IMG/VR virus record: IMGVR_UViG_3300027708_000022
Coordinates: 1-64,000 of that record
From: a virus
Strand: one strand, 5' to 3'
Length of the DNA: 64,000 nucleotides
Shown here: one piece after another, positions 1-64,000 of the stretch
Position numbering within the stretch: the first letter of the stretch is position 1
Layout: every line of letters starts with the position of its first letter
Program-made: the position numbers and the translations under genes
Notes under the pieces: generated by a model
Told to the model about the DNA's origin: nothing
The model's input: the letters and a program-made list of their open reading frames with translations, nothing else
Database searches by the model: none

Positions 1-985
1 ATAGTTTTTCTTCTAATACTTTCAATCCAGATTCTATTTCGGTAACTCTATCATTATTCTCTTTGATTTGTTGTTCTTTAAACCCCAAGGCAATTTCTTG
101 CTTACAGGTTGGACAATTATCATTCTGTTCAAAGAAACTGATATCAGTCTTATATTTGGATAAGTTGTTCTCAATCTGCGATTCAATTTTAGTAAATTTC
201 TTGAGTCTAGTCTCGACTTCAATTTTGTTTTCCACGTCGGTTTGTAATATGTTGATTGAGTTGGATGTTTGTTGTATTTTTTCTTGTAACTCAAGTATGT
301 CAGTATTATACAATTTGATTTGATTATCATATTCTTCTACCTTCTCATCATTAGTTTTTTGTATACTCTTAATATGAGTATTCTGGATTTCAATCTTTGC
401 TTCTACAATTTGTAACTTAGAATTGTTTTCAACAACATGATCTTTGTTACCAGACATCTTCTCTTTCAATACAGTATTCATTGTAGAAAAGATTTGTATG
501 TCTAGTAAATCTTCAATGATAGACCTACGATCAGATGCAGATAACTGCATGAATGGCACGAATGATGCAGAACCTAATATAACAATCTGTGTAAATGATT
601 TATAATTTAATTTTAGAATAAACTTCTCTAAGTATTCTTGATAATCTCTACTTGCGGCATCCTGATTCAGTAAATCGCCATCTTGATATATTTCAAAGAT
701 GTTAGGTTTTATGCCACGAATAATTTTATATTTTTTATTACCAATATCAAATTCACATTCAGTAACACAATCTTTTTGATTGATGGCATTAATCAGTTGT
801 GGTTTGTTAATACTTCTAAATGCTTTACCAAATAGAGTAAAACACAATGCATCAAGCATCGTGGATTTACCCGCACCATTAGAACCAATAATTAATGTAT
901 TAGACGATCTTTGAAAATCAATCTCGGTATAATAATTACCAGTGCTAATAAAGTTCTTATATCTAACTTTTTTAAATACAATCAT
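1..985 (-). CDS. gp46: Recombination endonuclease ATPase subunit (Rad50/SbcC-like), 5' part; runs off window edge
   Basis: Not in ORF track. Manual translation from ATG at 985 (TAATG overlap with gp47 stop): MIVFKKVRYKNFISTGN...IIGSNGAGKSTMLDALCF (Walker A)...SFTQIVILGSASFVPFMQL. Confidence 0.95.
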   Translation of the reverse strand, partial: MIVFKKVRYKNFISTGNYYTEIDFQRSSNTLIIGSNGAGKSTMLDALCFTLFGKAFRSINKPQLINAINQKDCVTECEFDIGNKKYKIIRGIKPNIFEIYQDGDLLNQDAASRDYQEYLEKFILKLNYKSFTQIVILGSASFVPFMQLSASDRRSIIEDLLDIQIFSTMNTVLKEKMSGNKDHVVENNSKLQIVEAKIEIQNTHIKSIQKTNDEKVEEYDNQIKLYNTDILELQEKIQQTSNSINILQTDVENKIEVETRLKKFTKIESQIENNLSKYKTDISFFEQNDNCPTCKQEIALGFKEQQIKENNDRVTEIESGLKVLEEKL

Positions 986-2055
986 TAATCAACTCTCTCT
1001 ACATTTACCGCTTCAACGTATAGTTCTTTCATTAGACCTTTAAGTATATCAGGTTTTACATTCAATGTCAACCCATCAATATACTTATTTAAGATAGTCA
1101 TAGTATCTTCCGCTTGATTTACCAATTCTTCATCATCGGTAACTGAATTATCGGTAAAATCTTCAACTATACCTATATCAGCAACACCAGTTTTATATAA
1201 GTTATCCATCACACTATCAAACAGATATGGATTTTGTTTGTTGACTACCACAATCTTAACGTAAGTATCTTTCAAATTATCATAATCAAATGCTTTCCAG
1301 TATGTAAAGTCTTGGACAGTATCATCATAACTTAATCTATGAAACATTTTATATGGATTAGGTATAAATTCTAGTTCTCTTGTGTCTGTATCAAATACAT
1401 GAAATCCTCTTTGGTCATCATAGTCTGCCCATGTAATTTCGTATTGATTGCCTAGATATGTTATATTACCATTAGTTGATTTATGATGAAAGTGACCAGA
1501 TAATACAGTATCAAATCGTTTGAATAGAGAAGAATCTAAACCACCTTGACAAACATTACCACGATCCATTTCAAATCCAGATATTTCAAAATGACCAAAT
1601 ACAATTTGACTCTGTGTATTATTTAAAAATTCTAAACTACTTTGATAGTTACTTGAATTTATCCATGGTACCAATGCAACATTAATACCATCATATACTC
1701 TTTCAACGGGATCAATATACACATTTACATTATTGTAATGCTCAAATAATTCATTCATGGCATTGATTTCATTTGTATTCTTGTAAGTAACATCATGATT
1801 ACCTACAATAACATCCATTTGAATATTGTTCTTTAATAATCTATCAAAGAATCTTTTACGCCAAGAATTCAATGTAACATAATTAATAAATTTTCTACGA
1901 TCAACAACATCACCTAAATGACAAATCTGTGTGATGTTATTTTCTTCTAAGTATGGAAAGAATACATTTTCCCAAAACTTAAAAAAGAATTCATTGAATA
2001 TTGCACTGTCACCTCTTGCACCGGCATGGGTGTCATTTATTAGGGCTAACTTCAT
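985..2055 (-). CDS. gp47: Recombination endonuclease nuclease subunit (Mre11/SbcD-like)
   Basis: Metallophosphoesterase motifs DTH, GDVVD, GNHD, GHFH; start moved to ATG 2055 (MKLALINDTH) behind a GGTGAG SD-like sequence; adjacent to gp46. Confidence 0.95.
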   Translation of the reverse strand: MKLALINDTHAGARGDSAIFNEFFFKFWENVFFPYLEENNITQICHLGDVVDRRKFINYVTLNSWRKRFFDRLLKNNIQMDVIVGNHDVTYKNTNEINAMNELFEHYNNVNVYIDPVERVYDGINVALVPWINSSNYQSSLEFLNNTQSQIVFGHFEISGFEMDRGNVCQGGLDSSLFKRFDTVLSGHFHHKSTNGNITYLGNQYEITWADYDDQRGFHVFDTDTRELEFIPNPYKMFHRLSYDDTVQDFTYWKAFDYDNLKDTYVKIVVVNKQNPYLFDSVMDNLYKTGVADIGIVEDFTDNSVTDDEELVNQAEDTMTILNKYIDGLTLNVKPDILKGLMKELYVEAVNVERVD

Positions 2056-2485
2056 CAAACTCACCTTTTTTCTGATATTCTATTCTATAAGTTCTGTTAC
2101 GTAATTCACTACTGCTAAAGTGATGATCTCTCCGATTAAAATAGATTTCAATACCTCTACCAGCACAGATATCTTTTGCAGTGAATTGTTTTTCTTTATA
2201 TTCATCACCAATAATTCTAACTGAAATTGGGAATGAACGGAATATTTCCTCTAAGTCACTTTCATATGTGTATGGTATAATCTGATCAACATATGTAACT
2301 GCCTTGAGTTGAATATATCTTTCAACTACACTTTGGATAGGTTTATTTTTTTCTTTCCGATCAATTGTTGGATCAGTTTGTAATCCAACAATTAAAAAGT
2401 CACATTGAGTCTTTGCTTCTTCTAACATCAATATGTGACCAGCATGAAGTAAATCAAATGCACTACATGTAAATCCAACTCTCAT
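2033..2485 (-). CDS. Cytidylyltransferase (glycerol-3-phosphate cytidylyltransferase/TagD-like)
   Basis: FDLLHAGH (HxGH) motif, VGLQTD, C-terminal R...SSSELR; SD AGGAG. Confidence 0.85.
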   Translation of the reverse strand: MRVGFTCSAFDLLHAGHILMLEEAKTQCDFLIVGLQTDPTIDRKEKNKPIQSVVERYIQLKAVTYVDQIIPYTYESDLEEIFRSFPISVRIIGDEYKEKQFTAKDICAGRGIEIYFNRRDHHFSSSELRNRTYRIEYQKKGEFDEVSPNK

Positions 2486-2495
2486 AATAATCTCC

Positions 2496-3053
2496 TTAAA
2501 TTTCTGGTAGTTCTTTCACATCCAATTCAATAAAGTTTTCAATACCTTTAATCTTTACTTTCTTTTTATTCTTTTTAGTTTCTTCAAATGTATGAATGAA
2601 TTCTGATATGTTATCATACATTTTAAATTGTTGCATATGCCCATTCTCATCTTCAAACATTTCACCTTCATCTAATAAACCAAACTGTTCTGTTGCTTTG
2701 TATTTTACATATAGTTGTTTCTTCTCTTTGGCAATTCTTCGTAGAAATGCAAAGTAAATAATCTGTGTAAAATAGGCAAATGGATTAGATGATTTGGCAG
2801 GATCAAAGTTTCTGAAATACATTATACAATTTTCAATACCATCTGCAATCATTTCATCTCTAAATGAATATGATACGAAGTTTGGTTTTCTAGATAGATG
2901 TTCTGCAATTTTAATAAAACATTCACCGATATAGTTTGGTACTATAGGTTCTGGTTTATCATTTTTTTTGGCTTCAACACACTTTTCGGTATAATCGGTT
3001 AGTGCTTTTAAGAAGTCGGCATTGTTAATGTAATGTGCTTTTTTCTTACTCAT
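2496..3053 (-). CDS. gp55: Late-transcription sigma factor
   Basis: HYINNADFL...YIGECFIKIAEHLS.KPNFVSYSFRDEMIADGIENC..YF.NFDP.KS.NPFAYFTQI; T4 synteny with gp47/46. Confidence 0.95.
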   Translation of the reverse strand: MSKKKAHYINNADFLKALTDYTEKCVEAKKNDKPEPIVPNYIGECFIKIAEHLSRKPNFVSYSFRDEMIADGIENCIMYFRNFDPAKSSNPFAYFTQIIYFAFLRRIAKEKKQLYVKYKATEQFGLLDEGEMFEDENGHMQQFKMYDNISEFIHTFEETKKNKKKVKIKGIENFIELDVKELPEI

Positions 3054-3074
3054 AATATTTACCTTATATTTCGC

Positions 3075-3103
3075 TTGACAGGTTAGTGATACATTGTTAT
3101 AAT
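3075..3103 (+). promoter_or_regulatory. Consensus sigma70-type (early) promoter, oriented antisense to the local operon
   Basis: TTGACA (3075-3080), 17-nt spacer ending TGT, TATAAT (3098-3103). Confidence 0.8.
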
Positions 3104-3117
3104 GGTTTTGTCGTTCT

Positions 3118-3549
3118 TTAATGTAATATTCTTTTCTTATTACTTAATACTTCTTTAATGGTTTCAATACTATCTACATACTCTGAGAACTCTTCTTCTG
3201 AAACATCTTCTTCATCACCATCTTCGTTTAATGATTGTTCAATGTGGTCTGACTCTTCAATGATACATTCATTCAAATCAATCACTGCCTTATTATAATA
3301 ATTAACAAGAGATTCTTTAGGTTGAAATACAGTTAATACGTCTTGTGAATAAACTGTAGCCATATTATATTGAATAATCTCTACAGGTAACCAAGGTACC
3401 ATCATCATAACTGATTTACCAGTAATCTGTCTTTTAAATAATACTGTCATAGGATTGTTAAGTGTAACGATACCTTCTTCTTTATCTTCTATCATAGAAG
3501 CAATGATATCTTCACCCGATTGCATCCTTATTATTTTTATGTTATCCAT
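3118..3549 (-). CDS. Conserved T4-like hypothetical protein with acidic C-terminus
   Basis: IKIIRMQSGEDIIA N-terminus typical of the gene lying between uvsW and gp55 in environmental T4-like phages. Confidence 0.7.
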   Translation of the reverse strand: MDNIKIIRMQSGEDIIASMIEDKEEGIVTLNNPMTVLFKRQITGKSVMMMVPWLPVEIIQYNMATVYSQDVLTVFQPKESLVNYYNKAVIDLNECIIEESDHIEQSLNEDGDEEDVSEEEFSEYVDSIETIKEVLSNKKRILH

Positions 3550-3579
3550 GTCAAAAATACCCTTTTAGGTAAAAAAAAT

Positions 3580-3587
3580 TATAAATA
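3580..3587 (+). promoter_or_regulatory. T4-type late promoter for the GIY-YIG gene
   Basis: Exact TATAAATA about 60 nt upstream of ATG 3646. Confidence 0.75.
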
Positions 3588-3645
3588 AGTGTAGATCGCC
3601 GAGTTGCAGCTCGCACCTACTCTAATACGAAAGGACCGTATCAGT

Positions 3646-4146
3646 ATGACTATTTATTCTTCTAAAAACAGACCTAATCATTTTTATGTATATGCTTATC
3701 TAAGAGATAATAATTTACCTTATTATATAGGTAAAGGTTGCAGAGATAGAGCATGGAACAAAAATCATTCAATAAACATACCTAATGATAACACAAAAAT
3801 AATAATAATGCAAGCTAATTTAACGGAAATTGGAGCATTTGCCATAGAAAGAAGAATGATTCAATGGTATGGAAGAATTGATAATGGTACAGGTATACTT
3901 AGAAATTTAACTGATGGTGGTGATGGAACATCCGGTTATAAACAATCAGAAATACACATACAAAAACGAAAAAAAGCTAGACTTTTAAGTGGATATAATC
4001 ATACACCAGAATCTAAAAATAAATTATCAATTAATAAAACAGGTAAACTTAGACCAGATCATAGTCAAAAAATGAAACAGTATTGGGATAAAAAAACAAA
4101 AGAAGAAAAATTACAACATTCCAAAAAAACTTTTAATAAAAATTAA
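3646..4146 (+). mobile_element. Free-standing GIY-YIG-type homing endonuclease with NUMOD3-like DNA-binding motifs
   Basis: FYVYAYLR...YYIGKG...R, E..MIQWYGR, LRNLTDGGDG, HTPESKNKLS; opposite strand to neighbours; start set at ATG 3646 (MTIYS) rather than TTG 3604; stop overlaps the uvsW-C stop (TTAA 4143-4146). Confidence 0.85.
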
Positions 4147-4838
4147 ATTTTTAATTCTATATTATAAAACTTATAATTAAATTTTTCATCGTCATACATC
4201 TTTACTCTGCCAACGAAGTGTGTCAAGGTATAATTAACATGTTTGCCTATTCTAAAATCATCAGAGATATCATAAAGAACCGCTTCTTCTTTATTATCAC
4301 CTAATCTAAGTCCACGACCAATTGATTGTAGATTACGAATTTTTGATTTAGATGGTGATGCAAATATTACATTATGTAAATTACGTATATTAATACCAGT
4401 TGAGAATGTACCGTATGAAGCAACAATAATGGCATCTGTTTCACGTTCAGTTATATCTCTAATAGATTCTCTAACTTCGGTATCAGTACCACCATATACA
4501 AAAAATACTTTACGTTTACCTGCTTCTTCTTTTATAATATTATGTAGAACTTTACCATGTTTATCTACAAATTGAAATAGTATTAATGAATTACCTTTCA
4601 ACGACAAGGCAAGATTCTTTATAAATGCATTTCTTGCTGTGTTCAATACTATATATTCAATCTCTTCTTTGTAGTCCCACTTCTTAGATAACTTACAAAC
4701 TTCTTCTGGATATTTAAGTATTAAACATTTAATCTTAAATTTAGATAACTGTTTGTTATCCATTAATTCTTTTGTTGTTGTTGCTTTATATACTGGTCCA
4801 AATAAACCTTCTAATACTAATCTATGAACATTACTCAT
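4143..4838 (-). CDS. uvsW: UvsW helicase, C-terminal half (RecA2 domain)
   Basis: HRLVLEGLFGPV, VASYGTFSTGINI (motif V), LQSIGRGLR (motif VI). Confidence 0.93.
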   Translation of the reverse strand: MSNVHRLVLEGLFGPVYKATTTKELMDNKQLSKFKIKCLILKYPEEVCKLSKKWDYKEEIEYIVLNTARNAFIKNLALSLKGNSLILFQFVDKHGKVLHNIIKEEAGKRKVFFVYGGTDTEVRESIRDITERETDAIIVASYGTFSTGINIRNLHNVIFASPSKSKIRNLQSIGRGLRLGDNKEEAVLYDISDDFRIGKHVNYTLTHFVGRVKMYDDEKFNYKFYNIELKI

Positions 4839-5493
4839 TTTTTTCCATAATATTTTTTAACATTTGTTGTCGTCTTTTTTCTATCAATAATAAAGATTTT
4901 TCTTTACCTAAAAGTTCTTCGTATGTTTTGCCTCTTGACCAATCACCAATTTTTTTCTTAGATTCTTCTGTGTGTGGATATCTGCCACTATATGTTAATT
5001 GTTCAAAGGATATTTTTCCATCAATAAAAGAATACAACCTTCTTTTTGTTGTTTGTAATTTTTCCCAAGCTTCTTTTCTACTTTTATACTTTATTCCATT
5101 TATTTCTATTTCTTTAGCATTTGGATTATTTTCTGACATTCTTTTCATTTCTTTATCAGAAAGAGTTTTACCTTTATGGTGTAAACTTGCTGATAAAGAG
5201 TGTGCTTTTCTAGCTATTTCATAACCAATTGAAGTGTAGTACCTATTAGTAGAATCATGGTATCTCATCATGCCAAAAGCATGACCCATTTTAATTTTAT
5301 CTTTTCCTTTTGAGAATTTCCATAATAACCAATGACACACAAAGTGTTCTCTTGCTGTCAATTTTACTTTATTTTTTTTACCATTGTCACCACCTAAAGA
5401 TTTAGGTATTATATGGTGCTCCTCAAAATACTCGGACATTGTCCGAGTATTAGCTTTTTCTATTATAGAGTAATATATTTTTTGATAGTCCAT
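4831..5493 (-). mobile_element. HNH homing endonuclease inserted in and splitting uvsW
   Basis: EEHHIIPKSLGG.N...N.V.LTAREHFVCHWLL HNH motif; NUMOD-like HTEESKKKIG; lies between the two uvsW halves. Confidence 0.9.
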
Positions 5494-5498
5494 ATTTC

Positions 5499-5506
5499 TA
5501 TTTATG
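5499..5506 (-). promoter_or_regulatory. Late promoter variant (CATAAATA) for the HNH gene
   Basis: CATAAATA 5 nt before ATG 5493; the same variant precedes gp2 and gp8. Confidence 0.6.
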
Positions 5507-5528
5507 CGTTTTAGTTCCTTCTAATAGG

Positions 5529-6302
5529 TTAATTAGCTAATGTTCCGGTGCAACCTATTCTATATTTTGCATTAACCAATTGTGTCATAATTGTTGCTAG
5601 TGATTTGGCTTTGAATTGATGTGCCTCATCACCTATAACAAAATCAAATTGTTCAAAATATTCTGGTGGTTGTTTGTATATACTCTGCCAAGTCGATATT
5701 GATAGGAATTTATCTGAGTGTTTATCTCGACCAGCATATATTATATGACAGTTTGTTTTTGAGTCATAACCATAAGATTCAAAATCTGTGAACATCTGAT
5801 TACAAAGTGAAGTGGTTGGGACAATAAGTAACCCTTTTTTATAACCAGCATCTTGTATTCGTCTAAGTATCAAATAAATGATTAAAGATTTACCTGATGC
5901 AGTAGGTGAAAGAAGTAGAATTCTTTTATTACGGATTGCATGAACAAAAGAACTAACTTGATAATCACGAGGTTCAAATGGCAAACCAAGTGTCTGTATA
6001 AAGTCGTTGGCTTCTTTTAAGGAGTAATTGTCCGTGACTGTTATCTCAGAATCAATCTCAATTTTGTAATCTCTTTCTTTACAAAACTTTTCAATATAAG
6101 GTACCAAGCCATGGTATATTTCCATGGTTCTTAAATCAAGCAACCTTATCTTACCATCCCAATATCTTGCCTTAAATGCAGGAGTATATTGGTAGCCAGG
6201 AACATAGAAACAAAAATAATCGGAAAGTTCTTGTGCTACATTTCTTTCTGATACTACTCTGATAAAGGCTTCGTTAACCTTTTCTAATCTTAAATCATAC
6301 AC
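5529..6302 (-). CDS. uvsW: UvsW helicase, N-terminal half (RecA1 domain)
   Basis: WDGKIRL, PRDYQ, SPTASGKS (Walker A), DEAH (Walker B), ends GCTGTLAN (motif III). Confidence 0.93.
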   Translation of the reverse strand: MYDLRLEKVNEAFIRVVSERNVAQELSDYFCFYVPGYQYTPAFKARYWDGKIRLLDLRTMEIYHGLVPYIEKFCKERDYKIEIDSEITVTDNYSLKEANDFIQTLGLPFEPRDYQVSSFVHAIRNKRILLLSPTASGKSLIIYLILRRIQDAGYKKGLLIVPTTSLCNQMFTDFESYGYDSKTNCHIIYAGRDKHSDKFLSISTWQSIYKQPPEYFEQFDFVIGDEAHQFKAKSLATIMTQLVNAKYRIGCTGTLAN

Positions 6303-6729
6303 CCTGTATAAACCTTTCCCATGTTATAAATTCTTTCAATTGAAATGTTCGTGAATGCAATTCTTTAAGAATACTTTGGCATACATCAACAATTTCTTCA
6401 TGTAAAATTTTGTTAGCCAAGTATTTGTTTAAATCTTCATCACTCTCAAAGTATGTAGTGATCTCGGATTTGAGTACAAAAGGAAATGGTTCCCAACCAT
6501 AGTGTTTAAGTTGGTCATCATCTAATTTACCTGTATAGTATTCCCACTTCAGTCGTTTCATTTTGTTATACTTAAACTCAGACTCTCTCACCAATAGTCG
6601 GTGACGAGAAAGTATATTCAAATACTTACTATGTAGTTGTGGTATGTTTGTTAGTTCTTTGCCTGGCTCAGTTCTATCAATAACAGAATCTTTTGCCCAC
6701 ATAGCTAATAGTTCATCAAGTTTGTTCAT
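6295..6729 (-). CDS. uvsY: Recombination mediator protein
   Basis: W.KDS.ID...IPQLHSKYL...KWEYYTGK...RTFQLKEFITWERF; upstream of uvsW. Confidence 0.9.
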   Translation of the reverse strand: MNKLDELLAMWAKDSVIDRTEPGKELTNIPQLHSKYLNILSRHRLLVRESEFKYNKMKRLKWEYYTGKLDDDQLKHYGWEPFPFVLKSEITTYFESDEDLNKYLANKILHEEIVDVCQSILKELHSRTFQLKEFITWERFIQGV

Positions 6730-6760
6730 TATAAATCCTCCTGTTAGGAGTATACACTAA

Positions 6761-7300
6761 TTATGTAGCTCTGTCAACATCAAAATAGGAATATCTGAAT
6801 GTGGCATCGGCAGTAATGATGGAATCTGGTGTGTCTGAGGCAGAAACCACAAATGTAGATACCGATGTTGGAAACATATCGTAGAAAGTGAATGTGTGTA
6901 ATGGATTGTTTGCTGATGATAAAAGTGTAATCTTAGCATCAGAAAATTGTGGCATTAAATCACCACGAGCATTTGCATTTGAATTCAATAAACTAAGTTT
7001 TTTATATTCGTCAAAACTGGTTACTTTAGTCATAGCACGAATCCAATCGTGAATTTCTAACCAAGACTTTAACTCTTCATCTACCAAAAAGGTAATATTC
7101 AAAATATCATATATGGCCTTTTCACCGGGTGAATATAAATCAACCAATGGTGTATTACGAACAATTTCACCTAATGAAATGCCAGGAATAGTTATAGACT
7201 GACAAAAATATTGTAGATTAGGTACACGACTAAAGTTTAACTGAAACTTATTAGGGTGTAAGTAATTTGGATTGGATGGATTTCTTGTGAATGCACTCAT
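6761..7300 (-). CDS. gp3: Tail tube terminator / tail completion protein
   Basis: NYLHPNKF...YFCQSITIPGISLG...FLVDEEL.SWLEIHDWI...DMFPTS; start moved to ATG 7300, downstream of late promoter. Confidence 0.85.
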   Translation of the reverse strand: MSAFTRNPSNPNYLHPNKFQLNFSRVPNLQYFCQSITIPGISLGEIVRNTPLVDLYSPGEKAIYDILNITFLVDEELKSWLEIHDWIRAMTKVTSFDEYKKLSLLNSNANARGDLMPQFSDAKITLLSSANNPLHTFTFYDMFPTSVSTFVVSASDTPDSIITADATFRYSYFDVDRAT

Positions 7301-7323
7301 TATTGTCTCACTAGTTATACTGG

Positions 7324-7331
7324 TATTTATA
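7324..7331 (-). promoter_or_regulatory. Late promoter for gp3
   Basis: Exact TATAAATA on minus strand. Confidence 0.75.
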
Positions 7332-7334
7332 TGC

Positions 7335-7360
7335 AAAAAAAGAGGCACCGAAGTGCCTCT
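7335..7360 (-). terminator. Rho-independent terminator after gp23
   Basis: AGAGGCAC-UUCG-GUGCCUCU followed by a U-run. Confidence 0.9.
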
Positions 7361-7387
7361 CTAAAGAACTCTCTACGGAGTTTTTAT

Positions 7388-8746
7388 TTACATGATGTTT
7401 TTAATTGCAAAACCACGGTAGTAGTTGTTTGACTGAGCAGTTAAAGCACCTAGACCAGCATTAGTACCTTCTGCAAATGGATTAGCAACTAGACCGTAAC
7501 GAGTCTTGAAACCAATCTTTGGTTGGAATGTACCGGTATCAACGGCACGAACCATTTGGAGAGGAACGTAAGGGCAATAGAAAAGACCGGCGTCAAATGC
7601 ATTCGAACCTTTGAAACCAACAACTGCAAATTCGTTGGTTGAAGATGTTTGTGCATATGGGTCGATGTAAACTTTAATACGACCGAACATTGTACCAGCA
7701 AATGTATTACCAGTATCATCAACCACTAGGTTAACTTGTGATTGTAAAGCTGAACTATAGTCTAAAAGACCAGCCATCGCAAATGCAGATGCAACATCTG
7801 AAGATACGATAACGATATTACCTTTGCCACGACGAGTTGTCTTAGCAATGGTATTAGCTTCACGTTCTAATTGGAATGCCAAACCTTTGATTTTCTCAAC
7901 CATCCAACGACCGTTTGAGTCGGTGTCTAAGTCGAAAGTACCACGAGTTGTTGTACCAACTTGTGCGCCCAACTTTGCAGTACCGTAAATTGTACGAACA
8001 ACTTCACGGTTGATTTCAGCAAGAATTTCTGTTGACAAGATGTTTGCCAATTCTGTTTCTGCGTCTAGACCATGAACTGCTTTCAAGTCTTGAGCTAATT
8101 CAAGTGAATATTCTGCCTTCAAAGCACGAGTACGAGCAGTAACAGTAACTTTCTCAATTGAGAATGCCATTTCTTGGAATGTGTTACCAGCAGCACCGTC
8201 ACCAAGAGCTTCAGCAGAACCTGTAGTCATTGCAAGACCGGCTTGAGCGTTTGATGTGAATGTTTCTGTTGTGTTAGCAGCAACTGCCAATGCAGTTAAT
8301 TGGTTTGTAATAGCTGCAGCAAGTGCAGTATTAGCGCCAGAAAACTGTGTGTTAGCTTCATTGAAGAATGCTTCTGTACCGCCCTGTGATGCATACTTAG
8401 TACGCATTGCGAAAATCAAACCTGTTGGGCCTGTCATTGGCTGAACGCCGCAAATGTCATAGGCAATTAGATTTGGTAATGAACGACGAACCAAACTGAT
8501 TAAGATTGGGTCAAAACCAGCAACTGGACCTGCTGCAGCTGCACCACCACCGAAACCACCTGTACCAGCAAAGTTTGTTGGTGAACCAGCTTCTGTCAAC
8601 ATACCTGATGACTTAGCCATTTCAATAGCTTGGTTTTCTAAAATAACTGCTGTAACTGCTTTACGATATGGGTCTTTAATGGCCGGCATATCTTTATGGT
8701 CTAGTACCGCAGCCCATTTTGTTTGTAGTTCTTCTGACAAATACAT
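7388..8746 (-). CDS. gp23: Major capsid protein
   Basis: DPILISLVRRSLPNLIAYDICGVQPMTGPTGLIFAMR; LKAEYSLELAQDLKAVHGLDAE; FQPKIGFKTRYG. Confidence 0.98.
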   Translation of the reverse strand: MYLSEELQTKWAAVLDHKDMPAIKDPYRKAVTAVILENQAIEMAKSSGMLTEAGSPTNFAGTGGFGGGAAAAGPVAGFDPILISLVRRSLPNLIAYDICGVQPMTGPTGLIFAMRTKYASQGGTEAFFNEANTQFSGANTALAAAITNQLTALAVAANTTETFTSNAQAGLAMTTGSAEALGDGAAGNTFQEMAFSIEKVTVTARTRALKAEYSLELAQDLKAVHGLDAETELANILSTEILAEINREVVRTIYGTAKLGAQVGTTTRGTFDLDTDSNGRWMVEKIKGLAFQLEREANTIAKTTRRGKGNIVIVSSDVASAFAMAGLLDYSSALQSQVNLVVDDTGNTFAGTMFGRIKVYIDPYAQTSSTNEFAVVGFKGSNAFDAGLFYCPYVPLQMVRAVDTGTFQPKIGFKTRYGLVANPFAEGTNAGLGALTAQSNNYYRGFAIKNIM

Positions 8747-8766
8747 ATTAGATATCTCCTTGGATA

Positions 8767-9753
8767 TTATATTTTAGTTTTGGAAATTGCGTTTGCAACT
8801 GCTGATACGAATGGGTCGTTAGAAACGAAACCCTTCTCTGAACCATCAGTTACTTCTTCTTGAAGATGGCTTTCTCTAGCTTTCTTTATACCAGATGGAA
8901 AGTAGTTCTCACGAATTGTTTCAAGTTTGCTTTCATATTCTTCTTCTGTGGAAAAATATACACTCTCTGCGAGTGATCTAATTTTTTCAACTTGAGTTGA
9001 TGTAAGACCTTCACATACTTCACGAGTTATTTCTGACTTGCGTGATTCAACTAATGCTTTTGCATAATCAACATTACGTTCGATTTCTTCATCAAGTTTG
9101 CTTTCAAGTTCTTCAACTTTAGAAGCAAGTTCTTCAACGAGGTCAACTTTTTCGGCAGGAACATCAATATAGTTTTCTACGAATAGGTTGCGTAAACCGG
9201 CAATAAAATCTTCTGTCATTTCTGAGCGTAGACCAGATTCAATAGCAATTTGATTTTCTTCCATCCATTGTTCAACAATGTATGATAGGTAATCATCAAC
9301 TTTTTCTGTTAGGTCTTGCTTAATTGATTCAACAGCTTCTTCTAGCATACCAGCATAGTATGATTCTACTTCTTCTTCAATTCTAGAAACACGATCATGT
9401 ATACGAGCTTCAAAAATTGTAGAAACTTTATCTTTAAATTCTTCTGAGATGGTATCATCATCTGCAAACAAATCTGCAATATCTTCTTTCATTGTTTTTT
9501 GGCCACCACCAAGCATTTCTTGGGTATCAGGTGAAGCATCTGATGGCTTTGTTGTTGGTGCTCGAGCATTACCTGGTGCACCATCTGATGGGTTGATTTT
9601 AGCTGAGTCATCAGTTGATTTGTAATTCTGAGGTGTTGGACCACCAGCATCAACTACTTGACCTGGAAGTTTTTCTGAAGGCATACCTATTGCTGAACTC
9701 TTGCTTCCTGCAAGAATATCTGCTGCTGCCTCGAAAAGTTTGTTTGATGCCAT
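8767..9753 (-). CDS. gp22: Prohead core scaffold protein
   Basis: Acidic coiled coil, KVDDYLSYIVEQWMEENQIAIESGLRSE; between gp21 and gp23. Confidence 0.93.
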   Translation of the reverse strand: MASNKLFEAAADILAGSKSSAIGMPSEKLPGQVVDAGGPTPQNYKSTDDSAKINPSDGAPGNARAPTTKPSDASPDTQEMLGGGQKTMKEDIADLFADDDTISEEFKDKVSTIFEARIHDRVSRIEEEVESYYAGMLEEAVESIKQDLTEKVDDYLSYIVEQWMEENQIAIESGLRSEMTEDFIAGLRNLFVENYIDVPAEKVDLVEELASKVEELESKLDEEIERNVDYAKALVESRKSEITREVCEGLTSTQVEKIRSLAESVYFSTEEEYESKLETIRENYFPSGIKKARESHLQEEVTDGSEKGFVSNDPFVSAVANAISKTKI

Positions 9754-9775
9754 TAGGAATCTCCTTAGTATTTTC

Positions 9776-9783
9776 TATTTATA
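9776..9783 (-). promoter_or_regulatory. Late promoter for gp22-gp23
   Basis: Exact TATAAATA on minus strand. Confidence 0.75.
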
Positions 9784-9786
9784 AAA

Positions 9787-10437
9787 TTAAAGTTTTCGAA
9801 TAAAATTTTCAAACAAATTGATAGCAACATATTCAATTTCTTTGCGTGAAGCCTTTCTAATTTGTTTTTTTGCTGAATCAATGTCCATCTCTACAAATCG
9901 ACCTTCAACAAATAACCATTCTCTATTCTCCATGATACCATTAACAAAAGCACCTGGAGCAGAAGGATCTGCCACAATATCAGCTGCTGTTGCTAATCGG
10001 AAATCATCTTGCACCATGTTATAACCTTCTTTAGTCTGCACAAGAGAACCCATGCCGCGAGAAGATACTCCAAGGTTAACACCTGAGTCAATAAAACTTT
10101 TAACGATTTGCCCGTATGGTGTTTCAAGGATCATTGCTTTGCCAATAAAACATTCACCATTATCTTCTAAAGAAACAATCTTATGTGACACCCTTTCTAA
10201 GTTAAGAGATGGTGTGTCAGGATGACCCAATTCACCTAAAGCACGATTAGTTTTAATAACTTCTTCGTTGTATCGGCCAACTTCCTTTGATAAGGTATTT
10301 TTGGCGTACATACGATTATTTTTATTTGGTTTATCATAAACAAGAAATGGACCAGTAACGTATAAACTTTTTTTTCCATTTTCGGAGGCTTCAGTAATAT
10401 ACTTTACCTCTTCTATATTTTCTCTAATTAATTTCAT
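9787..10437 (-). CDS. gp21: Prohead protease
   Basis: ALGELGHP, GVSSRGMGS, ADIVADPSAPGAFV. Confidence 0.96.
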   Translation of the reverse strand: MKLIRENIEEVKYITEASENGKKSLYVTGPFLVYDKPNKNNRMYAKNTLSKEVGRYNEEVIKTNRALGELGHPDTPSLNLERVSHKIVSLEDNGECFIGKAMILETPYGQIVKSFIDSGVNLGVSSRGMGSLVQTKEGYNMVQDDFRLATAADIVADPSAPGAFVNGIMENREWLFVEGRFVEMDIDSAKKQIRKASRKEIEYVAINLFENFIRKL

Positions 10438-10438
10438 A

Positions 10439-10789
10439 TTACATTCCTGTTAATGGTGTTGTGTAAGTAGCAGACTTCGTTACTTCTAGAAGTAATGTTC
10501 CACCAGTTACAACCGTAATAACAACATTAGATGTATTATTATTTGCAAGTGTATGTCCCCACTCATCTAGTTTAGTTTCACCAGCATTGTGTAGAGATAC
10601 AATATTATTACCGTTTCTAACGATTTGAATACTACCGTTTGTCGACCAATTGATTCTTCTAATATTTGCAGAACTAATGACTTCATTAGTATTGACAGCT
10701 AAAGAATCAAGGTTAGCATAATATGTACCAATACCTTCAACACGAATGAGTGAAGAACTTCTTAATGAATTTGTAATTTCTATTGGCAT
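10439..10789 (-). CDS. Hypothetical head-module protein
   Basis: Tightly packed ORF between gp68-like and gp21. Confidence 0.65.
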   Translation of the reverse strand: MPIEITNSLRSSSLIRVEGIGTYYANLDSLAVNTNEVISSANIRRINWSTNGSIQIVRNGNNIVSLHNAGETKLDEWGHTLANNNTSNVVITVVTGGTLLLEVTKSATYTTPLTGM

Positions 10790-10790
10790 T

Positions 10791-11237
10791 TTATTTTATT
10801 CCCATGGAAGTGCGGCGTCTTAAAGACATTTTTCTTTTGAGTAATGTTCTACGCAATTTAGATTTACCTTTTGTCTTCCAGTACCTTTTTAATTTTCTGG
10901 ACTTTTGTATTCTTTGGATTGCTGGTATTCGAACCACACTATTACCAGAAATTCTAAATCCTTTTACTGTTGATCTTCTTTTATTTCTTTGAACAACAAT
11001 TTGGTTGTTGGTATTTCTACGAATACGGCGGCGAATCTTTTTAATTCTACCCATCTTAACGATGTTTGGTGAAGCTTCATCTAATTGCTCATCCACTTCT
11101 ACCTCAACATATGTAGTTGATGCCACATATGCCTTTTCTTCTTCCAAATATTCAGCAGCAATTTCATCAAGGCGATTAAAAATAATTTCTTTAGCCTCGG
11201 ACAATCTATTCTGAGATATTAAATCTATCAAAGTCAT
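10791..11237 (-). CDS. gp68: Prohead core protein (gp68-like)
   Basis: Acidic N-half, very basic C-half ending KRKMSLRRRTSMGIK; position upstream of gp21. Confidence 0.7.
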   Translation of the reverse strand: MTLIDLISQNRLSEAKEIIFNRLDEIAAEYLEEEKAYVASTTYVEVEVDEQLDEASPNIVKMGRIKKIRRRIRRNTNNQIVVQRNKRRSTVKGFRISGNSVVRIPAIQRIQKSRKLKRYWKTKGKSKLRRTLLKRKMSLRRRTSMGIK

Positions 11238-12037
11238 GTTGTTTGTTTAGAAACAAAATCTAAAACTTTAATTAAACCTTTTGGTGATTCTTTTAATAAT
11301 CTTGAAAACTTAACTTGATTATCTTCACTCAATTGTTTAAAAACGGAATCAATATCATCAGCCGTTTGTTCATCAATTGTGCTAACTGTACCATCAATAT
11401 GTTTAATCTTTACATTCTCCGCTTGAATTGGATTATTCATTGGAGTTTCCGATGAATATGGAACAGAAAAGTAACGATTCAATCTTTCATTGTAATACAT
11501 AACATTTGTAATGCCTTCTGGATAATAACGAATGGCTTTACGTTTTAATACTAAAACAAAAGGCGGGTTAACTCCTTCTTCCAAATAAGAAACTTCTTCT
11601 TTCTTTAATTTGGTAGAATATTCATCAGCTTCTGGATCATCACCAATTTGTGGTGCTGTAACAGCACCAACACCTGGTGCAGTATCTCCAACTTTAACTC
11701 TATGCGACCTAACTTTTTGTCCATTTACACCAAGTTTGTAATCTGAAGTATCAACAATACCTTCTTCTAATTCTTCTCTCACCGCACGGCGAGTTTGGGT
11801 ATAAATTTGTTTATTATTGGTAATCAAATCTACCATCTTAGTAAACAAATTCTGAATAATCATCCTATCGGCATTAGTGAATTGTGGGCGTTCTTCACCC
11901 ATCTTATCCAATATACTATGCATACGCTGAATCTGTGCCTTATTGGCAAGACCAGCACGGACAAGAGCATCAAACTTTGTATAGTCTGATTTCTCTTCTT
12001 CTATTAGAAGGGTTTTAAAGTCTAGTAACGATTTCAT
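11234..12037 (-). CDS. Hypothetical prohead-core-associated protein
   Basis: Start likely ATG 12037 (MKSLLDFK); PPFVLVLKRKAIR.YP motif; EE sites resembling gp21 cleavage sites. Confidence 0.65.
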   Translation of the reverse strand: MKSLLDFKTLLIEEEKSDYTKFDALVRAGLANKAQIQRMHSILDKMGEERPQFTNADRMIIQNLFTKMVDLITNNKQIYTQTRRAVREELEEGIVDTSDYKLGVNGQKVRSHRVKVGDTAPGVGAVTAPQIGDDPEADEYSTKLKKEEVSYLEEGVNPPFVLVLKRKAIRYYPEGITNVMYYNERLNRYFSVPYSSETPMNNPIQAENVKIKHIDGTVSTIDEQTADDIDSVFKQLSEDNQVKFSRLLKESPKGLIKVLDFVSKQTT

Positions 12038-12044
12038 TATCAGA

Positions 12045-12530
12045 TTATGATTCTTTAATAGATTGTTTTTTAACACTTTTAGCATCAACTACATGAATAG
12101 CATCACCCACTTTAATATGGGCAGATTTACCCTGCGCCGATGTTCCTACTAATCGACCAGTTATTTTACCATTAGTTACTGTTTTACCATGTAAAGGATG
12201 TTTAGGATCAGGTGCGTTTGATTGTGCGCTAGGCTCACTAGAACCACCCTGATTTTTACCAGGACGATATACTGATTGCGATGTTCCATCAGAAGCTGTA
12301 TAATATACATTGTGGCCACCAGCATTATCTGAACCACCACCATAAGACTTAGCTTCTTCCAATCCTTCCACTTCTTCTTCTACTTGACCACCAAATAGTG
12401 TTGCACCAAGTTCTTGCTTACGAGCATCAAGTGCTTCAAATGCACGAGCAGATAACAAGTCTGATAATGTTTCTTTAGCATCAGCAGCTTGTCCTGCTAC
12501 TAGTTGCTCGATAAATGTTGTTGTAGACAT
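12045..12530 (-). CDS. gp67: Prohead core protein (gp67-like) with C-terminal extension
   Basis: FIEQLVAGQAADAKETLSDLLSARAFEALDARKQE; directly follows portal. Confidence 0.6.
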   Translation of the reverse strand: MSTTTFIEQLVAGQAADAKETLSDLLSARAFEALDARKQELGATLFGGQVEEEVEGLEEAKSYGGGSDNAGGHNVYYTASDGTSQSVYRPGKNQGGSSEPSAQSNAPDPKHPLHGKTVTNGKITGRLVGTSAQGKSAHIKVGDAIHVVDAKSVKKQSIKES

Positions 12531-12549
12531 AAAAATCTCCTATTATACC

Positions 12550-14193
12550 TTATTTAGTTTTATTGAAAGCATACTTATTTACCGCATCATCTAATTGCGG
12601 AGTAGGCGATTCAGTATCACCATTTTCAACAGTATTGTCAATTGGTTCTGATGGCGGACCACCTTGTTCTTGACCTTGTTGTTCTTGAGCAGTAGCTGCA
12701 AGTTCACCTTCTTCTTCAATTTCTTTCTGCATCTCGTCAATTTCTTCTTGAGTCATATGCAGAACATTCTTTTTAACCCATGTTGATGAGTAATAACGAC
12801 CAACATACGGATCAATTTGTGTCGCTGTTGAAATACGCTCACGCAAGATTTCTGCATCACGCATTTCTGTAAAGTTATTATCTTTCTTAAAGTCATAAAA
12901 AATGGCTTCTTTAAATTCTTCCCACTCTTCAACGGTACAAACACCTTTCAATGATAATTGAATACGAAGAGCATCGTCAAAAATACGAGAGAATTTATTA
13001 CGCAATCTAGCAATAAACTTACTAAACTTAACTTCATCACGAGTAACTTCATTTGTTCTACCAATACCCATGATACCACCACCTTGTGGGTCAAGGCGTG
13101 AGATTGGCACATTCAATGAATTTAATAATTTCTTATGAAAGTAAAGAACATCTTCCATCTGGCCTAAGTTTTGTCCAGCAGGTAATGTAGTAATCTCTGT
13201 TCCTTTACCACCTTCACGGCGAGGTAACCAAAAATCTTCTAGCATCGAAAGGTGTTTACGTTCATCACGAATCTCACCAGTATTAGCATCATATACCAAC
13301 TTGTTACGATACTGTGTCATAATAGACTTCATATATTGTTCAGCCTTACCTTTTGGTAAGTTACCTACGTCAATATAAAAAATACGTCTTTCTGGTGCTC
13401 TTGATAAACGGTAAATAACAACAGCATCTTCAATCATTCTTAATTGATTGAGTGCCTTAATTGCTTTATGTAAGTAAGAAATTACAAATGTATTCTTTGC
13501 ATCCATCAAACCAGAGTTAACATTAACTACTGATTCAGGTGCAATTCTTAAACCTTGATTAACTGATGATGTATATGACTGTGATGTTGTACCACGGTCA
13601 TTATACACATAATATTCAGCTATAGATTTAATAACTTGAGCACCAGTTTTTGGATCTCTTTCTTTTTGAATCTCACGCACTTTACGAATCTTGCGTGGAT
13701 CAATATATCTTAATTCTTGTATGCCGTCTTTTGGATTCTTATCGTTAACAACAACATGGTAATATATTCTACCATCAATGTACCAACGCTTGAATAAATC
13801 ATCAGCAAGATTTGAAAAGTTTAACATCTTTTGGATGTTTTTAAACTCTTCAAGTATTTTCTTTTTAATTGTTTCTGGTTGTTTTAGATTATCCATATTG
13901 ATATCTACAACAGTACCATCTTCTGCATGAGTAATTGCTTCATTAACAATCTCATCAATTGCCATATCACATTCAGGGTGATTTGACATTTCACGGTAAC
14001 GAGTAATCAGTTCCAGTTCATTACGAACAGAACCTTCTAAATCTACATATGTGCCGTAATGGGCATTCTGTGTGATTGTAACTGCACCATCATCATTTGC
14101 TTCTGTAGGGAGCGCAAAAGAAGCTTGCTCAGGTTTCTCAACCTGAACAATGTCCTTTTTACCTAAGGTGAACCCGAAAAGTTTTACGGCAAT
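12550..14193 (-). CDS. gp20: Portal vertex protein (start site ambiguous; see findings)
   Basis: KLFGF N-terminus, WYIDGR, LRMIEDAVVIYRLSRAPERRIFYIDVGNLPK, EDFWLPRREGGKGTEI. Confidence 0.97.
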   Translation of the reverse strand: MAVKLFGFTLGKKDIVQVEKPEQASFALPTEANDDGAVTITQNAHYGTYVDLEGSVRNELELITRYREMSNHPECDMAIDEIVNEAITHAEDGTVVDINMDNLKQPETIKKKILEEFKNIQKMLNFSNLADDLFKRWYIDGRIYYHVVVNDKNPKDGIQELRYIDPRKIRKVREIQKERDPKTGAQVIKSIAEYYVYNDRGTTSQSYTSSVNQGLRIAPESVVNVNSGLMDAKNTFVISYLHKAIKALNQLRMIEDAVVIYRLSRAPERRIFYIDVGNLPKGKAEQYMKSIMTQYRNKLVYDANTGEIRDERKHLSMLEDFWLPRREGGKGTEITTLPAGQNLGQMEDVLYFHKKLLNSLNVPISRLDPQGGGIMGIGRTNEVTRDEVKFSKFIARLRNKFSRIFDDALRIQLSLKGVCTVEEWEEFKEAIFYDFKKDNNFTEMRDAEILRERISTATQIDPYVGRYYSSTWVKKNVLHMTQEEIDEMQKEIEEEGELAATAQEQQGQEQGGPPSEPIDNTVENGDTESPTPQLDDAVNKYAFNKTK

Positions 14194-14246
14194 TTTGGGT
14201 TCCTCCACTCGGTAACATTATATAATACGAAAAGTTTTACCGCCAT
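14184..14246 (-). other. 20-codon upstream ORF beginning with the portal's own N-terminus (MAVKLFVLYNVTEWRNPKLP*)
   Basis: ATG at 14246 with AGGA upstream; 19-nt near-duplicate of the portal start 53 nt upstream of the second copy. Confidence 0.65.
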
Positions 14247-14268
14247 TAATATTTCATCCTATATCAGT

Positions 14269-14293
14269 AAAAAGTAAGGGCGAAGCCCTCACT
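14269..14293 (-). terminator. Terminator between gp19 and gp20
   Basis: AGUGAGGG-CUUCG-CCCUUACU followed by UUUU. Confidence 0.75.
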
Positions 14294-14295
14294 AT

Positions 14296-14841
14296 TTAAA
14301 CCACACCAGTATCAATTGATTCCCACCATTGGTAGGAAAGAGTCACGGTAAATTCTTCAATACTATCGTTTGAGCCCCAATCAACGTCAATTGGTGACAC
14401 ATCTGTTGGGAATACACCCAAGAATTTATACTTCTTCAGAATGTCACCAGCTTTGCCAAATTGTGTAACTTCAGAATCAACTGTGTATGATGCTGGAGTT
14501 TGAGCTAACGGATTACGCACGTTTAAACCATGACTATTAATACCATTCAACCAACGCTCGAAAGCGTTACGAATAGCAAAATCTTCATCGTTAATGATCG
14601 TGATTGTCCAGTCTGTAAATGATCTGTTGCCTGCAAACTTCAACTCACGGCCAAAGTATTGAACAGGCACAGTACCGATGGTTGAACCAGGTAACTGTGC
14701 TGTTTTACACATGAAAGTGACTTTTTGTTGTGCATTAGCAGCATCAGAAAATCCAGGGAACGGTAAACTCACCTCAAATAGATTTGGGCGAGCACCGTCT
14801 CCTGTCATTTGAGAGCGGAATTGATTTATATTGAATGCCAT
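14296..14841 (-). CDS. gp19: Tail tube protein
   Basis: GARPNLFEV, FMCKTAQLPGS.IG, GRELKFAGNRSF.DWTITI.NDEDF, IEEFTVT..YQWW. Confidence 0.96.
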   Translation of the reverse strand: MAFNINQFRSQMTGDGARPNLFEVSLPFPGFSDAANAQQKVTFMCKTAQLPGSTIGTVPVQYFGRELKFAGNRSFTDWTITIINDEDFAIRNAFERWLNGINSHGLNVRNPLAQTPASYTVDSEVTQFGKAGDILKKYKFLGVFPTDVSPIDVDWGSNDSIEEFTVTLSYQWWESIDTGVV

Positions 14842-14866
14842 TTTTTTTCTCCTGTCTCTCTATTTA

Positions 14867-16765
14867 TTAGAATTTGCCAACGATTTCATCGAAACTGACA
14901 CCAGTTCTAACTGCAACAAAGTTCAATTGAATGAAGTTAACTGAGCGTGCGGGTTTAATGTAGATATCACCAACAAATTCGTTACGGTCAATAATAGCTG
15001 CTGTGTTGTTAGTTGTATCGCAAACAACACGATAGTCAGTAATACCACGGCGACCTTGAACATCACGAAGGAATGGTTCAACTAAGTTAACAAACTGAGC
15101 ACGAGTAAATTGGTCGTTAAATTCAAACATTGTTGAGCGAGCTGCACGAGCAATGGTCTTTTCTAGAACAATAAACAAACGGCGAACATTGATACGGTCA
15201 AATACTGATGGACGGCTCAAGAGAGTTTTGTCGCCAAACAGAATCGTACCTTCACCTTGGAATGTAACAACTGGATTAATACCTTGAACATACAGGTTAT
15301 CACGTTCTGTCTTGGTAGGATTAAATGAAAGTTTGATAACATTCTTAATCACACCACGATTCAAACCACCTGGCGAGTACCATGGGTCACGCTCTAAATC
15401 TGTACGAGCACAAGTACCAGCAACATCAGCATTCAATGGAACCCAACGGTACACATCGTTATACTTGTCGTATTGGTATTTGTAACCAGAATCAAGAACA
15501 GCGTATGAAGAACTTGTTAATCCTGAACGGAAAGAAAGGATTGATGTTGCTTCAGCACCGGCATTGTTTACAACGGAAGCCTTAGTTGGTGACAAGAACA
15601 CCAAGCAATCTTTGCGTGATTCAGCAAGTGAAATCAAACTAGTTGCAATTGTTGAATTGCCTGGACCTGAAATTAACAATGAAACATCAACTGTATCAGC
15701 ATTTGAAAAGAAACCATATGCAGTGGTAATTTCTGTATTACCAATAGTGCCATCAGCACCAGAACTCATTGAAGCAGTAAATGCGGTATTGATTTGTGTG
15801 TATGTTGTACCTGATGCAGCAGTTCCCCAATTCACAGCACCTGGTTGATGGCCTAACCACCACAGATATTTTGATTTTGAGTTGATAACTGTCTTGTAGT
15901 AATTTGATGCACCGTCATTTGTAATTGCATCTGAAGCTTTTGATACGAAAGCATATTTCTCAAGTACTGTATTAGCAGTACCAGTAAATTTGCCATCTTC
16001 ATCAATAACAATAACGTGCATTTCATCTTTGCTACCAGCTTTATCAGTAACATAATCTGATGTTCCTGGAGCAACTCCAAAACTATCAGCATATTGCCAT
16101 TTGCGAAGAATTGGTGTGCCAACTGTAACGGCTGATGATAATGCTGTTGCAACAATAATTGCTGTTGCGTTAACATTGGCTGTACGCAAGTATGTAGAAC
16201 CACCGTCAACAGAAATCAAATCACCAACATATAAGTTGGCAACAGGAGAACCCGTAACATTAATTGTGGTATCGTTTGCTGATGCTGCATTAGCTGTAAC
16301 AGCACTAGTTGAAGTCAAGTTTGATGAGTATGCTGTTGCTGAAGAGCAAATAGAAACTCTTAATGTGTTACCTGTTGCACCAGCATAACGAGCTGCAAAT
16401 GGACCGTATGCTGTGTTTGTTGCTGTTTCACGATTGGCAACATAATCGCTTTCATTCTTAATTAAAACGCCTGTACCGTTTGCGGTAGCATTTAATGTAT
16501 TGGTAGTATTTGCGGCACGAACAATTTTTAAGTTATTTGTGTATGCAAGGAAATTTGCTGCTGAGAACCAGTATTCATAATTTGTAGAGTCAGGCTTACC
16601 AAAACGGTCGACAAGGCGAACCTCATCAGAAATGGTAATGACTTCATTTACTGGACCCCAATTAAAATTTCCAGCAAGGCCACCGATTGAAGTGGCAACT
16701 GAAGGGACAACTGTAGTCAGGTCGATTTCTGATACATTTACCCCAGGTGATAGCTGAAATGCCAT
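14867..16765 (-). CDS. gp18: Tail sheath protein
   Basis: SPGVNVSEIDLT, PWYSPGGLNRG, FDRINVRRLFI, IYIKPARSVNFIQLNF. Confidence 0.97.
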   Translation of the reverse strand: MAFQLSPGVNVSEIDLTTVVPSVATSIGGLAGNFNWGPVNEVITISDEVRLVDRFGKPDSTNYEYWFSAANFLAYTNNLKIVRAANTTNTLNATANGTGVLIKNESDYVANRETATNTAYGPFAARYAGATGNTLRVSICSSATAYSSNLTSTSAVTANAASANDTTINVTGSPVANLYVGDLISVDGGSTYLRTANVNATAIIVATALSSAVTVGTPILRKWQYADSFGVAPGTSDYVTDKAGSKDEMHVIVIDEDGKFTGTANTVLEKYAFVSKASDAITNDGASNYYKTVINSKSKYLWWLGHQPGAVNWGTAASGTTYTQINTAFTASMSSGADGTIGNTEITTAYGFFSNADTVDVSLLISGPGNSTIATSLISLAESRKDCLVFLSPTKASVVNNAGAEATSILSFRSGLTSSSYAVLDSGYKYQYDKYNDVYRWVPLNADVAGTCARTDLERDPWYSPGGLNRGVIKNVIKLSFNPTKTERDNLYVQGINPVVTFQGEGTILFGDKTLLSRPSVFDRINVRRLFIVLEKTIARAARSTMFEFNDQFTRAQFVNLVEPFLRDVQGRRGITDYRVVCDTTNNTAAIIDRNEFVGDIYIKPARSVNFIQLNFVAVRTGVSFDEIVGKF

Positions 16766-16825
16766 GGATTTCTCCTTAGTTTACGGGACAATTATTCTTT
16801 ATATTGTATTTAGTTTTTTTAGTTT

Positions 16826-18502
16826 TTACAAATTTGAAGTTAGGTAACCAGATGGGACTTCTGGTTTCCACATATCACCATCTTCTACTGAGTAATCTTC
16901 TTCTGTTCCATTAAATGCGAACCCAAAGGGAACAATATCTTCTTCAATTTGTTTAATTCTGGCTTGATACATTGCTTCACGAATATTAACATCATTTAAT
17001 TCTTTGAAGTATGGGTTAGTCGTTAACCAACTAAACAATACTAATGGCATAACCAAATCATCATGGTAACCATCATCTGCGGCATAACTGTCTTTTACCT
17101 GAATGAAAGTTGAAATTTCTGATATAGTATCTGCATCTGTTATTAATAACTTCTTTTCTTCTACTAGTGACTTGAATGTAAAACATCCAATACGCTTAAC
17201 TCTCTTGTCTGTTTGCACACCAAGTTGAGTTTTACCACCACCAAAACCACCTGTAACTGTTTGTCCGGTTTTGGTATCTCTATTTACAAAAATAAGGTTT
17301 TCATACTCTAATTCATTGTGCATGATATGTGCAACCTGCTCACTTGAGTTAACCTCAATCAGCACATATGCCATGTTATAATCTCTTGCCACTTTGTATA
17401 TAACACTTGGATATAACATTGGTGCTATCTTGTTATCTCTAAACTTACCTACTAATTTATATGGCACCGATGACACATCCATAATTATAAATGCAGAATA
17501 GTCACCACCAACACCTTTGGCTGTATCGGCAACAATAACATATGCGTGTGACTTACCTATCAACTCTTCGGTATCTTCATCAAGTTGAGCTTTGACTGGG
17601 AATTCATATAAATCTAAACCGTCTTTAGAATAGACTGTAGGACACGTTGACATATATTCTATAGTATCTGAGTTAATCAACGTCAGCGATGATCCTAAGA
17701 ACTTACAGAGTACTTCCTGATTGTACTTCAGATCACCTAGTTGTCTCTTCTGTTCAAGTGCCCATGCTTCATCTCTGCCAGGTATCTCTGAATAAGGAAT
17801 GAACAATGGCACAAAGTCATTGTTCTTATTAACGGCATCATTCCAGAATTTCCAAAAATGATTATAACCCAACGGTGTTGAGGTAATAAGAATCTTTGTT
17901 GTTTGACCGGCAGAAATAACTGGATATACCGCGGTAAAGAATGCATCAGCCACAGTATTTGGAATAATTGCAGCTTCGTCAATATATAATAAGTTAACTG
18001 ACTTACCACGAATACCAGCTGATGTTGTTGCCGCAGTAAATACAATTGAACCATTTTCTAATTCAATGTCACCTTTGTTCCATGTTTTAATACCCTGTTG
18101 CATCCAATCAGGCAAATGCTCAAACATCAATTGATATCTAGCCATAACTTCACGAGCCGTTGATGCTTTATTTGCAAGAATAGCCGCAGTTTTACTGTCT
18201 TGAAACAATGTATACCAAAGAATATATGCTGCAGCAGATGAAGTTTTACCTTGTTGTCTACCTTCCATGAGAATAACTTTACGGTTGTCATGGATTAATT
18301 TAATCTTTTTCTTTTGACAATCGTAAAGTTTAAACGGTTGAATACCGTAGTCGAGTGTTACGATATAGCAATAGTTGTCAATGAAATATATTGGATCTTC
18401 TGCACACTTAGCTAACTCTAAAACCTGTTCTTCAGAATAAGAAAAATCAATTCCTATTCTTTTTAATGATGAGTTGCCATTATAACCATTATTAATTGTC
18501 AT
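16826..18502 (-). CDS. gp17: Terminase large subunit
   Basis: RQQGKT Walker A, LLYIDEAA Walker B, ITSTPLG, DTAKGVGGDYS, HDDLVM. Confidence 0.97.
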   Translation of the reverse strand: MTINNGYNGNSSLKRIGIDFSYSEEQVLELAKCAEDPIYFIDNYCYIVTLDYGIQPFKLYDCQKKKIKLIHDNRKVILMEGRQQGKTSSAAAYILWYTLFQDSKTAAILANKASTAREVMARYQLMFEHLPDWMQQGIKTWNKGDIELENGSIVFTAATTSAGIRGKSVNLLYIDEAAIIPNTVADAFFTAVYPVISAGQTTKILITSTPLGYNHFWKFWNDAVNKNNDFVPLFIPYSEIPGRDEAWALEQKRQLGDLKYNQEVLCKFLGSSLTLINSDTIEYMSTCPTVYSKDGLDLYEFPVKAQLDEDTEELIGKSHAYVIVADTAKGVGGDYSAFIIMDVSSVPYKLVGKFRDNKIAPMLYPSVIYKVARDYNMAYVLIEVNSSEQVAHIMHNELEYENLIFVNRDTKTGQTVTGGFGGGKTQLGVQTDKRVKRIGCFTFKSLVEEKKLLITDADTISEISTFIQVKDSYAADDGYHDDLVMPLVLFSWLTTNPYFKELNDVNIREAMYQARIKQIEEDIVPFGFAFNGTEEDYSVEDGDMWKPEVPSGYLTSNL

Positions 18503-18505
18503 TGT

Positions 18506-18943
18506 TTACTTTATAATGCTACGCAGCATCCATGCTTTCTTTTGATGGGCACCTAAAAGTTCTTGCAGAAAATTAGATACAGCTGGTTCACCCGCTTGGT
18601 CTGCAGCAACAATACCTGCACGGAGATGAACGATGAACCTATCGTTGTCAGATTTGATTTGTGCCATCATTGCCAATGCTGATGGAATCACATCAACAGC
18701 TTCTTGAATATCGGATAGTTCTAAAAATCTTTCCATAGAACCTGGAACATACGAATCTAAGTATCGAATATGCTCAGCAATCAAATCTGTTTGTGCAAAC
18801 ACTTCATTATAAAAATTGTTTAAAAAATCATGATATTGTGGAAAGTTTTGACCTTCAATGTTCCAATGAAAGTTGTGACTCTTTAGGTATAATGCAAAGT
18901 TGGTACCCAAAATAACTTTTAATTGTTGAATTAGTTGTTCCAT
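18506..18943 (-). CDS. dps: Dps / ferritin-like DNA-protection protein
   Basis: HNFHWNIEG.NF...H...D.IAEHIR ferroxidase signature; HQKKAWML. Confidence 0.9.
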   Translation of the reverse strand: MEQLIQQLKVILGTNFALYLKSHNFHWNIEGQNFPQYHDFLNNFYNEVFAQTDLIAEHIRYLDSYVPGSMERFLELSDIQEAVDVIPSALAMMAQIKSDNDRFIVHLRAGIVAADQAGEPAVSNFLQELLGAHQKKAWMLRSIIK

Positions 18944-18945
18944 TA

Positions 18946-19359
18946 TTATTTGTTCTCTCTAATTTGTTTTAATAATTCTGCGGTTGAACCAACGAATACA
19001 GCATTCTTAACATTGATAGGTGAATTGCTTTGATTGTTTTGCGGCTTCAACTCTTGTTTTCTTTTTTGAATCTCTAAAAGGTCTTTGTTTAATTCAGCCA
19101 AAGTTTTAATAAAATTGGCTGCAACTTCATATGCTCTTGGATGTTCAGACTCTTTAGCTACTCTTAATAGGTCATCAATTGAATCTGTACCCTTATCTAT
19201 AAGATTTTTAATATTGCTTCTGGCTATTGAAGAATCAGCATCAACTTCATCACCTACTTCTTCAACAGGTTTTTGTATTACGGTTGCTGGTAAATACTTT
19301 GGTTCTTCCAAAGGTTCAATATCAAAAATCTCAGATAAATTGTCGTTTACTTTGCTCAT
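18946..19359 (-). CDS. gp16: Terminase small subunit
   Basis: ESEHPRAYEV, NAVFVGSTAELLK. Confidence 0.92.
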   Translation of the reverse strand: MSKVNDNLSEIFDIEPLEEPKYLPATVIQKPVEEVGDEVDADSSIARSNIKNLIDKGTDSIDDLLRVAKESEHPRAYEVAANFIKTLAELNKDLLEIQKRKQELKPQNNQSNSPINVKNAVFVGSTAELLKQIRENK

Positions 19360-20357
19360 AATGTATTAGGCCAGTCGGTAAATATTTCTTCAAAACCATA
19401 TGCTGTGTCAACATTGGCACCAGCTGGTTTTGGTGTAATAACAATTGCAACAGCTTTTGTTGGTGAAGTATCAACAGTTTTGATTACATAATGTGAATTG
19501 GAGTATAATCCAACAACAGTATCACCAACATTAAGTCTTTGGTTTAAATCACTAACAATTAATTGCCCCGTGGATGTATTACTAAAGTATACAACTTTAC
19601 CTGTTGTTTTCTTATTGATGACACCAATATCTTCTCCGGTCGTAAAGAAACCAGATTTACCGTTTGCATAATCAACAAATACCTTCTGTGCATCCAGATT
19701 AGTGGAGTCGGTATATATGTTGGCGTTTGCTTGTAGAATTAATCCACCGTTATCTTGAATAACTGGTGGCCAAATATATGCCTTTGCTGTAAAATTTAAA
19801 TTCCAAATAATTAACCTAGTGGACATTAAGTCACCTTCATAATCAATTTCAGGTGATACTGAATTCAACATAACAGGCATATCATACACCTGATCCATAT
19901 CTTCAATAAAATCAATTGTAATTGTAAAATCTGGTGTAAAGAATGGTAAAATTTGTTCTAAAATTTGTGTACCATCTTCTGTATTTCTTACATAGATGGA
20001 TAAACTAAAATCAAAGTTATAAGGAATAGGTGCGTATTGCGTTTTCATTTTTGATGAAGCAAACGCAAAGTTTTGTAATGTTGTTTGTTGTTTTCTGCTA
20101 GAATCGTATTGCACGCCAACCAAATCAAAACTCATTCTTGGTACAGTTGTAGCAATTGATTTTGTCAAAGTTGGATCAGTATTGATTCTAACAATATATT
20201 TTTCTTTGGCACCATAATTTAATGGTACCTTTGTAATGTCATGCGCCGTTAAACCATCTTTGGAATACCTTACCAATTGAATATTATTAAACATTGATCC
20301 AAATCCAACCACAATCTTACGAATTGTGCGATTATAGAAATGAGGGTTGTTTAACAT
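19356..20357 (-). CDS. gp15: Tail sheath stabiliser/completion protein with C-terminal extra domain
   Basis: FYNRTIRKIVVGFGSMFNNI, KVPLNYGAKEK, PRMSF, QILEQILPFF.P. Confidence 0.92.
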   Translation of the reverse strand: MLNNPHFYNRTIRKIVVGFGSMFNNIQLVRYSKDGLTAHDITKVPLNYGAKEKYIVRINTDPTLTKSIATTVPRMSFDLVGVQYDSSRKQQTTLQNFAFASSKMKTQYAPIPYNFDFSLSIYVRNTEDGTQILEQILPFFTPDFTITIDFIEDMDQVYDMPVMLNSVSPEIDYEGDLMSTRLIIWNLNFTAKAYIWPPVIQDNGGLILQANANIYTDSTNLDAQKVFVDYANGKSGFFTTGEDIGVINKKTTGKVVYFSNTSTGQLIVSDLNQRLNVGDTVVGLYSNSHYVIKTVDTSPTKAVAIVITPKPAGANVDTAYGFEEIFTDWPNTL

Positions 20358-21253
20358 TATGGTTCTCCAAATGGATTTTTCTCGGTAAAGTTGATTATAT
20401 TATCAGCTTCACCTTGAATGCGATTATTATCAATGATATCTTCAAATGCATCATCCATTAATACTGTATCAGATTCAGTATTAATTCTCCAAGCGGCACC
20501 AGATGTAACACCATATACGAATGAGTTGGCAGCAAAATCTCCATTTACTCTATAAACATCCAATGATGAACCTGTAACATAATTGTGTACTGTTGCTCTT
20601 GCGCTAGAATTTGCATATGTTGTGTCTGCTGATTGATAAACAATTTCATCAGCAACATACACACCAGAACCACCTGCTTTCAATGTTAACCTTGTTCTTG
20701 GGTAAGCATCTTTAATTTGTCCATCAATTTCTGAATTACCAGTAAGAAATAATTCATTAGAGAATACGAACTGTTTCATTTTTAGTGCATAAACATAAAC
20801 ATTGCCACCACGACCACGACCCAGTGTATAAAACATGGCTTGATTATTTTCGTGTTCTACGAAAGTAATTTCAAAGAAGTTTTGTATCAATGGAATGTAA
20901 ATCAAATCACCTTCAAATGGTCGTTTTTGATTTGTTGTTGATGTGAATCTACGGCGAGAAACAAGAAGTGTTACCTCATCTCTAATTTCAAGACCAAATT
21001 TGGACATGAAATCACCTTCGCCATCCATACCAGTCACATTTTCTAAATACATTTCAATTGGATAAGATGATATATATTGTTTTAATGTATCTTCACCATA
21101 TAATAAATCTACAATATCACCACTTGAACGTGGCATATAGTAAACATCCATACCGTTTATACCAAGAGATTCTATTACCAAATCCTCAACGAGCAGCTGC
21201 TCACTGGTGATTTGATTTGTAGGAAAATTATTAAAATATGCGTTTGTGGCCAC
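20357..21253 (-). CDS. gp14: Neck protein
   Basis: EDLVIESL.I.GMDVYYMPR, MSKFGLEIRDE, RPFEGDLIY.P, FTEKNPFGE. Confidence 0.92.
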   Translation of the reverse strand: MATNAYFNNFPTNQITSEQLLVEDLVIESLGINGMDVYYMPRSSGDIVDLLYGEDTLKQYISSYPIEMYLENVTGMDGEGDFMSKFGLEIRDEVTLLVSRRRFTSTTNQKRPFEGDLIYIPLIQNFFEITFVEHENNQAMFYTLGRGRGGNVYVYALKMKQFVFSNELFLTGNSEIDGQIKDAYPRTRLTLKAGGSGVYVADEIVYQSADTTYANSSARATVHNYVTGSSLDVYRVNGDFAANSFVYGVTSGAAWRINTESDTVLMDDAFEDIIDNNRIQGEADNIINFTEKNPFGEP

Positions 21254-21258
21254 AGAAT

Positions 21259-22215
21259 TTATCCTACTAATATTTCATTTGGCAAAACATTAATGATCTG
21301 CATCTCTTCTTCTAGATGGCTAATTTCTTCCATCGCCTCATCATAAATTTCTTTACCATTTAAAGTTACACCACCCGGTAATTGAACACCAGAGAACTTT
21401 TTAAGATTATTACCCCATTGCATTTTTATTAATGCTGTCGCATATTTCTTTAAGAACCTATCACCCCAAACATCTGGATTACCAGAGATTGTTGCAGAGA
21501 CATTGGCTGCGGTGTTGACCATTGGTCCACGAATTCTTAATGATGTTGGCGAATCAATTTTATCCACTTGAAAACTGTCAACACCATTGAAGGTAATAAA
21601 GTCATTTTCTAGGAACTGTTGATCGTATGTTGTACCGTATCCAGTTACGACATTGCTTCCAGCTGTATATGATACAGTACCGTTTAATGTAACTGTTGAT
21701 GGATTCAATGCCCTGTAACATTCAATGATAACATAATCACCTGGACGAACATCTCTTGTCCAATCTAAGTCAATGAATACTTTGTTTTGTATACGATTAA
21801 ATCTAAACTGTGGTGTTCCTGAGAACAACATTTCAAGTGTTCTTAGGTGCTGCATGGTTATTTCATATGACACATAAGAAACTGATGTGAAGTCATATAA
21901 GTCATGCAAGCGTAATTGATAACGCAGGTCAAACATATTGATTGATGCGTTAGAGTTATCAAATGGAAATACACCTGTTACAAATGTCACCGCATCTGGA
22001 CAATAAATCCAGCGGCGATTAATATCTGCGACTGTCAATTGGTGCTTCATATACATCTTTTCTGTACCATCAAAATGGTAATCAGAAAAATAAGATAGAG
22101 CATCATCTATACGGTCGGAAACTTGGTCATCATCCACGTTAATTTCTATCACCGGAAAACCAAGTTTTCTTAGACAGTAAGTTTTAAATTCGGTACGAGT
22201 TGAAGGAGTAGCCAT
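21259..22215 (-). CDS. gp13: Neck protein with inserted beta domain
   Basis: YCLRKLGFPVIEINVDDDQV.DRIDDAL, LKKYATALIK.QWG.NL.KF.GVQLPGGVTLNG. Confidence 0.93.
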   Translation of the reverse strand: MATPSTRTEFKTYCLRKLGFPVIEINVDDDQVSDRIDDALSYFSDYHFDGTEKMYMKHQLTVADINRRWIYCPDAVTFVTGVFPFDNSNASINMFDLRYQLRLHDLYDFTSVSYVSYEITMQHLRTLEMLFSGTPQFRFNRIQNKVFIDLDWTRDVRPGDYVIIECYRALNPSTVTLNGTVSYTAGSNVVTGYGTTYDQQFLENDFITFNGVDSFQVDKIDSPTSLRIRGPMVNTAANVSATISGNPDVWGDRFLKKYATALIKMQWGNNLKKFSGVQLPGGVTLNGKEIYDEAMEEISHLEEEMQIINVLPNEILVG

Positions 22216-22225
22216 AGTCTTTTAT

Positions 22226-23854
22226 TTATCCTAATGCGATTGCGAGTGCCAAAATGTCCGGAATGGTTGCTGCTGTATTAGCTTTAATAAGCGCTGCATT
22301 AGCTGTATCAAATGCAGCTATAATCGAATTATTTTGTGTAACAATTGTATTGCTAACCACATTTGCTGCATCAAAAGCTGAGTTGGCATATGAACCAGCT
22401 GAATTAGCTCCAGCAAATGCTGCTATTATGCTGTTGTTTTGTGTTGTATCGGTTGCTGTAGCAGCATTAGCAGCTGTAAAAGCACCATTAGCATATACAC
22501 CAGCTGAGGTTGCTTTGTTATCTGCGGTATTAGCAGCAATAAATGCACCGTTAGCATAAATTGCTGAGGAATTGGCCACATGACTTGGTGTGTTAGCAGA
22601 TGTAAATGCTGCGGTAATGCTGTTGTTCTGAGTTGCATTTATAGCATTCGAAATGTTAGCAGCTTCAAATGCTGCATCTGTTCTTATATTTATCGTGTTT
22701 GCAAAATCATAAGATGATTCAACTTTAATATTAACACTATTTGCAAAATCATAAGAACTTTGTGCTAGTATACTTGCCGAATTAGCCTTATTGTAAGATG
22801 AATTTGCAGTTGCTCTAGCAAATTCATCAGCACCACCTGCACCACCAGATGGAGTGGATGCAATCCATTTCTTTAAGGTTTCATTGTATGTTAAAACTTG
22901 GCCGTTAGTTGCACCAACAAGACTTATATGATCTGTATCACCTAAATCATTTAGCCAATATGAACCAGAACCACCTCCACCGGCAAAATTCATGGAAGTT
23001 AAATACTTGTCTATCTTGTCGTGTATTTTTCTTATATCTGGTGTGACACCATCTTTTCCATTCAGACCATCTTTACCATTTACACCATCTTTTCCATTTA
23101 GACCGTCTTTGCCATCTACACCATCTTTACCATTAAGTCCGATTTTACCTGCATCGCCTTTATCACCCTTAGGTCCGATTTGACCTTGAGGGCCAATATC
23201 TCCTTTGTCACCTTTAGGGCCTTGTAATCCATTCTGACCAGAATCACCTTTATCGCCTTGATTACCTTTGTTTCCTTTATCACCTTGAATACCTTGTATT
23301 CCCTGAGGACCTATTTCTCCTTGGTCACCCTTTTCACCTTTAGGACCAACTGCACCAACACTACCCGTTTCACCTTTAGGTCCACGATCACCTTTTAAAC
23401 CAGTAAGTCCTTGTTCACCTTTTGGTCCAGAGAAGCCTTGAATGCCAATGTCACCCTTGTCACCTTTACTGCCTTTAGGTCCTTCAGCACCTTGAGGTCC
23501 TTGAAGTCCTTGTTCACCAGTATCACCCTTTTCACCTTGTGGTCCTGGTGGTCCTTCGACCAACATACTACTAGTTTCTTCTACTATGTCATCAATTTCA
23601 TCTTCTTCATTTATTATTTCTTCAGTAGAAGGTTCAACAATCCTTTCTTCAACAATAGTATTGAAGTCTTTAATTTTAAAGACGATAGATTTTCTTTCTT
23701 TTTCTTCTTTTTCTAATTGTTCTTGTAGTTTTATTCTTTGTTGTAATTTGATTCCTACATCAGCTTTTTCTTTAGCCGATAACCAAGCCTTCTCTGTGAT
23801 TGAGAGTTTCTTTGCTTTTTCTTCTGGAGTTAAATATTGGCTAAATTTTTTCAC
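22226..23854 (-). CDS. Collagen-like fibre protein
   Basis: 57 uninterrupted Gly-X-Y triplets (about 23042-23554), Ala/Asn-rich repeats, C-terminal LALAIALG. Confidence 0.85.
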   Translation of the reverse strand: MKKFSQYLTPEEKAKKLSITEKAWLSAKEKADVGIKLQQRIKLQEQLEKEEKERKSIVFKIKDFNTIVEERIVEPSTEEIINEEDEIDDIVEETSSMLVEGPPGPQGEKGDTGEQGLQGPQGAEGPKGSKGDKGDIGIQGFSGPKGEQGLTGLKGDRGPKGETGSVGAVGPKGEKGDQGEIGPQGIQGIQGDKGNKGNQGDKGDSGQNGLQGPKGDKGDIGPQGQIGPKGDKGDAGKIGLNGKDGVDGKDGLNGKDGVNGKDGLNGKDGVTPDIRKIHDKIDKYLTSMNFAGGGGSGSYWLNDLGDTDHISLVGATNGQVLTYNETLKKWIASTPSGGAGGADEFARATANSSYNKANSASILAQSSYDFANSVNIKVESSYDFANTINIRTDAAFEAANISNAINATQNNSITAAFTSANTPSHVANSSAIYANGAFIAANTADNKATSAGVYANGAFTAANAATATDTTQNNSIIAAFAGANSAGSYANSAFDAANVVSNTIVTQNNSIIAAFDTANAALIKANTAATIPDILALAIALG

Positions 23855-23929
23855 TATGATTCACAATATATCATTTTGTTTTTTAATGCCCTTCGCTCTG
23901 TTACACCAACGATACTTGTGGCGTTGACA

Positions 23930-24265
23930 CTAGCTTGTAACTCCAGGAGATATAATAATAATACCCTCTACGACTCTTGTTTTAATTCCTGTTGAGGTAT
24001 TAGTAATCAAGAGATCAAAAACTTGGCGACCAGGAGTTAAGTTAGCGGTGTTAGCCGCTGTCATAGAGAGAGTAATTTCTCCGTTCGCATTACCTGTTAT
24101 CGTAGATGTAATAATCGTATTAGATGTTGAATAATACGATTTGCTCATTCGTGAACTTGCAGTATAACTATATAAATTTACAGCCGAGCCATTGGTATCT
24201 TTTACATTAACTTTTGTAGAAAATGTAGCTCCTTGCTCGATTAATAGTTCCGTAAATGCGGCCAC
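23930..24265 (-). CDS. Small virion structural protein
   Basis: IEQGATF...G.ITLSMTAANTANL.PGR.VFDL...RVVEG; SD AGGAG, GTG start, late promoter ACTAAATA at 24289. Confidence 0.7.
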   Translation of the reverse strand: MAAFTELLIEQGATFSTKVNVKDTNGSAVNLYSYTASSRMSKSYYSTSNTIITSTITGNANGEITLSMTAANTANLTPGRQVFDLLITNTSTGIKTRVVEGIIIISPGVTS

Positions 24266-24318
24266 AATAACTCCTAGTTTTTATACCCTATTTAGTTCAT
24301 TATGGAATTCGATGCAAT

Positions 24319-24340
24319 AAAAAACCCGCCGAAGCGGGTT
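24319..24340 (-). terminator. Rho-independent terminator
   Basis: AACCCGC-UUCG-GCGGGUU plus U-run; identical hairpin at 63688-63709. Confidence 0.88.
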
Positions 24341-24359
24341 CGTTTATTTTACTTTTTAG

Positions 24360-24914
24360 TTATTGTTGTGGCCAGTTTTGCGATGTTACTACCATAATAA
24401 ATTTCTTAATTGAACCCGCTGATTTAATAGCAGATACAAGACGATCGGTTTCTGCTAGTACTGCTGCACGATAAGTTACTGTTTCAGCTGGTATTGCAAC
24501 ATCTCTCTCAGCTTTACGAATAACCATCCAGTCTGTTGATGCTAATAATTTATTTGCTGTATCTTTGATTTGAGCAATCCATTGTGACTTCAAACCTTTT
24601 GTAACCAATCTTTCTGTAGAATCTATCATTGATTCTGTAGCTACATCATATACTTTAACATACAACGGATCACCGTTTACATCTACTTCTTCACGGTCAT
24701 TTAATAATTTAGGACTTGAAGTAAATGTACCATCATTATTATCTTGTACCCAATAGAATCTATCATCAGGTCTTGCCTTCTGAGCAACCTCAGTAATACC
24801 AATGGCTTCTTTTTCTTCAAATGTCGTTAGGTTTAACCAGTTCGCAGGGTATTGAATACCATTCTGTGTAAATGGAACACCGGGTTGTAGAACTTTATTA
24901 TTAAGTAAAAACAT
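24360..24914 (-). CDS. Tail fibre assembly chaperone-like protein
   Basis: QYPANWL, DDRFYW, LLASTDWMVIR..E...YRAAV, terminal WP. Confidence 0.7.
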   Translation of the reverse strand: MFLLNNKVLQPGVPFTQNGIQYPANWLNLTTFEEKEAIGITEVAQKARPDDRFYWVQDNNDGTFTSSPKLLNDREEVDVNGDPLYVKVYDVATESMIDSTERLVTKGLKSQWIAQIKDTANKLLASTDWMVIRKAERDVAIPAETVTYRAAVLAETDRLVSAIKSAGSIKKFIMVVTSQNWPQQ

Positions 24915-24940
24915 TTTATATTCCTGTAATGTTCTATTTA

Positions 24941-25006
24941 TTAATTATTGGCTGTGCCAGCGGGTACTAGGAGGGCGATTACGCCGTTGGAGATGATTGC
25001 AAACAT
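24941..25006 (-). pseudogene. Truncated 5' fragment of a second chaperone-like gene (MFAIISNGVIALLVPAGTANN*)
   Basis: Manual translation; AAGGA SD upstream; resembles N-terminus of the next ORF (MFLLNNKVLQPGVPF); G+C falls abruptly at about 24950. Confidence 0.5.
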
Positions 25007-25111
25007 TTATTTTCCTTTGTAATACCAATACTGTGCGCTAGTTAAAATACCTTTCTCATACGTCCGTACCCACGCTAATAAAAACCCTTTGCGACGTTGG
25101 CGCATTTTCAT
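25007..25111 (-). CDS. Small 34-aa ORF (MKMRQRRKGFLLAWVRTYEKGILTSAQYWYYKGK)
   Basis: Manual translation; fills the gap exactly, starting 2 nt after the 817-aa gene stop and abutting the next ATG. Confidence 0.4.
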   Translation of the reverse strand: MKMRQRRKGFLLAWVRTYEKGILTSAQYWYYKGK

Positions 25112-25113
25112 GA

Positions 25114-27567
25114 CTACCTCGCTAAAGCGTTCTTGAATGGGTTTTCGGCAAATGCCATGTAGATGTATGTGCCGCCTGATGCGTTTGCGTATGTTGCACT
25201 ATTGCGTAACTTAAAACCGTTAGAAAGAATATCAAACGGATACCCCCCGCCAACAGTTTCTGCATCAGAATAATTTGGAAATAAGACCGCATCAGAAGCG
25301 TTATATGCTGAACGAGCCGTATCTTGAAGAATCCAATCGCCCACGCCGCTTGTCCTTTTCCACAAAACCCAACGTGGTCTAAAGCCTGTGTACACAAACG
25401 TTCCATCAGAGCTACCATTACCCGTGTAGCTACCAAACGCACTGAATCCGGCTATGGGTGTCCATGCGTACATCACATAATTATTACCCGCCGCACAAGT
25501 GTTCGTATCGCTGCCGCCAAGAGTAACAACCGATGATGTTGGCGATGTTGACCAAGGGCTTCCTTGAGCAACACCCGCTTGTGTAGAATTTAAAAATAAA
25601 TAAGTGACAGCACCGCTATAAATAAAGTTGTATACCCAATTGCCTGAACCGCTAGTTCTATTTTTAATTAACCATATTGCAGGGGTTACGCCTAAACCGT
25701 GACCGACAGTATTTGTTGCGGTATTTGTACCGCTATACGTCACCACACTAAACCCAGCAGCAGCATTAACGCTCACTTGCGATGTGATTGTGCCGTTGGT
25801 GTTTGACCCTGACGAACCTTGCCCTGCTTGCCATTGCCAGCCGACATATGTTTGACCACTTCCTGCGTTGTTTACCGTTGAGTCTGAACTTGTGCCAAGC
25901 GTAAAACCGTTTGAGTTAAACGACATTAAACCTTGGGTTTGCGTAACTTCAGCCGCTGTTGAATTAGATGCAAGCTGTTTATTAACGCCACGAACACTAT
26001 CAAATAAGGCGTGTTCATAAGCGTTTGTTCTTGATTTAGCCCAAACAAAATCAGGTTTAAATCCTGCTGCGTTTGTAATAACGTTAGTTGCACCAGTACC
26101 CGACCACAAATTTACATCCATCACCGTGTTGCCCTTGACGATGGTGCTTGTCGGCAAGTTGTATGTGTTCAGGGCTACAAAGCCTGTGGGGGGTGTGTAG
26201 GTGAAAGGGCGTTGACCGAAGTTGGCGGCAAAACTATTTGAATATGTACCAAAATTATTTATTAAAACACCGATACTTCCCGACAAATTTGTATAAGCCG
26301 CATTTGTCCCCGCCGCAGGATCACCACTAGCTTGCCATGTATTATTTTTAGCAAACCAAACTTTTCCTGCATCTACATCGAAAGCAATACCAATTAAATC
26401 GTTTGCAGTCCATGTATTGCCGTATGAAGCAGACGAACCATTATTTATTTTTAATGCATCATTCCTATATTCCCATATTCCAGCAGGAACAGAAGCAACT
26501 GATGTTGGAACGGTGTTAAGCGTTTGCGTACTTTGGATTACTCCGACTGCCGCATAACCTAATGTTGCTCCACCTCCGTATGCAGTGCAAAACATTTCAC
26601 AATACCATTTACCTGTTGATGGGAATAATGTATTGGCTGTTAACGCGGTAGTACCCGTATGGTTTATATTTCCATCTAAAACTGTGCCACCATTATTTCC
26701 CAACGGATTCAACACAGCAAAATTAGCCGCCGTAGCACTTGTCAACGTAGGCACATCAGTCATACTGTCATACGTCACACCAGCAGTGATGCTGATGTTG
26801 TTGGTCGTCCAGTAATTGCCGTTGCCGCTAAAGTCTTTACCCAAACCTACGTTGCTGCTTGTGGTCAGCGCAGAGTTGTCTGTGAAAGGGAGATAGAAAC
26901 CGTTTGTACCGTATGTGCCTGTGTACCGTGCGGGTTGCCATACGCCTGTGGTGGCGTTGGTTGAACCAAATGACGATGGGGTTAGGGCTTGACCGTCGAT
27001 GAAATTAACTTCGGTAATCTGACCATCGTAATTTGAACTACCCCACGAGCCGTTATAAACAGAGTTACCTAAACCTTTTACATAGCCGTTTTGGTTGTAT
27101 ATCAAATTTGAATTTTGTGCGGGGTAGTTTGCGGTGGTAAACGAAGTAACTTGGCTACCGTTAACATACAGTTTTAACCTATTTGCCGCAGTTGCTTGCG
27201 TTGTGTCCGCCGCTAAAACGATGTGATACCAAGCAGACGGGTCACGAAATACTTGTGTTGAATACAATTGAAAATTTACAGGCGATGGGTTGCCTTCATA
27301 AATATTAATGGTATCGCCAACAGGAAAATCAATAACAAAATAATTTGTGCCTGAAGTCATCCCTGCACCAAGCAAATGCATATCAGCCGACAACGTGCCT
27401 CGCTTAATCCATGCGCTAATTGTCCATATTTGATTGCTTGTAGGCGATGCACCGTTTGTACGGCTCAAATACGCCGTAGCAGACCGCCTAAACCGTAGCG
27501 AGCGTGTGAGGTTGTAGCCAGTGTTTGTTGCTAATAAATGAGGATTAATTTCACTAGGTAATGACAT
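25114..27567 (-). CDS. Virion lectin-like protein (LamG/ConA-like and SPRY-like domains)
   Basis: WTISAWIKRG...FRDPSAWYHIV...KLYVNG (LamG-like); GKWYCE...DLIGIAFDVDAGKVWF.KN (SPRY-like); FKPDFVWAKSR; YIYMAFAENPF. Confidence 0.75.
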   Translation of the reverse strand: MSLPSEINPHLLATNTGYNLTRSLRFRRSATAYLSRTNGASPTSNQIWTISAWIKRGTLSADMHLLGAGMTSGTNYFVIDFPVGDTINIYEGNPSPVNFQLYSTQVFRDPSAWYHIVLAADTTQATAANRLKLYVNGSQVTSFTTANYPAQNSNLIYNQNGYVKGLGNSVYNGSWGSSNYDGQITEVNFIDGQALTPSSFGSTNATTGVWQPARYTGTYGTNGFYLPFTDNSALTTSSNVGLGKDFSGNGNYWTTNNISITAGVTYDSMTDVPTLTSATAANFAVLNPLGNNGGTVLDGNINHTGTTALTANTLFPSTGKWYCEMFCTAYGGGATLGYAAVGVIQSTQTLNTVPTSVASVPAGIWEYRNDALKINNGSSASYGNTWTANDLIGIAFDVDAGKVWFAKNNTWQASGDPAAGTNAAYTNLSGSIGVLINNFGTYSNSFAANFGQRPFTYTPPTGFVALNTYNLPTSTIVKGNTVMDVNLWSGTGATNVITNAAGFKPDFVWAKSRTNAYEHALFDSVRGVNKQLASNSTAAEVTQTQGLMSFNSNGFTLGTSSDSTVNNAGSGQTYVGWQWQAGQGSSGSNTNGTITSQVSVNAAAGFSVVTYSGTNTATNTVGHGLGVTPAIWLIKNRTSGSGNWVYNFIYSGAVTYLFLNSTQAGVAQGSPWSTSPTSSVVTLGGSDTNTCAAGNNYVMYAWTPIAGFSAFGSYTGNGSSDGTFVYTGFRPRWVLWKRTSGVGDWILQDTARSAYNASDAVLFPNYSDAETVGGGYPFDILSNGFKLRNSATYANASGGTYIYMAFAENPFKNALAR

Positions 27568-27570
27568 AGA

Positions 27571-28545
27571 TTAAGCGACACTTAAAATGGCTTGTGCTAT
27601 CACGTTACTTGTTGTCGTTGCTGTGTAAACAATCAAGTCAACAGCATTTGCGGTTGTTGTTAATGTTGGTGCAGTATTACTTGGAAATCTCCAGCCTGAA
27701 CCAAATGATAATGTTCTAGAACCTGTTCCGTCTTGGCGAACAACTAAAAACCCTGATTGTCCTGCTGAACTGTTGGCTACGTTTGCCAATATTCTATTAC
27801 CACCAAGAGTTACAGAGAAGTTATTTGTCTGTGCCAAATTCATTGTGATTGTTGATGCATCAGTCAGAGTAATAATATTTTGAAATGCTTGTCCATATAC
27901 TGCTAATTGGTTTGTTACATTGGCAACAGTAAAGGTTTGATTTGCAGTCCACGTATTGATAGAAGTATTTGCTGTTTTAGTATTAGCAGCAGTAAATGCA
28001 CCGTTCGCATAAATTGCTGCTGAGTTAGCTGTAGAATCTGGTGTGTTAGCCTGTACAAATGCTGCATTTGCGGTGATGAATGCTGAATTAGCATATGAAC
28101 CAGCAGAATTGGCAACAGCAAATCCTGAGTTGGCATATACACCAGCAGAATTTGCTGCAACAAAAGCACTATTAGCATAAGATGCAGCAGAGTTTGCGGT
28201 AGCAGTTGGCAATACACCAGATGCTATTTTTAATAATGTTACTGCACCATCAGCAATTCTTGCAGTTGTTACAGAACCATCTGATGGCACTTGTGTTGCA
28301 GAACCATTACCAATATGTAGAATGACTACGTTGTTTGTACCGTTGGCTGGTGCTGAAACAAATGATATAACATCAGCAATCAGAGTGTATGTTGTTGGTG
28401 GTTGATACAGACCAGAAATGAATACGGCAATAGATGCAGTACTAGCAGGCGCTCTGGTTAGCGTGAAATTAGTCGTACTCGCATTACCAGAAAAAGTATC
28501 TGTAATGAACGGTACTGACTGAACTGAATTTCCAATATAACTCAT
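27571..28545 (-). CDS. Fibre-like virion protein
   Basis: MSYIGN, FSGNASTTNFTL, ANSAGVYANSAF-type repeats, C-terminal QDGTGSRTL..G..W.FP...PTLTT module. Confidence 0.75.
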   Translation of the reverse strand: MSYIGNSVQSVPFITDTFSGNASTTNFTLTRAPASTASIAVFISGLYQPPTTYTLIADVISFVSAPANGTNNVVILHIGNGSATQVPSDGSVTTARIADGAVTLLKIASGVLPTATANSAASYANSAFVAANSAGVYANSGFAVANSAGSYANSAFITANAAFVQANTPDSTANSAAIYANGAFTAANTKTANTSINTWTANQTFTVANVTNQLAVYGQAFQNIITLTDASTITMNLAQTNNFSVTLGGNRILANVANSSAGQSGFLVVRQDGTGSRTLSFGSGWRFPSNTAPTLTTTANAVDLIVYTATTTSNVIAQAILSVA

Positions 28546-28573
28546 TTATGTTCTCTTATTGATGTTACAATAT

Positions 28574-29461
28574 TTATGCAGTATAGGAACCGGAAGAATT
28601 AAACTGTAGGATTGTGTTGAATCCAAATACGGTAACTGTTGGTGAACCTGTAGTTATACCTGTGTAACTTGATGTAGCGATTGAAATTATAACTACACCT
28701 GAACCGCCTGTACCGCCGCCAGCATTTGGTTGTCCAGCCGAACCACCGCCACCGCCACCTCCGCCTGTATTTGCAGTTCCATTACCGGTTGCAACGGCGG
28801 GTGAGTTACTGCCACCAACACCACCACCGCCGGCACCAGCTGCGCCACCGGGATACGGTATCGCCGAACCTCCGGCGCCGCCGCCGCCGGCATATGTTAC
28901 ACTTGTTCCTGTAATTGAAGATGATTTTCCAGCTCCACCATTTCCACCACGACTATTAAATACTGCGTTTCCACCAACAGCACCGGCACCGCCGCCGCCT
29001 CCTCCGAGGCCATAAGTCGCATTGTCACCTGTACCTGTTCCTCCAGTATTACCTTGTCCGGTTATTCCTGAACCGCCGGGTTGACTAGTGTTGGTTCCAC
29101 CACCACCTGATGCACCAGAAGAACCTTGGCCAGAATATCCCATGCCGCCGCCGCCACCTAATGCATATAAAGCTGGAGTTAAATAAGTTAACGATCCGTT
29201 AACTCCCGGTACAGAATTGCCTGGTCCACCTGTACCGCCTCCACCTATTGTGGCAGTGTAAGTTGTGCCGGATACCAAATACATTGTCATAGCTAAAAAA
29301 CCACCGCCACCACCACCGCCGCCACAATTATATCCACCACCACCACCACCGCCTACAACTAGTACATCGGCTAAAATAGCAGGTGCAACAGCATTTTTAA
29401 TTGTAGAAATTGATGACCTTATGGAACTTATGGATACACCAGTTGCACTCTTAATACTCAT
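28574..29461 (-). CDS. Glycine-rich adhesin-like protein (paralog 1)
   Basis: LVVGGGGGGG...GGGGGGG...ANTGGGGGG...GGSGVVII. Confidence 0.75.
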   Translation of the reverse strand: MSIKSATGVSISSIRSSISTIKNAVAPAILADVLVVGGGGGGGYNCGGGGGGGGFLAMTMYLVSGTTYTATIGGGGTGGPGNSVPGVNGSLTYLTPALYALGGGGGMGYSGQGSSGASGGGGTNTSQPGGSGITGQGNTGGTGTGDNATYGLGGGGGGAGAVGGNAVFNSRGGNGGAGKSSSITGTSVTYAGGGGAGGSAIPYPGGAAGAGGGGVGGSNSPAVATGNGTANTGGGGGGGGSAGQPNAGGGTGGSGVVIISIATSSYTGITTGSPTVTVFGFNTILQFNSSGSYTA

Positions 29462-29799
29462 TAGGTAATCTCCGAACCAAATGCTGAGAATGATATGTTG
29501 GAATTTGGTGTGTTAGCGGCTAATACCATACCAGCATTTCCTGTTAGACCAACAGTCAAGAAAATTGTATCTGATCCTGCTAAATTAGCATTTCTAACTA
29601 AAAAAGTTGCGGCTGGAGCTGCAGCATTAAACTGTGAAGAATCCATCAATGCAAGGCTATATGTCGTTGAGTTTGCACCTTGATTACAAATAGCAACAGT
29701 AGAGATTACCGATTGTGTTGCAGCTGGTATGACATACACATTCGTTTGTGTGTTTGCACTTGGGTAGATAGCGCCTAATCGTTTATAGGTATTTGCCAT
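29461..29799 (-). CDS. Small beta-rich virion protein
   Basis: MANTYK...YVIPAATQSVI; paralogous to 37096..37422. Confidence 0.7.
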   Translation of the reverse strand: MANTYKRLGAIYPSANTQTNVYVIPAATQSVISTVAICNQGANSTTYSLALMDSSQFNAAAPAATFLVRNANLAGSDTIFLTVGLTGNAGMVLAANTPNSNISFSAFGSEIT

Positions 29800-29800
29800 T

Positions 29801-30169
29801 TTACATTCCTGATAACATTAAAATATTTGGTAGTGGATCGGTAACTAATGCGGCTGTTGTGACTGCACTAACACGACCATTAGCTTCTAGTGTGAGTGAT
29901 GGAATGGCAGTAGCATTACCATATACTCCTGATACTATTGTGATTCCAGTTGCATCGGTATTTGCTTTAGCGAATGCTGAGTTGGCATATACACCAGCAG
30001 AATTAGCTGTGGTGAATGCTGAGTTGGCATACGATGCTGCTGAGTTGGCAATTGCAGGTGGTAACAGACCACTAACTAGTTTTGTTGCTGTGATTGTATT
30101 ATCCGCAATATCAGCGGCGATAACTGTGCCGTCTGTGATTGAATCTGCTGTTATTCTATTGAGTGCCAT
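29801..30169 (-). CDS. Short fibre-like protein
   Basis: IADNTITATKL, ANSAASYANSAF repeats, GVYGNAT.IP.LTLEANGRV, hydrophobic C-terminus. Confidence 0.7.
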   Translation of the reverse strand: MALNRITADSITDGTVIAADIADNTITATKLVSGLLPPAIANSAASYANSAFTTANSAGVYANSAFAKANTDATGITIVSGVYGNATAIPSLTLEANGRVSAVTTAALVTDPLPNILMLSGM

Positions 30170-30183
30170 TTATTTGTTCTCTG

Positions 30184-30354
30184 TTAAGCTAATTGCTCGT
30201 CTGTTGGTCTAGCTAACGTAGGATGATTCCACTCACGGATGTAATCCCCACGACCATCTGAATCGTTCTGTAGCACGATAGTGCCAGAAAACGGATTGAA
30301 ATCCTCTGGAGTGAGTGTGGGGTATAACTTGATAATTTTGTCGTATAAAGACAT
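30184..30354 (-). CDS. XkdW-like small tail protein (56 aa)
   Basis: Not in ORF track; MSLYDKIIKLYPTL...LQNDSDGRGDYIREWNHPTLARPTDEQLA; TAATG coupling to upstream gene. Confidence 0.75.
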   Translation of the reverse strand: MSLYDKIIKLYPTLTPEDFNPFSGTIVLQNDSDGRGDYIREWNHPTLARPTDEQLA

Positions 30355-30950
30355 TATGCGCTCCTAATCATTGCGCCAGAAAAAACTCTAAAACCAGAAT
30401 TTGAACCGATTGATAACGATCCAGCAGAAGATTGATAGCCATAAACTTCAATATAATCAGTAGACCCATTGCAATAAATAATTGCACTTCCGCAGGAAGA
30501 TACTTCTACTGACGCACTTAAAGCTACGTTTGTAGTATCTGTATTTCTAACACCATTTTTCCAAAAACTAGCTAACAAAACACCTGATGACGCCCCTGTG
30601 CCGTGTACATATACGTTAAATTGATAATACCCAGCAACGGTAGGTGTAAAACGGTAATTAGTAGTGCTGAAATTTGTATTCGTGTCAAACACTTTTGTAT
30701 CAAAAATTATTTTTGTAAACGTAGCAGAGGCGGCTGCTGTGTAAGCAGAACCATACGCCGCAAACGCTGGCGCACCGGATGAAGTTGGATTATTAAAAGC
30801 AATCCAACTAGATGATACTGTGTCATACCACTCAGGCAATCCTGTTGTGGAATTCTGACGAGTCATACCAGTAGCTGGTGCTGCAGGTCGCTGTGCCGTA
30901 GTACCAACGGGGAGTTTTAGGTAATCGGTGCCTTGAACATCAAGTGCCAT
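30354..30950 (-). CDS. C1q/TNF-like domain fibre-tip protein
   Basis: LPVGTTAQRP N-motif; PAFAAY...KIIFDT..FDTN.NF....RFTPTVAGYYQF...DYIEVY...FSG. Confidence 0.75.
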   Translation of the reverse strand: MALDVQGTDYLKLPVGTTAQRPAAPATGMTRQNSTTGLPEWYDTVSSSWIAFNNPTSSGAPAFAAYGSAYTAAASATFTKIIFDTKVFDTNTNFSTTNYRFTPTVAGYYQFNVYVHGTGASSGVLLASFWKNGVRNTDTTNVALSASVEVSSCGSAIIYCNGSTDYIEVYGYQSSAGSLSIGSNSGFRVFSGAMIRSA

Positions 30951-30966
30951 TTCTAATCCTTTATTA

Positions 30967-31323
30967 TTATTCTGGTAATACTACTTCAACCCAATTTAAT
31001 GTTTCTTCGTTCCAAGTATATACTTTACCATCTGTAGGCATTGCAACTGGTGCATCCCACAAGCAAGTTGTGTCATTGAGTGTCCATGAAGCATATGGTT
31101 TGGGCGGGATGAAAGCATCACGACCAGCATCATATGAGTAACCGATACCAGCATAGTTTTTTCTTAATGGTGTGCCACCATTTGCATGAACACCACCGTG
31201 AGTGTTATAACTGGTTTGAATCCATGCACCGGGACTTGAGTCCACGAATGTATTGAAAAACTCTGGTTCAGCCACGATGACTTGAACCACTTTAGAATCT
31301 ACAACTTTAGCAAAATGTGCCAT
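30967..31323 (-). CDS. Conserved tail-fibre-associated protein
   Basis: MAHFAKV...WIQTSYNT...RKNYAGIGYSYD...DAFIPPKPYASW...WDAPV; follows the Gly-rich genes; CATAAATA promoter at 31355. Confidence 0.7.
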   Translation of the reverse strand: MAHFAKVVDSKVVQVIVAEPEFFNTFVDSSPGAWIQTSYNTHGGVHANGGTPLRKNYAGIGYSYDAGRDAFIPPKPYASWTLNDTTCLWDAPVAMPTDGKVYTWNEETLNWVEVVLPE

Positions 31324-31375
31324 GTTTAATTTCTCCGTAATTAATTATATAAAGTATTTATGTTCGTTTGGTTTG

Positions 31376-32377
31376 TTAAGCGGTAAATGTACCGGATGAT
31401 GTGAAGGTATGTATAGTATTTCCAGCAGAACTGGTTACGGTACCGCCTGTACCACGCTGGCCGCCTGCATAAGAGATGATGACCACGCCGCTTCCACCTG
31501 CACCACCTGCAAATGTCGATGTGCTTCCAGCGCCGCCACCACCACCACCAGTGTTTGCTGTGCCTGCCGTTCCAACTGATGTTACACTTCCCGCGCCACC
31601 GCCGCCATTGCCCCCTGCTCCAGCCAATCTAGTATCAACAACACCACCCCCTCCACCTGCGTAGAAAGTAGAAGCTCCGGATATTGAGCTAGATACACCT
31701 ACACCACCAACCGCAGCGGCTGCATAAGTTCCTGCAACACCAACTGCTCCTGCTCCACCGCCAGAACCCGTAGCACTAAAGGTTGTTGCGTCTGAATAAC
31801 CAGAACCGCCAGCAAAACCTTGCCCAGAAGTACCCGCACCACCAGCAAAGTTACCCGCACCTACAGACGAGCCGCCGCCGCCAGAACCACCTGCTAACCC
31901 TACCGTTGCAACAGACCCGTTATAACAACCACCGCCGCCACCACCTACTGTTGTTACTAGCGAGCCAAGTAACGAGCTGGAACCGTTTGCCCCCAAGTTT
32001 CCACCAGCAGCGCCACCTGCGCCACCTGCGCCAACAGTAATTGCAAATGAAGCACCAGAATATAGCGTAGTAGTGCCGGTTAATAATCCGCCAGCACCGC
32101 CGCCGCCGCCGTAACGAGCGCCACCGCCACCACCGCCAGCTACAACCAAATAAGTACTTGTATAAGCATTGATCGCACCCCATGCACCTGCCGCATATAC
32201 TTCAATCACATTATTTGCTGTATTGAATCTAATAGCCCCGTTTGCTCCCGATGGCCTCTGTGCTGTATTGCCAGATGGGAGTGTGAATGCTCCAGTTAGT
32301 GTTATGTTACCACCGGTGTTGGCTGTTGAACCATCTGGATATGTTATACCACCTGAGCCACTAATTGAAATTGCCAT
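31376..32377 (-). CDS. Glycine-rich adhesin-like protein (paralog 2)
   Basis: LPSGNTAQRP motif plus YLVVAGGGGGG Gly-rich domain ending IHTFTSSGTFTA. Confidence 0.75.
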   Translation of the reverse strand: MAISISGSGGITYPDGSTANTGGNITLTGAFTLPSGNTAQRPSGANGAIRFNTANNVIEVYAAGAWGAINAYTSTYLVVAGGGGGGARYGGGGGAGGLLTGTTTLYSGASFAITVGAGGAGGAAGGNLGANGSSSLLGSLVTTVGGGGGGCYNGSVATVGLAGGSGGGGSSVGAGNFAGGAGTSGQGFAGGSGYSDATTFSATGSGGGAGAVGVAGTYAAAAVGGVGVSSSISGASTFYAGGGGGVVDTRLAGAGGNGGGGAGSVTSVGTAGTANTGGGGGGAGSTSTFAGGAGGSGVVIISYAGGQRGTGGTVTSSAGNTIHTFTSSGTFTA

Positions 32378-32394
32378 TTGTTATTCCTAAATCT

Positions 32395-33417
32395 TTAAGC
32401 TGTGTATGTACCTGATGAGGTAAACTTCAATATTGTATTCGCACCACTAACTGTTACATTAGGTGATCCTGTGTAATTGTTGGAACAGATTGCTGTTGGG
32501 ATGGATAGAATGATTACACCAGAGCCACCTGCGGCTCCAGCTGCAGGAGAACCTCCACCGCCGCCGCCACCGCCGCCTCCAGTATTCACGGTTGCAGCAG
32601 ATCCATTTCCGTTACCACCTCCTGCACCGCCGCCACCGGATCCGCCGGCTCCACCAGAAGGACCTGAATATCCTCCGCCACCACCGCCGGCGTAAGTAAC
32701 AGCAGAACCTGTAATAGAACTATTAGCACCAGCACCACCAGCACCACTTGAAGATGTACCGCCTGCGCCACCAACGGATCCTGCACCTCCGCCGCCACCT
32801 GTGCCATAAGCCGATGTTGCACCATTAACTCCGCCATTATTACCTTGTCCTGGAGTTCCAAGACCAGCTGGTTGATTTCCTGCAAATCCACCAGATGCAC
32901 CACCACCAGAACCTCCTGATTGCCCAGATGTGATGTTATTTAATCCGCCAGTTTGAGTACCTCCACCACCGCCACCAATAGAAGTTACGGAACCAAATAC
33001 TGAATTTGTACCATTTGCGCCGTTTAAAGCCGCACCACCGCCAGCACCACCTGAACCAACAGTAATTGTGTATGCTGTTCCAACGGTTATCGTAGTGGAG
33101 TTTGCTAATAAACCGCCAGCGCCACCACCACCGCCATAATTGTTACCACCACCGCCACCACCTGCAACCACCAAGTAGCTGATATTAATTGTTGGGTTAT
33201 TCCCTACAGCAAACCAATTGTCAACAGCAGGAACATAATACTCTGCATAACCAAGAGTTGTATTGTACCGAATAGCAGGTGATGCTAACCCTGTTGGCCT
33301 CTGTGCAGTCGTTCCTGCCGGTAACTGAAATGCACCAGTCGGAGTCGCACTGCCAGTTGCAGCTGAACTGTTATCTGGAAATGTAATACCTGCGGTTGGA
33401 TCTAAAACTATTGGCAT
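32395..33417 (-). CDS. Glycine-rich adhesin-like protein (paralog 3)
   Basis: LPAGTTAQRP plus Gly-rich domain ending ILKFTSSGTYTA. Confidence 0.75.
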   Translation of the reverse strand: MPIVLDPTAGITFPDNSSAATGSATPTGAFQLPAGTTAQRPTGLASPAIRYNTTLGYAEYYVPAVDNWFAVGNNPTINISYLVVAGGGGGGNNYGGGGGAGGLLANSTTITVGTAYTITVGSGGAGGGAALNGANGTNSVFGSVTSIGGGGGGTQTGGLNNITSGQSGGSGGGASGGFAGNQPAGLGTPGQGNNGGVNGATSAYGTGGGGGAGSVGGAGGTSSSGAGGAGANSSITGSAVTYAGGGGGGYSGPSGGAGGSGGGGAGGGNGNGSAATVNTGGGGGGGGGGSPAAGAAGGSGVIILSIPTAICSNNYTGSPNVTVSGANTILKFTSSGTYTA

Positions 33418-34463
33418 TATGCTGTGTATGTACCAGAAGAAGTAAATTTCAGAATTGTATTTGCACCACTCACCGTTACAGTAGGTGATCCTGTGTATGT
33501 ATTAGAGCATTGGGATGTTGGTATGGATAGAATGATTACACCTGCACCACCAGCGCCACCACCACCGCCACCACCGCCGCCTCCGCCACCCAAGTTTGCA
33601 GTTCCTGTAGTACCTGTACCACCGGTAGATCCTGCGCCACCACCGCCTGAACCAGCAGTTCCTCCAGTATTTCCATCACCACTATTTCCACTACCGCCAC
33701 CGCCGCCAGCATAAAGTATAGATGACCCTGTTATAGAATTTGATAATCCAGGACCACCAGCACCAGAAACCGTTGAACTAGGTGGATTTGATCCAGCGCC
33801 ACCGGCGCCACCACCACCGCCTGATGGGTAAGCTGCTGTTGATATTCCATTACTACCGCCGTTGCTACCTTGGCCACTAGTGCCTGAACCTCCTGGATAT
33901 ACACCAGTACTAGCTCTACCAGCACCACCACCTGATCCGCCGGCACCAGCATTATTGGTATTAATATCACCGCCTCGACCGCCACCAATTGTTGTTGTAA
34001 AAGAACCAAATACTGAATTTGAACCGGATGTTGATGCTGAACCTCCTGCACCAACAGTTATAACATATGTTGTGCTAGCAGTTAATGTCGTAGAGTTTGC
34101 TAATAAACCACCAGCACCACCTCCACCACCATTATTTACTCCACCGCCACCACCTGCAACCACCAAGTAACTAATATTTACAGTTGGACTATTTCCAACA
34201 TTGAACCATCCTGCATATACTGAACTGTAATATTCCATCACACCTAAGTCAGTATTGAATCTGATAGCCTCAGTTGTTAATCCTGTCGGTCTCTGTGCAG
34301 TATTACCAGATGCAATTAGAGTCTGGCCATTAGCACTATCAGATATTGTTATCTCACTAGTGACTGCTGGTAGTGTGAATGTGATTGTGCTGACTGCATC
34401 ATTAGCAGTTATAACAGAATATCCACGAGCAGAAGGGTTGCGAAATCTGAAACTGTTTGCCAT
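33417..34463 (-). CDS. Glycine-rich adhesin-like protein (paralog 4)
   Basis: SGNTAQRP plus Gly-rich domain ending ILKFTSSGTYTA. Confidence 0.75.
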   Translation of the reverse strand: MANSFRFRNPSARGYSVITANDAVSTITFTLPAVTSEITISDSANGQTLIASGNTAQRPTGLTTEAIRFNTDLGVMEYYSSVYAGWFNVGNSPTVNISYLVVAGGGGGVNNGGGGGAGGLLANSTTLTASTTYVITVGAGGSASTSGSNSVFGSFTTTIGGGRGGDINTNNAGAGGSGGGAGRASTGVYPGGSGTSGQGSNGGSNGISTAAYPSGGGGGAGGAGSNPPSSTVSGAGGPGLSNSITGSSILYAGGGGGSGNSGDGNTGGTAGSGGGGAGSTGGTGTTGTANLGGGGGGGGGGGGAGGAGVIILSIPTSQCSNTYTGSPTVTVSGANTILKFTSSGTYTA

Positions 34464-34466
34464 AAT

Positions 34467-35534
34467 TTATGCTGTGTATGTACCGGATGAGGTGAATGTA
34501 TGTATAGTATTTCCGGCCGATGTGGTGACATTACCACCTGTACCCCGCTGTGATCCTGCGTAAGAGATAATTACAATCCCTGAACCGCCTGTACCTGTAC
34601 CAGAATTCTGCCAACTTGGATTATTAAAACCTCCACCACCGCCGCCACCGCCTGTATTAACAGTACCAGCAATTGGACCAGAAGCATATGCACCTGCTCC
34701 ACCGCCACCTGTTCCGCCGGAACCATTAGTCACACCTCGATTATCACCACCACCACCGCCACCACCTGCGTAAGTTACAGCAGTACCAGAAATTGAACTG
34801 TTTGCACCAGGTCCTCCATTACCAGCAGCAGGTGTCGTTGCAGCAACACCAACACCTCCAGCACCGCCTCCACCGCCAGCACTTGTGGCTGTTCCAACAC
34901 CAATTGTACCAGCTCCTCCAGCAAAACCTTGTCCTGATGTGCCTGAACCACCTGCCGAACCTGGACTTGGAGTATAACCACCACCACCACCAGAACCACC
35001 ATTAGAACCAACACCGGTGGCGTTACCGCCACCACCACCACCAATAGCAGTAACGCTACTAATTACTGAGTTTGCACCAGAAGTTCCGTTAGTTGTTGTA
35101 ACAGCTGTACTTCCAGCACCTCCAGCTCCAACGGTAACAGTATAAGGTACTCCAACATATAAAGATGTTGTAGAAGAAAGTAAACCTCCAGCACCGCCAC
35201 CAGCTTGACCACCACCACCGCCGCCGGCTACAACAAGATAGTTAACTGTGTAAGAATTGATTGCACTCCATGCCGTTCCATTATAAGATTCAACTACATT
35301 TGTTGTCGTGTTGAATCTAATAGAACCATTTGCTGCTGATGATGGTCTCTGTGCTGTATTACCAGATGCGATGATTGTTGCACCTGTGTTAGCTGCATAC
35401 CCTGTGTTTGCTACTGAGTATGTTGCAACACCATTTGCAGCAGGGATTGTTAGATAGGTTGTATTTGCACTATCGACAGCAGTAATAACAACTGTGCCGC
35501 CTAATGTAGAGTTTAAACTTATTGAACCAGCCAT
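34467..35534 (-). CDS. Glycine-rich adhesin-like protein (paralog 5)
   Basis: SGNTAQRP plus Gly-rich domain ending IHTFTSSGTYTA. Confidence 0.75.
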   Translation of the reverse strand: MAGSISLNSTLGGTVVITAVDSANTTYLTIPAANGVATYSVANTGYAANTGATIIASGNTAQRPSSAANGSIRFNTTTNVVESYNGTAWSAINSYTVNYLVVAGGGGGGQAGGGAGGLLSSTTSLYVGVPYTVTVGAGGAGSTAVTTTNGTSGANSVISSVTAIGGGGGGNATGVGSNGGSGGGGGYTPSPGSAGGSGTSGQGFAGGAGTIGVGTATSAGGGGGAGGVGVAATTPAAGNGGPGANSSISGTAVTYAGGGGGGGDNRGVTNGSGGTGGGGAGAYASGPIAGTVNTGGGGGGGGFNNPSWQNSGTGTGGSGIVIISYAGSQRGTGGNVTTSAGNTIHTFTSSGTYTA

Positions 35535-35549
35535 GTTATACCTTTTCCA

Positions 35550-36491
35550 TTAAACCACAATCCAATTGGCACCATTGCTTATATTGACTGTTATGCCACT
35601 ATTGATGGTAATTGGTCCAGCCGATAATGCGTTATATCCAGTTGAGATTGTGTAGTTTGCAGTAACAGTATTAGCATTCAAAAAGAATACTGTGTCATTA
35701 CCACCACCAGTTGCACCACCACCAATTGAACCCCATGCGGATGTTGTGTATCCTTCAAACTGTCCAGTTGTTGAGTTATAGCGAATTGAACCAGATGTAC
35801 CTGATGGTCTCTGTGCTGTTGTGCCTGCTGGTAAAACAACCGCACCAACACCGTTTGCACTCTTAAAGTCTAGTTGTGCAGCAGTGATACTTCCGTTTGC
35901 AATCGTGGCACTAGCAGTTCCTACAGCAGTCACACGACCGTTTGCGGCCAATGTAAGTGTTGGGTATACTGTTGCGTTACCGTATACACCAGCACTAATC
36001 GTAATACCAGTAACATCTGTATTAGCAACAGCAAATGCAGAATTGGCATATGATGCTGCTGAGTTTGATGTAGCACTTGATGTGTTAGCTGTGGTAAATG
36101 CTGCATTTGCTTGAAAAAAGGATGCATTAGCAGTATTCCATGCAGTTGCATTATTGTTAGCTAAACCTCCTGATAATTTTGACGGAGTTACTTGACCATC
36201 ACCAATCTGTGCCGTTGTAATATTTGTGTATGAAATTGTTGCTGTTGAACGGTAAATAACAACAATATTATTAGAACCAGACGATGGTGCTTCTGTGAAT
36301 GTTAGTAAACCAGCTGCAACAGAATAGGAATTAATCGGATCTTGTTGAATACTATTAACAAGAACTTCTAATGTGTTTGCATCGTCAGTTGTTCTTGTTA
36401 ATGTAAATTGTGTGCAAGCACCAGTACCATTGAAACGGTCAAGGCCAAACACATAATTAGTTAAACCTGGTTGATTGCCCAAATATGACAC
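35550..36491 (-). CDS. Fibre-like virion protein
   Basis: MSYLGNQP, FNGTGACTQFTL, ANSAF repeat, LPAGTTAQRP, C-terminal NALSAGPITINSG.TV. Confidence 0.75.
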   Translation of the reverse strand: MSYLGNQPGLTNYVFGLDRFNGTGACTQFTLTRTTDDANTLEVLVNSIQQDPINSYSVAAGLLTFTEAPSSGSNNIVVIYRSTATISYTNITTAQIGDGQVTPSKLSGGLANNNATAWNTANASFFQANAAFTTANTSSATSNSAASYANSAFAVANTDVTGITISAGVYGNATVYPTLTLAANGRVTAVGTASATIANGSITAAQLDFKSANGVGAVVLPAGTTAQRPSGTSGSIRYNSTTGQFEGYTTSAWGSIGGGATGGGNDTVFFLNANTVTANYTISTGYNALSAGPITINSGITVNISNGANWIVV

Positions 36492-36494
36492 GAT

Positions 36495-37085
36495 TTATAC
36501 CTTTTTTAATTTACTAAGATGGCCAGTTTCTTTTACTTTATGCCATTGATTAGTGGTTTTCATTTTTATTTTTTCTCTATACTCATCATTTATATAATTT
36601 TTTAATCTTCCAAAAACATAACCATTATCCAAATACATTTGGAAATTTTCTGGTTTAATCCTACAACCAATTTCACCATTATTCATCCATTTCATACCAG
36701 TAATAATTTTGGATATTTTTTCGTACATACCGGCCGGCATAACTTGTTTTGATCTGGCTATTCTTAACTTCTCTCTAGATTCTTTTGTATGATACCCAAC
36801 ACCTTCACCACCAATAGTTAAATTTAAACATTTAATATCATTTTCAACTAAATCAACTGTTACATATTTTCTTTCTAATTCAAAAATATACTCTGTTGTG
36901 CCATAACATAATATTTCATATTTGAAATTTTCTTTACCGTATTTCTTATATGTATTATTAAGTTTTATTCCGGAACCCCAATAAAAACCATTCTTATAAC
37001 CTCTTTGTGTCCAACCGTTATGTTTGCCAATATAGTATTCACCAGTTATATTGTTGGTTATCTTATATAGGTGGCATACGGACAT
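36495..37085 (-). mobile_element. Free-standing GIY-YIG (Seg-like) homing endonuclease
   Basis: LYKITNNITGEYYIGKH...YWGSG...KKYGKENFKYEIL...E...NL..GG.G, HTKESREKLR, KWMNNG. Confidence 0.88.
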
Positions 37086-37095
37086 TATTTTATCC

Positions 37096-37422
37096 CTATG
37101 CGATTTCTAGTACTGATACGATTACATCAGCTGAGTTCGCAACAGATGTTTGTACTTGCATATAGTCACCTGCTTCCATAACTAATTTTTGGTCTCCACC
37201 AACAGGTACTAATGCACCACCATTTGAAATTACAGCACCCTGTAGCATGAAATATGTTGTTCCGCCAGATACAATGGTCACATTAGCACTAATTGGAGAC
37301 AATGAAGTATTACCAATCGTCATACCGATGATTGTTGCTTGGGTTGCTGCTGGTGTAACATATGCATTTGCAGCTGTAGTCGATGCATTTTTCAAAAAAT
37401 AATTCTTGAAGGAATTTGCCAT
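37096..37422 (-). CDS. Small beta-rich virion protein
   Basis: MANSFKN...YVTPAATQATIIG...GGDQKLVMEAGD...DVIVSVLEI. Confidence 0.72.
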   Translation of the reverse strand: MANSFKNYFLKNASTTAANAYVTPAATQATIIGMTIGNTSLSPISANVTIVSGGTTYFMLQGAVISNGGALVPVGGDQKLVMEAGDYMQVQTSVANSADVIVSVLEIA

Positions 37423-37446
37423 CTTTTTAGTCCTTTATTATATCTT

Positions 37447-37454
37447 TATTTATA
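37447..37454 (-). promoter_or_regulatory. Late promoter
   Basis: Exact TATAAATA upstream of the 37422 gene. Confidence 0.7.
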
Positions 37455-37458
37455 CTGA

Positions 37459-37833
37459 TTAACCTAAGGCAATTGAAAAAGCAACAGCCTGGTCTATAAT
37501 TTGTTGAGCACCACCGCCTGTGATTACTCCAATATTTGCTGCATTTGTTACATTAGCATTAAACACCGTAATAGTATTTCCTGATGCTGTTGAAAAAGAT
37601 AATGTAACAACATTACCTGTTGTGATATTTGCTGTATTTGCATACAGAGTATTGATAGAAGCTGATGTTCTTACATTTAAACTCGAACCTGTTCCTGCGA
37701 CTTCAAGAATAGTGTTCGCAGTAAATGTTGCACCGTTACCATTCGTCAAAGTGTTTGCGGTTGCAATTAAATCTTGCGTAGCAATCAACCATTGTTGAAA
37801 GGTATTAGAGGTCGTTAGTTGGGTAATCGCCAT
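37459..37833 (-). CDS. Short fibre-like virion protein
   Basis: NTFQQW N-motif; C-terminal AVAFSIALG. Confidence 0.68.
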   Translation of the reverse strand: MAITQLTTSNTFQQWLIATQDLIATANTLTNGNGATFTANTILEVAGTGSSLNVRTSASINTLYANTANITTGNVVTLSFSTASGNTITVFNANVTNAANIGVITGGGAQQIIDQAVAFSIALG

Positions 37834-38063
37834 TATTTGATGCCTCTGATTTGAGCAATTTCACGCAACAGGTCTTTGATTTCAGACATTTCTTCTTCTA
37901 TCTTGGCTAATCGTTGTTTGGTTTCAATCTTTTCAGACTGTTCTTTTTTTGCAATATCTCGCTTCTGATAGTACTCTTGAAGCCCATTCATATCTGTATT
38001 TAGAACCGCTTTGGAAGTCATATCACGGATCAAATTATCATGGTCGGTTACTTTTGCGTACAT
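37833..38063 (-). CDS. Conserved small coiled-coil protein
   Basis: KV..H.NLIRD..SKAVLN.D...EMSEIKDLL. Confidence 0.7.
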   Translation of the reverse strand: MYAKVTDHDNLIRDMTSKAVLNTDMNGLQEYYQKRDIAKKEQSEKIETKQRLAKIEEEMSEIKDLLREIAQIRGIK

Positions 38064-38065
38064 AG

Positions 38066-41000
38066 TTAATTACCTGCTGGAAGAGCGATTGCACGGAAGT
38101 CACGAACCTTAGGTACATCAGTTGTTGATGTGCCGGTCATAACAATTTTAATGGCAAATGTTCTAAATGAGTTAAATGTCGTTGTACCAGAAACATAATT
38201 TACGGAATTGTTTGCAGTAGTATTGTAACCTGGAGCATATGCAATTTCACGATAATCATTATAATTAGTTGACACAAAATTAGAATTAGATAATTGTGCC
38301 ATCAATTGATATCCTTTATTATCAAAATCATCAGTATCAGATGTTGATAATAATTTATAATAAACAAGAATATTTGATCCAGATGGTTTATATGCTGTCA
38401 AGTAAATACGAAGATCGCCAGAATCAAAACCATCAGCTAATGTTACTTTGCGAGTAATATAACGAACACTTCCGTTACCGCCAGATTTCTTATCTTCACC
38501 ATTATATGTTACTGTTACACCAGTACCTGGAGTGGTGTTTGCATCAACAACAGTGATTGTTGGTGATGTTGTGTAACCAGAACCATTACTTGTCAAATAA
38601 ATTGAGGTGATAACATTACTTGAAACAACCGCAGCTGCGGTTGCACCAGAACCACCGCCACCGGTGATTGTGACAACAGCATTTGCATTTGTTGAGTATG
38701 CAGTACCACCACTTGATAATACAATATCAGAATTACTTAATGGCAAATTGTTAATAATGTTTTCAACAGCAATAACACCATAACGAGATGAATCAAGAAA
38801 TGGTGAAATAACAGAACTGTTAGTATACATTGTAGCTGTAACAGTTAGTGTAGAATTGCCTGTTGTAGGATTTAGCACCCTACGATCTGAAATATCATTC
38901 ATTGGATAATCAGTAAATGGAGTAATTGAATATTCTCCGGCCATACCGCCAGTTGCTTTCTCAGAATTGAATGTGTATCTAACGCTAGTGTTGCCAAGAA
39001 CAACTTCTGAGGACATTAAATGCAACAAGTCATATGGGGTATTTGCACTTGGAGTTGCAACTTTAAATTTGGCAGATACAACACCAGTATTGAATGAATG
39101 GCGGTACATTCTAAACATCATATCAGTATTTTGTTCTGCGACCCATGTAGATCCATTTTGTGATAAGAAGAATGATCCACCATAAGGTTGTGCTGAAATT
39201 TGTCGTTTACTTACAGTGTCGAATGCACCAACCTCAGCTGCATATGTTTCATATCCATTTGAGTTAGTCATCAAAACAAATGCATATTCACCTGGTTGAA
39301 CATAGATTGGCGCATCAAACACGAATTCTGTGTATGTGTCTGCATTATCCAAATCAGGTGAACTGGATGTTTTAATTTGATCCGGTGTTAATGTCACAGT
39401 TGAAAATGGGAAAACAACGGATGATGATGGATATCCGTTTACCGTAGAACGTAGTTGCAATGTAATTGGTTGTGAAGCATCTTTTGATTTGAAACAGAAA
39501 CGAGCCTTGCTTAAAAACAATCCATCTGGATAATCATTTTGTGATACCAAGAATGTCTGTGCAAGTGGGTCATAATAACCAACAACAACGGATCTTGATG
39601 TAGTTGATGTTACAACACGATTATCATTTACTGCAACACGTTGAATTGTTGGAACAGTAGTTGATATAATAGTATTTTCTGTTCTTTCTAATAGACCTTG
39701 TGCAAAAAATGTAGCATCACCATTAGTTGATGATGAAGCTACATCTCCACTTGGAGTATCAATTAATCTAAAGTGTTTTTCACCAACTCTGAATTGGCCA
39801 GTTGGAATATAAAACAGTCCAGCCACATCACCAGATAAAGATGTAGTTAAGTTACCAATAGAATATATTGAAGTTGAATCTGGAACAGTTGTCCAGTTTG
39901 TATTAACAGTTGCAACTCTTGTTGTTGAATTATATGCAGATATTGTTCTCTTTTGGTTTGAACCTGTACCTGAAACGATATAGATTGGAGAACCAACATA
40001 TGTTGTAATATTATTTGCACCAGTTGCATCAACTCTCAAGGTAATTGTATTTGCTGCGGCCGATGCTGCATTACCATTATAATGGTCATAACCATTAATA
40101 CGAATACTTGAACCTGATACCGTACCAACTAAGTTTGCGCTGGCAATATTAAATGCTGTGTATGGGTTAACACTTACGATGAAAGCTTCTGTATTAGAAG
40201 TCAATGCAATAAGTGCTGTACCGTTTGATGTACTTGTTGTATTATTGTAAACAGTAACAGATTCCAAATTACCAACTTGTGTTTGGTATTGTAGATTGTT
40301 AGCGTTTAAAGTAAACTTATTGAGTCTGACGATGTTGTTATTAACATCAACATTATCAAAGAATCCGTATAATGTTGATGTTGGTTTGAAACTTGAACCA
40401 GTAAACAACACGTTACGATTTCTCATGTAAGGAATAATAGAAACATCCAAAACACGGTCGCCAAGTGACTGAGTAATTGTTGAAGCTACAACCGTTGTTT
40501 TTGTGCCGGAACGAGTTTGTGCAGATGTTGTGGTAGTGGTTTGTGTACCATATACAGCAATACCGGCGCCACCACCAACTTGGCCTCGACCCACCCACTC
40601 ACCACCAGAAACACTTTGACCGGTCCAATATGTTGACCAATCACCCCATTCATAATTGTATGTTGATGCTAAAATTAGATTCCACGCATCTTTGTCACCT
40701 TGTAGGTTAACAAGAACATCTGGGCGTTTAGAAGTATCAACCCAAATGTCTGAAGGTGGATCTAAATTAATTTTACCCAAGTAATTGATAACATTAAATG
40801 GGTTAATGTTAAATGATCTTGATGCTTTATTTTGGTCAACAAATACAACTTGTGATGAATTAGCAGTAATGATTGGACCAGTTTGCAAATAATTTGTAGA
40901 ATTTGCAGCATCAAACGTCAACAATGATGAAGAAATATTGAACGATGGGCGTAATTCTTTTATGTTTGGATCAATTGAAGCTTTATAATCTCTATTAGAA

Positions 41001-44000
41001 ACATCAGCAACAGAATGGCCGTTAAATGAGTCGACCAAAATACCATTCTTGAATCTAGGTAAATTTGTTGAATCTAATATTGTTAAGTCTTGTTTGTTGA
41101 CAGCAGATTGTTCAAGCAATGATAGTGAAGTGTAATACTCCAAGTTATCAACACGCTTAGAAATTGTGCCAATATCTTTCATTGTGAAACGGCGGTTGTC
41201 AATATATTGTACTGAAATATTAGAAGTATTGGCAACATATGCTGGCTCATGTAGAATATACATGGTCATTGAACCGTCTTTGTCTTTTGGTTCAACTGGT
41301 GTCAGGGAAGGAACACCTTGGATTACCTCAAAGGTACGATTCTTGTTTAAGGCAACTTTGTCGATTCTTGGTAAGTAGTATTGATAGTCCAGAAGTATAT
41401 CAGAACCGTTCTCTGGAATCTTTGGACCAGTCGTGGTTGAGTCAACATCGTATGTGACTGTGTTTGCTGTCGCTGTGCTCGTTGGTGTCGCACGGACAGG
41501 CCTGAAGTCTAGGCAATCACGCAGGTTGTATAGTTGCCCAGTTGCCTTGGCAGTGTATTGAGGTATAGAACCGTAATCGTACCCGTTGTATGAATCAACA
41601 TCAAAATAACCAGCACCAGACGATGAGAAACGATTATACAGAACAGCTAACGGTCCTGTAGGTGGTGTATTTCCTGGAATTAATTTGATTGCAGCATGGC
41701 CATAGTATGAATCTCTTTGGCCATTGTCTAATGCATATTTTGTTTTGATTTCTGTTGCATATGCAGTATTAGCTGTAGTAATTGAGTAACCATTAAAATC
41801 TAAAACAGAAACAATACCAATAACATCAGAAACGAACAATGATTGTGGTGTATCTACTGTCTTAATTAATGTGTTGGCCATGATGTGAGTCTGGCCTTGT
41901 GATGCATAAAGAATCACACCGTTGTTTGCAAAAATACTTGTGCCGCTTGATGACTGAATTGTTGTATTTGCAGCAACATAAGTTTTACTTTTTGCACTTG
42001 GATTTGAAGTATCAATAGTTCCTGTAATGTTAGCAACCATATTGTTTGCATTTGTAACTGTAATTTTACGAGTACCAGTATCAACAGTAAACAAATCAGC
42101 AGAAATTAATTGACCAACTTTATATGGTGATGTACCAGCAGAAGTTACAGCAATTTGATATTTTTCATTTCTTGATGAAGTACTTGATGCTGCTGAAACT
42201 GATTCTCCTGTACCAACAGAAAGTGTTGGTGAAACTGATGATGAGAATGACTGTGATTCATACAACCTTCTGTATGAGAATGACAAATCACCAATTGTAT
42301 TGTTGGCAATGAAATCTTCACCAAGTGGGAAAATCAATGGCTCTAAAGTTGTATCTGAAATAATCGAGTCAAGATAAGTTGTAGCTTGATCTTTAGAAGA
42401 AATATCAATATCAGCAGCTGCAAGACGAGTTGTGCTACTTGTAATTGCTAACGATTGTACTTGTGGGAATCCAAAGTCAATTGCCCATGTTGATGCACTA
42501 TTGACATTAGCAATAAATGGTTGTGAAATTTGAATGGTCTGAGTTGAACCCTTGTAGTTCGTAATAGTCTTTGGTGTTTCACCAACACCAGGACCAGCTG
42601 TAATTCTAAGTTTAGCACCAGTATAGGCATTATCTACTGTTGAGTACAATAATGAACCAGATAGTGTGTTTGCTAATTGTAGGTAAGTTGTGTTTGTTGA
42701 AGCAATACCGTTATTACAGTTACCGCCGTTGATTGTACCTACAGAAACATCAAACAGATATGTACGGTAAATATAAGTTGCTGAGTTTGATGTGTTTGCA
42801 GCTGTTTCAAATTCAATAGTCTTAACTCTCGCTGTACCAATCTTTGTATTACTAATTGCGCCTGTTGTTGTTACATTAATGTTTGCATTAGCAACGCAAT
42901 GTAAATCTATAGTCTGTAAACTGTTGATTGGAAATGATCCATATTGTGTATTTGAATACACATAGTAACCATAATCAGCAGACAATCTTTTATTATTTAC
43001 TGAAGAAGTTGTTCTTGGTTTGTCAACAGTAATAGTTGTAGGTGCAATTGTTTCAAACTCATAGCCATAAACATAAGCCTTACCTGGAGATAATGTGACA
43101 TTGGCTTTAGCGGTGTTTGCTGCACTTGTTTCTAATGATAGCTTGAATGGACGAACGGTATAATTACCAGATTCATCGTATGTTCTACGAGCAAGAGTAT
43201 CTTCTAAAATAGCATATAATGGATATTTGTTTGCATAAACTAATATACCACTTTCTACACGAGCCAATTCAATAAATTGTGTATCATCTACTGAAGTTAA
43301 ACTTCTTGACGCTAGAACCAAATTAATTTTATAACGATCAGAACCTGGTGCTTGAAAATTCGAAGCATCTTGAGCAGGATCTAACAATGATGTGTCTTGT
43401 GTATAAACAACAGTCGATTCTTGAATTTCAAAACCAATTCTTACATTAGCTGATGTGTTGTCATACTTTGATAATGCAATTGTTTGTGCATCGTTTTTAA
43501 TGAAAAAACCATCGTAATAGAATACACCTTCATTAACTGAGAAAACTTGTCCTGTACCTACACCTGATGTTGCGATATTGGCATATACTGGTGCAGCTTC
43601 ATCTGTTCTAATTGTTTCCAATGCTGTAAATGTATTGCCGTAGACCTGTTTCACCATAAGTGTTTTTGGGTCACCTGTGCCGGCATCAGCATCATATACT
43701 ACAACAACTTCACCACGCTTTGTACCTGTTGAATCTAATATAGACATACCCGTGAAATTATTAGCAACAACAGCTGAACCAGCATAGTCTGTGGATAATT
43801 TAAGATATGTAGCGTCTTGAATGAATGTTTGACCACCGGTTACTAAAGAACCGTTTTTGAAAATATTGTTACCAAATCTTTTGACTTGATTTTGTAGAAT
43901 TGTTTGGAGTTGTGTTAACTCACGAGCTTGAACAGCATAGCCAGGCTTAAACAACATACGAAGAAATTTCTTATCTTCATCGAAATCGTCATAGTATGGG

Positions 44001-44029
44001 TTGACATTAAAGTTGGTATTTAACGACAT
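38066..44029 (-). CDS. Giant virion structural protein (VrlC/DUF4815-like)
   Basis: NVNPYYDDFDEDK.F.R.LFKPGYAVQARELTQLQTILQNQ, LARRTYDESGNY, LEYYTSLSLLE, DPLAQTF, VPKVRDFRAIAL. Confidence 0.85.
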   Translation of the reverse strand: MSLNTNFNVNPYYDDFDEDKKFLRMLFKPGYAVQARELTQLQTILQNQVKRFGNNIFKNGSLVTGGQTFIQDATYLKLSTDYAGSAVVANNFTGMSILDSTGTKRGEVVVVYDADAGTGDPKTLMVKQVYGNTFTALETIRTDEAAPVYANIATSGVGTGQVFSVNEGVFYYDGFFIKNDAQTIALSKYDNTSANVRIGFEIQESTVVYTQDTSLLDPAQDASNFQAPGSDRYKINLVLASRSLTSVDDTQFIELARVESGILVYANKYPLYAILEDTLARRTYDESGNYTVRPFKLSLETSAANTAKANVTLSPGKAYVYGYEFETIAPTTITVDKPRTTSSVNNKRLSADYGYYVYSNTQYGSFPINSLQTIDLHCVANANINVTTTGAISNTKIGTARVKTIEFETAANTSNSATYIYRTYLFDVSVGTINGGNCNNGIASTNTTYLQLANTLSGSLLYSTVDNAYTGAKLRITAGPGVGETPKTITNYKGSTQTIQISQPFIANVNSASTWAIDFGFPQVQSLAITSSTTRLAAADIDISSKDQATTYLDSIISDTTLEPLIFPLGEDFIANNTIGDLSFSYRRLYESQSFSSSVSPTLSVGTGESVSAASSTSSRNEKYQIAVTSAGTSPYKVGQLISADLFTVDTGTRKITVTNANNMVANITGTIDTSNPSAKSKTYVAANTTIQSSSGTSIFANNGVILYASQGQTHIMANTLIKTVDTPQSLFVSDVIGIVSVLDFNGYSITTANTAYATEIKTKYALDNGQRDSYYGHAAIKLIPGNTPPTGPLAVLYNRFSSSGAGYFDVDSYNGYDYGSIPQYTAKATGQLYNLRDCLDFRPVRATPTSTATANTVTYDVDSTTTGPKIPENGSDILLDYQYYLPRIDKVALNKNRTFEVIQGVPSLTPVEPKDKDGSMTMYILHEPAYVANTSNISVQYIDNRRFTMKDIGTISKRVDNLEYYTSLSLLEQSAVNKQDLTILDSTNLPRFKNGILVDSFNGHSVADVSNRDYKASIDPNIKELRPSFNISSSLLTFDAANSTNYLQTGPIITANSSQVVFVDQNKASRSFNINPFNVINYLGKINLDPPSDIWVDTSKRPDVLVNLQGDKDAWNLILASTYNYEWGDWSTYWTGQSVSGGEWVGRGQVGGGAGIAVYGTQTTTTTSAQTRSGTKTTVVASTITQSLGDRVLDVSIIPYMRNRNVLFTGSSFKPTSTLYGFFDNVDVNNNIVRLNKFTLNANNLQYQTQVGNLESVTVYNNTTSTSNGTALIALTSNTEAFIVSVNPYTAFNIASANLVGTVSGSSIRINGYDHYNGNAASAAANTITLRVDATGANNITTYVGSPIYIVSGTGSNQKRTISAYNSTTRVATVNTNWTTVPDSTSIYSIGNLTTSLSGDVAGLFYIPTGQFRVGEKHFRLIDTPSGDVASSSTNGDATFFAQGLLERTENTIISTTVPTIQRVAVNDNRVVTSTTSRSVVVGYYDPLAQTFLVSQNDYPDGLFLSKARFCFKSKDASQPITLQLRSTVNGYPSSSVVFPFSTVTLTPDQIKTSSSPDLDNADTYTEFVFDAPIYVQPGEYAFVLMTNSNGYETYAAEVGAFDTVSKRQISAQPYGGSFFLSQNGSTWVAEQNTDMMFRMYRHSFNTGVVSAKFKVATPSANTPYDLLHLMSSEVVLGNTSVRYTFNSEKATGGMAGEYSITPFTDYPMNDISDRRVLNPTTGNSTLTVTATMYTNSSVISPFLDSSRYGVIAVENIINNLPLSNSDIVLSSGGTAYSTNANAVVTITGGGGSGATAAAVVSSNVITSIYLTSNGSGYTTSPTITVVDANTTPGTGVTVTYNGEDKKSGGNGSVRYITRKVTLADGFDSGDLRIYLTAYKPSGSNILVYYKLLSTSDTDDFDNKGYQLMAQLSNSNFVSTNYNDYREIAYAPGYNTTANNSVNYVSGTTTFNSFRTFAIKIVMTGTSTTDVPKVRDFRAIALPAGN

Positions 44030-44041
44030 TAAACATTTTCC

Positions 44042-45592
44042 TTAGAATCTAATAACAAACTTAACATTTTCGGCTTGGCCATCAGCTCTTGTAATTTTTT
44101 GAACATTCTCAGCATACATTATATCACCGGTATATGGTTGAAATTCCGGAGTTGCAGCCTTTACTACGGTTCTTGTTACAGCTGAATTAGCACCAATTAA
44201 CGTACCACCAACAGTAACAGAACCTCTAACTTTAGTCAATCTAACTTCATTTGAAGATTGAGCATTAACAAATCCGTAAAAATAAGCATTGTTAGCAGAA
44301 GTGCCTTGATAAACAAACTCATTCAATGTAAAATTTGTACCAGCTACCAATGTTAAATTGGTTGTCTGAGAAATTACAGTATTAGCGTTAGAACTTATTA
44401 CTGCTGAAATATTACCATATTTATACGGATCTCTTAGAAGTCCATATTGTCTAAATGAAGTATCTATTGAAATTAAACCTGACTCAGTAGCATCAACAGC
44501 ACCAATTCTTTCTGCAACCATAACATTTGTTGCATCCAATTCTTTAGCTGGATTGAATCCGTGTCCAAACTTTGGTCCCATAATACATCTTGTTGTTGCA
44601 CCAGAACCTGGACCATAAATTGTTGCGTTGGCGTAAGAGTATCCTATACCTGTAACATCAATTGTTATTTTTGATATTTGACTATTAGCAATATTGGCTG
44701 AAGCTTCAGCACCAGTTCCATCGCCTTGAATGTAAACTCTGGTTGTGAAACTTACATTATTTCCTGTACCACCGCCACTTCCAGTTGTGACTGTTGATAG
44801 TGTAACTATACTTGTGACAGCATTAACAGACGAAACTAATGTTCCTGTTGCAATACCAGTTCCAGTAATGTACATATTTGCAGCAACATTTGTAGTATTT
44901 GCTAAAGTTATGAAACCTACTCCAGATGCAAAAGCTGATGCTGAAATTGTTGGATTGGCATATCCTGTGCCACCAGAAGTTACAATAATTGTTGTCAATT
45001 CACCATCAACAGGTCCAGTTGAACTAACATTATAGTCCAATTTATTAGTTGATACAGGTGCAGGAACCCAATTTGTAGTTAAGAATTTGTTTGATGGTTT
45101 AACATTGTACATATACTTCCAAATAAAACCATCAGCGGTTACAATTGTACCATTTGCGCTCGTATAGTCACCAGTAGGTTGTACTGAAGAATTTGATGAT
45201 GCATTATTTGATAAACATTTGTAAACATTTCTATCGGTTGTAATAACATACATCGGATTAACATTCAATGTTGTGTTGGCTGTCAACAACTCATCCAATG
45301 CAATTTTGTCATCATATTGTTTGTACTTACCGTTTGTTGTCCAGTTTACACGAGGGATGACCATTTCCACATCATTACCTGTGATTCTCTTGGCTGCAAA
45401 CATATTATCCCATGCTGATTTTTCATCAGATGTGGAATCTACAATTGAGTTTGGAGAAGATTCGTTCGCATATGGAACATTATTCCCAATGAAAACATAA
45501 CCAACAGTTGCTGGTTCTGGTTCAGAGAATGACTCTTTAAATTGTTCTGCGTTATTAAACGACAGTTTTTTGGATGTATAATAAGTTGCCAT
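44042..45592 (-). CDS. gp8: Baseplate wedge subunit
   Basis: YVITTDRNVYKCLSN, DGFIWKYMY, GHGFNPAKEL, FRQYGLLRDP, QAENVKFVIRF. Confidence 0.85.
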   Translation of the reverse strand: MATYYTSKKLSFNNAEQFKESFSEPEPATVGYVFIGNNVPYANESSPNSIVDSTSDEKSAWDNMFAAKRITGNDVEMVIPRVNWTTNGKYKQYDDKIALDELLTANTTLNVNPMYVITTDRNVYKCLSNNASSNSSVQPTGDYTSANGTIVTADGFIWKYMYNVKPSNKFLTTNWVPAPVSTNKLDYNVSSTGPVDGELTTIIVTSGGTGYANPTISASAFASGVGFITLANTTNVAANMYITGTGIATGTLVSSVNAVTSIVTLSTVTTGSGGGTGNNVSFTTRVYIQGDGTGAEASANIANSQISKITIDVTGIGYSYANATIYGPGSGATTRCIMGPKFGHGFNPAKELDATNVMVAERIGAVDATESGLISIDTSFRQYGLLRDPYKYGNISAVISSNANTVISQTTNLTLVAGTNFTLNEFVYQGTSANNAYFYGFVNAQSSNEVRLTKVRGSVTVGGTLIGANSAVTRTVVKAATPEFQPYTGDIMYAENVQKITRADGQAENVKFVIRF

Positions 45593-45600
45593 AGTTTTAT

Positions 45601-48117
45601 TTATGTGACAATTACGAGGGTTTGGTCATTTGCAGTTTGCGTAAATGCAGAAGAAACGGTTACTACTCCGTTACTATAGATACTATTAACTGTTCTAATT
45701 TGTGAGTTAACTGCAATCTGTGAACCGATTGTTAGAATATTATTAGTATTAGCAATATTGAATCGTGTATTGGTACCTGTAACAACAATACTTCCTGAGT
45801 ACACATTAACAGTACCAGAAATTGTTGAACCGGTTGTTATAGCATTTGAAGTAATACCATTTGATAGAATAGTTTCATCAATCTTATACTCAGCGTATTG
45901 CACAAATCCAGCTGGATGAATTAGATTTTTGAATATCTCTTTAAACTTACTAAACTCAACAGATGAAGATAGAACATATGCATAGTCAACATAATATTCA
46001 CGACCCTGTACAACACGCTCTGATGCTGATAAAATACTATCTGAAGTTGGCCAACGACCTGGGAATGTTATATAACTTGATTCAACTTTAGCATTTGCAG
46101 TAGCTTTACCATCACCATAACCAGTCAAATCAATCTGTGGTGGGTATTTGTATCCTGCACCAGAATTAACTATACGAATCTTTAGAATTGCACCTAATGC
46201 CTGGTCAGCAGATCCATAAAGATTTTCACCATCACCCATAAGAGCTATGACTGACAAGTTGGCGTTTGCACCAGTTTTTGATGAAACAGTTAATGTTGGT
46301 AATTTATCACTATAAAAGTTTTGACCACCAATCAAATGTTTACCATGAACACCAATTTTTTTATCTGTTGTGGCATAAGTAAAGTTAACATTAACATTGA
46401 ATGAAGTATTTGAAGAAATAGAATTGATGTACCTTGATTGATTATTAATCATAATCAAATCACCAACACGCAAATCTTCCTGAAACTTTGTATTTGTTCC
46501 AGTAACTATAACATTTGCATTACCATATGTGTTAGCTGTACCAACAATTCTAGATGGTTGCAACTCAACTTTTGTAATTGCGCCATTTGATGATATACCA
46601 GTTACAGCGGCCGCAGCACCAATACCAAAAGTCATTGGTTGATTATAGAATAATATCTCATCACCAACTTTATAATTATTACCACCGTTATTGATTTGAA
46701 TTCTACCTAAAGACCTAGAACTTAAAACAAAATGGGTTGTGGTGTTTGCAAGGTATTGTGCAGAGTCAGCATCAAGTGTTGGCACAGTTGCGAATGCTGT
46801 ATTAGAAAAAAGAATTGCTACATTAGTAATAGCACCAATACTGGATATTGTACTGAAACTAAATGCATCAACCAATTTTGTATTTGCATTTTCACCACTT
46901 GGTATAACAGTTGAACTGAAACCGTAATTCGAATTCGAAATATTGACACTTGCAAAGTCTGAAATTCTATCTGTATTAACAGTGAATACATTTGCAGTAT
47001 TTTGGCCAGATACATCAACACCATCAATAGCCAATACGATTGCAGAATTAGCTGCCAAACCAACTACATTAACATTAGAACCTACTTTGAAACCTGCACC
47101 ACCTTGTAGTACAGAAATTTTGTTAATAAATCCAGAGAATACCTCAGTTATAATTGCTTCAGCTGATGTTGTTGATGATCCACCTGATATAAGAACTGGA
47201 TCACCAACATTATAACTTGCGCCACCGTTAATAATGTATATAACACTCAAATTAGACAGACCTAAAACTTTGATGTTTATTAAAGAACCATCGTCAGGGT
47301 CAATAATATCTAATAAAGCATTTTCACCATTACCAAAAGTACCAACTAATGTTTTACTATTGATGTATAATTCAAATGTTGGTACAGCATTATTTGTTTT
47401 TTGTGATGCTCTCTCAACAATGGCTGTTGCACCAGATGTTGTTCCGGTTATCTTTCTATTTTTTAATAAGTCAAAATCAAATGAGTCATACAAAACTTCA
47501 ATGCCAGCGCCAGAAGCTGGTGCTGTATTAAAAATTAATTTTCTCGATTCTTTACGAACATTGTAACCAGATGTTTGTACTACACCATTAACATAAACGG
47601 TAATCTCATCATATGCTACTACTTGAGCTAATTTAAATATTTTGGTTGTTGCATCACCTGTATGTTTACTATAAACTGTTTGTGATATTTTAAATGCATT
47701 TTCAACCAACCATTTACCATCTGATGCTCTAAGAATGTTTGTTTTTGGTTGTAGAATTTCCAGTTCTTCATTATAAAGAAGTCTGAACAACAACTTAAAC
47801 GATTTCTCATTACCTTTAGCCAAGTAAAGTGGCAAAACGTGTTTAAGTAAAACAGCTCTATCAACTTGTACATCCTGTGGGAATAAAGATGCATATGTGG
47901 CAAAAAAGTTGTCTTGAAAATCGTCAATAGAAGAATCAACATCGGTAGCATAACGAAGGTCTTTTGATTTTGTTACCAAGTCATTTAATTCTGTACCTTG
48001 TTTGTTCTCCAAATATTCATAATATGCTTCCATAAAAGCAATAAAATTTGGATGTTCTTCACGAACAAACTCCGGTAACTGACTACTAACCAGTAGAGAA
48101 GTTTTTTGGTCAGTCAT
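45601..48117 (-). CDS. gp7: Baseplate wedge initiator (gp7-like)
   Basis: QLPEFVREEHP.F..F.EAYYEYLE, LYLAKGNEKSFKLLFRLLY, YYVDYAYVL, LIHPAGF; follows gp6. Confidence 0.72.
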   Translation of the reverse strand: MTDQKTSLLVSSQLPEFVREEHPNFIAFMEAYYEYLENKQGTELNDLVTKSKDLRYATDVDSSIDDFQDNFFATYASLFPQDVQVDRAVLLKHVLPLYLAKGNEKSFKLLFRLLYNEELEILQPKTNILRASDGKWLVENAFKISQTVYSKHTGDATTKIFKLAQVVAYDEITVYVNGVVQTSGYNVRKESRKLIFNTAPASGAGIEVLYDSFDFDLLKNRKITGTTSGATAIVERASQKTNNAVPTFELYINSKTLVGTFGNGENALLDIIDPDDGSLINIKVLGLSNLSVIYIINGGASYNVGDPVLISGGSSTTSAEAIITEVFSGFINKISVLQGGAGFKVGSNVNVVGLAANSAIVLAIDGVDVSGQNTANVFTVNTDRISDFASVNISNSNYGFSSTVIPSGENANTKLVDAFSFSTISSIGAITNVAILFSNTAFATVPTLDADSAQYLANTTTHFVLSSRSLGRIQINNGGNNYKVGDEILFYNQPMTFGIGAAAAVTGISSNGAITKVELQPSRIVGTANTYGNANVIVTGTNTKFQEDLRVGDLIMINNQSRYINSISSNTSFNVNVNFTYATTDKKIGVHGKHLIGGQNFYSDKLPTLTVSSKTGANANLSVIALMGDGENLYGSADQALGAILKIRIVNSGAGYKYPPQIDLTGYGDGKATANAKVESSYITFPGRWPTSDSILSASERVVQGREYYVDYAYVLSSSVEFSKFKEIFKNLIHPAGFVQYAEYKIDETILSNGITSNAITTGSTISGTVNVYSGSIVVTGTNTRFNIANTNNILTIGSQIAVNSQIRTVNSIYSNGVVTVSSAFTQTANDQTLVIVT

Positions 48118-50168
48118 TAAGTATTAGTCTTTTTTTCTAGTATTGTTAAGATAGAAGTTGGATCATCAACATCTATGGTAATAATAGTATCTCTTGTTGA
48201 CTGAATGATACCCTTTTCTGCTTCAATATTTAACCTAATCAAACCATCAGTCGAGTCAACAGAAGTTAATCTAATATCATTAATAGTTATGATACCATTA
48301 TTATAGTCGATTGTACCAGCATTTGAATTGATAATCTGTCTCTGTGCTAATGAGTCGTAGTAAATTGTTCGTAGTGTACCTGTTCTTCCATCAATAACAG
48401 CAACGGCTTCTGCACCGTAACCACTACCGCCGGTGATAGTAACAATAGCTCTAGTGTAGTCTGTACCACGATTTGTGATAGTGATACTTTGTATTTTTGA
48501 ATTAACAATCACGGCTTCTGCTGTTGCACCAGTACCATCACCACTTATGGTAACTGTTGGTGTTGTTACATAACCAGAACCTGGATTTGTAATCTGAATA
48601 TCTGAAACACCGGTGTATGACTGTGGTGCTTCTTCAAATAAAGCATACCTTGAAACCCCTGTGGTATCATTTACAGTAAATGCGGTTGAAGTTAACCTGT
48701 TCGTAAGTGTTCCACGATGTAGAGGTACATTATACTTAATGGTATAACTTGCTGACTCATTTAATTTTGGAGTAAACCTTCTTTGTAAACGAACAATAGT
48801 TTCAGAACCAACAATTGCATTAGCGTCAACACTATCAATGTTATCTTGCATCTTTGATTGAATAAATGTTGAATTGAATTTATCCAAATTTGTTGTTTTG
48901 TAATTTATAACAGCTTGTTTAATATTGTTTTTTAATGTTTGTTCATCTAAAGAAGTTTTCTTTGTATCATATTGCACAGTATTTTCTATAATCAAATACA
49001 AATATTGTGTGTCTCTAATTTCAGCCTGAACAGAAACAATAGATTTTGGGTTAATAATTTCGTCAATGATTCTTTGCTTTTCTGTTTCGGAAATGTAGTA
49101 ACCGCTCTTAGGTTTCAAAGCAATGTAAACTTTACCAAACACTTTTGGTATTTCATCTTCACCACCCCAAACGGATAAACTGTCTACGCTAGGATAGTTA
49201 CTTTTAATATATGCTTCATAATCTTTAACAGTTACCAATCTATTCTGAGTAGCATACTGTGCGGCAGCTGAATACTTGATTGAATCTACATTTTCATTTG
49301 TAGAACCGCCGGCTGCTGATGAAACTGTATCTATTGTAAATGTTGAATAACCACCAATGTTTTGTGTACCAATAAAAGCATTGGCTTTATTTGCCAAATC
49401 ACCTTTTGTTTTCAAGTATGTTATAGAAACAATAGCACCATCTGGTAATTTTTTACCAACAACATCATCACCAAAATAAATTTGATAGTTACCATTTCGG
49501 CCTTCTTGTAAAAAGAACACCTCACTGGTTGATGTGATATCTAAAATATCTGTTACTTTACTATACAGAGTTGATTGTGTATTACTTGCATTAGGTTTAA
49601 CGATAACAGTTATTGTGGTAGTATCTACCGAAGTATCATTAATTGTGAATATAGATTTAGGATTATCAATTTTGGTATAAGAATAATTATATGTTACCAA
49701 CTGTCCTTCATAAATTTCAACATTCTCAAAATAGAAAGATGTATTTGATTTTGTAACAGTATAATTATCAAGTGTTACAAAACTGTAAGAAGTGCCATCA
49801 ATTAAGTTTGATAGAAAAGTATAACCTTTTGGAATAGAAAGTTCAGCCGGAACTGTTGTTCCAGAATTTATTGTTACATTAATTTTTGCCACAGGTGATG
49901 TGTATGAATAAGGAACATAATTCAACATCTTAGCATGAGATACCACAGAATCTCTCAGAATAGCTGTATCCAAGAATGATTCATTGGCAACCATATTGAG
50001 GTAATATGCGTTGTAATGTGTGTTGTATGCCAAAACCTCAAGAAGAATATTTAATCCAGAACCTTCAAAATCATAATCTTGAAATTGAGATTGTTGTTTT
50101 AAATATGTTTTAAGGTTTGTTTTGATTTGGTCAAAATCAAGTTCGGTAACTCGTAAACGGTTTGCCAT
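48117..50168 (-). CDS. gp6: Baseplate wedge subunit
   Basis: LDFDQIKTNLKTYL..Q..FQDYDFEGS.L..LL..LAYNTHY, VVSHAK.L.Y.P, QNRLVT..DY, VWGGE. Confidence 0.93.
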   Translation of the reverse strand: MANRLRVTELDFDQIKTNLKTYLKQQSQFQDYDFEGSGLNILLEVLAYNTHYNAYYLNMVANESFLDTAILRDSVVSHAKMLNYVPYSYTSPVAKINVTINSGTTVPAELSIPKGYTFLSNLIDGTSYSFVTLDNYTVTKSNTSFYFENVEIYEGQLVTYNYSYTKIDNPKSIFTINDTSVDTTTITVIVKPNASNTQSTLYSKVTDILDITSTSEVFFLQEGRNGNYQIYFGDDVVGKKLPDGAIVSITYLKTKGDLANKANAFIGTQNIGGYSTFTIDTVSSAAGGSTNENVDSIKYSAAAQYATQNRLVTVKDYEAYIKSNYPSVDSLSVWGGEDEIPKVFGKVYIALKPKSGYYISETEKQRIIDEIINPKSIVSVQAEIRDTQYLYLIIENTVQYDTKKTSLDEQTLKNNIKQAVINYKTTNLDKFNSTFIQSKMQDNIDSVDANAIVGSETIVRLQRRFTPKLNESASYTIKYNVPLHRGTLTNRLTSTAFTVNDTTGVSRYALFEEAPQSYTGVSDIQITNPGSGYVTTPTVTISGDGTGATAEAVIVNSKIQSITITNRGTDYTRAIVTITGGSGYGAEAVAVIDGRTGTLRTIYYDSLAQRQIINSNAGTIDYNNGIITINDIRLTSVDSTDGLIRLNIEAEKGIIQSTRDTIITIDVDDPTSILTILEKKTNT

Positions 50169-50169
50169 T

Positions 50170-50568
50170 TTATCTTATCCGTTGCAGCAAAAATCTTATT
50201 GTTATTGGTTCGCTTCTATTAACAATTTCAAATTCCATGTATATTCCAAATGAATTTTTATCATAAAGTGGTGCAACTTGTAGAGTTGTGATTCTAACTC
50301 TAGGTTCAAAATTGGCAATAGTTTGTCGTATTTCTCTATCTAAATTTGATGCAGTAATATTATCAAGTGGTTCAAACAACATTCTACGAATGTTGGAACC
50401 CAAATCTGGTTGAAACGGCCTCTCATAATGATTGGTAACCAACAGGTTACGAACAGAATGAATGACAGCTTGCTCATCTGTCCATCTGTTGATATCTTTT
50501 TTGACCGGATGAACATTAAAGTTCAAATCCAAGTCACTATACTGCCTATTGATTATTGAGGATGCCAT
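50170..50568 (-). CDS. gp25: Baseplate wedge subunit
   Basis: YSDLDLNF.VHPV, SVRNL..TNHYERPFQP.LGS, FEPRV. Confidence 0.93.
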   Translation of the reverse strand: MASSIINRQYSDLDLNFNVHPVKKDINRWTDEQAVIHSVRNLLVTNHYERPFQPDLGSNIRRMLFEPLDNITASNLDREIRQTIANFEPRVRITTLQVAPLYDKNSFGIYMEFEIVNRSEPITIRFLLQRIR

Positions 50569-50580
50569 GTTCTATTTATT

Positions 50581-51411
50581 CTATGTGTTGGCAATATTTG
50601 TCTTTAGAAGGTCAGTTCCAATTAAATTGTTCACCATGTATGTAGTCGTGTTGCCCATACTGGTAAAATTCTTAACAAAGTAATAATCATCTAAAATCTG
50701 TCTAGATTTTGCATAAAAATTCCAATCGTGAGCTCGTCTAACCGCAATCAAACTATTTGCAGTCTGTACATGAGTTATGATTGTATTAATTTGGTTAGCT
50801 GTTAAACTTGAAATTCCACCTGAATTGGCAGCATCCATAGCAAGTCTGTCGGTATAAATTACTAAATTATTGGCCGTCAACTCACTACTGATAAACAGGC
50901 TTGTAAAATTACCCAACATTGGTGTTGTATTGGAAATAGAATCTGTAGTATTGGTCAAAACCAGAAGTTGTTGGCCCATACTAATCACAGAATCATAATG
51001 TGGAATCGTTGTACTATCTGAAGTCGCTACTGTTAATCCAGATATATTATCGGTGTGCGATTTGAATGCATTAATTTCTGTGATGAATAATAGAGTAGTA
51101 TTAGCTAAATCCATTGCAGCATTACTTGCACCAATTTGTGTAAATGTATTTACTGGGTTACTATTAGCTGATGTGTAAATTGATGTGGCATTTGCCAATA
51201 ATGTTGTGCATACATTAGCTGTTGGATTTTTATAGTACCTACTTCTAGAAACAACACCATCCGCAATATCATTTTGTTGCCAAGTTGTAACTTCTGGTGG
51301 TGTAAGGGACAAATACTTCTTTGTTTGATCCGTTAAGTAAATACTATCACCATACTTTGTATCATCAAAGCTATAATTTAAACGAGCGAATACACTATTT
51401 GCAGTTGTCAT
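50581..51411 (-). CDS. Hypothetical baseplate-region protein
   Basis: 276-aa ORF packed between gp5-C and gp25. Confidence 0.65.
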   Translation of the reverse strand: MTTANSVFARLNYSFDDTKYGDSIYLTDQTKKYLSLTPPEVTTWQQNDIADGVVSRSRYYKNPTANVCTTLLANATSIYTSANSNPVNTFTQIGASNAAMDLANTTLLFITEINAFKSHTDNISGLTVATSDSTTIPHYDSVISMGQQLLVLTNTTDSISNTTPMLGNFTSLFISSELTANNLVIYTDRLAMDAANSGGISSLTANQINTIITHVQTANSLIAVRRAHDWNFYAKSRQILDDYYFVKNFTSMGNTTTYMVNNLIGTDLLKTNIANT

Positions 51412-51421
51412 AATAATCTCA

Positions 51422-52267
51422 TTACATTAAAGGTATAGGTGGACCACTAGGTCCTTTTGGAGTAGGATGAATATGAGCATCGTACATATCTCTTATAATT
51501 TCCATCGAACCCCTCACATCAAAAACTTGAATACCTGTTACAAGTGGCGCTTGAACACTTGTTGTTCCCACAATAACACCAGGTGTTTCTCCTGCGTTTG
51601 GAAATCCAGAATAAATTCCACCTAAAGTAGAAATTCCAGCAATAGGATTTAAAGATGTTGGTACACCAGCGTGAATACCTGTACCCGCCGTAATTTGTCC
51701 TCGTGAAGTAATGGATTCAGATGTAATTGCACCATCAATATCAAGGTCACCCTGTAAAGATAATCTGCTTCCAGCTGCCATTCTTATAACACCGGATGTT
51801 GTTCCAACAGACAGGTCCATATCATTAGCAGTTTGAACTAATCGTTTATTTACAACTTGTTTGAAATTTCCTTGAACTTCCAAATAGTAGTCACCAGTAA
51901 TTTTTTCAGTCTTGTCACCATTAACCGTAATAGAAGTGTTGCCGTGTATAGTAACTTCACAGGCGCCCGTAATTGAAACTTTGTTACCTTTTTGGTAAAT
52001 TTCATAATTTGTTCCAATGATTTTAGTAACCATTGAACCATCAGGATGAACAGCTGTATATGTTCCCGTTCTATGAATCTCAGCTGTTGTTTCTGAACCA
52101 GGAGTATCATCTTTTACTGTTGTGTGACCTGAAGCTGTAGTAACAGCGGTCACATATGGATATGTTCCAATGTTTAATGGTCGTTCTGTCCAACCACCAA
52201 CGGTAGATTCACCCTCTAATAATTTATCTTGTTCTTCAGTTGTATATTTACTATTTGTTCCAGCCAT
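51422..52267 (-). CDS. gp5: Baseplate spike, gp5 C-terminal-like (beta-helix with HxH tip)
   Basis: YPYV...T.SGH....DDTPG.E....HRTGTY..VHPDGS, I.G-type repeats, terminal YDAHIHP. Confidence 0.75.
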   Translation of the reverse strand: MAGTNSKYTTEEQDKLLEGESTVGGWTERPLNIGTYPYVTAVTTASGHTTVKDDTPGSETTAEIHRTGTYTAVHPDGSMVTKIIGTNYEIYQKGNKVSITGACEVTIHGNTSITVNGDKTEKITGDYYLEVQGNFKQVVNKRLVQTANDMDLSVGTTSGVIRMAAGSRLSLQGDLDIDGAITSESITSRGQITAGTGIHAGVPTSLNPIAGISTLGGIYSGFPNAGETPGVIVGTTSVQAPLVTGIQVFDVRGSMEIIRDMYDAHIHPTPKGPSGPPIPLM

Positions 52268-52269
52268 AA

Positions 52270-53130
52270 TTATATTCTTCCATTTCCATATGAGGTACTA
52301 TCATATTGTGAGTATCCTGGGAAAAGTCCACTTAATACAGAATTCTTTTCAGTTTGCGATAATGTGCTAGGCGAAGTAACAGATCCAATAATTTTTGATG
52401 GAGCCTGCAATAATTCAGATGTTGCAGAAGTTAATTGCTTTGTACTATTTAATAATGTAGTAACATCGGAAGTAATACCACCATCATCTATGTCACCTAG
52501 TTCATCTATAGCTTGAAATATGTTTCTTTTTATTTCAGCATAGGCTTGTGCTAAACAGTCTTTAAAAAGTTTTAACAGTTGAGCGGGTAATGATAAAATG
52601 AAAGCAATCAAAGCACGAATTTTAGCAATCACCAAAACAACATTGTTTACGAAACCATTAATTAAATTTATATAGTATGTTATATTCTCAACAAGATTTT
52701 TTATAGACTTGATTATATCAGAGAATCCCCCAAAACCTGGAGTAATACCTAAGGCCTTCAATGCAGCATTTATGCCCTTTCTGATGCCCAAAATAATAGT
52801 TCTAGCTACGTCTGATGCAAGTTCAACAGCTTTACGGACATAATTATTTTGGCCACACTCATGTACTAAATTATTATTAATTTTTTCAATCACCGTACCT
52901 GTTGTCGTTGATGCAGAATTTGGTATAGTTGTATTTGAAGAATATTTTTGTACGGGTGGAAGTATACCGTTGACATTGTAAGAATATAATGCATCGGCCG
53001 CAGCTTTACTTGCAGCATCATTCAATCTATTCTCATAAGCAATATCGGTTTCCCCTGTTAGTTTTGGGGTAGTTATTGGATCCCTTGCAGCATCTTGGTA
53101 TGGTACAAGGTCGATTGTAATTAAAGCCAT
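52270..53130 (-). CDS. Hypothetical helical protein between gp5 fragments
   Basis: Own SD (AGGA); long amphipathic/hydrophobic helices. Confidence 0.65.
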   Translation of the reverse strand: MALITIDLVPYQDAARDPITTPKLTGETDIAYENRLNDAASKAAADALYSYNVNGILPPVQKYSSNTTIPNSASTTTGTVIEKINNNLVHECGQNNYVRKAVELASDVARTIILGIRKGINAALKALGITPGFGGFSDIIKSIKNLVENITYYINLINGFVNNVVLVIAKIRALIAFILSLPAQLLKLFKDCLAQAYAEIKRNIFQAIDELGDIDDGGITSDVTTLLNSTKQLTSATSELLQAPSKIIGSVTSPSTLSQTEKNSVLSGLFPGYSQYDSTSYGNGRI

Positions 53131-53142
53131 TTCATAATCCTA

Positions 53143-53469
53143 TCAAGGCACACCAGTTACAACTGCGGGAGTATATGTTGTTGTGGTGTTTTTAACATAT
53201 CCCATTAAAACTCCAAGAACAAGTATTTCTTGTGCGTTCTGTCCATCTAATGCAGTAACATAAACCCAATCACCAATAGATATTGTTTCAAAATAACTTT
53301 TATGATTAGCTGAGTGTAGAACATGAGCCCATGGTAATTTATTTGTGGGAATTTTTATTTTATCATTACCATGAACATCATATATGCGTACACGGACTCT
53401 ACCCAATTTTAATGGGTCAGCATTATCTTCTACTATTCCAATTCCGTTGTATGTTTGTGATAATAACAT
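53143..53469 (-). CDS. gp5: Stand-alone gp5 N-terminal OB-fold
   Basis: GIVEDNADPLKLGRVRVRIY..H......IPT..LPWA...GDWV...LDG..AQE..VLG. Confidence 0.8.
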   Translation of the reverse strand: MLLSQTYNGIGIVEDNADPLKLGRVRVRIYDVHGNDKIKIPTNKLPWAHVLHSANHKSYFETISIGDWVYVTALDGQNAQEILVLGVLMGYVKNTTTTYTPAVVTGVP

Positions 53470-54737
53470 TATTCTTTGATATCAAGTGTTGAATCTGTTA
53501 CCAAATCCATTGTAGTTATATGTTGTTGTGAATCGTTACTTTGAGATTTAATTGTATGTTTTGTTGCTATAATTAAATATGTTCCAGTTAAAGTCAAATC
53601 TATACCATCAGTACCATCATTATCTGGTCTAACTGAGAATTTTGGAACAATAACTCTAGATGTTTTTCCTGAAGTTAATGCAAAATTACCAGCCATAACA
53701 ACTCTAACTTTTTTAGCAAACAAATTTTGCATGATGGCTTCACGTTGTAAAAGCCATTTGTCGGGTGTCTCTTCATTACCTGTTGGGTTACTATTGTAAA
53801 AATAAGATTCTATTTTACTATAGTAGGCTTGATCCGGATTTATACTGAATCTACTTGTTTTTGGTATAACACCATTTTTTTTAGGATTTGCAGAATCTAC
53901 ACCAGTTTGGTCTTGGTTGTATGTTGTTCGTATTTCTTTAAATGTTCTATTAATAATATCATAAAAACGACCAGTTTTAGCATATACCCCAGATTTTGTG
54001 TTTTCAATAAAATCGTATTGGTCTAACACTTCAAATGCTCTAACTCCAAAAAATTCTTGATTCATATCATTTACTATATTTTTTGGAGAAAAATTGATAT
54101 TAATTAATGGAGTCTGTTTGAAAATATTAGATGTTGTTGTAAAATTAAACCCATCAGCATTTTCAAAAAACAAAAATGTTGGTTTACCCTGTTGGTCAAG
54201 AGCTCTTTTAGAACACCATGTAATAGCATCAAGTGGTTTCATAGTGGGTATAATCACACTCCTTATACCTTGAGAATTATCAATTACACCTTTCAATTTA
54301 ATAGGAAGAACTTTTAAATAATTTTTCAATATAAGTCTAGCTATATTGGAATATGTATCTTCAAAATGTTGTGCAACCCTTGTTTGTTCGGATACGGTAT
54401 ACTCATCAGAGATAAAATCTAATTGATATGATTCACTACCATATGTTAAAATGTCTCTATTACTTCGTTTGTATATATGAAATACTTTTTCATAAGAAAA
54501 TAAATCACCACCTTTAGACATTTTAACAATCAGGTATTCTGATCCATCAAATTGAAATCCACGCAAGGATCCTAATGAATCGACAATAATAATATTACCT
54601 GAAATTGTATTGGTAAAAATACTATCAAAGATATTCATTTCTACAAAAATGGAACGAATATCCACTTCAACATTATTTTTGTAAATAACTAAAGATTTTA
54701 TTTCATATTGAGCTGTCTGATTAATTTGTGTGGCCAT
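53469..54737 (-). CDS. Baseplate hub protein (gp27-like)
   Basis: MNIFDSIF...ISGNI, IP.MKP.DAI.W, FLFFEN.DGFNF, LTGTYLI...KH; between gp53 and gp5. Confidence 0.7.
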   Translation of the reverse strand: MATQINQTAQYEIKSLVIYKNNVEVDIRSIFVEMNIFDSIFTNTISGNIIIVDSLGSLRGFQFDGSEYLIVKMSKGGDLFSYEKVFHIYKRSNRDILTYGSESYQLDFISDEYTVSEQTRVAQHFEDTYSNIARLILKNYLKVLPIKLKGVIDNSQGIRSVIIPTMKPLDAITWCSKRALDQQGKPTFLFFENADGFNFTTTSNIFKQTPLININFSPKNIVNDMNQEFFGVRAFEVLDQYDFIENTKSGVYAKTGRFYDIINRTFKEIRTTYNQDQTGVDSANPKKNGVIPKTSRFSINPDQAYYSKIESYFYNSNPTGNEETPDKWLLQREAIMQNLFAKKVRVVMAGNFALTSGKTSRVIVPKFSVRPDNDGTDGIDLTLTGTYLIIATKHTIKSQSNDSQQHITTMDLVTDSTLDIKE

Positions 54738-54740
54738 CTA

Positions 54741-55382
54741 TTAAACACTCATATTGAATATAGTTTTCAATTCACCCATAACTGTAGGAACAAATTCTTT
54801 TCTTAGTACGATTATATGTCGTTTTTCTTCATTCAATTCTGTTTCATAATCAAAATATGTTTTTGTTTCTTTTGTTATAGCAATATTTACTTGTTTACCA
54901 TCTTTCAATGTATATGTTGTATCGGTTACTGAAGTGTTAGCATATGTACCACTATCAATCTCAATTTTATCTTGTGTATATTGTCCAGTACCAACAGTTT
55001 TAGTTTCAACTTTATAATATGATTGGTTATTATTCTTAGCCCAATCAGTACCCGTTTGGCCTACCGAAGCATTGGCTGAATATTTACTTTCGATAAATTT
55101 ATTCAAATCTCTTTCTTTCATTGGCCAATCATATTGCGGATCAACTATATCATTCATCATCAAAATAATCCAATGTTTTTCAACATCACCGTAATACTTA
55201 TATGCTATAATTTCAGGTGTATCTTCATCAGTAACAATGAATTTAATGTATGCAGCTGAATTTTTTTTGAATTCTTGTTCAAAAGCAAATCGTTTTGTAA
55301 TATCAGTGACAACATCCAAATCAGTATTTCCATCTGTATTAGTATAGTATGTCGTTGGGAAGTTATAGAAATAGTTAGCCAT
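54741..55382 (-). CDS. gp53: Baseplate wedge protein (LysM-like)
   Basis: YFYNFP, DTPEIIAYKYYGD...HWIILMMNDIVDPQYDWP, YE.ELNEEKR.I. Confidence 0.9.
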   Translation of the reverse strand: MANYFYNFPTTYYTNTDGNTDLDVVTDITKRFAFEQEFKKNSAAYIKFIVTDEDTPEIIAYKYYGDVEKHWIILMMNDIVDPQYDWPMKERDLNKFIESKYSANASVGQTGTDWAKNNNQSYYKVETKTVGTGQYTQDKIEIDSGTYANTSVTDTTYTLKDGKQVNIAITKETKTYFDYETELNEEKRHIIVLRKEFVPTVMGELKTIFNMSV

Positions 55383-55391
55383 ATTTTATCT

Positions 55392-56699
55392 TTAACTCTT
55401 CAATCCGTTAATAATTGCAGAAACATCATCTGAAAGTGGATTTGATGCCGGTACGGGACCCAATGGGTCATCCATTCCATAGGATTTTTCATACATAGCA
55501 CCTCTATAATATTCTTTAGTAATAATTTGTGTTTCCATAAATGATAATGATAAACCAATACCAACTGGCATACCAGTTCTACCAAGTTGTGGATCATTTT
55601 CACCAGCAACTTCGTATGCATGAAATCCCTTTGGTGCATAATTAATAGAAACATTTTTCAAAACGCAAGTTGAAATTTTATCAATGTTTGGATTTTGTTT
55701 ACCATTGTACATAAAAGAAATATCAAATTCGGATGGTGGAATCAGAAAAAAACCACCTGTATTTTTCATAATTTCTGGAGATTGATGAAATCTAAATCTT
55801 TCCAATATTCGTTGTACAGTGAAAGCTTCTTTTTCTGACCTAGGATAAAACATAAATGAAAAATTAAATTCACGAAAACTTGGTTGGGAATAAATTACTT
55901 CTAACATAGGGTTATTAACAACGCCTGTTGCAGCTGTTGCTAATGCTTTAAAAAGTTGACTATTACTTTTTTGAGCAAGGCCTTGTGCAGCAAAAGTAGT
56001 GTAAGGAACAGCATTAGTATCGGAATTTTGGACACTATTCATTATTGCTGTTCCTATTGATACTGCTCCTTGAGCACTCAAAATATTACCGCCAAGTTGA
56101 GTTTGTTTATATGTTTGTGAATTGCTAAAACTCAATGTGTCAGGCATATACAACGCAATAGTATCAGTTGTCCTCTGTATTGTCCTTAGAAAATTTTGAG
56201 GAGTTACATTGTTTTTCATATTACCTAATGATGTTCCAACACTTTTGGCAAATTCCACTCCTGTCGGAAACATTTTATGGGTTTCGTCTGAAATATTTTG
56301 AGATGCATTCACGACACTATTAATAGCACCTGATAGAAATTTACTAGTATTTTCATCACCAGATAAAGATCCTATTTTTGTAGCAGCGTCACTAATGTAT
56401 TTACCTATTGTATCTGCGGCCGGACCAAGAACACCACCATTTGTATAACCTCTCCTACTTTGCAAGTCCCTCATATTTTGAACTATAGTAGGTTCATCAC
56501 TAGCTAGAGTTCCGGAAAATTGAGTATTCTTTTGTTCATTGATGTTAAATAGAATGTAATGTCCTTTATCATAATTTCCAACATCTTCAGGATAACGATA
56601 AGTATTGCTTTGATATTGTGACCCACCAAGATTTGCTGGACCGCCCAATCTATTTCCATTGGAATTCATCACAACATCTAAGATTTGAAAGAATGACAT
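55392..56699 (-). CDS. gp48: Baseplate tail-tube cap
   Basis: YRYP.D, IALYMP, NP.LEVIY..P.FREFNFSF.FYPRS.KEA, CVLKNVSINYAP, LSFMET; start set at ATG 56699, downstream of late promoter. Confidence 0.85.
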   Translation of the reverse strand: MSFFQILDVVMNSNGNRLGGPANLGGSQYQSNTYRYPEDVGNYDKGHYILFNINEQKNTQFSGTLASDEPTIVQNMRDLQSRRGYTNGGVLGPAADTIGKYISDAATKIGSLSGDENTSKFLSGAINSVVNASQNISDETHKMFPTGVEFAKSVGTSLGNMKNNVTPQNFLRTIQRTTDTIALYMPDTLSFSNSQTYKQTQLGGNILSAQGAVSIGTAIMNSVQNSDTNAVPYTTFAAQGLAQKSNSQLFKALATAATGVVNNPMLEVIYSQPSFREFNFSFMFYPRSEKEAFTVQRILERFRFHQSPEIMKNTGGFFLIPPSEFDISFMYNGKQNPNIDKISTCVLKNVSINYAPKGFHAYEVAGENDPQLGRTGMPVGIGLSLSFMETQIITKEYYRGAMYEKSYGMDDPLGPVPASNPLSDDVSAIINGLKS

Positions 56700-56730
56700 T
56701 TTTAGCCTATTGATTAAAATGATATCTATA

Positions 56731-56738
56731 TATTTATA
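56731..56738 (-). promoter_or_regulatory. Late promoter for baseplate operon at the strand-divergence point
   Basis: Exact TATAAATA on minus strand, overlapping the gp4 start. Confidence 0.72.
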
Positions 56739-57181
56739 TGACATTCGGCAAAACTTTTAAAGGATTCTTCAAACCAAAGAATCCAAAGAAATATAATGGT
56801 GATTCCACCAATATCGTCTATCGTTCCTCATGGGAATTGAAAGTGATGAAGTGGTTAGACGAGCACCCAAAAGTGATATGGTGGAACTCGGAGGAACTTA
56901 TAATTCCCTATAGAAGTCCTGTGGACAATAAAATGCACAGATACTTTCCTGACTTTATTGCCAAGATGAGGCAAAAAGATGGTTTGGTAATGACTTATGT
57001 AATTGAGATTAAGCCAGATTCACAGACTAAGATGCCGACTCAGAAAAGGAAAACAAAGAGATATCTACAAGAAGCGGCTACATATGCTGTTAATCAGGAG
57101 AAGTGGAGAGCAGCTGATATCTTCTGCCAGGAACATGGTTGGAAGTTTTTAGTACTAACGGAGAAGCATCTTGGTATCTAA
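56738..57181 (+). CDS. gp4: Head completion nuclease
   Basis: GFFKPKNPKKYNGD...IVYRSSWE, HRYFPDF, IEIKP, NQEKWRAA, LTEKHL. Confidence 0.93.
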   Translation: MTFGKTFKGFFKPKNPKKYNGDSTNIVYRSSWELKVMKWLDEHPKVIWWNSEELIIPYRSPVDNKMHRYFPDFIAKMRQKDGLVMTYVIEIKPDSQTKMPTQKRKTKRYLQEAATYAVNQEKWRAADIFCQEHGWKFLVLTEKHLGI

Positions 57182-57264
57182 ACTTCAAAAAGGTACACCT
57201 CTACTTATGCTACATAAACAGTATTTCCTAAGGCAATGTTAGCAATAAACCAATGATTACCACA

Positions 57265-57272
57265 CATAAATA
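57265..57272 (+). promoter_or_regulatory. Late promoter variant for gp2
   Basis: CATAAATA 4 nt before ATG 57277. Confidence 0.6.
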
Positions 57273-57276
57273 GAAT

Positions 57277-57855
57277 ATGGCATATCTATTACGAAGAATT
57301 AATGAGCAACTTGCCAAGGCAGGGTTGCAACCTAGAACAAACCAGGCAAGAGCCTGGTTGAGGGCTAAGATCAATGATTTAAAACCATCTCGCCAATCAA
57401 TCCTAAGAGACAAGGCACGATCAAGAGATTCAACCATCATAGGTCGTATGTACTTTTTTTATTACGATCCAAAGATGAAGGAGACGTTGCCATATTACGA
57501 TAGGTTCCCATTGGTAATCCCAATAGAACAATACCGAGACGGTTTTTTAGGGTTGAATCTGCACTATATTCACCCAAAGCAACGCATACTTCTTTTAGAT
57601 ACATTAAGTGAATTTGCAAATAATTCCAAATATGATGCTAGTACCAAATTACGGTTAAGTTATGATTTGTTAAAAAGAGCAGGTACAGCATATCAAGCCA
57701 CACCATGCATTAAGAGATACCTATTCGCTCATGTACAAAGTCGTTTTGTGGAAATAACAGCCGATGAATGGGATATCGCAGCACTATTGCCATTGGAGAA
57801 TTTCCAAAAGGCTCCAGCAAGTAAAGTTTATTCAGATTCTATGGAACAATTCTAA
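57277..57855 (+). CDS. gp2: DNA end protector protein
   Basis: GRMYFFYYDPK.KETLPYYDRFPL, GFLGLNLHY, PCIKRYL..HV.S.F. Confidence 0.93.
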   Translation: MAYLLRRINEQLAKAGLQPRTNQARAWLRAKINDLKPSRQSILRDKARSRDSTIIGRMYFFYYDPKMKETLPYYDRFPLVIPIEQYRDGFLGLNLHYIHPKQRILLLDTLSEFANNSKYDASTKLRLSYDLLKRAGTAYQATPCIKRYLFAHVQSRFVEITADEWDIAALLPLENFQKAPASKVYSDSMEQF

Positions 57856-58610
57856 TGGCATTTTCACCAGACAAGTTTTTATCGGAAATTAACAGAAGTG
57901 GTGGTTTAGTTAAAGCTAACCGTTATGATGTTATTATTCCTTTACCGCCATATATTAATAATTTTGTGACAAATAGTATTATTGATAGATTGATAGCTTC
58001 AAAGGATAGTTTACTTCAAGATATCACATCAATTTTACCAAATCTTGTTGGTACATTTCTTGGCCAAGATCCAATTAGTCCACAAGCGTTGACTGCTAAC
58101 CCGGAAACTACTAGACATTTATCAATGGTGTGTGAAGGTGCGGAGATGCCAGGTAAATCTCTGTTGACCGAAAAAGTTAAAATATATGGTCCTGGATTTC
58201 AAGTGCCATATTTAACAGATTACAAAGATATGAATTTAACATTTCTTTGCACGAACAAATACTCAGAACGAAAGATATTTGATAGATGGATTGAAGCTAT
58301 TATTCCATCGGATACTAATAATGCTAGATTTGCAAAAGGTGAAAGTAGTCGTTATTTAACCAATATAACTATAACTCAGTATGATGAAGTTGTAAATAGA
58401 ATTTATGCTGTACAATTGGTTGATGCTTTTCCAACCAGTATAGCTCCACAACCTTTATCTTGGAATGATGATAACTTTCAAAGGTTGACTGTAAACTTTT
58501 CTTACCAGAGATACAAAGTAGTTTATGATGAACAATTTGGAAGTGCCGGTGATGTTACCGCAAAATTGAATGAACTGTTTGGCTCAAGGTCAAAATTTTT
58601 AATTAATTAA
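57855..58610 (+). CDS. gp54: Baseplate tail-tube initiator
   Basis: GGLVKANRY.V, CEGAEMPGK, ERKIFDRW, L.DAFP.SI...LSW, LTVNFSY (tube-like fold). Confidence 0.8.
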   Translation: MAFSPDKFLSEINRSGGLVKANRYDVIIPLPPYINNFVTNSIIDRLIASKDSLLQDITSILPNLVGTFLGQDPISPQALTANPETTRHLSMVCEGAEMPGKSLLTEKVKIYGPGFQVPYLTDYKDMNLTFLCTNKYSERKIFDRWIEAIIPSDTNNARFAKGESSRYLTNITITQYDEVVNRIYAVQLVDAFPTSIAPQPLSWNDDNFQRLTVNFSYQRYKVVYDEQFGSAGDVTAKLNELFGSRSKFLIN

Positions 58611-58625
58611 TAATATGGAGTAATT

Positions 58626-59360
58626 ATGGCTTTACCAAAAATTGATGTACCTATTTTTGATGTGAAATTATTTTCTACAAACAAAAAAGTAAAATTTAGA
58701 CCATTCACCGTTAAAGAAGAAAAACTATTTCTCATAGCTTCAGAAACGGATGACCCACAATCAACTATAACAACAATCAAGCAGGTTTTGAATAATTGTA
58801 TACTTGATGATACTGATATTGAATCTCTTCCTTTGTTTGATATTGAGATGTTGTTTTTAAATTTAAGAGCTCGCTCAATCAGTGAGATTGTTAGTTTAAA
58901 ATACAAGTGTAATAACAATATTGTCGAAGAAGATGGTAAAGAACACAAATGTAACAATCAAGTAGAGATTGATGTTAATGTTTTGGATATTGTACCTGAA
59001 GTTGGTGAAAACCATTCTAATAAAATTGAAATTAATAGTAAACTTGGCCTTGTTATGAAATATCCAAAAATGGATGTTATGGCAAATATGGACAAGCAAG
59101 AAAATATTGATTCAGTTTTAAATTTGATTGTTGGTTGTATTGATTACATTTATGATGATGAAAAACTTTACTATGCTAAAGATAGTACAACAGAAGAATT
59201 GGTTGACTTTTTAGAAACATTACAATCAAAGGATTTGGAAAATATCAAACAATTTTTTGATACTATGCCAAAGATGAAAAAGACTTTAGATTTTAGTTGC
59301 AGAAAATGTGGTTATCAAGAAAAGATTGATGTAGAAGGCATACAAAATTTTTTCGGTTAA
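58626..59360 (+). CDS. gp26: Baseplate hub assembly protein
   Basis: MALPKIDVP, KFRPFTVKEEK, FDIE.LFLNLRARSI.E, FFDTMPK, CxxC, EGIQNFF. Confidence 0.9.
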   Translation: MALPKIDVPIFDVKLFSTNKKVKFRPFTVKEEKLFLIASETDDPQSTITTIKQVLNNCILDDTDIESLPLFDIEMLFLNLRARSISEIVSLKYKCNNNIVEEDGKEHKCNNQVEIDVNVLDIVPEVGENHSNKIEINSKLGLVMKYPKMDVMANMDKQENIDSVLNLIVGCIDYIYDDEKLYYAKDSTTEELVDFLETLQSKDLENIKQFFDTMPKMKKTLDFSCRKCGYQEKIDVEGIQNFFG

Positions 59361-59548
59361 TATTTCGTTATGATAATCTTGAGAATCATTATAAAACAAA
59401 TTTTGCTCTGATGCAACATCACAAGTACAGTTTGACAGAGTTGGAGAATATGATTCCTTGGGAAAAAGATATCTATGTGAATATGCTAATACGATATCTT
59501 GAAGAAGAAAATGAGAAGATTAAAGCTGCTAACCAACAAAGAAGATAA
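59348..59548 (+). CDS. gp51: Baseplate hub assembly catalyst, probably reached by -1 frameshift from gp26
   Basis: Not in ORF track; -1 frame reads FRYDNLENHYKTNFALMQHHKYSLTELENMIPWEKDIYV..L..YLEEEN; first ATG only at 59411. Confidence 0.8.
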   Translation, partial: FFRLIFRYDNLENHYKTNFALMQHHKYSLTELENMIPWEKDIYVNMLIRYLEEENEKIKAANQQRR

Positions 59549-59551
59549 TAA

Positions 59552-61717
59552 ATGGCAATAGACCGTACACCAGAAGAACAGGAAGAATATAATAAGCTTA
59601 AAAAAGATATTATAAAAGATATCAAAAAAGAAGCTAGAAAAAAAGATTATAATTCTTCAAATAAAAACACAACAAGCAATTCACTTACTGATATTGTAAA
59701 ATCTCGTCGTGAAGCTGGTGAAGGTGTCTTTGGTTCTTTAGGTGGAGCAGCTAAAGAGCGATTGAAGGAGAAGCTGGATATCAGAAGAGCTCTGCCTCAA
59801 GGTGGATTATTAACGGCTTTATTTCCAATATTAAAGGCATATAAAGCACAACTTCTCAATCCAATATCAAATGAAGGTTCCGCTTATTCCACTAGTACAA
59901 TGAGTCCTGCTCCTTCTAGTGGCGATTCTTTAGCCACATCAAAACCACTATTTGATTCTATAAGTGTTAATACAAAAATTATAGCAAAAAATAGTATGGC
60001 CTTGCCTTTGATTCAAAAAGATACTAATCTTATGCGTCAGACTTTAAAGAAGATTGTTAAGGCGATGCAAGCTAGAAAAAAAGTTGTTCCAACTAATACT
60101 ATTCCAACTTTAACAAAAAGAGTAAATAAAGTTGATGAATATAAAGGATTGGAAACAGAAAAAGAACAACCAAAAAAAGAAAAAGGTCCACTTGACATAT
60201 TAAAAGATTTGGCTGAATCAATTTATTCGATGATTAAAGTTGTTACTAAAACCATAGAAGAAGCTTTAAACGGTTTAACTGATAAAATTATTAAAGGTGT
60301 TGTTTCAGGAATAAAGGGTCTTTTCACTGTAGGTAAATTAGCAACATCAATGCTTGGTAGATTTATGATGCCTATCTTAGGTTTCATGGCTAGTCCAGCT
60401 GGTTTAGCACTGATGCTTGGCGCTGCCTTTTTTGCAGTCCTCTATAGGGGTTTTACTTCTGAAGAACGTGATGCTGAAAAAAGAAAAGAATTTGAGGAAT
60501 TGAAATCCAAAATTGCTTCAGGAACAGCATCTCAGGCAGATAAAAGAAGATATAAAGAATTGGAAGGATATGGTTATGGAAAAGAAGATATTGAAATACC
60601 CGACAAAGTTCTAAATCCATTTTATGGAAATAAACAATCTGGTCGTGTATCCTATGGAACATTTGGAACATTACAACAAATATTAGCACAGAAAAAAGGA
60701 ACTATAGAATACCTTTCTGATGAAGAATTGAAAAAGGGTGAATTTGGAAATTCTAGAGAAGTATTACAGAAATGGATGGACCATTATTTGGAATGGGAAA
60801 AAACTGATAAAAAAGGCAAGATTAAAAGTTTAAGTGAAATAGATGCAGATTTAATTCGTCCACAAACAGATAAAAACATAGAAGCTTCTGGAGTTTCTCC
60901 TGAAAAAATAGCTAATGAATTTGGAACAACATCGACAGCCCCCAATATAATTCATAAGAATCCTTTGGATCAAAAGGCACAAACATTGGCTGTTGGTGAT
61001 AGTTTAGCTGTTGGACTAAACAGGAGTGGATTGTCTGGAGATGGAGTTGATGCTGTTGGTGGTATGGATCCAACAAGAGTTTTAAATAAAATAAAAGAGA
61101 ATCTACAATCTGACCCATATCGCTATAAAGGTAAACACGTTATATTGAGTTCTGGTATTTCAAATGCTTACGGAACACTAGATCCAACAAGTGGACCAAA
61201 GAATACATCGTCCAAAAAACCAGCTGTAATGGAGAAAGAAAGATCCACAATAGCTGAACAAATAAAATTGTTGGAGGCTAATGGTGCAACAGTTTCATTA
61301 CTAGGTGTTGGTCCTCATCCTGTTTACAGAAATAATAATGTCAACGAAGAATTAAAATCATTAGCCAATTCAAACAATATTAAATTTTTAAATTTTCGTG
61401 AAGATGATTTTAATTCTAGGAAAGATTTAATACATCCTTCAACATATGGAAAACTAGTTGAAGTATCAAAAACATCAACAGAATCTATGTTGAATCCTAA
61501 AATTGATCCAAAATCTATAACTAGTATTAGTTCTTATGATTATGAAGGCACGGCTATTGCAGAAGATCGGTTACTAGGTCAATCTCTAAATTCAACATTA
61601 GATACTCCAAATTCTAATAAACAATCAACACCTAGAGCAGCAATAGAATCGCCATTTAATTATAAAAATCCGCAATTCGCTTCTTTGGGTCCTATAACTT
61701 TAATATCATTTACATAA
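59552..61717 (+). CDS. Tape-measure-like (gp29 position) protein with SGNH-hydrolase-like domain
   Basis: Helical N-half with hydrophobic segment; AVGDSLAVG...VILSSG.SN...DLIHP; follows gp26/51. Confidence 0.6.
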   Translation: MAIDRTPEEQEEYNKLKKDIIKDIKKEARKKDYNSSNKNTTSNSLTDIVKSRREAGEGVFGSLGGAAKERLKEKLDIRRALPQGGLLTALFPILKAYKAQLLNPISNEGSAYSTSTMSPAPSSGDSLATSKPLFDSISVNTKIIAKNSMALPLIQKDTNLMRQTLKKIVKAMQARKKVVPTNTIPTLTKRVNKVDEYKGLETEKEQPKKEKGPLDILKDLAESIYSMIKVVTKTIEEALNGLTDKIIKGVVSGIKGLFTVGKLATSMLGRFMMPILGFMASPAGLALMLGAAFFAVLYRGFTSEERDAEKRKEFEELKSKIASGTASQADKRRYKELEGYGYGKEDIEIPDKVLNPFYGNKQSGRVSYGTFGTLQQILAQKKGTIEYLSDEELKKGEFGNSREVLQKWMDHYLEWEKTDKKGKIKSLSEIDADLIRPQTDKNIEASGVSPEKIANEFGTTSTAPNIIHKNPLDQKAQTLAVGDSLAVGLNRSGLSGDGVDAVGGMDPTRVLNKIKENLQSDPYRYKGKHVILSSGISNAYGTLDPTSGPKNTSSKKPAVMEKERSTIAEQIKLLEANGATVSLLGVGPHPVYRNNNVNEELKSLANSNNIKFLNFREDDFNSRKDLIHPSTYGKLVEVSKTSTESMLNPKIDPKSITSISSYDYEGTAIAEDRLLGQSLNSTLDTPNSNKQSTPRAAIESPFNYKNPQFASLGPITLISFT
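59678..59850 (+). repeat. ~170-nt near-duplicate of 61728-61900 (shared N-terminal module of the two tape-measure-like genes)
   Basis: NSLTDIVKSRREAGEGVFGSL.GAAKERLKE...LPQGGLLTALFP.LKAYKAQ in both; DNA nearly identical in the first half. Confidence 0.9.
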
Positions 61718-61718
61718 T

Positions 61719-63686
61719 ATGGAAAATAATTCACTTACTGATATTGTTAAATCTCGCCGTGAAGCTGGTGAAGGTGTCTTTGGTTCTTTAGCTGGAGCAG
61801 CTAAAGAACGCCTGAAAGAAAGAATGGATTGGAAAAGACTTTTACCTCAAGGTGGTTTGTTAACTGCTTTATTTCCAAAACTCAAGGCATACAAAGCTCA
61901 GAAAGCTGCATCTCCAACAGAAAAAGTTTTAAAGAATATTGATACCGATTTTGCTTTATTTGCAAAGAACAGTAAAAAATTGGAATCCATTGCAAATAAT
62001 TTTTTGTTAATGAAAAGAGAAGTTAATAAACTTGCTAAATTGGAAAAAGTATCTCCTGCGACTAATGTGGACAGATCATTGGATGCGGAAACAGGAACAA
62101 CAGATACTACACAACCATCTAAAATTGAAACTGAAAAAGGTGGATTTAATATTTTATTGTTAATTGCTGCTGTTGCCGCTGTTGCAACAGCTGTAACGGT
62201 GGGATATGAAAATTTAAAAGAGTCATTTGATTCCACTATATCAGAATCTTTGAAACCACTTTTACATTTTGGTTCAGATTTATTTGAAGAATTTGAAAAT
62301 ATATTTGATTGGACAGAATTAAGAATGTCTGATTTATCCGACCTTGCAGAAGATACAATGGATTTTTTCAAAGAAAATCTTTCTAAATTATTTAATATGG
62401 ATGTTTTAGGTAAAATTAAAGATATTGCCAACAATGTTATCTCTAAATTTTTAGGAACGGATAGTGGTGGTGATAATGTAAAAACTCAAATTTATGATCC
62501 TGAAGCTGAGAGAAATGCTGGAGAAGCAGAAGCTCAACATTATATGCGTGATAGGGAGTCAGCATTAGTAGCTGCTCAAAATGATCCAAATACCAAAACA
62601 CGAAAGAAAAGATCAAGTAAAATTTTGGATATGGAGGGATTATTATCTGGTGAAAATGCTCTAGGTAATGTTATAGCTTCAGGTGAAAGTCGTGGAGCTG
62701 GATACAATGCGTACAATAAAGGAACTATAGGAAATAAAATAATTGGTTCGGATAAAAAAATAGATTTTTCTAGTATGACACTTGATGAATATTTTAGAAG
62801 ATCCGAATTGCCATCTAATGATCCTGATAAGTTATTTGCTGTTGGAAAATATCAAATAATTCCAGATACGATGAAAGGTATTGTTAAAGCTTTAGGGGTT
62901 GATACAAAAACAACACAGTTAACACCTGATGTACAAGAATCTTTTTTTAAATATCTTGTTAGTAATAGAAGAAATTTGAACGCATATCTCAAAGGTAAAT
63001 CTGATGACTTAAATGGAGCTATTCTTGACCTTGCTAAAGAATGGGCAGCTGTCGGTGTTCCATATGATAATCCAGACGGGAAACAATTAAAAAGGGGACA
63101 ATCATATTATTCCGGAACAGGTGGTAATGCGGCTAGTCTTTCACCTGAAATCATTGGTCAAGCTTTAGTTAAACAGAGAAGTGATAATTTAACTTCACCG
63201 ACAACAGCATCAGCAAAAACACCATTACCAACTGCATCAGTAACACCAACAACAGTACCAACAACAACATTATCAAAAACACCATTACCAACTGCATCAG
63301 TAACACCAACAACAGTACCAACAACAACATCATCGAACATCACCAACAATACCAATACCAACAACATTACAGCACCAACAACAACGAACATCACCAACAA
63401 TACCAATACCAACAACATTACAGCACCAACAACAACGAACATCACCAACAATACCAATACCAACAACATTACAGCACAAGATATAACTTCGATAAAAACA
63501 GCATCTATATCTCCGAATGTTATTGGTAGTAAACCTAATAACCAAAAAACGGTGTATATTCCTGTTCCTATTTCCTCCGGATCTGGTGGAAACAATCAAG
63601 ATAATGTAACAAATTCAAGAAACAAATTAAAAGAGGATTATGTTGCACGATTAATGTGGAACAATCTTGTTAATAATCTCGGATAA
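61719..63686 (+). CDS. Tape-measure-like protein with lysozyme-like domain and Thr/Asn-rich repeats
   Basis: Hydrophobic segment ILLLIAAVAAVATAVTVGY; IASGES.G.GYNAYN...AVGKYQIIPDT...LAKEWAA lysozyme-like motifs. Confidence 0.65.
   Translation: MENNSLTDIVKSRREAGEGVFGSLAGAAKERLKERMDWKRLLPQGGLLTALFPKLKAYKAQKAASPTEKVLKNIDTDFALFAKNSKKLESIANNFLLMKREVNKLAKLEKVSPATNVDRSLDAETGTTDTTQPSKIETEKGGFNILLLIAAVAAVATAVTVGYENLKESFDSTISESLKPLLHFGSDLFEEFENIFDWTELRMSDLSDLAEDTMDFFKENLSKLFNMDVLGKIKDIANNVISKFLGTDSGGDNVKTQIYDPEAERNAGEAEAQHYMRDRESALVAAQNDPNTKTRKKRSSKILDMEGLLSGENALGNVIASGESRGAGYNAYNKGTIGNKIIGSDKKIDFSSMTLDEYFRRSELPSNDPDKLFAVGKYQIIPDTMKGIVKALGVDTKTTQLTPDVQESFFKYLVSNRRNLNAYLKGKSDDLNGAILDLAKEWAAVGVPYDNPDGKQLKRGQSYYSGTGGNAASLSPEIIGQALVKQRSDNLTSPTTASAKTPLPTASVTPTTVPTTTLSKTPLPTASVTPTTVPTTTSSNITNNTNTNNITAPTTTNITNNTNTNNITAPTTTNITNNTNTNNITAQDITSIKTASISPNVIGSKPNNQKTVYIPVPISSGSGGNNQDNVTNSRNKLKEDYVARLMWNNLVNNLG
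63214..63477 (+). repeat. Coding tandem repeats: 2 x 60 nt then about 3 x 51 nt
   Basis: KTPLPTASVTPTTVPTTT at 63214 and 63274; NITNNTNTNNITA at 63334, 63385, 63436. Confidence 0.9.
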
Positions 63687-63687
63687 C

Positions 63688-63709
63688 AAAAAACCCGCCG
63701 AAGCGGGTT
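63688..63709 (-). terminator. Rho-independent terminator after gp32
   Basis: AACCCGC-UUCG-GCGGGUU plus U-run on minus strand, between convergent genes. Confidence 0.88.
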
Positions 63710-63731
63710 AAACTCTATTGTGGAGATAAGT

Positions 63732-64000
63732 TTATTTTGTGTCTGCTAGTGAATTAAAGTAATCCATTTCTTCATCGGCTTCAGCAACAACTTTCTTATC
63801 AAGTGCAGCTAAGTCCTCTTCTTTAAATGAATCTAACACAGCAGTTTCCGCCTTAGTTCTAGGATTTTCAACACCTGCGAAACCAAGAACCTTATCGAGG
63901 CGAGCTTTGAGTACATCATAAGATTTAAACTGTCCCTTCTCTGTGAATTCTTTTAGTGAGAATTCTTTCTTCCAGAGAGCTTCAAGTTTTTCATCGTCAC
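63732..64000 (-). CDS. gp32: Single-stranded DNA-binding protein, 3' end; runs off window edge
   Basis: Manual translation: DDEKLEALWKKEFSLKEF....FKSYDVLKARLDKVLG...DEEMDYFNSLADTK*. Confidence 0.88.
   Translation of the reverse strand, partial: DDEKLEALWKKEFSLKEFTEKGQFKSYDVLKARLDKVLGFAGVENPRTKAETAVLDSFKEEDLAALDKKVVAEADEEMDYFNSLADTK

Follow-up and report, generated by a model that had tools for sequence, protein, structure and literature searches.

A MobE-family HNH endonuclease cassette appears to split the helicase gene uvsW into two cistrons in uncultured T4-like phages

The window, by which we mean the whole 64,000-nucleotide stretch analysed from virus record IMGVR_UViG_3300027708_000022, contains uvsW in two pieces that flank a free-standing endonuclease gene. 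Compared with intact UvsW, the extra DNA amounts to exactly 696 nt. The features of the locus are listed below from high to low coordinates.

6295..6729, minus strand: uvsY, directly upstream of uvsW and overlapping its start (Pfam UvsY, 3.7e-29)
5529-6302, minus strand: uvsW N-half, 257 aa and then TAA, with motifs I-III, ending in GCTGTLAN (TLAN*)
5521..5536, minus strand: 16-nt insert CTAATTAACCTATTAG within native codons, giving the final two codons of the N-half and its TAA stop
5501..5520, minus strand: silent remnant of the native codons (E)G-T-K-T-H-K, untranslated, following the N-half stop and preceding the HNH start
5499..5506, minus strand: CATAAATA box, formed by CAT AAA of the remnant and TA, 5 nt upstream of the HNH ATG
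4831-5493, minus strand: gene for a free-standing MobE-family HNH homing endonuclease, 220 aa, in a frame different from that of uvsW
4831..4838, minus strand: stop/start overlap ATGAGTAA of 8 nt, the C-half ATG lying inside the last HNH codons and stop
4821..4838, minus strand: cassette start and replacement codons M-S-N-V-H-R, in place of native G-T-K/Q-T-H-K/R
4143-4838, minus strand: uvsW C-half, 231 aa, with motifs IV-VI, first letters MSNVHRLVLEGLFG

Across the two halves, the parts of a T4-type SF2 helicase of the UvsW family are present, namely an N-terminal domain and two RecA-like domains with motifs I, II (DEAH), III and IV-VI. The N-half comprises the N-terminal domain of UvsW and RecA1, in which Walker A (SPTASGKS), DEAH (GDEAH) and motif III (TGT) are present, and matched UvsW_N (1.6e-16), DEAD and ResIII in Pfam. 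It aligned with the T4 UvsW structures 1rif/2oca (E 5e-41; 2oca E 2e-40), where L255 corresponds to T4 residue 262. The C-half contains the last RecA1 element (residues 2-21) followed by RecA2 with motifs V (FSTGINI) and VI (QSIGRGLR). It matched Helicase_C in Pfam and T4 UvsW 2oca (E 6e-42), with residue 10 at T4 residue 273. Both halves align collinearly with the intact UvsW proteins of P-HM2 and the marine virus AG-345-F15, with zero residues lost or repeated.

The gene order gp23-gp3-uvsY-uvsW-gp55, which is T4-like core synteny, is kept here as it is in P-HM2 and all related loci. A GIY-YIG-like ORF (3604-4146) abuts the 3' end of uvsW in the window. The nearest isolates were cyanomyophages and Pelagibacter myophages, with a protein identity of only 49-60%, and megablast of positions 3500-6800 against GenBank phages gave zero matches. 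The same architecture was found in independent JGI, ENA and Logan assemblies, which rules out an assembly artefact. The record has no second uvsW except a diverged allele at its contig end (L004), and the split copy is the only uvsW of this uncultured 162-kb T4-like phage.

The gene between the halves has its own start and stop and lies outside any intron or intein. Its product matched phrog_655 ('homing endonuclease', 1.6e-37) in PHROGs and T4 MobE in tblastn (33% identity over 188 aa, E 9e-17). The protein has the N-terminal motif HH-P-GG-N-EH-CH, readable at residues 24-55 as EEHHIIPKSLGG..N..LTAREH..CH, and a NUMOD3-like C-terminal region; the Pfam matches to HNH_5, HNH_4 and HNH (E 0.01-0.08), and likewise to NUMOD3, were below threshold. 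A search of the PDB by sequence returned no useful relative of the HNH protein. The dN/dS of the gene was 0.10-0.23. Both the endonuclease activity and the target of this protein are predicted from sequence.

The insert is a composite of a 16-nt piece, a silent native-codon remnant (EGTKTHK), the HNH gene, and a new start with replacement codons (MSNVHR). An initial sequence-only reading of the locus had correctly placed the N-half stop right after motif III and the C-half ATG within the 3' end of the HNH gene. It had also counted 35 non-coding nt flanking the HNH gene. That length is right for the gap between the N-half and HNH (5494-5528), but the gap is not plain spacer, since part of the 16-nt insert and the native uvsW remnant lie inside it. 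When the 16-nt insert was removed in silico, the sequence read TL-EGTKTHK, matching native TGTL-DGTKTHK of intact relatives. This piece occupies the same position in all nuclease-bearing variants read across the site. It breaks up the native codons and could be a self-immunity device against the cassette's own nuclease.

The remnant matches the native DGTKTHK codons of intact alleles, for example L049 and L057, and is kept in 8 cassette variants. Among the window, L010, L092, L093, L095 and L125 the differences are few and at third codon positions only, and in L127 and L128 other codon positions differ too. We rejected the idea that TATTAGAAGG, which follows the N-half stop, duplicates the cassette-flanking VLEG codons and co-varies with them between loci, because L125 breaks the covariation and because intact alleles show that native TL(D/E)G is what the 16 nt interrupt. 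On the C-half side, split alleles read MSN(V/I/P)HR-LVLEG and L127 reads MSNF-KTHK-LVLEG, where intact relatives have DGT(K/Q)TH(K/R)-LVLEG.

The start of the C-half has an A7 run ahead of it and no clear Shine-Dalgarno, and ATGAGTAA is presumed to be a termination-reinitiation site. In all variants read, 8 with and 2 without the nuclease, a 4- or 8-nt stop/start overlap is present, whichever ORF precedes the C-half, although the overlap sequences differ among variants (ATGAGTAA, TTGAGTAA, ATGA, ATGTCTAA, ATGAGTGA, ATGGGTAA). This supports the earlier suggestion that the C-half is coupled to the stop of the parasite. That such coupling helps to retain the parasite is plausible, but a nuclease-free lineage shows that loss of the HNH gene is possible if the C-half becomes coupled to the N-half instead. 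The CATAAATA box is a candidate T4-type late promoter that may serve HNH and the C-half. Its ATAAATA is invariant in 8/8 variants, the L127 version being TATAAATA. Enrichment of TATAAATA and CATAAATA was sought within the window and none was found, leaving the late-promoter reading a guess.

Presence or absence of the cassette is polymorphic at a single site. Among 80 related IMG/VR virus contigs, 78 are contiguous there (TGTL-DGT(K/Q)TH(K/R)-LVLEG), and the other two do not cover the site. The cassette was also found in at least 11 other independent assemblies, the cassette-bearing loci being L005, L009, L010, L092, L093, L095, L125/126, L127, L128, L133 and the contig-end allele L004. The HNH gene shows 96-99% identity between loci whose flanking uvsW shares 75-85% (N-half 79-87%), and its dS is far below that of the flanks: 0.15 vs 1.32 for window-L010, 0.36 vs 0.96 and 1.42 for L092-L125, and 0.57 vs 2.66 for window-L095. 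The element therefore appears to home horizontally, and the polymorphism at one site, together with an element younger than its flanks, is a homing signature. High identity ends within ~15 nt of the C-half start codon in L010 and L004; on the N-half side it ends after ~100 nt. The window remnant is of the TKTHK type, and the nearest intact relatives of the window are of the TQTHR type.

On a tree of the N-half, the split state requires 9 changes, with at least 6 forced by supported branches; P0037 and L065, which have breaks elsewhere in uvsW, were left out of this count. Allele frequencies are unreadable from this tree, since it was made with FastTree only from a recombining gene and its split and intact rows come from differently filtered sources. 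In a scan of public collections with the conserved 5' cassette motif, only L005 was relevant among viral contigs. A further 26 metagenome matches to the motif were without uvsW and HNH and were set aside as chance matches.

The related alleles span intact targets, fresh invasions with sharp conversion borders, a frameshifted nuclease, and genes that are nuclease-free but split. The last of these states is represented by L094 and L124, which have no HNH gene, yet are split and keep the stop/start overlap. A single extra base splits them, and their halves are out of frame by one base. Their ends are of the cassette type (PN..., MSDVH, MGNEV), native DG-TKT codons are absent, and the junction AAT-GAG-TGA is the expected remainder of a deletion between two AAT triplets of a nuclease-bearing allele. 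We lean towards the view that the cassette is a gene-fission agent that outlasts itself, in which case the HNH gene of L094/L124 would have been deleted between the AAT triplets while uvsW stayed as two coupled cistrons under purifying selection.

Purifying selection acts on both halves in lineages that are split throughout, with dN/dS of 0.12-0.16. The values were 0.155 (N-half) and 0.118 (C-half) for L092-L125, and 0.145 and 0.144 for L094-L124, the pair that lacks the nuclease. Among intact pairs with comparable protein identity, the medians were 0.084 and 0.065 and the maxima 0.153 and 0.143; the split pairs are thus at the upper edge of the intact range, which fits some relaxation, in a comparison blurred by dS saturation in the intact pairs. 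At least 12 independent alleles have every catalytic motif and both frames intact. Judged by sequence, the halves still look functional, and a two-chain UvsW may work as a DNA-dependent ATPase and a branch-migration and R-loop-unwinding helicase.

The two-chain helicase proposed by the sequence-only reading was also plausible as a modelled complex. The predicted N-half/C-half complex scored an ipSAE of 0.85, compared with 0.00 for the best of 3 controls, and fold-model runs agreed in at least 78% of contacts with partner pLDDT of at least 75. In calibration, the ipSAE mark was reached by 58/80 solved complexes and 2/110 mismatched pairs. The docking score may be due to likeness to the solved single-chain T4 UvsW (2oca). 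The modelled interface consists of C-half residues 2-21, docked into the N-half, and the T4 UvsW fragment 1rif, 282 residues long, stops at a point matching about residue 20 of the C-half. The break had been placed near the RecA1/RecA2 junction, and it is nearby, but it lies ~20 residues before the structural border and not exactly at it.

The split could have inactivated uvsW, leaving halves that are decaying remnants, tolerated as the helicase is dispensable. T4 uvsW is not essential and uvsW mutants are viable, so carrying a split copy is not by itself proof of activity. In addition, the relative L011 has an in-frame uvsW deletion removing DEAH and motif III, and the dN/dS of split pairs at the top of the intact range is in keeping with such decay. 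We consider this quite improbable, given the purifying selection on both halves, nuclease-free pair included, the integrity of motifs and frames across independent alleles, the retention of the stop/start overlap while its sequence changes, and the lack of a replacement uvsW copy in the record. The order of events could instead be reversed, with uvsW already two overlapping cistrons, as in L094/L124, when the HNH gene invaded the junction. The nuclease-free split clade does branch near the base of the clade holding all split alleles, and endonuclease invasion of an already split gene was discussed earlier (PMC2988022), gene 43 of Aeromonas phage 25 being the case for which it was proposed. This order is unlikely, however, as a silent native DGTKTHK copy between the stop and HNH is expected only with entry into an intact gene, and the presence of this remnant argues that invasion caused the split. 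The nuclease-free alleles also speak against it, having cassette-type ends, lacking the native codons, and bearing a junction that fits deletion from a nuclease-bearing allele.

It is highly improbable that the insert is removed at the RNA level, by a self-splicing intron or otherwise, such that full-length UvsW is made and the two ORFs are an annotation illusion. The window insert of 696 nt is an exact multiple of three, group I introns often host phage HNH genes (PMC3322345), and joined halves would regain the native TL-x5-H spacing, from which RNA-level rejoining had been suggested. However, the spacing is equal because cassette codons (xN, MSNV) replace native DG and TKT, and is not a sign of splicing. 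An Rfam scan of 4000-6500 (E up to 10, intron models included) found no intron and two chance matches, and 663 of the ~716 cassette bases are ORF, with about 50 non-ORF. The 5' part of the cassette, compared in 8 variants over the 66 nt that separate the end of the N-half from the start of the HNH gene, is without a consensus fold (-0.07 kcal/mol), and no conserved RNA hairpin was found around the stop and remnant in these variants. Furthermore, by gene coordinates the halves are in frame in the window, L009, L092, L095 and L125 and out of frame in L093, L127 and L128, and the nuclease-free alleles, split by one extra base, leave no room for an intron, so the suggested rejoining is unsupported. 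For a bypass of the gene 60 type, the inter-half gap of 696 nt compares with a short one of ~50 nt, and a conserved hairpin is lacking. The 16-nt piece has matching UUA codons in some variants only, and a hop over the piece would hit a stop 7 codons on in the window and a few codons further in some variants. A split intein could instead ligate the two proteins, as happens in 'fractured genes'. This is suggested by relatives whose uvsW has split-intein N-fragments at two other sites and by Salmonella phage CF-SP2 (Gelderlandvirus), in which uvsW_1, an ORF and uvsW_2 are annotated in that order. It is hardly conceivable for the window, where Pfam detected no Hint or intein domain in the N-half or C-half and the half ends are exactly collinear with intact UvsW, with zero residues spare for intein fragments.

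Very probably, a MobE-family HNH cassette splits uvsW into a two-chain helicase, spreads by homing, and can decay or be lost. The sequence-only reading of a free-standing HNH gene dividing uvsW into two intact cistrons is supported by the contiguity of the gene in relatives, the mobility of the cassette, and the purifying selection on both halves. In the mechanism we propose, a cassette around a free-standing MobE-family HNH gene would enter uvsW at the loop after helicase motif III. Native DGT(K/Q)TH(K/R) would be replaced by the 16-nt piece with xN and a stop, the silent native copy, the HNH gene, and the new ATG with replacement codons. The helicase would then be made as two chains, with the N-half translated from the uvsY-uvsW message and the C-half, which has no clear ribosome-binding site of its own, started by ribosomes presumably terminating on the overlapping upstream stop. 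In the model, the first 20 residues of the C-half would slot into the RecA1 fold of the N-half, tethering RecA2 non-covalently. Sequence patterns suggest that the cassette is passed among diverged phages as it homes into intact uvsW alleles, and that it can decay; in one lineage it was apparently deleted, with the gene staying split and the C-half coupled to the N-half stop.

To our knowledge, genes split by free-standing homing endonucleases come from a few laboratory phages only (Aeh1 nrdA, T4 39/60, phage 25 gene 43). The uvsW case would put an SF2 helicase on this list. It also comes from a wild population in which each stage is readable from sequence, from the intact target through invasion and a frameshifted nuclease to the nuclease-free split, which makes it testable how an enzyme survives a cut inside a RecA-like domain and whether selfish nucleases drive lasting gene fission. 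If true, the fission reading would describe a natural path, open to dating, by which a single-chain helicase becomes a permanent two-subunit one. The natural break after motif III, with its modelled 20-residue docking segment, suggests a possible site for engineering split helicases.

In fractured genes, a split intein is combined with a free-standing endonuclease and the pieces are religated by trans-splicing (Dassa et al. 2009, PMC2677866; uvsW has 0 occurrences in the text of that paper). As there, a phage DNA-metabolism gene is in two pieces with an endonuclease ORF between, and uvsW itself is broken in that way both in relatives of this phage and in cultured Salmonella phages (Gelderlandvirus). 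Unlike fractured genes, whose pieces end or begin with intein fragments, the window halves have none. As the uvsW of relatives is broken by split inteins at two other sites, three fractured-gene repairs can be compared in one protein. In T4, the GIY-YIG endonuclease gene segE lies beside uvsW and targets uvsW of RB30 (PMC2988022), which shows that free-standing endonucleases of phages target uvsW repeatedly, but segE adjoins uvsW and does not split it.

Other parallels are T4 39/mobA/60 and phage 25 43A/seg/43B, in which an endonuclease gene lies between gene pieces acting as separate subunits (PMC2988022). In both, as in uvsW, the endonuclease is free-standing and the gene is contiguous in related phages. 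T4 gene 60 also has a 50-nt translational bypass, whereas at the uvsW locus neither matched take-off and landing codons nor a conserved hairpin were found. In phage 25, it is ambiguous whether the split of gene 43 or the invasion came first, whereas the silent remnant here points to the invasion as the cause of the split.

The split uvsW appears from its sequence to be a further case of the Aeh1 nrdA-a/mobE/nrdA-b kind, in which the two gene products join without a covalent link to give an active enzyme (Friedrich et al. 2007; Crona et al. 2011, PMC3045599; PMC2988022). In both cases, a MobE-family free-standing HNH gene, with neither intron nor intein, interrupts a conserved gene of DNA metabolism in a T4-like phage, the cistrons retain all catalytic motifs, and short terminal residues are supplied by the insertion. 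The host gene is the SF2 helicase gene uvsW here and a ribonucleotide reductase gene in Aeh1. The new tails of uvsW are only 2-5 residues, with tethering predicted to occur through the first 20 residues of the C-half, which would complete RecA1. Furthermore, this cassette differs from the Aeh1 insertion in keeping a silent copy of the native codons it replaces, and the uvsW case comprises many wild alleles that are intact, invaded, decaying, or split and nuclease-free.

The uvsW gene is divided into two open reading frames, an N-half and a C-half, with an HNH nuclease gene between them. The features at the locus are as follows, in window coordinates.

6295-6729, minus strand: uvsY, first in gene order
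5529-6302, minus strand: uvsW N-half, 257 aa (Pfam UvsW_N and DEAD/ResIII)
4831-5493, minus strand: MobE-family HNH homing endonuclease ORF, 220 aa (phrog_655, T4 MobE)
4143-4838, minus strand: uvsW C-half, 231 aa (Pfam Helicase_C)
3604-4146, plus strand: GIY-YIG/NUMOD3-like free-standing endonuclease ORF (YVYAY...YIGKG; phrog_15526, phrog_314)

Both halves matched T4 UvsW (PDB 2oca; E 2e-40 for the N-half and 6e-42 for the C-half). The HNH ORF matched phrog_655 (1.6e-37) and T4 MobE (33% identity over 188 aa, E 9e-17), with only sub-threshold matches to Pfam HNH and NUMOD3. The N-half ends in TGTLAN and TAA, followed by 35 nt before the HNH ORF, whose stop overlaps the C-half start (ATGAGTAA). 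ORF reading and family matches thus bore out the sequence-only reading, which had described the split ORFs, the intervening HNH, the 35 nt and the stop/start overlap, in all details. The window's record is a 162-kb IMG/VR virus contig, about 95% complete, in which no second uvsW was found apart from a diverged allele at the contig end; among cultured phages it is closest to cyanomyophages and Pelagibacter myophages (49-64% protein identity).

The split is real and widespread, yet polymorphic. Among related IMG/VR loci, 78 of 80 are contiguous through the site and the remaining two do not cover it; the intact alleles compared read TGTL-DGT(K/Q)TH(K/R)-LVLEG there. The same architecture was present in 11 further loci from JGI, ENA and Logan assemblies (L005, L009, L010, L092, L093, L095, L125/126, L127, L128, L133 and the contig-end L004). 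In a cluster search with protein length capped at 450 aa, N-halves ending a few residues past TGTL, mostly as xN then a stop, made up about 30 of the best 120 clusters, and their identity to the window fell as low as 54%. Because the split recurs in many independent assemblies, an assembly artefact is ruled out as its cause. The window's own record closes with 1.6 kb (L004; G000 160446-162042, compared with window 2824-4930) of a second, 77% identical allele that takes in gp55, orf143, the uvsW C-half and the 3' end of the HNH; over the HNH the two match at 100%. Assembly of a circularly permuted genome seems to have run round into a strain occurring alongside and to have ended within the shared HNH.

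Comparison of split with intact alleles delimits a cassette. A 16-nt insert at 5521-5536 gives two codons (A, S, H, T or P, then N) and a stop, and the native codons (E/D)G-TKTHK are retained but silent at 5501-5520. Another 5-7 nt separate this remnant from the HNH ORF; after the ORF come a fresh ATG start and substitute codons (together MSNVHR), and then native LVLEG again. The C-half of L127 retains KTHK (MSNF-KTHK-LVLEG), and the native segment is therefore visible on both sides of the HNH. The window's remnant belongs to the TKTHK type, whereas its closest intact relatives have TQTHR, so the cassette had its origin in another uvsW lineage. Across eight variants (window 5499-5537, alignment A2 of the cassettes), the remnant differs at third codon positions only in six (window, L010, L092, L093, L095, L125; GAA/GAT, GGA/GGT/GGG, ACG/ACA/ACT) and at other positions too in L127 and L128. 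ATAAATA, built from its last codons 5-6 nt upstream of the HNH ATG (TATAAATA in L127), is invariant in all eight and may be a T4-type late promoter; boxes of this type showed no enrichment within the window. The invariant motif or remnant is a possible promoter or nuclease half-site.

The cassette appears to move between uvsW alleles. HNH identity of the window to L009 and L010 is 99% and 96%, that of the N-half 87% and 79%, and dS in the HNH is well under that of the flanks in all informative pairs (0.15 vs 1.32; 0.36 vs 0.96 and 1.42; 0.57 vs 2.66). The stretch of high identity to L010 and L004 is bounded on one side no more than about 15 nt from the C-half ATG and on the other reaches some 100 nt into the N-half; with L009, 100% identity extends more than 3.4 kb downstream. 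On a FastTree N-half tree, for a gene that recombines, the split state requires nine changes, at least six of which are forced by supported branches. HNH dN/dS is 0.10-0.23, and the nuclease is therefore under selection. In window-rc coordinates the block identical in L009 spans 3400 to more than 6900 (about 2100-5600 of the window). It starts some 70 nt upstream of the N-half stop and covers the HNH, the C-half, the GIY-YIG ORF, orf143 and gp55, with 70-85% identity upstream; it is a large recombination block with its left edge at the nuclease site. In L093 (4310-4967), the HNH is frameshifted after about 20 codons and called from an internal GTG (196 aa), probably a decaying nuclease copy inside an otherwise intact split uvsW.

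The HNH is missing from two loci, L094 and L124, and from a third contig belonging to a separate run, and all of them still have two ORFs at the same site, with an 8-nt overlap. The junctions are GTLPNE-stop / MSDVHK in L094 (overlap ATGAGTGA) and GTLPNNG-stop / MGNEVN in L124 (overlap ATGGGTAA), and these two mutually diverged sequences rule out a sequencing error. Because the alleles have cassette-type ends and no native DG-TKT codons, and because the L094 junction is the expected product of deletion between two AAT triplets of a nuclease-bearing allele, we favour, on balance, a lineage in which the nuclease was lost and the split left permanent over the reverse order of events.

The C-half start (ATG; TTG in L095) overlaps the upstream stop by 4 or 8 nt in ten of ten distinct variants, most of which have no Shine-Dalgarno before it, only an A-rich stretch. 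Since this geometry is kept while the sequence changes, termination-reinitiation from the upstream ORF is supported as the likely mode of C-half translation, in line with the coupling that the sequence-only reading proposed. In L005 (176-1525, compared with window 4831-4845), from a strain 99% identical to the window, A6 rather than A7 precedes the C-half ATG and fuses the HNH in frame with the C-half (449-aa ORF); this may be a genuine variant or may reflect a homopolymer error.

Both halves keep all their helicase motifs intact. For L092-L125, from the only clade of the N-half tree where all alleles are split, dN/dS was 0.155 (N-half) and 0.118 (C-half), and for the nuclease-free pair L094-L124 it was 0.145 and 0.144; intact pairs of similar protein identity had medians of 0.084 and 0.065 (maxima 0.153 and 0.143), a comparison weakened by dS saturation in the intact pairs. 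The values for the halves (0.118-0.155) clearly indicate purifying selection, perhaps somewhat relaxed relative to intact pairs.

In the alignment to T4 UvsW, N-half L255 is residue 262 and C-half residue 10 is residue 273, so that fragment 1rif (282 residues) ends at about C-half residue 20. Complex prediction of the proposed heterodimer gave an ipSAE of 0.85, against 0.00 for the best of three controls; 58 of 80 solved complexes attained this mark in calibration, as did 2 of 110 mismatched pairs. Runs shared at least 78% of contacts, with partner pLDDT of at least 75. The confident predicted interface pairs residues 2-21 of the C-half with N-half residues 63-66, 127-133 and 248-255, which with the T4 alignment places the cut within RecA1, and the C-half is predicted to contribute the last RecA1 element to the N-half. 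The geometry is plausible and the binding only modelled, as the passing score may reflect likeness to the solved single-chain 2oca.

Rejoining of the halves by an intron or otherwise at the RNA level had been hinted at by their TL-x5-H spacing. The equal spacing stands, because cassette codons stand for native ones, and with this replacement the hint of rejoining falls away. An intron or other RNA-level rejoining is further opposed by the lack of any Rfam match (window 4000-6500, E up to 10) and of a conserved RNA fold in the remnant-bearing 5' part of the cassette among eight variants, by the differing frame relation of the halves among variants and by nuclease-free alleles split by one base. 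A split intein could reunite the halves as proteins, but neither contains a Hint domain and their termini are collinear with intact UvsW. Selection on the halves and conservation of the stop/start coupling contradict the idea that uvsW is simply dead.

Other breaks of uvsW were also seen. In L011 (3501-4799; P0008), about 55 aa are deleted in frame (EYFN/YKAT), which takes out DEAH, motif III and the cassette site; its C-part and the L004 allele are nearly identical. L011 is either a collapsed assembly or an allele with a dead helicase that resists the nuclease. In the related UvsW proteins P0041, P0057, P0058, P0060, P0067, P0070 (about 322 aa) and P0055 (351 aa), an N-terminal intein fragment of roughly 100 aa begins at GDE/C (motif II) or DGTQ/C and ends in a stop; the DGTQ/C position lies three residues away from the HNH site. 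These are probably split-intein 'fractured' uvsW genes. The annotation of cultured Salmonella phage CF-SP2 (Gelderlandvirus) lists uvsW_1 (327 aa), a 291-aa ORF, uvsW_2 and uvsW_3. Unlike the window's halves, which have no Hint domain, uvsW in these relatives and in Gelderlandvirus phages is probably broken by split inteins. A literature search found no paper on uvsW split by an HNH gene, and the 2009 'fractured genes' paper (Dassa et al., PMC2677866) makes no mention of uvsW in its text.

The GIY-YIG/NUMOD3-like ORF runs towards the C-half, and the two overlap at the C-half stop. Its counterparts in L009 and L005 are 100% and 99% identical, and L004, L092, L093, L095, L125, L127 and L128 lack it. 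It is a second mobile nuclease at uvsW, recalling T4 segE, which also lies beside uvsW. The split itself would work like Aeh1 nrdA-a/mobE/nrdA-b (PMC2988022, PMC3045599), and we place the locus with that kind.

Follow-up and report, generated by a model that had tools for sequence, protein, structure and literature searches.

A copy of the interrupted target site in a split phage uvsW is most likely an off-switch for the inserted HNH endonuclease gene itself rather than a ribosome-hopping signal

Autorepression by a homing endonuclease has been demonstrated for a single enzyme, the intron-encoded I-TevI, and is only a proposal for two others. I-TevI, the modular GIY-YIG enzyme of the T4 td intron, uses an operator which is identical to its homing site at 15 of 20 positions, overlaps the endonuclease's own late promoter and offers no usable cleavage site at the right distance (PMC2988022). 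Free-standing enzymes are known as gene splitters. In Aeh1, the HNH gene mobE separates nrdA-a from nrdA-b without intron or intein, a late promoter is present and both halves carry cassette-derived ends (PMC2988022, PMC3045599). In T4, the mobA cassette splits gene 39-60 and carries recoded host flank. A short insert, the 50-nt bypass sequence in gene 60, lies some 20 nt away from the point of insertion, and the HNH gene can be lost while the split stays (bioRxiv 2022.08.31.505936).

The locus described here is a uvsW gene split by a free-standing HNH gene. As with I-TevI, a look-alike of the target overlaps the late promoter of the endonuclease, a usable cleavage site at the right distance is probably missing, and a structural model suggests, with middling Z scores, a similar C-terminal DNA-binding module. 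It differs from I-TevI in that the enzyme is a free-standing HNH protein which splits its host gene and whose binding to the look-alike is presumed, that the look-alike repeats target codons directly but out of frame, its His-Lys codons forming the promoter, and that the cassette has no RBS hairpin. With Aeh1 it shares a MobE-like HNH gene which divides a host gene into two ORFs without intron or intein, the late promoter and cassette-derived ends on both halves; here, however, the host gene is uvsW, the added ends are only 2 and 4 residues long, no translational hairpin is conserved and the complex of the halves is presumed. The mobA locus resembles it in the recoded host flank, in having a short insert some 20 nt away from where the cassette entered, and in the split that outlives the HNH gene, but the insert in uvsW is 16 nt long, ends the upstream protein and has no conserved matched codons, adjacent stop or stem-loop. 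Since nothing essential lies beyond this insert, the junction needs no hop. In the literature searched, no case of autorepression by a free-standing HNH enzyme was found, no uvsW split at this site, and no such split combined with an operator-like copy in a free-standing HNH cassette. The parts, genes-in-pieces and the I-TevI operator, are already known; against this literature, their union in a uvsW-splitting free-standing HNH cassette appears new.

The window, which is the whole 64,000-nt stretch of DNA analysed, is part of a 162-kb record of an uncultured T4-like phage seen in freshwater runs, none of the listed ones being an RNA run, and no close cultured phage was found for it. Genes on the minus strand follow the order gp23, gp3-like, uvsY, uvsW N-half, an HNH ORF of 220 aa and uvsW C-half. 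The features of the locus, all on the minus strand, are as follows.

5529..6302, minus strand: uvsW N-half, UvsW_N and RecA1 domain, 257 aa, ending GCTGTLAN-stop just past motif III
5538..5588, minus strand: uvsW coding flank of about 50 nt co-inherited with the cassette, identical in the window and in L111, the N-halves being otherwise different
5525..5537, minus strand: cassette-derived spacer of 13 nt, comprising the x and Asn codons of the tail, a stop at 5531-5529 and 4 free bases
5501..5524, minus strand: out-of-frame copy of the intact uvsW site (the remnant), L-E-G-T-K-T-H-K codons, constrained at codon positions 1-2; putative HNH binding site or operator
5499..5506, minus strand: T4-type late promoter CATAAATA, made of the remnant His-Lys codons, 5 nt ahead of the HNH ATG
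4831..5493, minus strand: MobE-like HNH endonuclease of 220 aa, with the HNH motif at its N-terminus and DNA-binding modules at its C-terminus
4143..4838, minus strand: uvsW C-half, RecA2 domain, 231 aa, beginning MSNV then HRLVLEG

The N-half aligns with residues 10-262 of T4 UvsW (1RIF, 2OCA) and the C-half with residues 273-501; the break therefore lies just past motif III, close to where the fragment with the structure 1RIF ends. Two intact uvsW ORFs flank the endonuclease ORF, the ATG of the C-half overlaps the HNH stop codon, and no more than 35 nt of non-coding DNA is left, with neither intron nor intein. At the level of reading frames, the gene is cut into two separately translated halves by a free-standing HNH cassette inside uvsW, at the conserved LDGTQTHK motif. 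Both halves stay open across the family, also after HNH loss, and by analogy with Aeh1 the two parts of UvsW would reassemble. In the UvsW sequence P0055 an intein lies inside the same LDGTQ motif, which marks LDGTQTHK as a site that mobile elements aim at. Intein (Hint) segments end the UvsW N-parts of P0041, P0055, P0057, P0058, P0060, P0067 and P0070.

Further observations were made around the split gene. A near-consensus sigma-70 promoter (11/12) lies ahead of uvsY at 6777-6749 (minus strand) of the window and hints at an early transcript that spans the HNH gene together with both halves of uvsW. On the opposite strand, an ORF which resembles GIY-YIG enzymes by motif only (3604-4146, plus strand) converges on the C-half, with TATAAATA at 3580. 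In L142 (2138-2698), a cassette-bearing uvsW has taken up another insertion, which contains an endonuclease-like ORF and interrupts the C-half some 130 residues in. The unsplit uvsW of L146 (minus strand, 1721 onward) reads TLDNMMVNQLVLEG at the site and could be a re-fused split allele or the result of simple divergence.

The HNH protein gave weak Pfam HNH and NUMOD3 matches and is about 33-35% identical to annotated T-even homing endonucleases including mobE; its relatives form about 20 clusters in one tight subfamily. A PDB sequence search gave no useful match. Residues 110-168 of the model matched I-HmuI (Z 5.8, rmsd 2.5, 55 residues aligned) and the DNA-binding domain of I-TevI (Z 4.5, rmsd 2.4, 42 aligned), both with middling scores. 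The remnant was considered as an N-terminal extension of the HNH protein, as which it is mis-called in P0121, P0125 and P0139, but this is not conserved; neither is an antisense ORF over the remnant, and a hairpin hiding the HNH start was discarded since no consensus structure exists across junctions. The first HNH codons contain a perfect 11-bp inverted repeat with a 3-nt loop (5427-5451), which is terminator-like on the plus strand and has one base changed in L081.

The junction was noticed because of a 16-nt element, CTAATTAACCTATTAG at 5536-5521 on the minus strand. A preliminary description of the locus had proposed that its removal joins TTA G to AA GGA and restores T-L-E-G-T-K-T-H-K-stop, and the bases are as described. 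The codons beyond the stop were also correctly taken for the old uvsW continuation: in the alignment with uninterrupted alleles, TLDGT(Q/N)TH(K/R)LVLEG stands here in 79 of the 79 intact relatives that span the site. The remnant agrees with the intact uvsW consensus at 19 of 24 nt and is the sole 16/16 match to the intact pattern of codon positions 1 and 2 within 64 kb. Its double use as the HNH late promoter was borne out as well, with CATAAATA at 5506-5499 preceding the HNH ATG by 5 nt, a spacing shared by four more near-leaderless late-promoter sites of the window. Late-promoter motifs 4-7 nt ahead of long ORFs were seen at 57265 (plus strand), 50580, 45605 and 22230 (all minus strand), and near-leaderless late messages seem common in this phage.

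Other features of the element turned out to belong to the lineage and not, as judged by comparison of relatives, to the family. The proposed hairpin has 5 of 5 pairs in the window lineage, but it is weak (-2.2 kcal/mol, z -0.9), no better than in shuffled sequence and without a consensus fold; the alternative pairing of the insert with upstream sequence reached z -1.15. The bounding ATTAG duplication exists in the window lineage but is broken in a 99.6% identical relative, position 5537 being T in L081, L111, X6 and X8. Similarly, the matched TTA codons are present in the window, but the take-off codon is CTA in X6 and Leu codons match in just 3 of 12 junctions. The idea that the spacer arose when upstream DNA was duplicated, in tandem or inverted, was rejected, as it agrees with the window sequence alone. 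An assembly artefact was rejected, as the junction recurs in L081, L111 and contigs of runs X2, X6 and X8, with no indel listed there.

In a protein search limited by length, 30 more N-halves of 54-93% identity came up, which stop 2-5 residues past TGTL; Asn stands two residues after Leu in 29 of the 31 split N-halves. No relative was found in the genome-contig collection. DNA was compared at 12 distinct junctions, and all of them display a common layout, namely a Leu codon, 13 nt, a Leu codon, the remnant, YATAAATA, 4-5 nt and ATG. The 13-nt spacer and the repeated Leu codon make up the 16-nt offset, which together with a uvsW-like remnant is present in 12/12. The distance from Leu to the promoter is always 32 nt, and the promoter is invariant at seven of eight bases, the first being C or T. 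Remnants resemble the intact site at the insertion point at 16-21 of 24 nt. Two sense codons separate Leu from the stop, except in L112 and L145, where there are five. The constant spacer length is weak evidence for function or protection, only 4 bases being free to vary the length.

That the remnant codons and the HNH gene move together in a single mobile cassette is supported by shared borders and by near-identical cassettes in differing uvsW backgrounds. The borders are sharp, with shared flank of 51-138 nt upstream and 8-12 nt downstream. Cassettes which differ at 0-5 of about 700 bases occupy clearly different uvsW backgrounds, and homing is therefore recent; to judge from these comparisons, it is apparently still under way among lake phages. 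Split alleles are scattered among intact ones: well-supported branches of the UvsW tree, which was built by a quick search and carries no bootstrap values, force at least 7 changes. The co-inherited flank at 5538..5588 shows 16 differences within 48 nt from the near intact allele L003 and may hold the nick site. Around 5580-5582 of the window, at codon -45 counted from the junction, 51 of 56 intact flanks have a Gly codon that 11 of 11 split flanks lack. This difference is possibly a nick-site or compensatory change, but one inherited with the cassette; such base differences between split and intact flanks were rejected as nick-site locators since they are not independent. At the far end of the same record, L195 (G000:C1:161952-162041), the sequence breaks off within an identical copy of the cassette 3' end joined to a different uvsW C-half (77% nt identity). 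The two copies part 9 nt inside the region of the His codon, and two phages having the cassette in common may have been joined in this record.

Selection on the remnant codons was supported by parsimony on the HNH tree: among 12 related sequences, 3 changes fell on second positions and 18 on third positions (p=0.0007). For remnant codons 1-6, changes per site at codon positions 1, 2 and 3 amount to 1.33, 0.5 and 3.0, and the four post-stop bases reach 3.75. Against neutral sites, the constraint of the remnant has a p of about 1e-6. These values largely refute the idea that the remnant is a neutral scar of the target duplication in which the promoter bases alone matter: duplication upon insertion would account for its origin and the L155 remnant is decayed, but the adjacent free bases and the third positions change at 6-7 times the rate of second positions, and this explanation is barely credible.

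The remnant accepts changes almost never made by intact UvsW, a stop included. It has Glu in 9 of 12 junctions, where intact alleles have Asp in 93 of 93; His is changed to Tyr in 3 of 12, toward TATAAATA, and this change improves the promoter. In L155 the remnant contains an in-frame stop and is decayed, the HNH gene being apparently intact. At L114 (3236-3320) and L151 (1717-1800), which represent one lineage, uvsW is divided at this very site, but the stop and start codons overlap and an endonuclease gene is missing; TLPN and the split are kept and the remnant is absent. Most simply, this lineage lost the HNH gene by deletion, and its sequences describe what would be a natural two-gene UvsW. 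The in-frame x-Asn-stop tail is, on this comparative evidence, what is selected. No recoding is needed, because the x-Asn tail makes up for the five lost residues DGTQT together with MSNV, the four residues that begin the C-half. The codon rhythm of the remnant fits translation and also a DNA site read by a wobble-ignoring endonuclease; tolerance of wobble changes is known from homing endonucleases and was shown for LAGLIDADG enzymes (PMC3159444).

The best explanation, to which a probability of roughly 0.6 is given, is that the spacer supplies the stop of the N-half and that the remnant is a binding site of the HNH enzyme over its own late promoter, analogous to the I-TevI operator. The junction would have three jobs. 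Two codons and a stop end the N-half as TL-x-N, as conservation shows. The His-Lys codons of the duplicated target would serve as late promoter for a near-leaderless HNH message. By parallel with I-TevI, the enzyme would bind the duplicated copy and in this way cover its own promoter. The copy would be conserved at codon positions 1-2 because the enzyme must read those positions in variable intact alleles and presumably binds the copy too. The 16-nt offset would shift the binding site away from the upstream flank and may stop self-nicking; by analogy with mobA, the odds that it protects in this manner are about even. The remnant overlaps the HNH late promoter in 12 of 12 junctions. Outside the family, the nearest HNH relative (L090, 1280-1350) is free-standing between an inverted uvsY and uvsW. 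Where no uvsW frame exists, a target-like copy (17/24, with one gap allowed) covers the TATAAATA of this gene; such a motif occurs in 0 of 39 control sites. This supports a DNA site tied to the HNH gene in a suggestive manner only, as it is one locus which requires a 1-nt gap and the target is absent from the contig; no further locus of this type was found. Against the operator, translation predicts codon-like constraint too, the remnant of L155 is decayed although its HNH gene is apparently intact, and the structural matches are middling.

The same constraint data would arise if the HNH enzyme bound the remnant as a decoy or nick-proof parking site and not as a transcriptional off-switch, the 16-nt offset being mainly protective. 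The mobA insert of 50 nt blocks nicking from 20 nt away, and the long co-inherited upstream flank fits a nick upstream of the remnant. The exact overlap with the late promoter, in 12/12 junctions and in L090, speaks against a decoy, and protection alone would favour decay of the copy over its conservation; this alternative is considered unlikely.

Another role in cis, such as an upstream promoter element, a ribosome-binding site, an RNA element or a site for another phage protein, would make the codon pattern a coincidence of origin. GAAGG(A/T) in the remnant indeed resembles a Shine-Dalgarno sequence and follows a pyrimidine run in most junctions, but it lies 22 nt from the ATG and the motif is absent at the other late promoters of the window. 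No conserved sigma-70 site, structure, Rfam match or antisense ORF was detected, and none of the listed roles predicts three-base periodicity, which makes such a role rather improbable. A group I intron or structured RNA was rejected (no room, no Rfam match, no consensus fold), as was a generic late-promoter upstream element, absent at other window promoters; GAAGG before the promoter of other HNH genes is owed to upstream gene ends.

Programmed recoding as in T4 gene 60 would add an LEGTKTHK tail to some N-halves through a 16-nt Leu hop, a +1 shift or a stop-hop over 4 nt that starts at AAU and lands on AAY. Both sides have a Leu codon in 12/12, the +1 frame is open through the remnant in 11/12, an AAY codon lies 4 nt beyond the last sense codon in 6/12, and the codon-like constraint equals that of a real exon at positions 2 and 3. 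The hop suggested in the preliminary description is nevertheless not supported, on several grounds. Same-tRNA Leu pairs exist in just 3/12; Leu is not beside the stop but two sense codons away (five in L112 and L145); the stop-adjacent codon has no landing codon in 6/12; and no consensus fold or structure was found over the junctions, while true gene-60 homologues always keep matched codons and the stem (bioRxiv 2022.08.31.505936). The L155 remnant has its stop, and the invariant Asp and His are not kept. The resumed frame has only 8 codons, is redundant with the start of the C-half, which already has H(K/R) (KTHK in L086), and is absent from L114 and L151, while the 0-frame Asn-stop tail is conserved and outlives HNH loss. 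A loose-matching hop or shift without fixed RNA structure, adding a conserved 8-residue tail to part of the N-halves, is thus left as a very improbable version; if true, it would represent a second, minimal family of endonuclease-linked bypass elements.

With this site, UvsW joins the genes-in-pieces, and codon-like conservation beside a homing endonuclease need not signal translation. If the operator is real, a stretch of 35 nt would end a host half-protein, build a promoter and provide an operator, all from one target duplication. The conserved copy predicts the bases read by the enzyme, and 12 variants, one of them decayed, together with one HNH-less lineage provide natural controls.

Follow-up and report, generated by a model that had tools for sequence, protein, structure and literature searches.

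Probable AUU initiation of a T4-like phage portal gene at the remnant of a putative homing endonuclease gene

In the uncultured T4-like phage described here, translation of the portal gene gp20 most likely begins at an AUU codon (position 14193, minus strand) that would give the protein its normal N-terminus and that lies in the scar of a decayed homing endonuclease gene (HEG). Sequence comparison extends this beyond a single genome: AUU, AUC or AUA (AUH hereafter) is also the most likely portal start in dozens of wild relatives. The window, meaning the whole stretch of DNA analysed, covers the initial 64 kb of a contig of 162 kb, and positions refer to it unless a contig or locus is named. 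A preliminary description of this DNA had portrayed the region as a dedicated translational device limiting portal output; we find a decayed HEG instead, and most AUH alleles lack the upstream reading frame and hairpin seen in the window.

The portal gene occupies 12550..14193 on the minus strand (547 codons counted from the ATT; Pfam Portal_T4, E 6e-181), with an intact frame; identity to the nearest relative reaches 98% across the 329 columns that were compared. No cultured close relative was found, and the top portal matches are cyanophages, at 55%. Its upstream neighbour on the same strand is the gp19 tail tube gene (14296..14841), with a late promoter ATAAATA just 5' of it at about 14867 (minus strand). 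An intrinsic terminator-like hairpin with a U-tract lies between gp19 and gp20 (14263..14293, minus strand; stem 14293-14273; z -3.7), and most relatives have a similar terminator-type hairpin between these genes.

The start of the portal gene is duplicated out of frame. A 20-nt repeat, 90% identical between copies and with a 13-nt exact core, occurs at 14228..14247 and, 53 nt away, at 14175..14194 (minus strand, as are all features in this paragraph); close repeats of that kind number 24 in the real genome and 0-1 in shuffled genomes. The first copy is a portal start of the type found in alleles empty of the HEG, and before it stands the ancestral portal Shine-Dalgarno sequence (SD; AGGA, 14257..14260) in the same context that the AUG has in empty alleles and in intact HEGs. 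This SD now serves a 20-codon upstream ORF (uORF, 14184..14246; ATG at 14246, TAA at 14186-14184), a HEG remnant composed of 6 portal-like first codons and the last 14 HEG codons, whose TAA overlaps portal codons 3-4. The second copy is the 5' end of the portal gene itself, with ATT at 14193. Between the copies, a 34-nt spacer (14194..14227) is homologous to the HEG 3' end, with 25-26 of 34 positions identical, ungapped, to intact-HEG and longer-remnant alleles. HEG Trp-Arg codons here encode a GGAGG SD (14202..14206) 8 nt before the AUU, and HEG Glu-Trp codons form an in-frame GTG (14206..14208, the -5 codon). The calculated SD duplex is strong for ATT 14193 (-9.3 kcal/mol, at initiation spacing), as against +1.5 kcal/mol for GTG 14208, which has no SD. 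A heptamer, C CCA AAA (14193..14199), reads C CTA AAA in HEG alleles. The sequence statements of the preliminary description are all borne out: the 53-nt out-of-frame duplication (AUG 14246 and AUU 14193), the GGAGG and its spacing, the phased heptamer, the inverted repeat, the upstream terminator and the SD-less GTG 14208. The TATAAT at 14222-14217, inside the spacer, was considered as a promoter and rejected: it lacks both the TTGAC -35 box and the TG extension that mark the clear sigma-70 sites of this genome, and it coincides with Tyr-Asn codons also present in the remnant of L118.

Comparison of gp20 5' regions among relatives, which had been suggested as a check on the duplicated start, reveals a series from HEG to remnant at the same site, with AUH starts kept. 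Among 78 relatives with a readable 5' end, the portal starts at ATG or GTG in 76, mostly behind AGGA, and at ATT or ATC behind GGAGG in the remaining 2. In L016, one of these two, tail tube and portal are separated by a 217-aa ORF that starts at the usual portal ribosome binding site (RBS) and AUG and whose TAA overlaps portal codons 3-4. Pattern searches place the intact 217-aa HEG at this site in L016 and L082/84/85; remnants measure 54 aa (L088), 20 aa (the window and L087), 14 aa (L090) and 7 aa (L065, L081, L089), and the intact HEG and all remnants in the series end at the same TAA. L015 (ATG, empty) and L016 (HEG and ATT) form an empty/occupied pair with almost identical portals. On a 96-sequence portal tree the AUH allele is scattered, with 11 state changes of which at least 10 are forced, as expected of a mobile element. 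The window element itself contains no intact nuclease ORF, its 20 codons being a remnant. Other arrangements at the site were seen as well: L095-L098 carry a sister HEG class (214-215 aa) and keep a normal portal ATG through a TGATG stop-start overlap; HEG length class goes with portal start type in the loci read; and at L118:3815-3885 an AUH allele has a different HEG-tail remnant and no terminator after the tail tube gene.

The parent element is a putative free-standing GIY-YIG (I-TevI-like) HEG inserting on the portal start, an assignment we base on its single site, the empty/occupied pair, the scattered distribution on the tree and the I-TevI-like structural model. The 217-aa protein has 142 homologues. 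Its model (pLDDT 86.7) matches the I-TevI catalytic domain in Foldseek (prob 1.00, TM 0.71 by target, E 5.8e-3) and the I-TevI DNA-binding domain (prob 0.99), and the top four matches are all I-TevI domains (prob 0.98-1.00, with weak E values of 5.8e-3 to 0.13); the predicted structure thus combines a GIY-YIG catalytic fold with a DNA-binding module. Pfam recognises GIY-YIG or NUMOD3 in some homologues, distant ones only, and the query itself gave no match in Pfam, PHROGs or PDB sequence searches. In every locus read the HEG occupies the same site, as an optional insertion with empty alleles and horizontal spread. Elsewhere in the same genome there is a relative of the portal-site HEG (G000:C1:103675-104130, 32% identity), and window 4831-5493 holds another homing endonuclease gene (phrog_655, E 1.6e-37).

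These comparisons show that the HEG, inserted on the portal start, took over the portal SD and AUG, and that its last codons provided a stronger SD of their own, GGAGG, with an AUH in place of the AUG 8 nt further on. In the window's lineage nearly all of the HEG would later have been lost and an empty-type start joined to the last 14 HEG codons, giving the apparent duplication. The homology on which this junction rests is evident from the comparison. The route, recombination between an empty-allele start and a HEG tail, is put forward more cautiously because no HEG homologue begins with the first repeat copy (none among about 100 starts with the 19-nt portal-like sequence). The portal would now be made mainly from AUU 14193, with a normal N-terminus.

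Conservation across AUH alleles is what makes initiation of the portal frame at the AUU behind GGAGG, as the preliminary description had considered, the most likely reading. A pattern search of loci with the start codon left free returned 70 matches, or 35 distinct alleles, and the free codon was ATA, ATT or ATC in all 70 (35/35 distinct alleles). In 29 of the 35 there is no in-frame ATG, GTG, TTG or CTG upstream before an in-frame stop, leaving AUH at the family start position with no canonical in-frame alternative; in the window GTG 14208 remains. In HEG-free alleles the next canonical codon 3' of the AUH is usually codon 28-69. Because the free codon is always AUH and 29/35 alleles have no canonical alternative, AUH initiation appears nearly forced in HEG-free alleles. 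Portal codons 2-10 vary almost only synonymously and so are probably translated. The spacer and leader are conserved base by base, with AAA at -3..-1 in 36 of 36 alleles. Median SD pairing is -6.5 kcal/mol in AUH alleles vs -4.0 kcal/mol in AUG alleles, a comparison among related alleles whose p-value is overstated for that reason. In E. coli, AUU, AUC and AUA initiate at 1-2% of AUG (PMC5499595); behind strong SDs in S. aureus they do so at about 10% (PMC13009471).

The main rival is a start at GUG 14208, either SD-less or by re-initiation after the uORF stop, which would give the portal five extra residues and make the ATT an ordinary Ile codon. This GUG is canonical and in frame, is located 5' of the core stem of the hairpin described below, and is homologous to an ATG in all long intact HEG alleles read; the T4 portal, for its part, can accommodate N-terminal fusions on some subunits of its ring (PMC9958956). 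The residue before the Trp is, moreover, never Asp or Asn in the long-HEG class (0/29 vs 11/60, p 0.014, the observations not being independent), a bias that keeps A or G at that place, and the upstream AUG/GUG may also be used there. However, the GUG has no SD, its homologous codon is TGA in 23 of 36 alleles and TGA, AAT or ATT in 26 of 36, and 1-base insertions and deletions fall between its position and the ATH in independent contigs. HEG allele L098 shows that an upstream ATG can be a by-product of the Glu-Trp codons: reading from it there meets an in-frame stop ahead of the portal ATG. On balance we hold a portal made from GUG 14208 to be unlikely.

Two further readings would draw on ribosomes that begin on the uORF. 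A -1 slip at C CCA AAA, yielding a portal with an 18-residue extension, is improbable: the heptamer does have the X XXY YYZ form of dnaX or IS-type sites and the right phase, but it is unique to the window-type allele, the SD precedes it by 2 nt (SDs that stimulate -1 shifts are found 9-14 nt upstream, and at 3 nt a +1 shift is favoured; PMC5009743), and there is no 3' stimulator, the structure 3' of it amounting to only about -3.7 kcal/mol. Depending on the allele, the nearest upstream ATG is at -14, -15 or -16; other alleles would need a -1 shift, a +1 shift or none, and no single frameshift could be the shared route. A common mechanism by +1 shifting out of the 4-codon mini-ORF that HEG-free alleles contain was also tried and rejected, since the ATG of this mini-ORF has no SD and is missing in L118. 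A bypass like that of T4 gene 60, in which ribosomes would hop 53 nt from a codon in one copy to its match in the other and so give a normal N-terminus, we find scarcely credible. The matched codons are there, and the gap is near that of T4 gene 60, where a HEG-related insert measures 50 nt (PMC5009743), but no stop follows any matched take-off codon, the uORF being open through codon 20; take-off at codons 3-6 leaves no nascent-peptide signal; and none of the other AUH alleles has the duplication. The four matched codons in the 13-nt core would be a by-product of the duplication. We accordingly give a low probability to both the slip and the hop that had been offered as routes into the portal frame. 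An assembly artefact or a dead portal allele is very improbable. The contig ends are homologous at 74-80% only, so the contig may be chimeric, but the identical 53-nt element is found in L087, a different genome (85% identical to the window genome over 8.1 kb, with a different tail-tube end), which makes local misassembly unlikely; a dead allele fits poorly with a portal frame that is intact and nearly identical to that of its closest relative. Beyond L087, no carrier of the window-type duplication was found.

Given initiation at AUU 14193, we somewhat favour its being coupled to termination of the uORF. An allele-specific hairpin (14159..14215, minus strand; core arms 14202-14193 / 14179-14170; -16.3 kcal/mol) has the uORF stop in its loop and is predicted to cover part of the SD and the A of the AUU. 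It is the strongest among 76 natural portal start regions (next-best -10.1, mean about -7), is no more stable than dinucleotide-shuffled versions of its own sequence (z -0.27), and is known from two genomes only. The earlier statement that this hairpin buries the AUU stands as regards the inverted repeat but goes too far as regards the codon, only the A of which is paired while its other bases and the uORF stop are on the loop side. As a family trait the hairpin was rejected, since other AUH alleles lack it (they average -7.1, and AUG alleles -6.9). Four of the 5 spacer differences from the HEG type stabilise it (P about 0.005-0.03 vs random changes), and either selection or template-switch mutation could explain them. 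Ribosomes on the 20-codon uORF would melt the hairpin, stop at the UAA in the loop and restart 7-9 nt back at the AUU. Opening of the hairpin by uORF ribosomes, proposed before, is probable. Coupling of this kind fits two described cases: restart within seven codons of the stop in T4 HEG overlaps (PMC2988022) and SD-aided re-initiation near a stop codon (PMC2268962). The geometry fits, with the stop near the start and the SD inside the uORF, and occlusion of the AUU is predicted from folding; because the uORF stop sits in the hairpin loop, coupling is the likeliest working of the window allele.

By analogy with known systems, the best reading of the window element would be non-AUG initiation of the infC/pcnB/ccpN type together with translational coupling, derived from a seg-like HEG. 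Like the free-standing GIY-YIG HEGs of T4-like phages (seg, I-TevI fold; PMC2988022), the portal-site HEG is intron-less, lies in a conserved cluster, is patchily distributed, overlaps its neighbour by about 10 nt and has occupied and empty alleles. In the T4 cases the HEG start overlaps the upstream gene and the HEG is throttled (PMC2988022), whereas here the HEG takes the RBS and AUG of the host gene, and the essential gene restarts at an AUH from an SD within the HEG; in the window, moreover, only a 20-codon scar is left. A conserved, Ile-type start behind a strong SD is shared with E. coli infC and pcnB (AUU) and with S. aureus cvfC1 (AUU) and ccpN, citZ and infC (AUA) (PMC5499595, PMC13009471), the differences being that ours opens a phage structural gene, that its third base floats between U, C and A, and that it belongs to a mobile cassette with a fixed spacer. 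As in translational coupling elsewhere (PMC2268962, PMC2988022), the upstream ORF ends within three codons of the start and contains the SD, but here a HEG scar forms the upstream ORF, and the codon used for restart is a non-canonical one. With the T4 gene 60 bypass (PMC5009743) the element shares an out-of-frame insert of ~50 nt, matched codons and a HEG-related history, and differs in having no stop after take-off, no nascent-peptide signal and no conservation; bypass is also unnecessary, since an alternative start is present. A partial literature search turned up no paper describing T4-like portals with AUH starts, or describing this HEG family.

That the AUU start serves to throttle portal output is plausible for a protein present in 12 copies, given that output is usually reduced at AUH starts. 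Against this purpose, the same leader with AUH opens tail-tube and major-head genes in other phages, and high-copy genes are unexpected behind a pure throttle. No further copy of the leader was found in the window genome, where it occurs once. Among 46 non-portal matches, leader plus AUH opens start-like ORFs in 17 (background 3.9%), among them two genes of the tail-tube family, one major head, one gp15-like and one exonuclease. Leader plus ATT/ATA occurs in other phages at L192:5092-5676, L199:3697-4284, L207:1247-2482, L185:4567-6009, L182:3869-4714 and L167:656-2434; tail-tube-family, major head, gp15-like, exonuclease and tape-measure-like genes are the types seen at these six loci. One might speculate, with considerable doubt, that the leader (GAGG, one free base, ACCYAAA, AUH) acts through its specific sequence to make AUH starts efficient or IF3-escaping in infected cells, and is a portable restart cassette borne by the HEG for insertion on essential-gene starts and here tuned by selection into a switch of uORF and hairpin.

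The genome has several other features that we record here. The same genes occur at both contig ends (G000:C1:158119-162042 and window 74-4930) at only 74-80% DNA identity, which may mean either that two strains were joined in a chimera or that a duplication has diverged. ATAAATA late boxes stand only 4-6 nt 5' of SD-less ATGs at window 50579, 45604, 22229 and 5505 (minus strand), a spacing that suggests leaderless late mRNAs. In G000:C1:67600-97100, which looks like a typical early-gene cassette region, about 15 strong sigma-70 promoters (TTGAC, 17 nt, TG-TATAAT) are nearly identical to one another and share the sequence downstream of them, and G000:C1:76454-85101 holds a 25-tRNA gene cluster, three of its members with CAU anticodons. 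Between the small and large terminase genes is a 145-aa gene (window 18506-18943; phrog_3636, DNA-binding) that is Dps/ferritin-like by eye. Low-complexity tandem repeats (57 and 93 nt exact) occupy window 63197-63477 inside the gene 61719-63686, which also matches the phrog_90 endolysin.

AUH starts also bear on annotation: at HEG-bearing loci gene callers place the portal start at the -5 codon and annotations are extended, while in HEG-free AUH alleles the next canonical start is usually 28-69 codons downstream and annotations are truncated. Ranging from intact HEG to bare leader, the alleles offer a ready reporter set for AUH start function and throttling. For the phages themselves, the portal start would be a stepwise case in which a selfish nuclease rewrites the signal at which an essential virion gene is started, the non-AUG start persisting after the nuclease has decayed.
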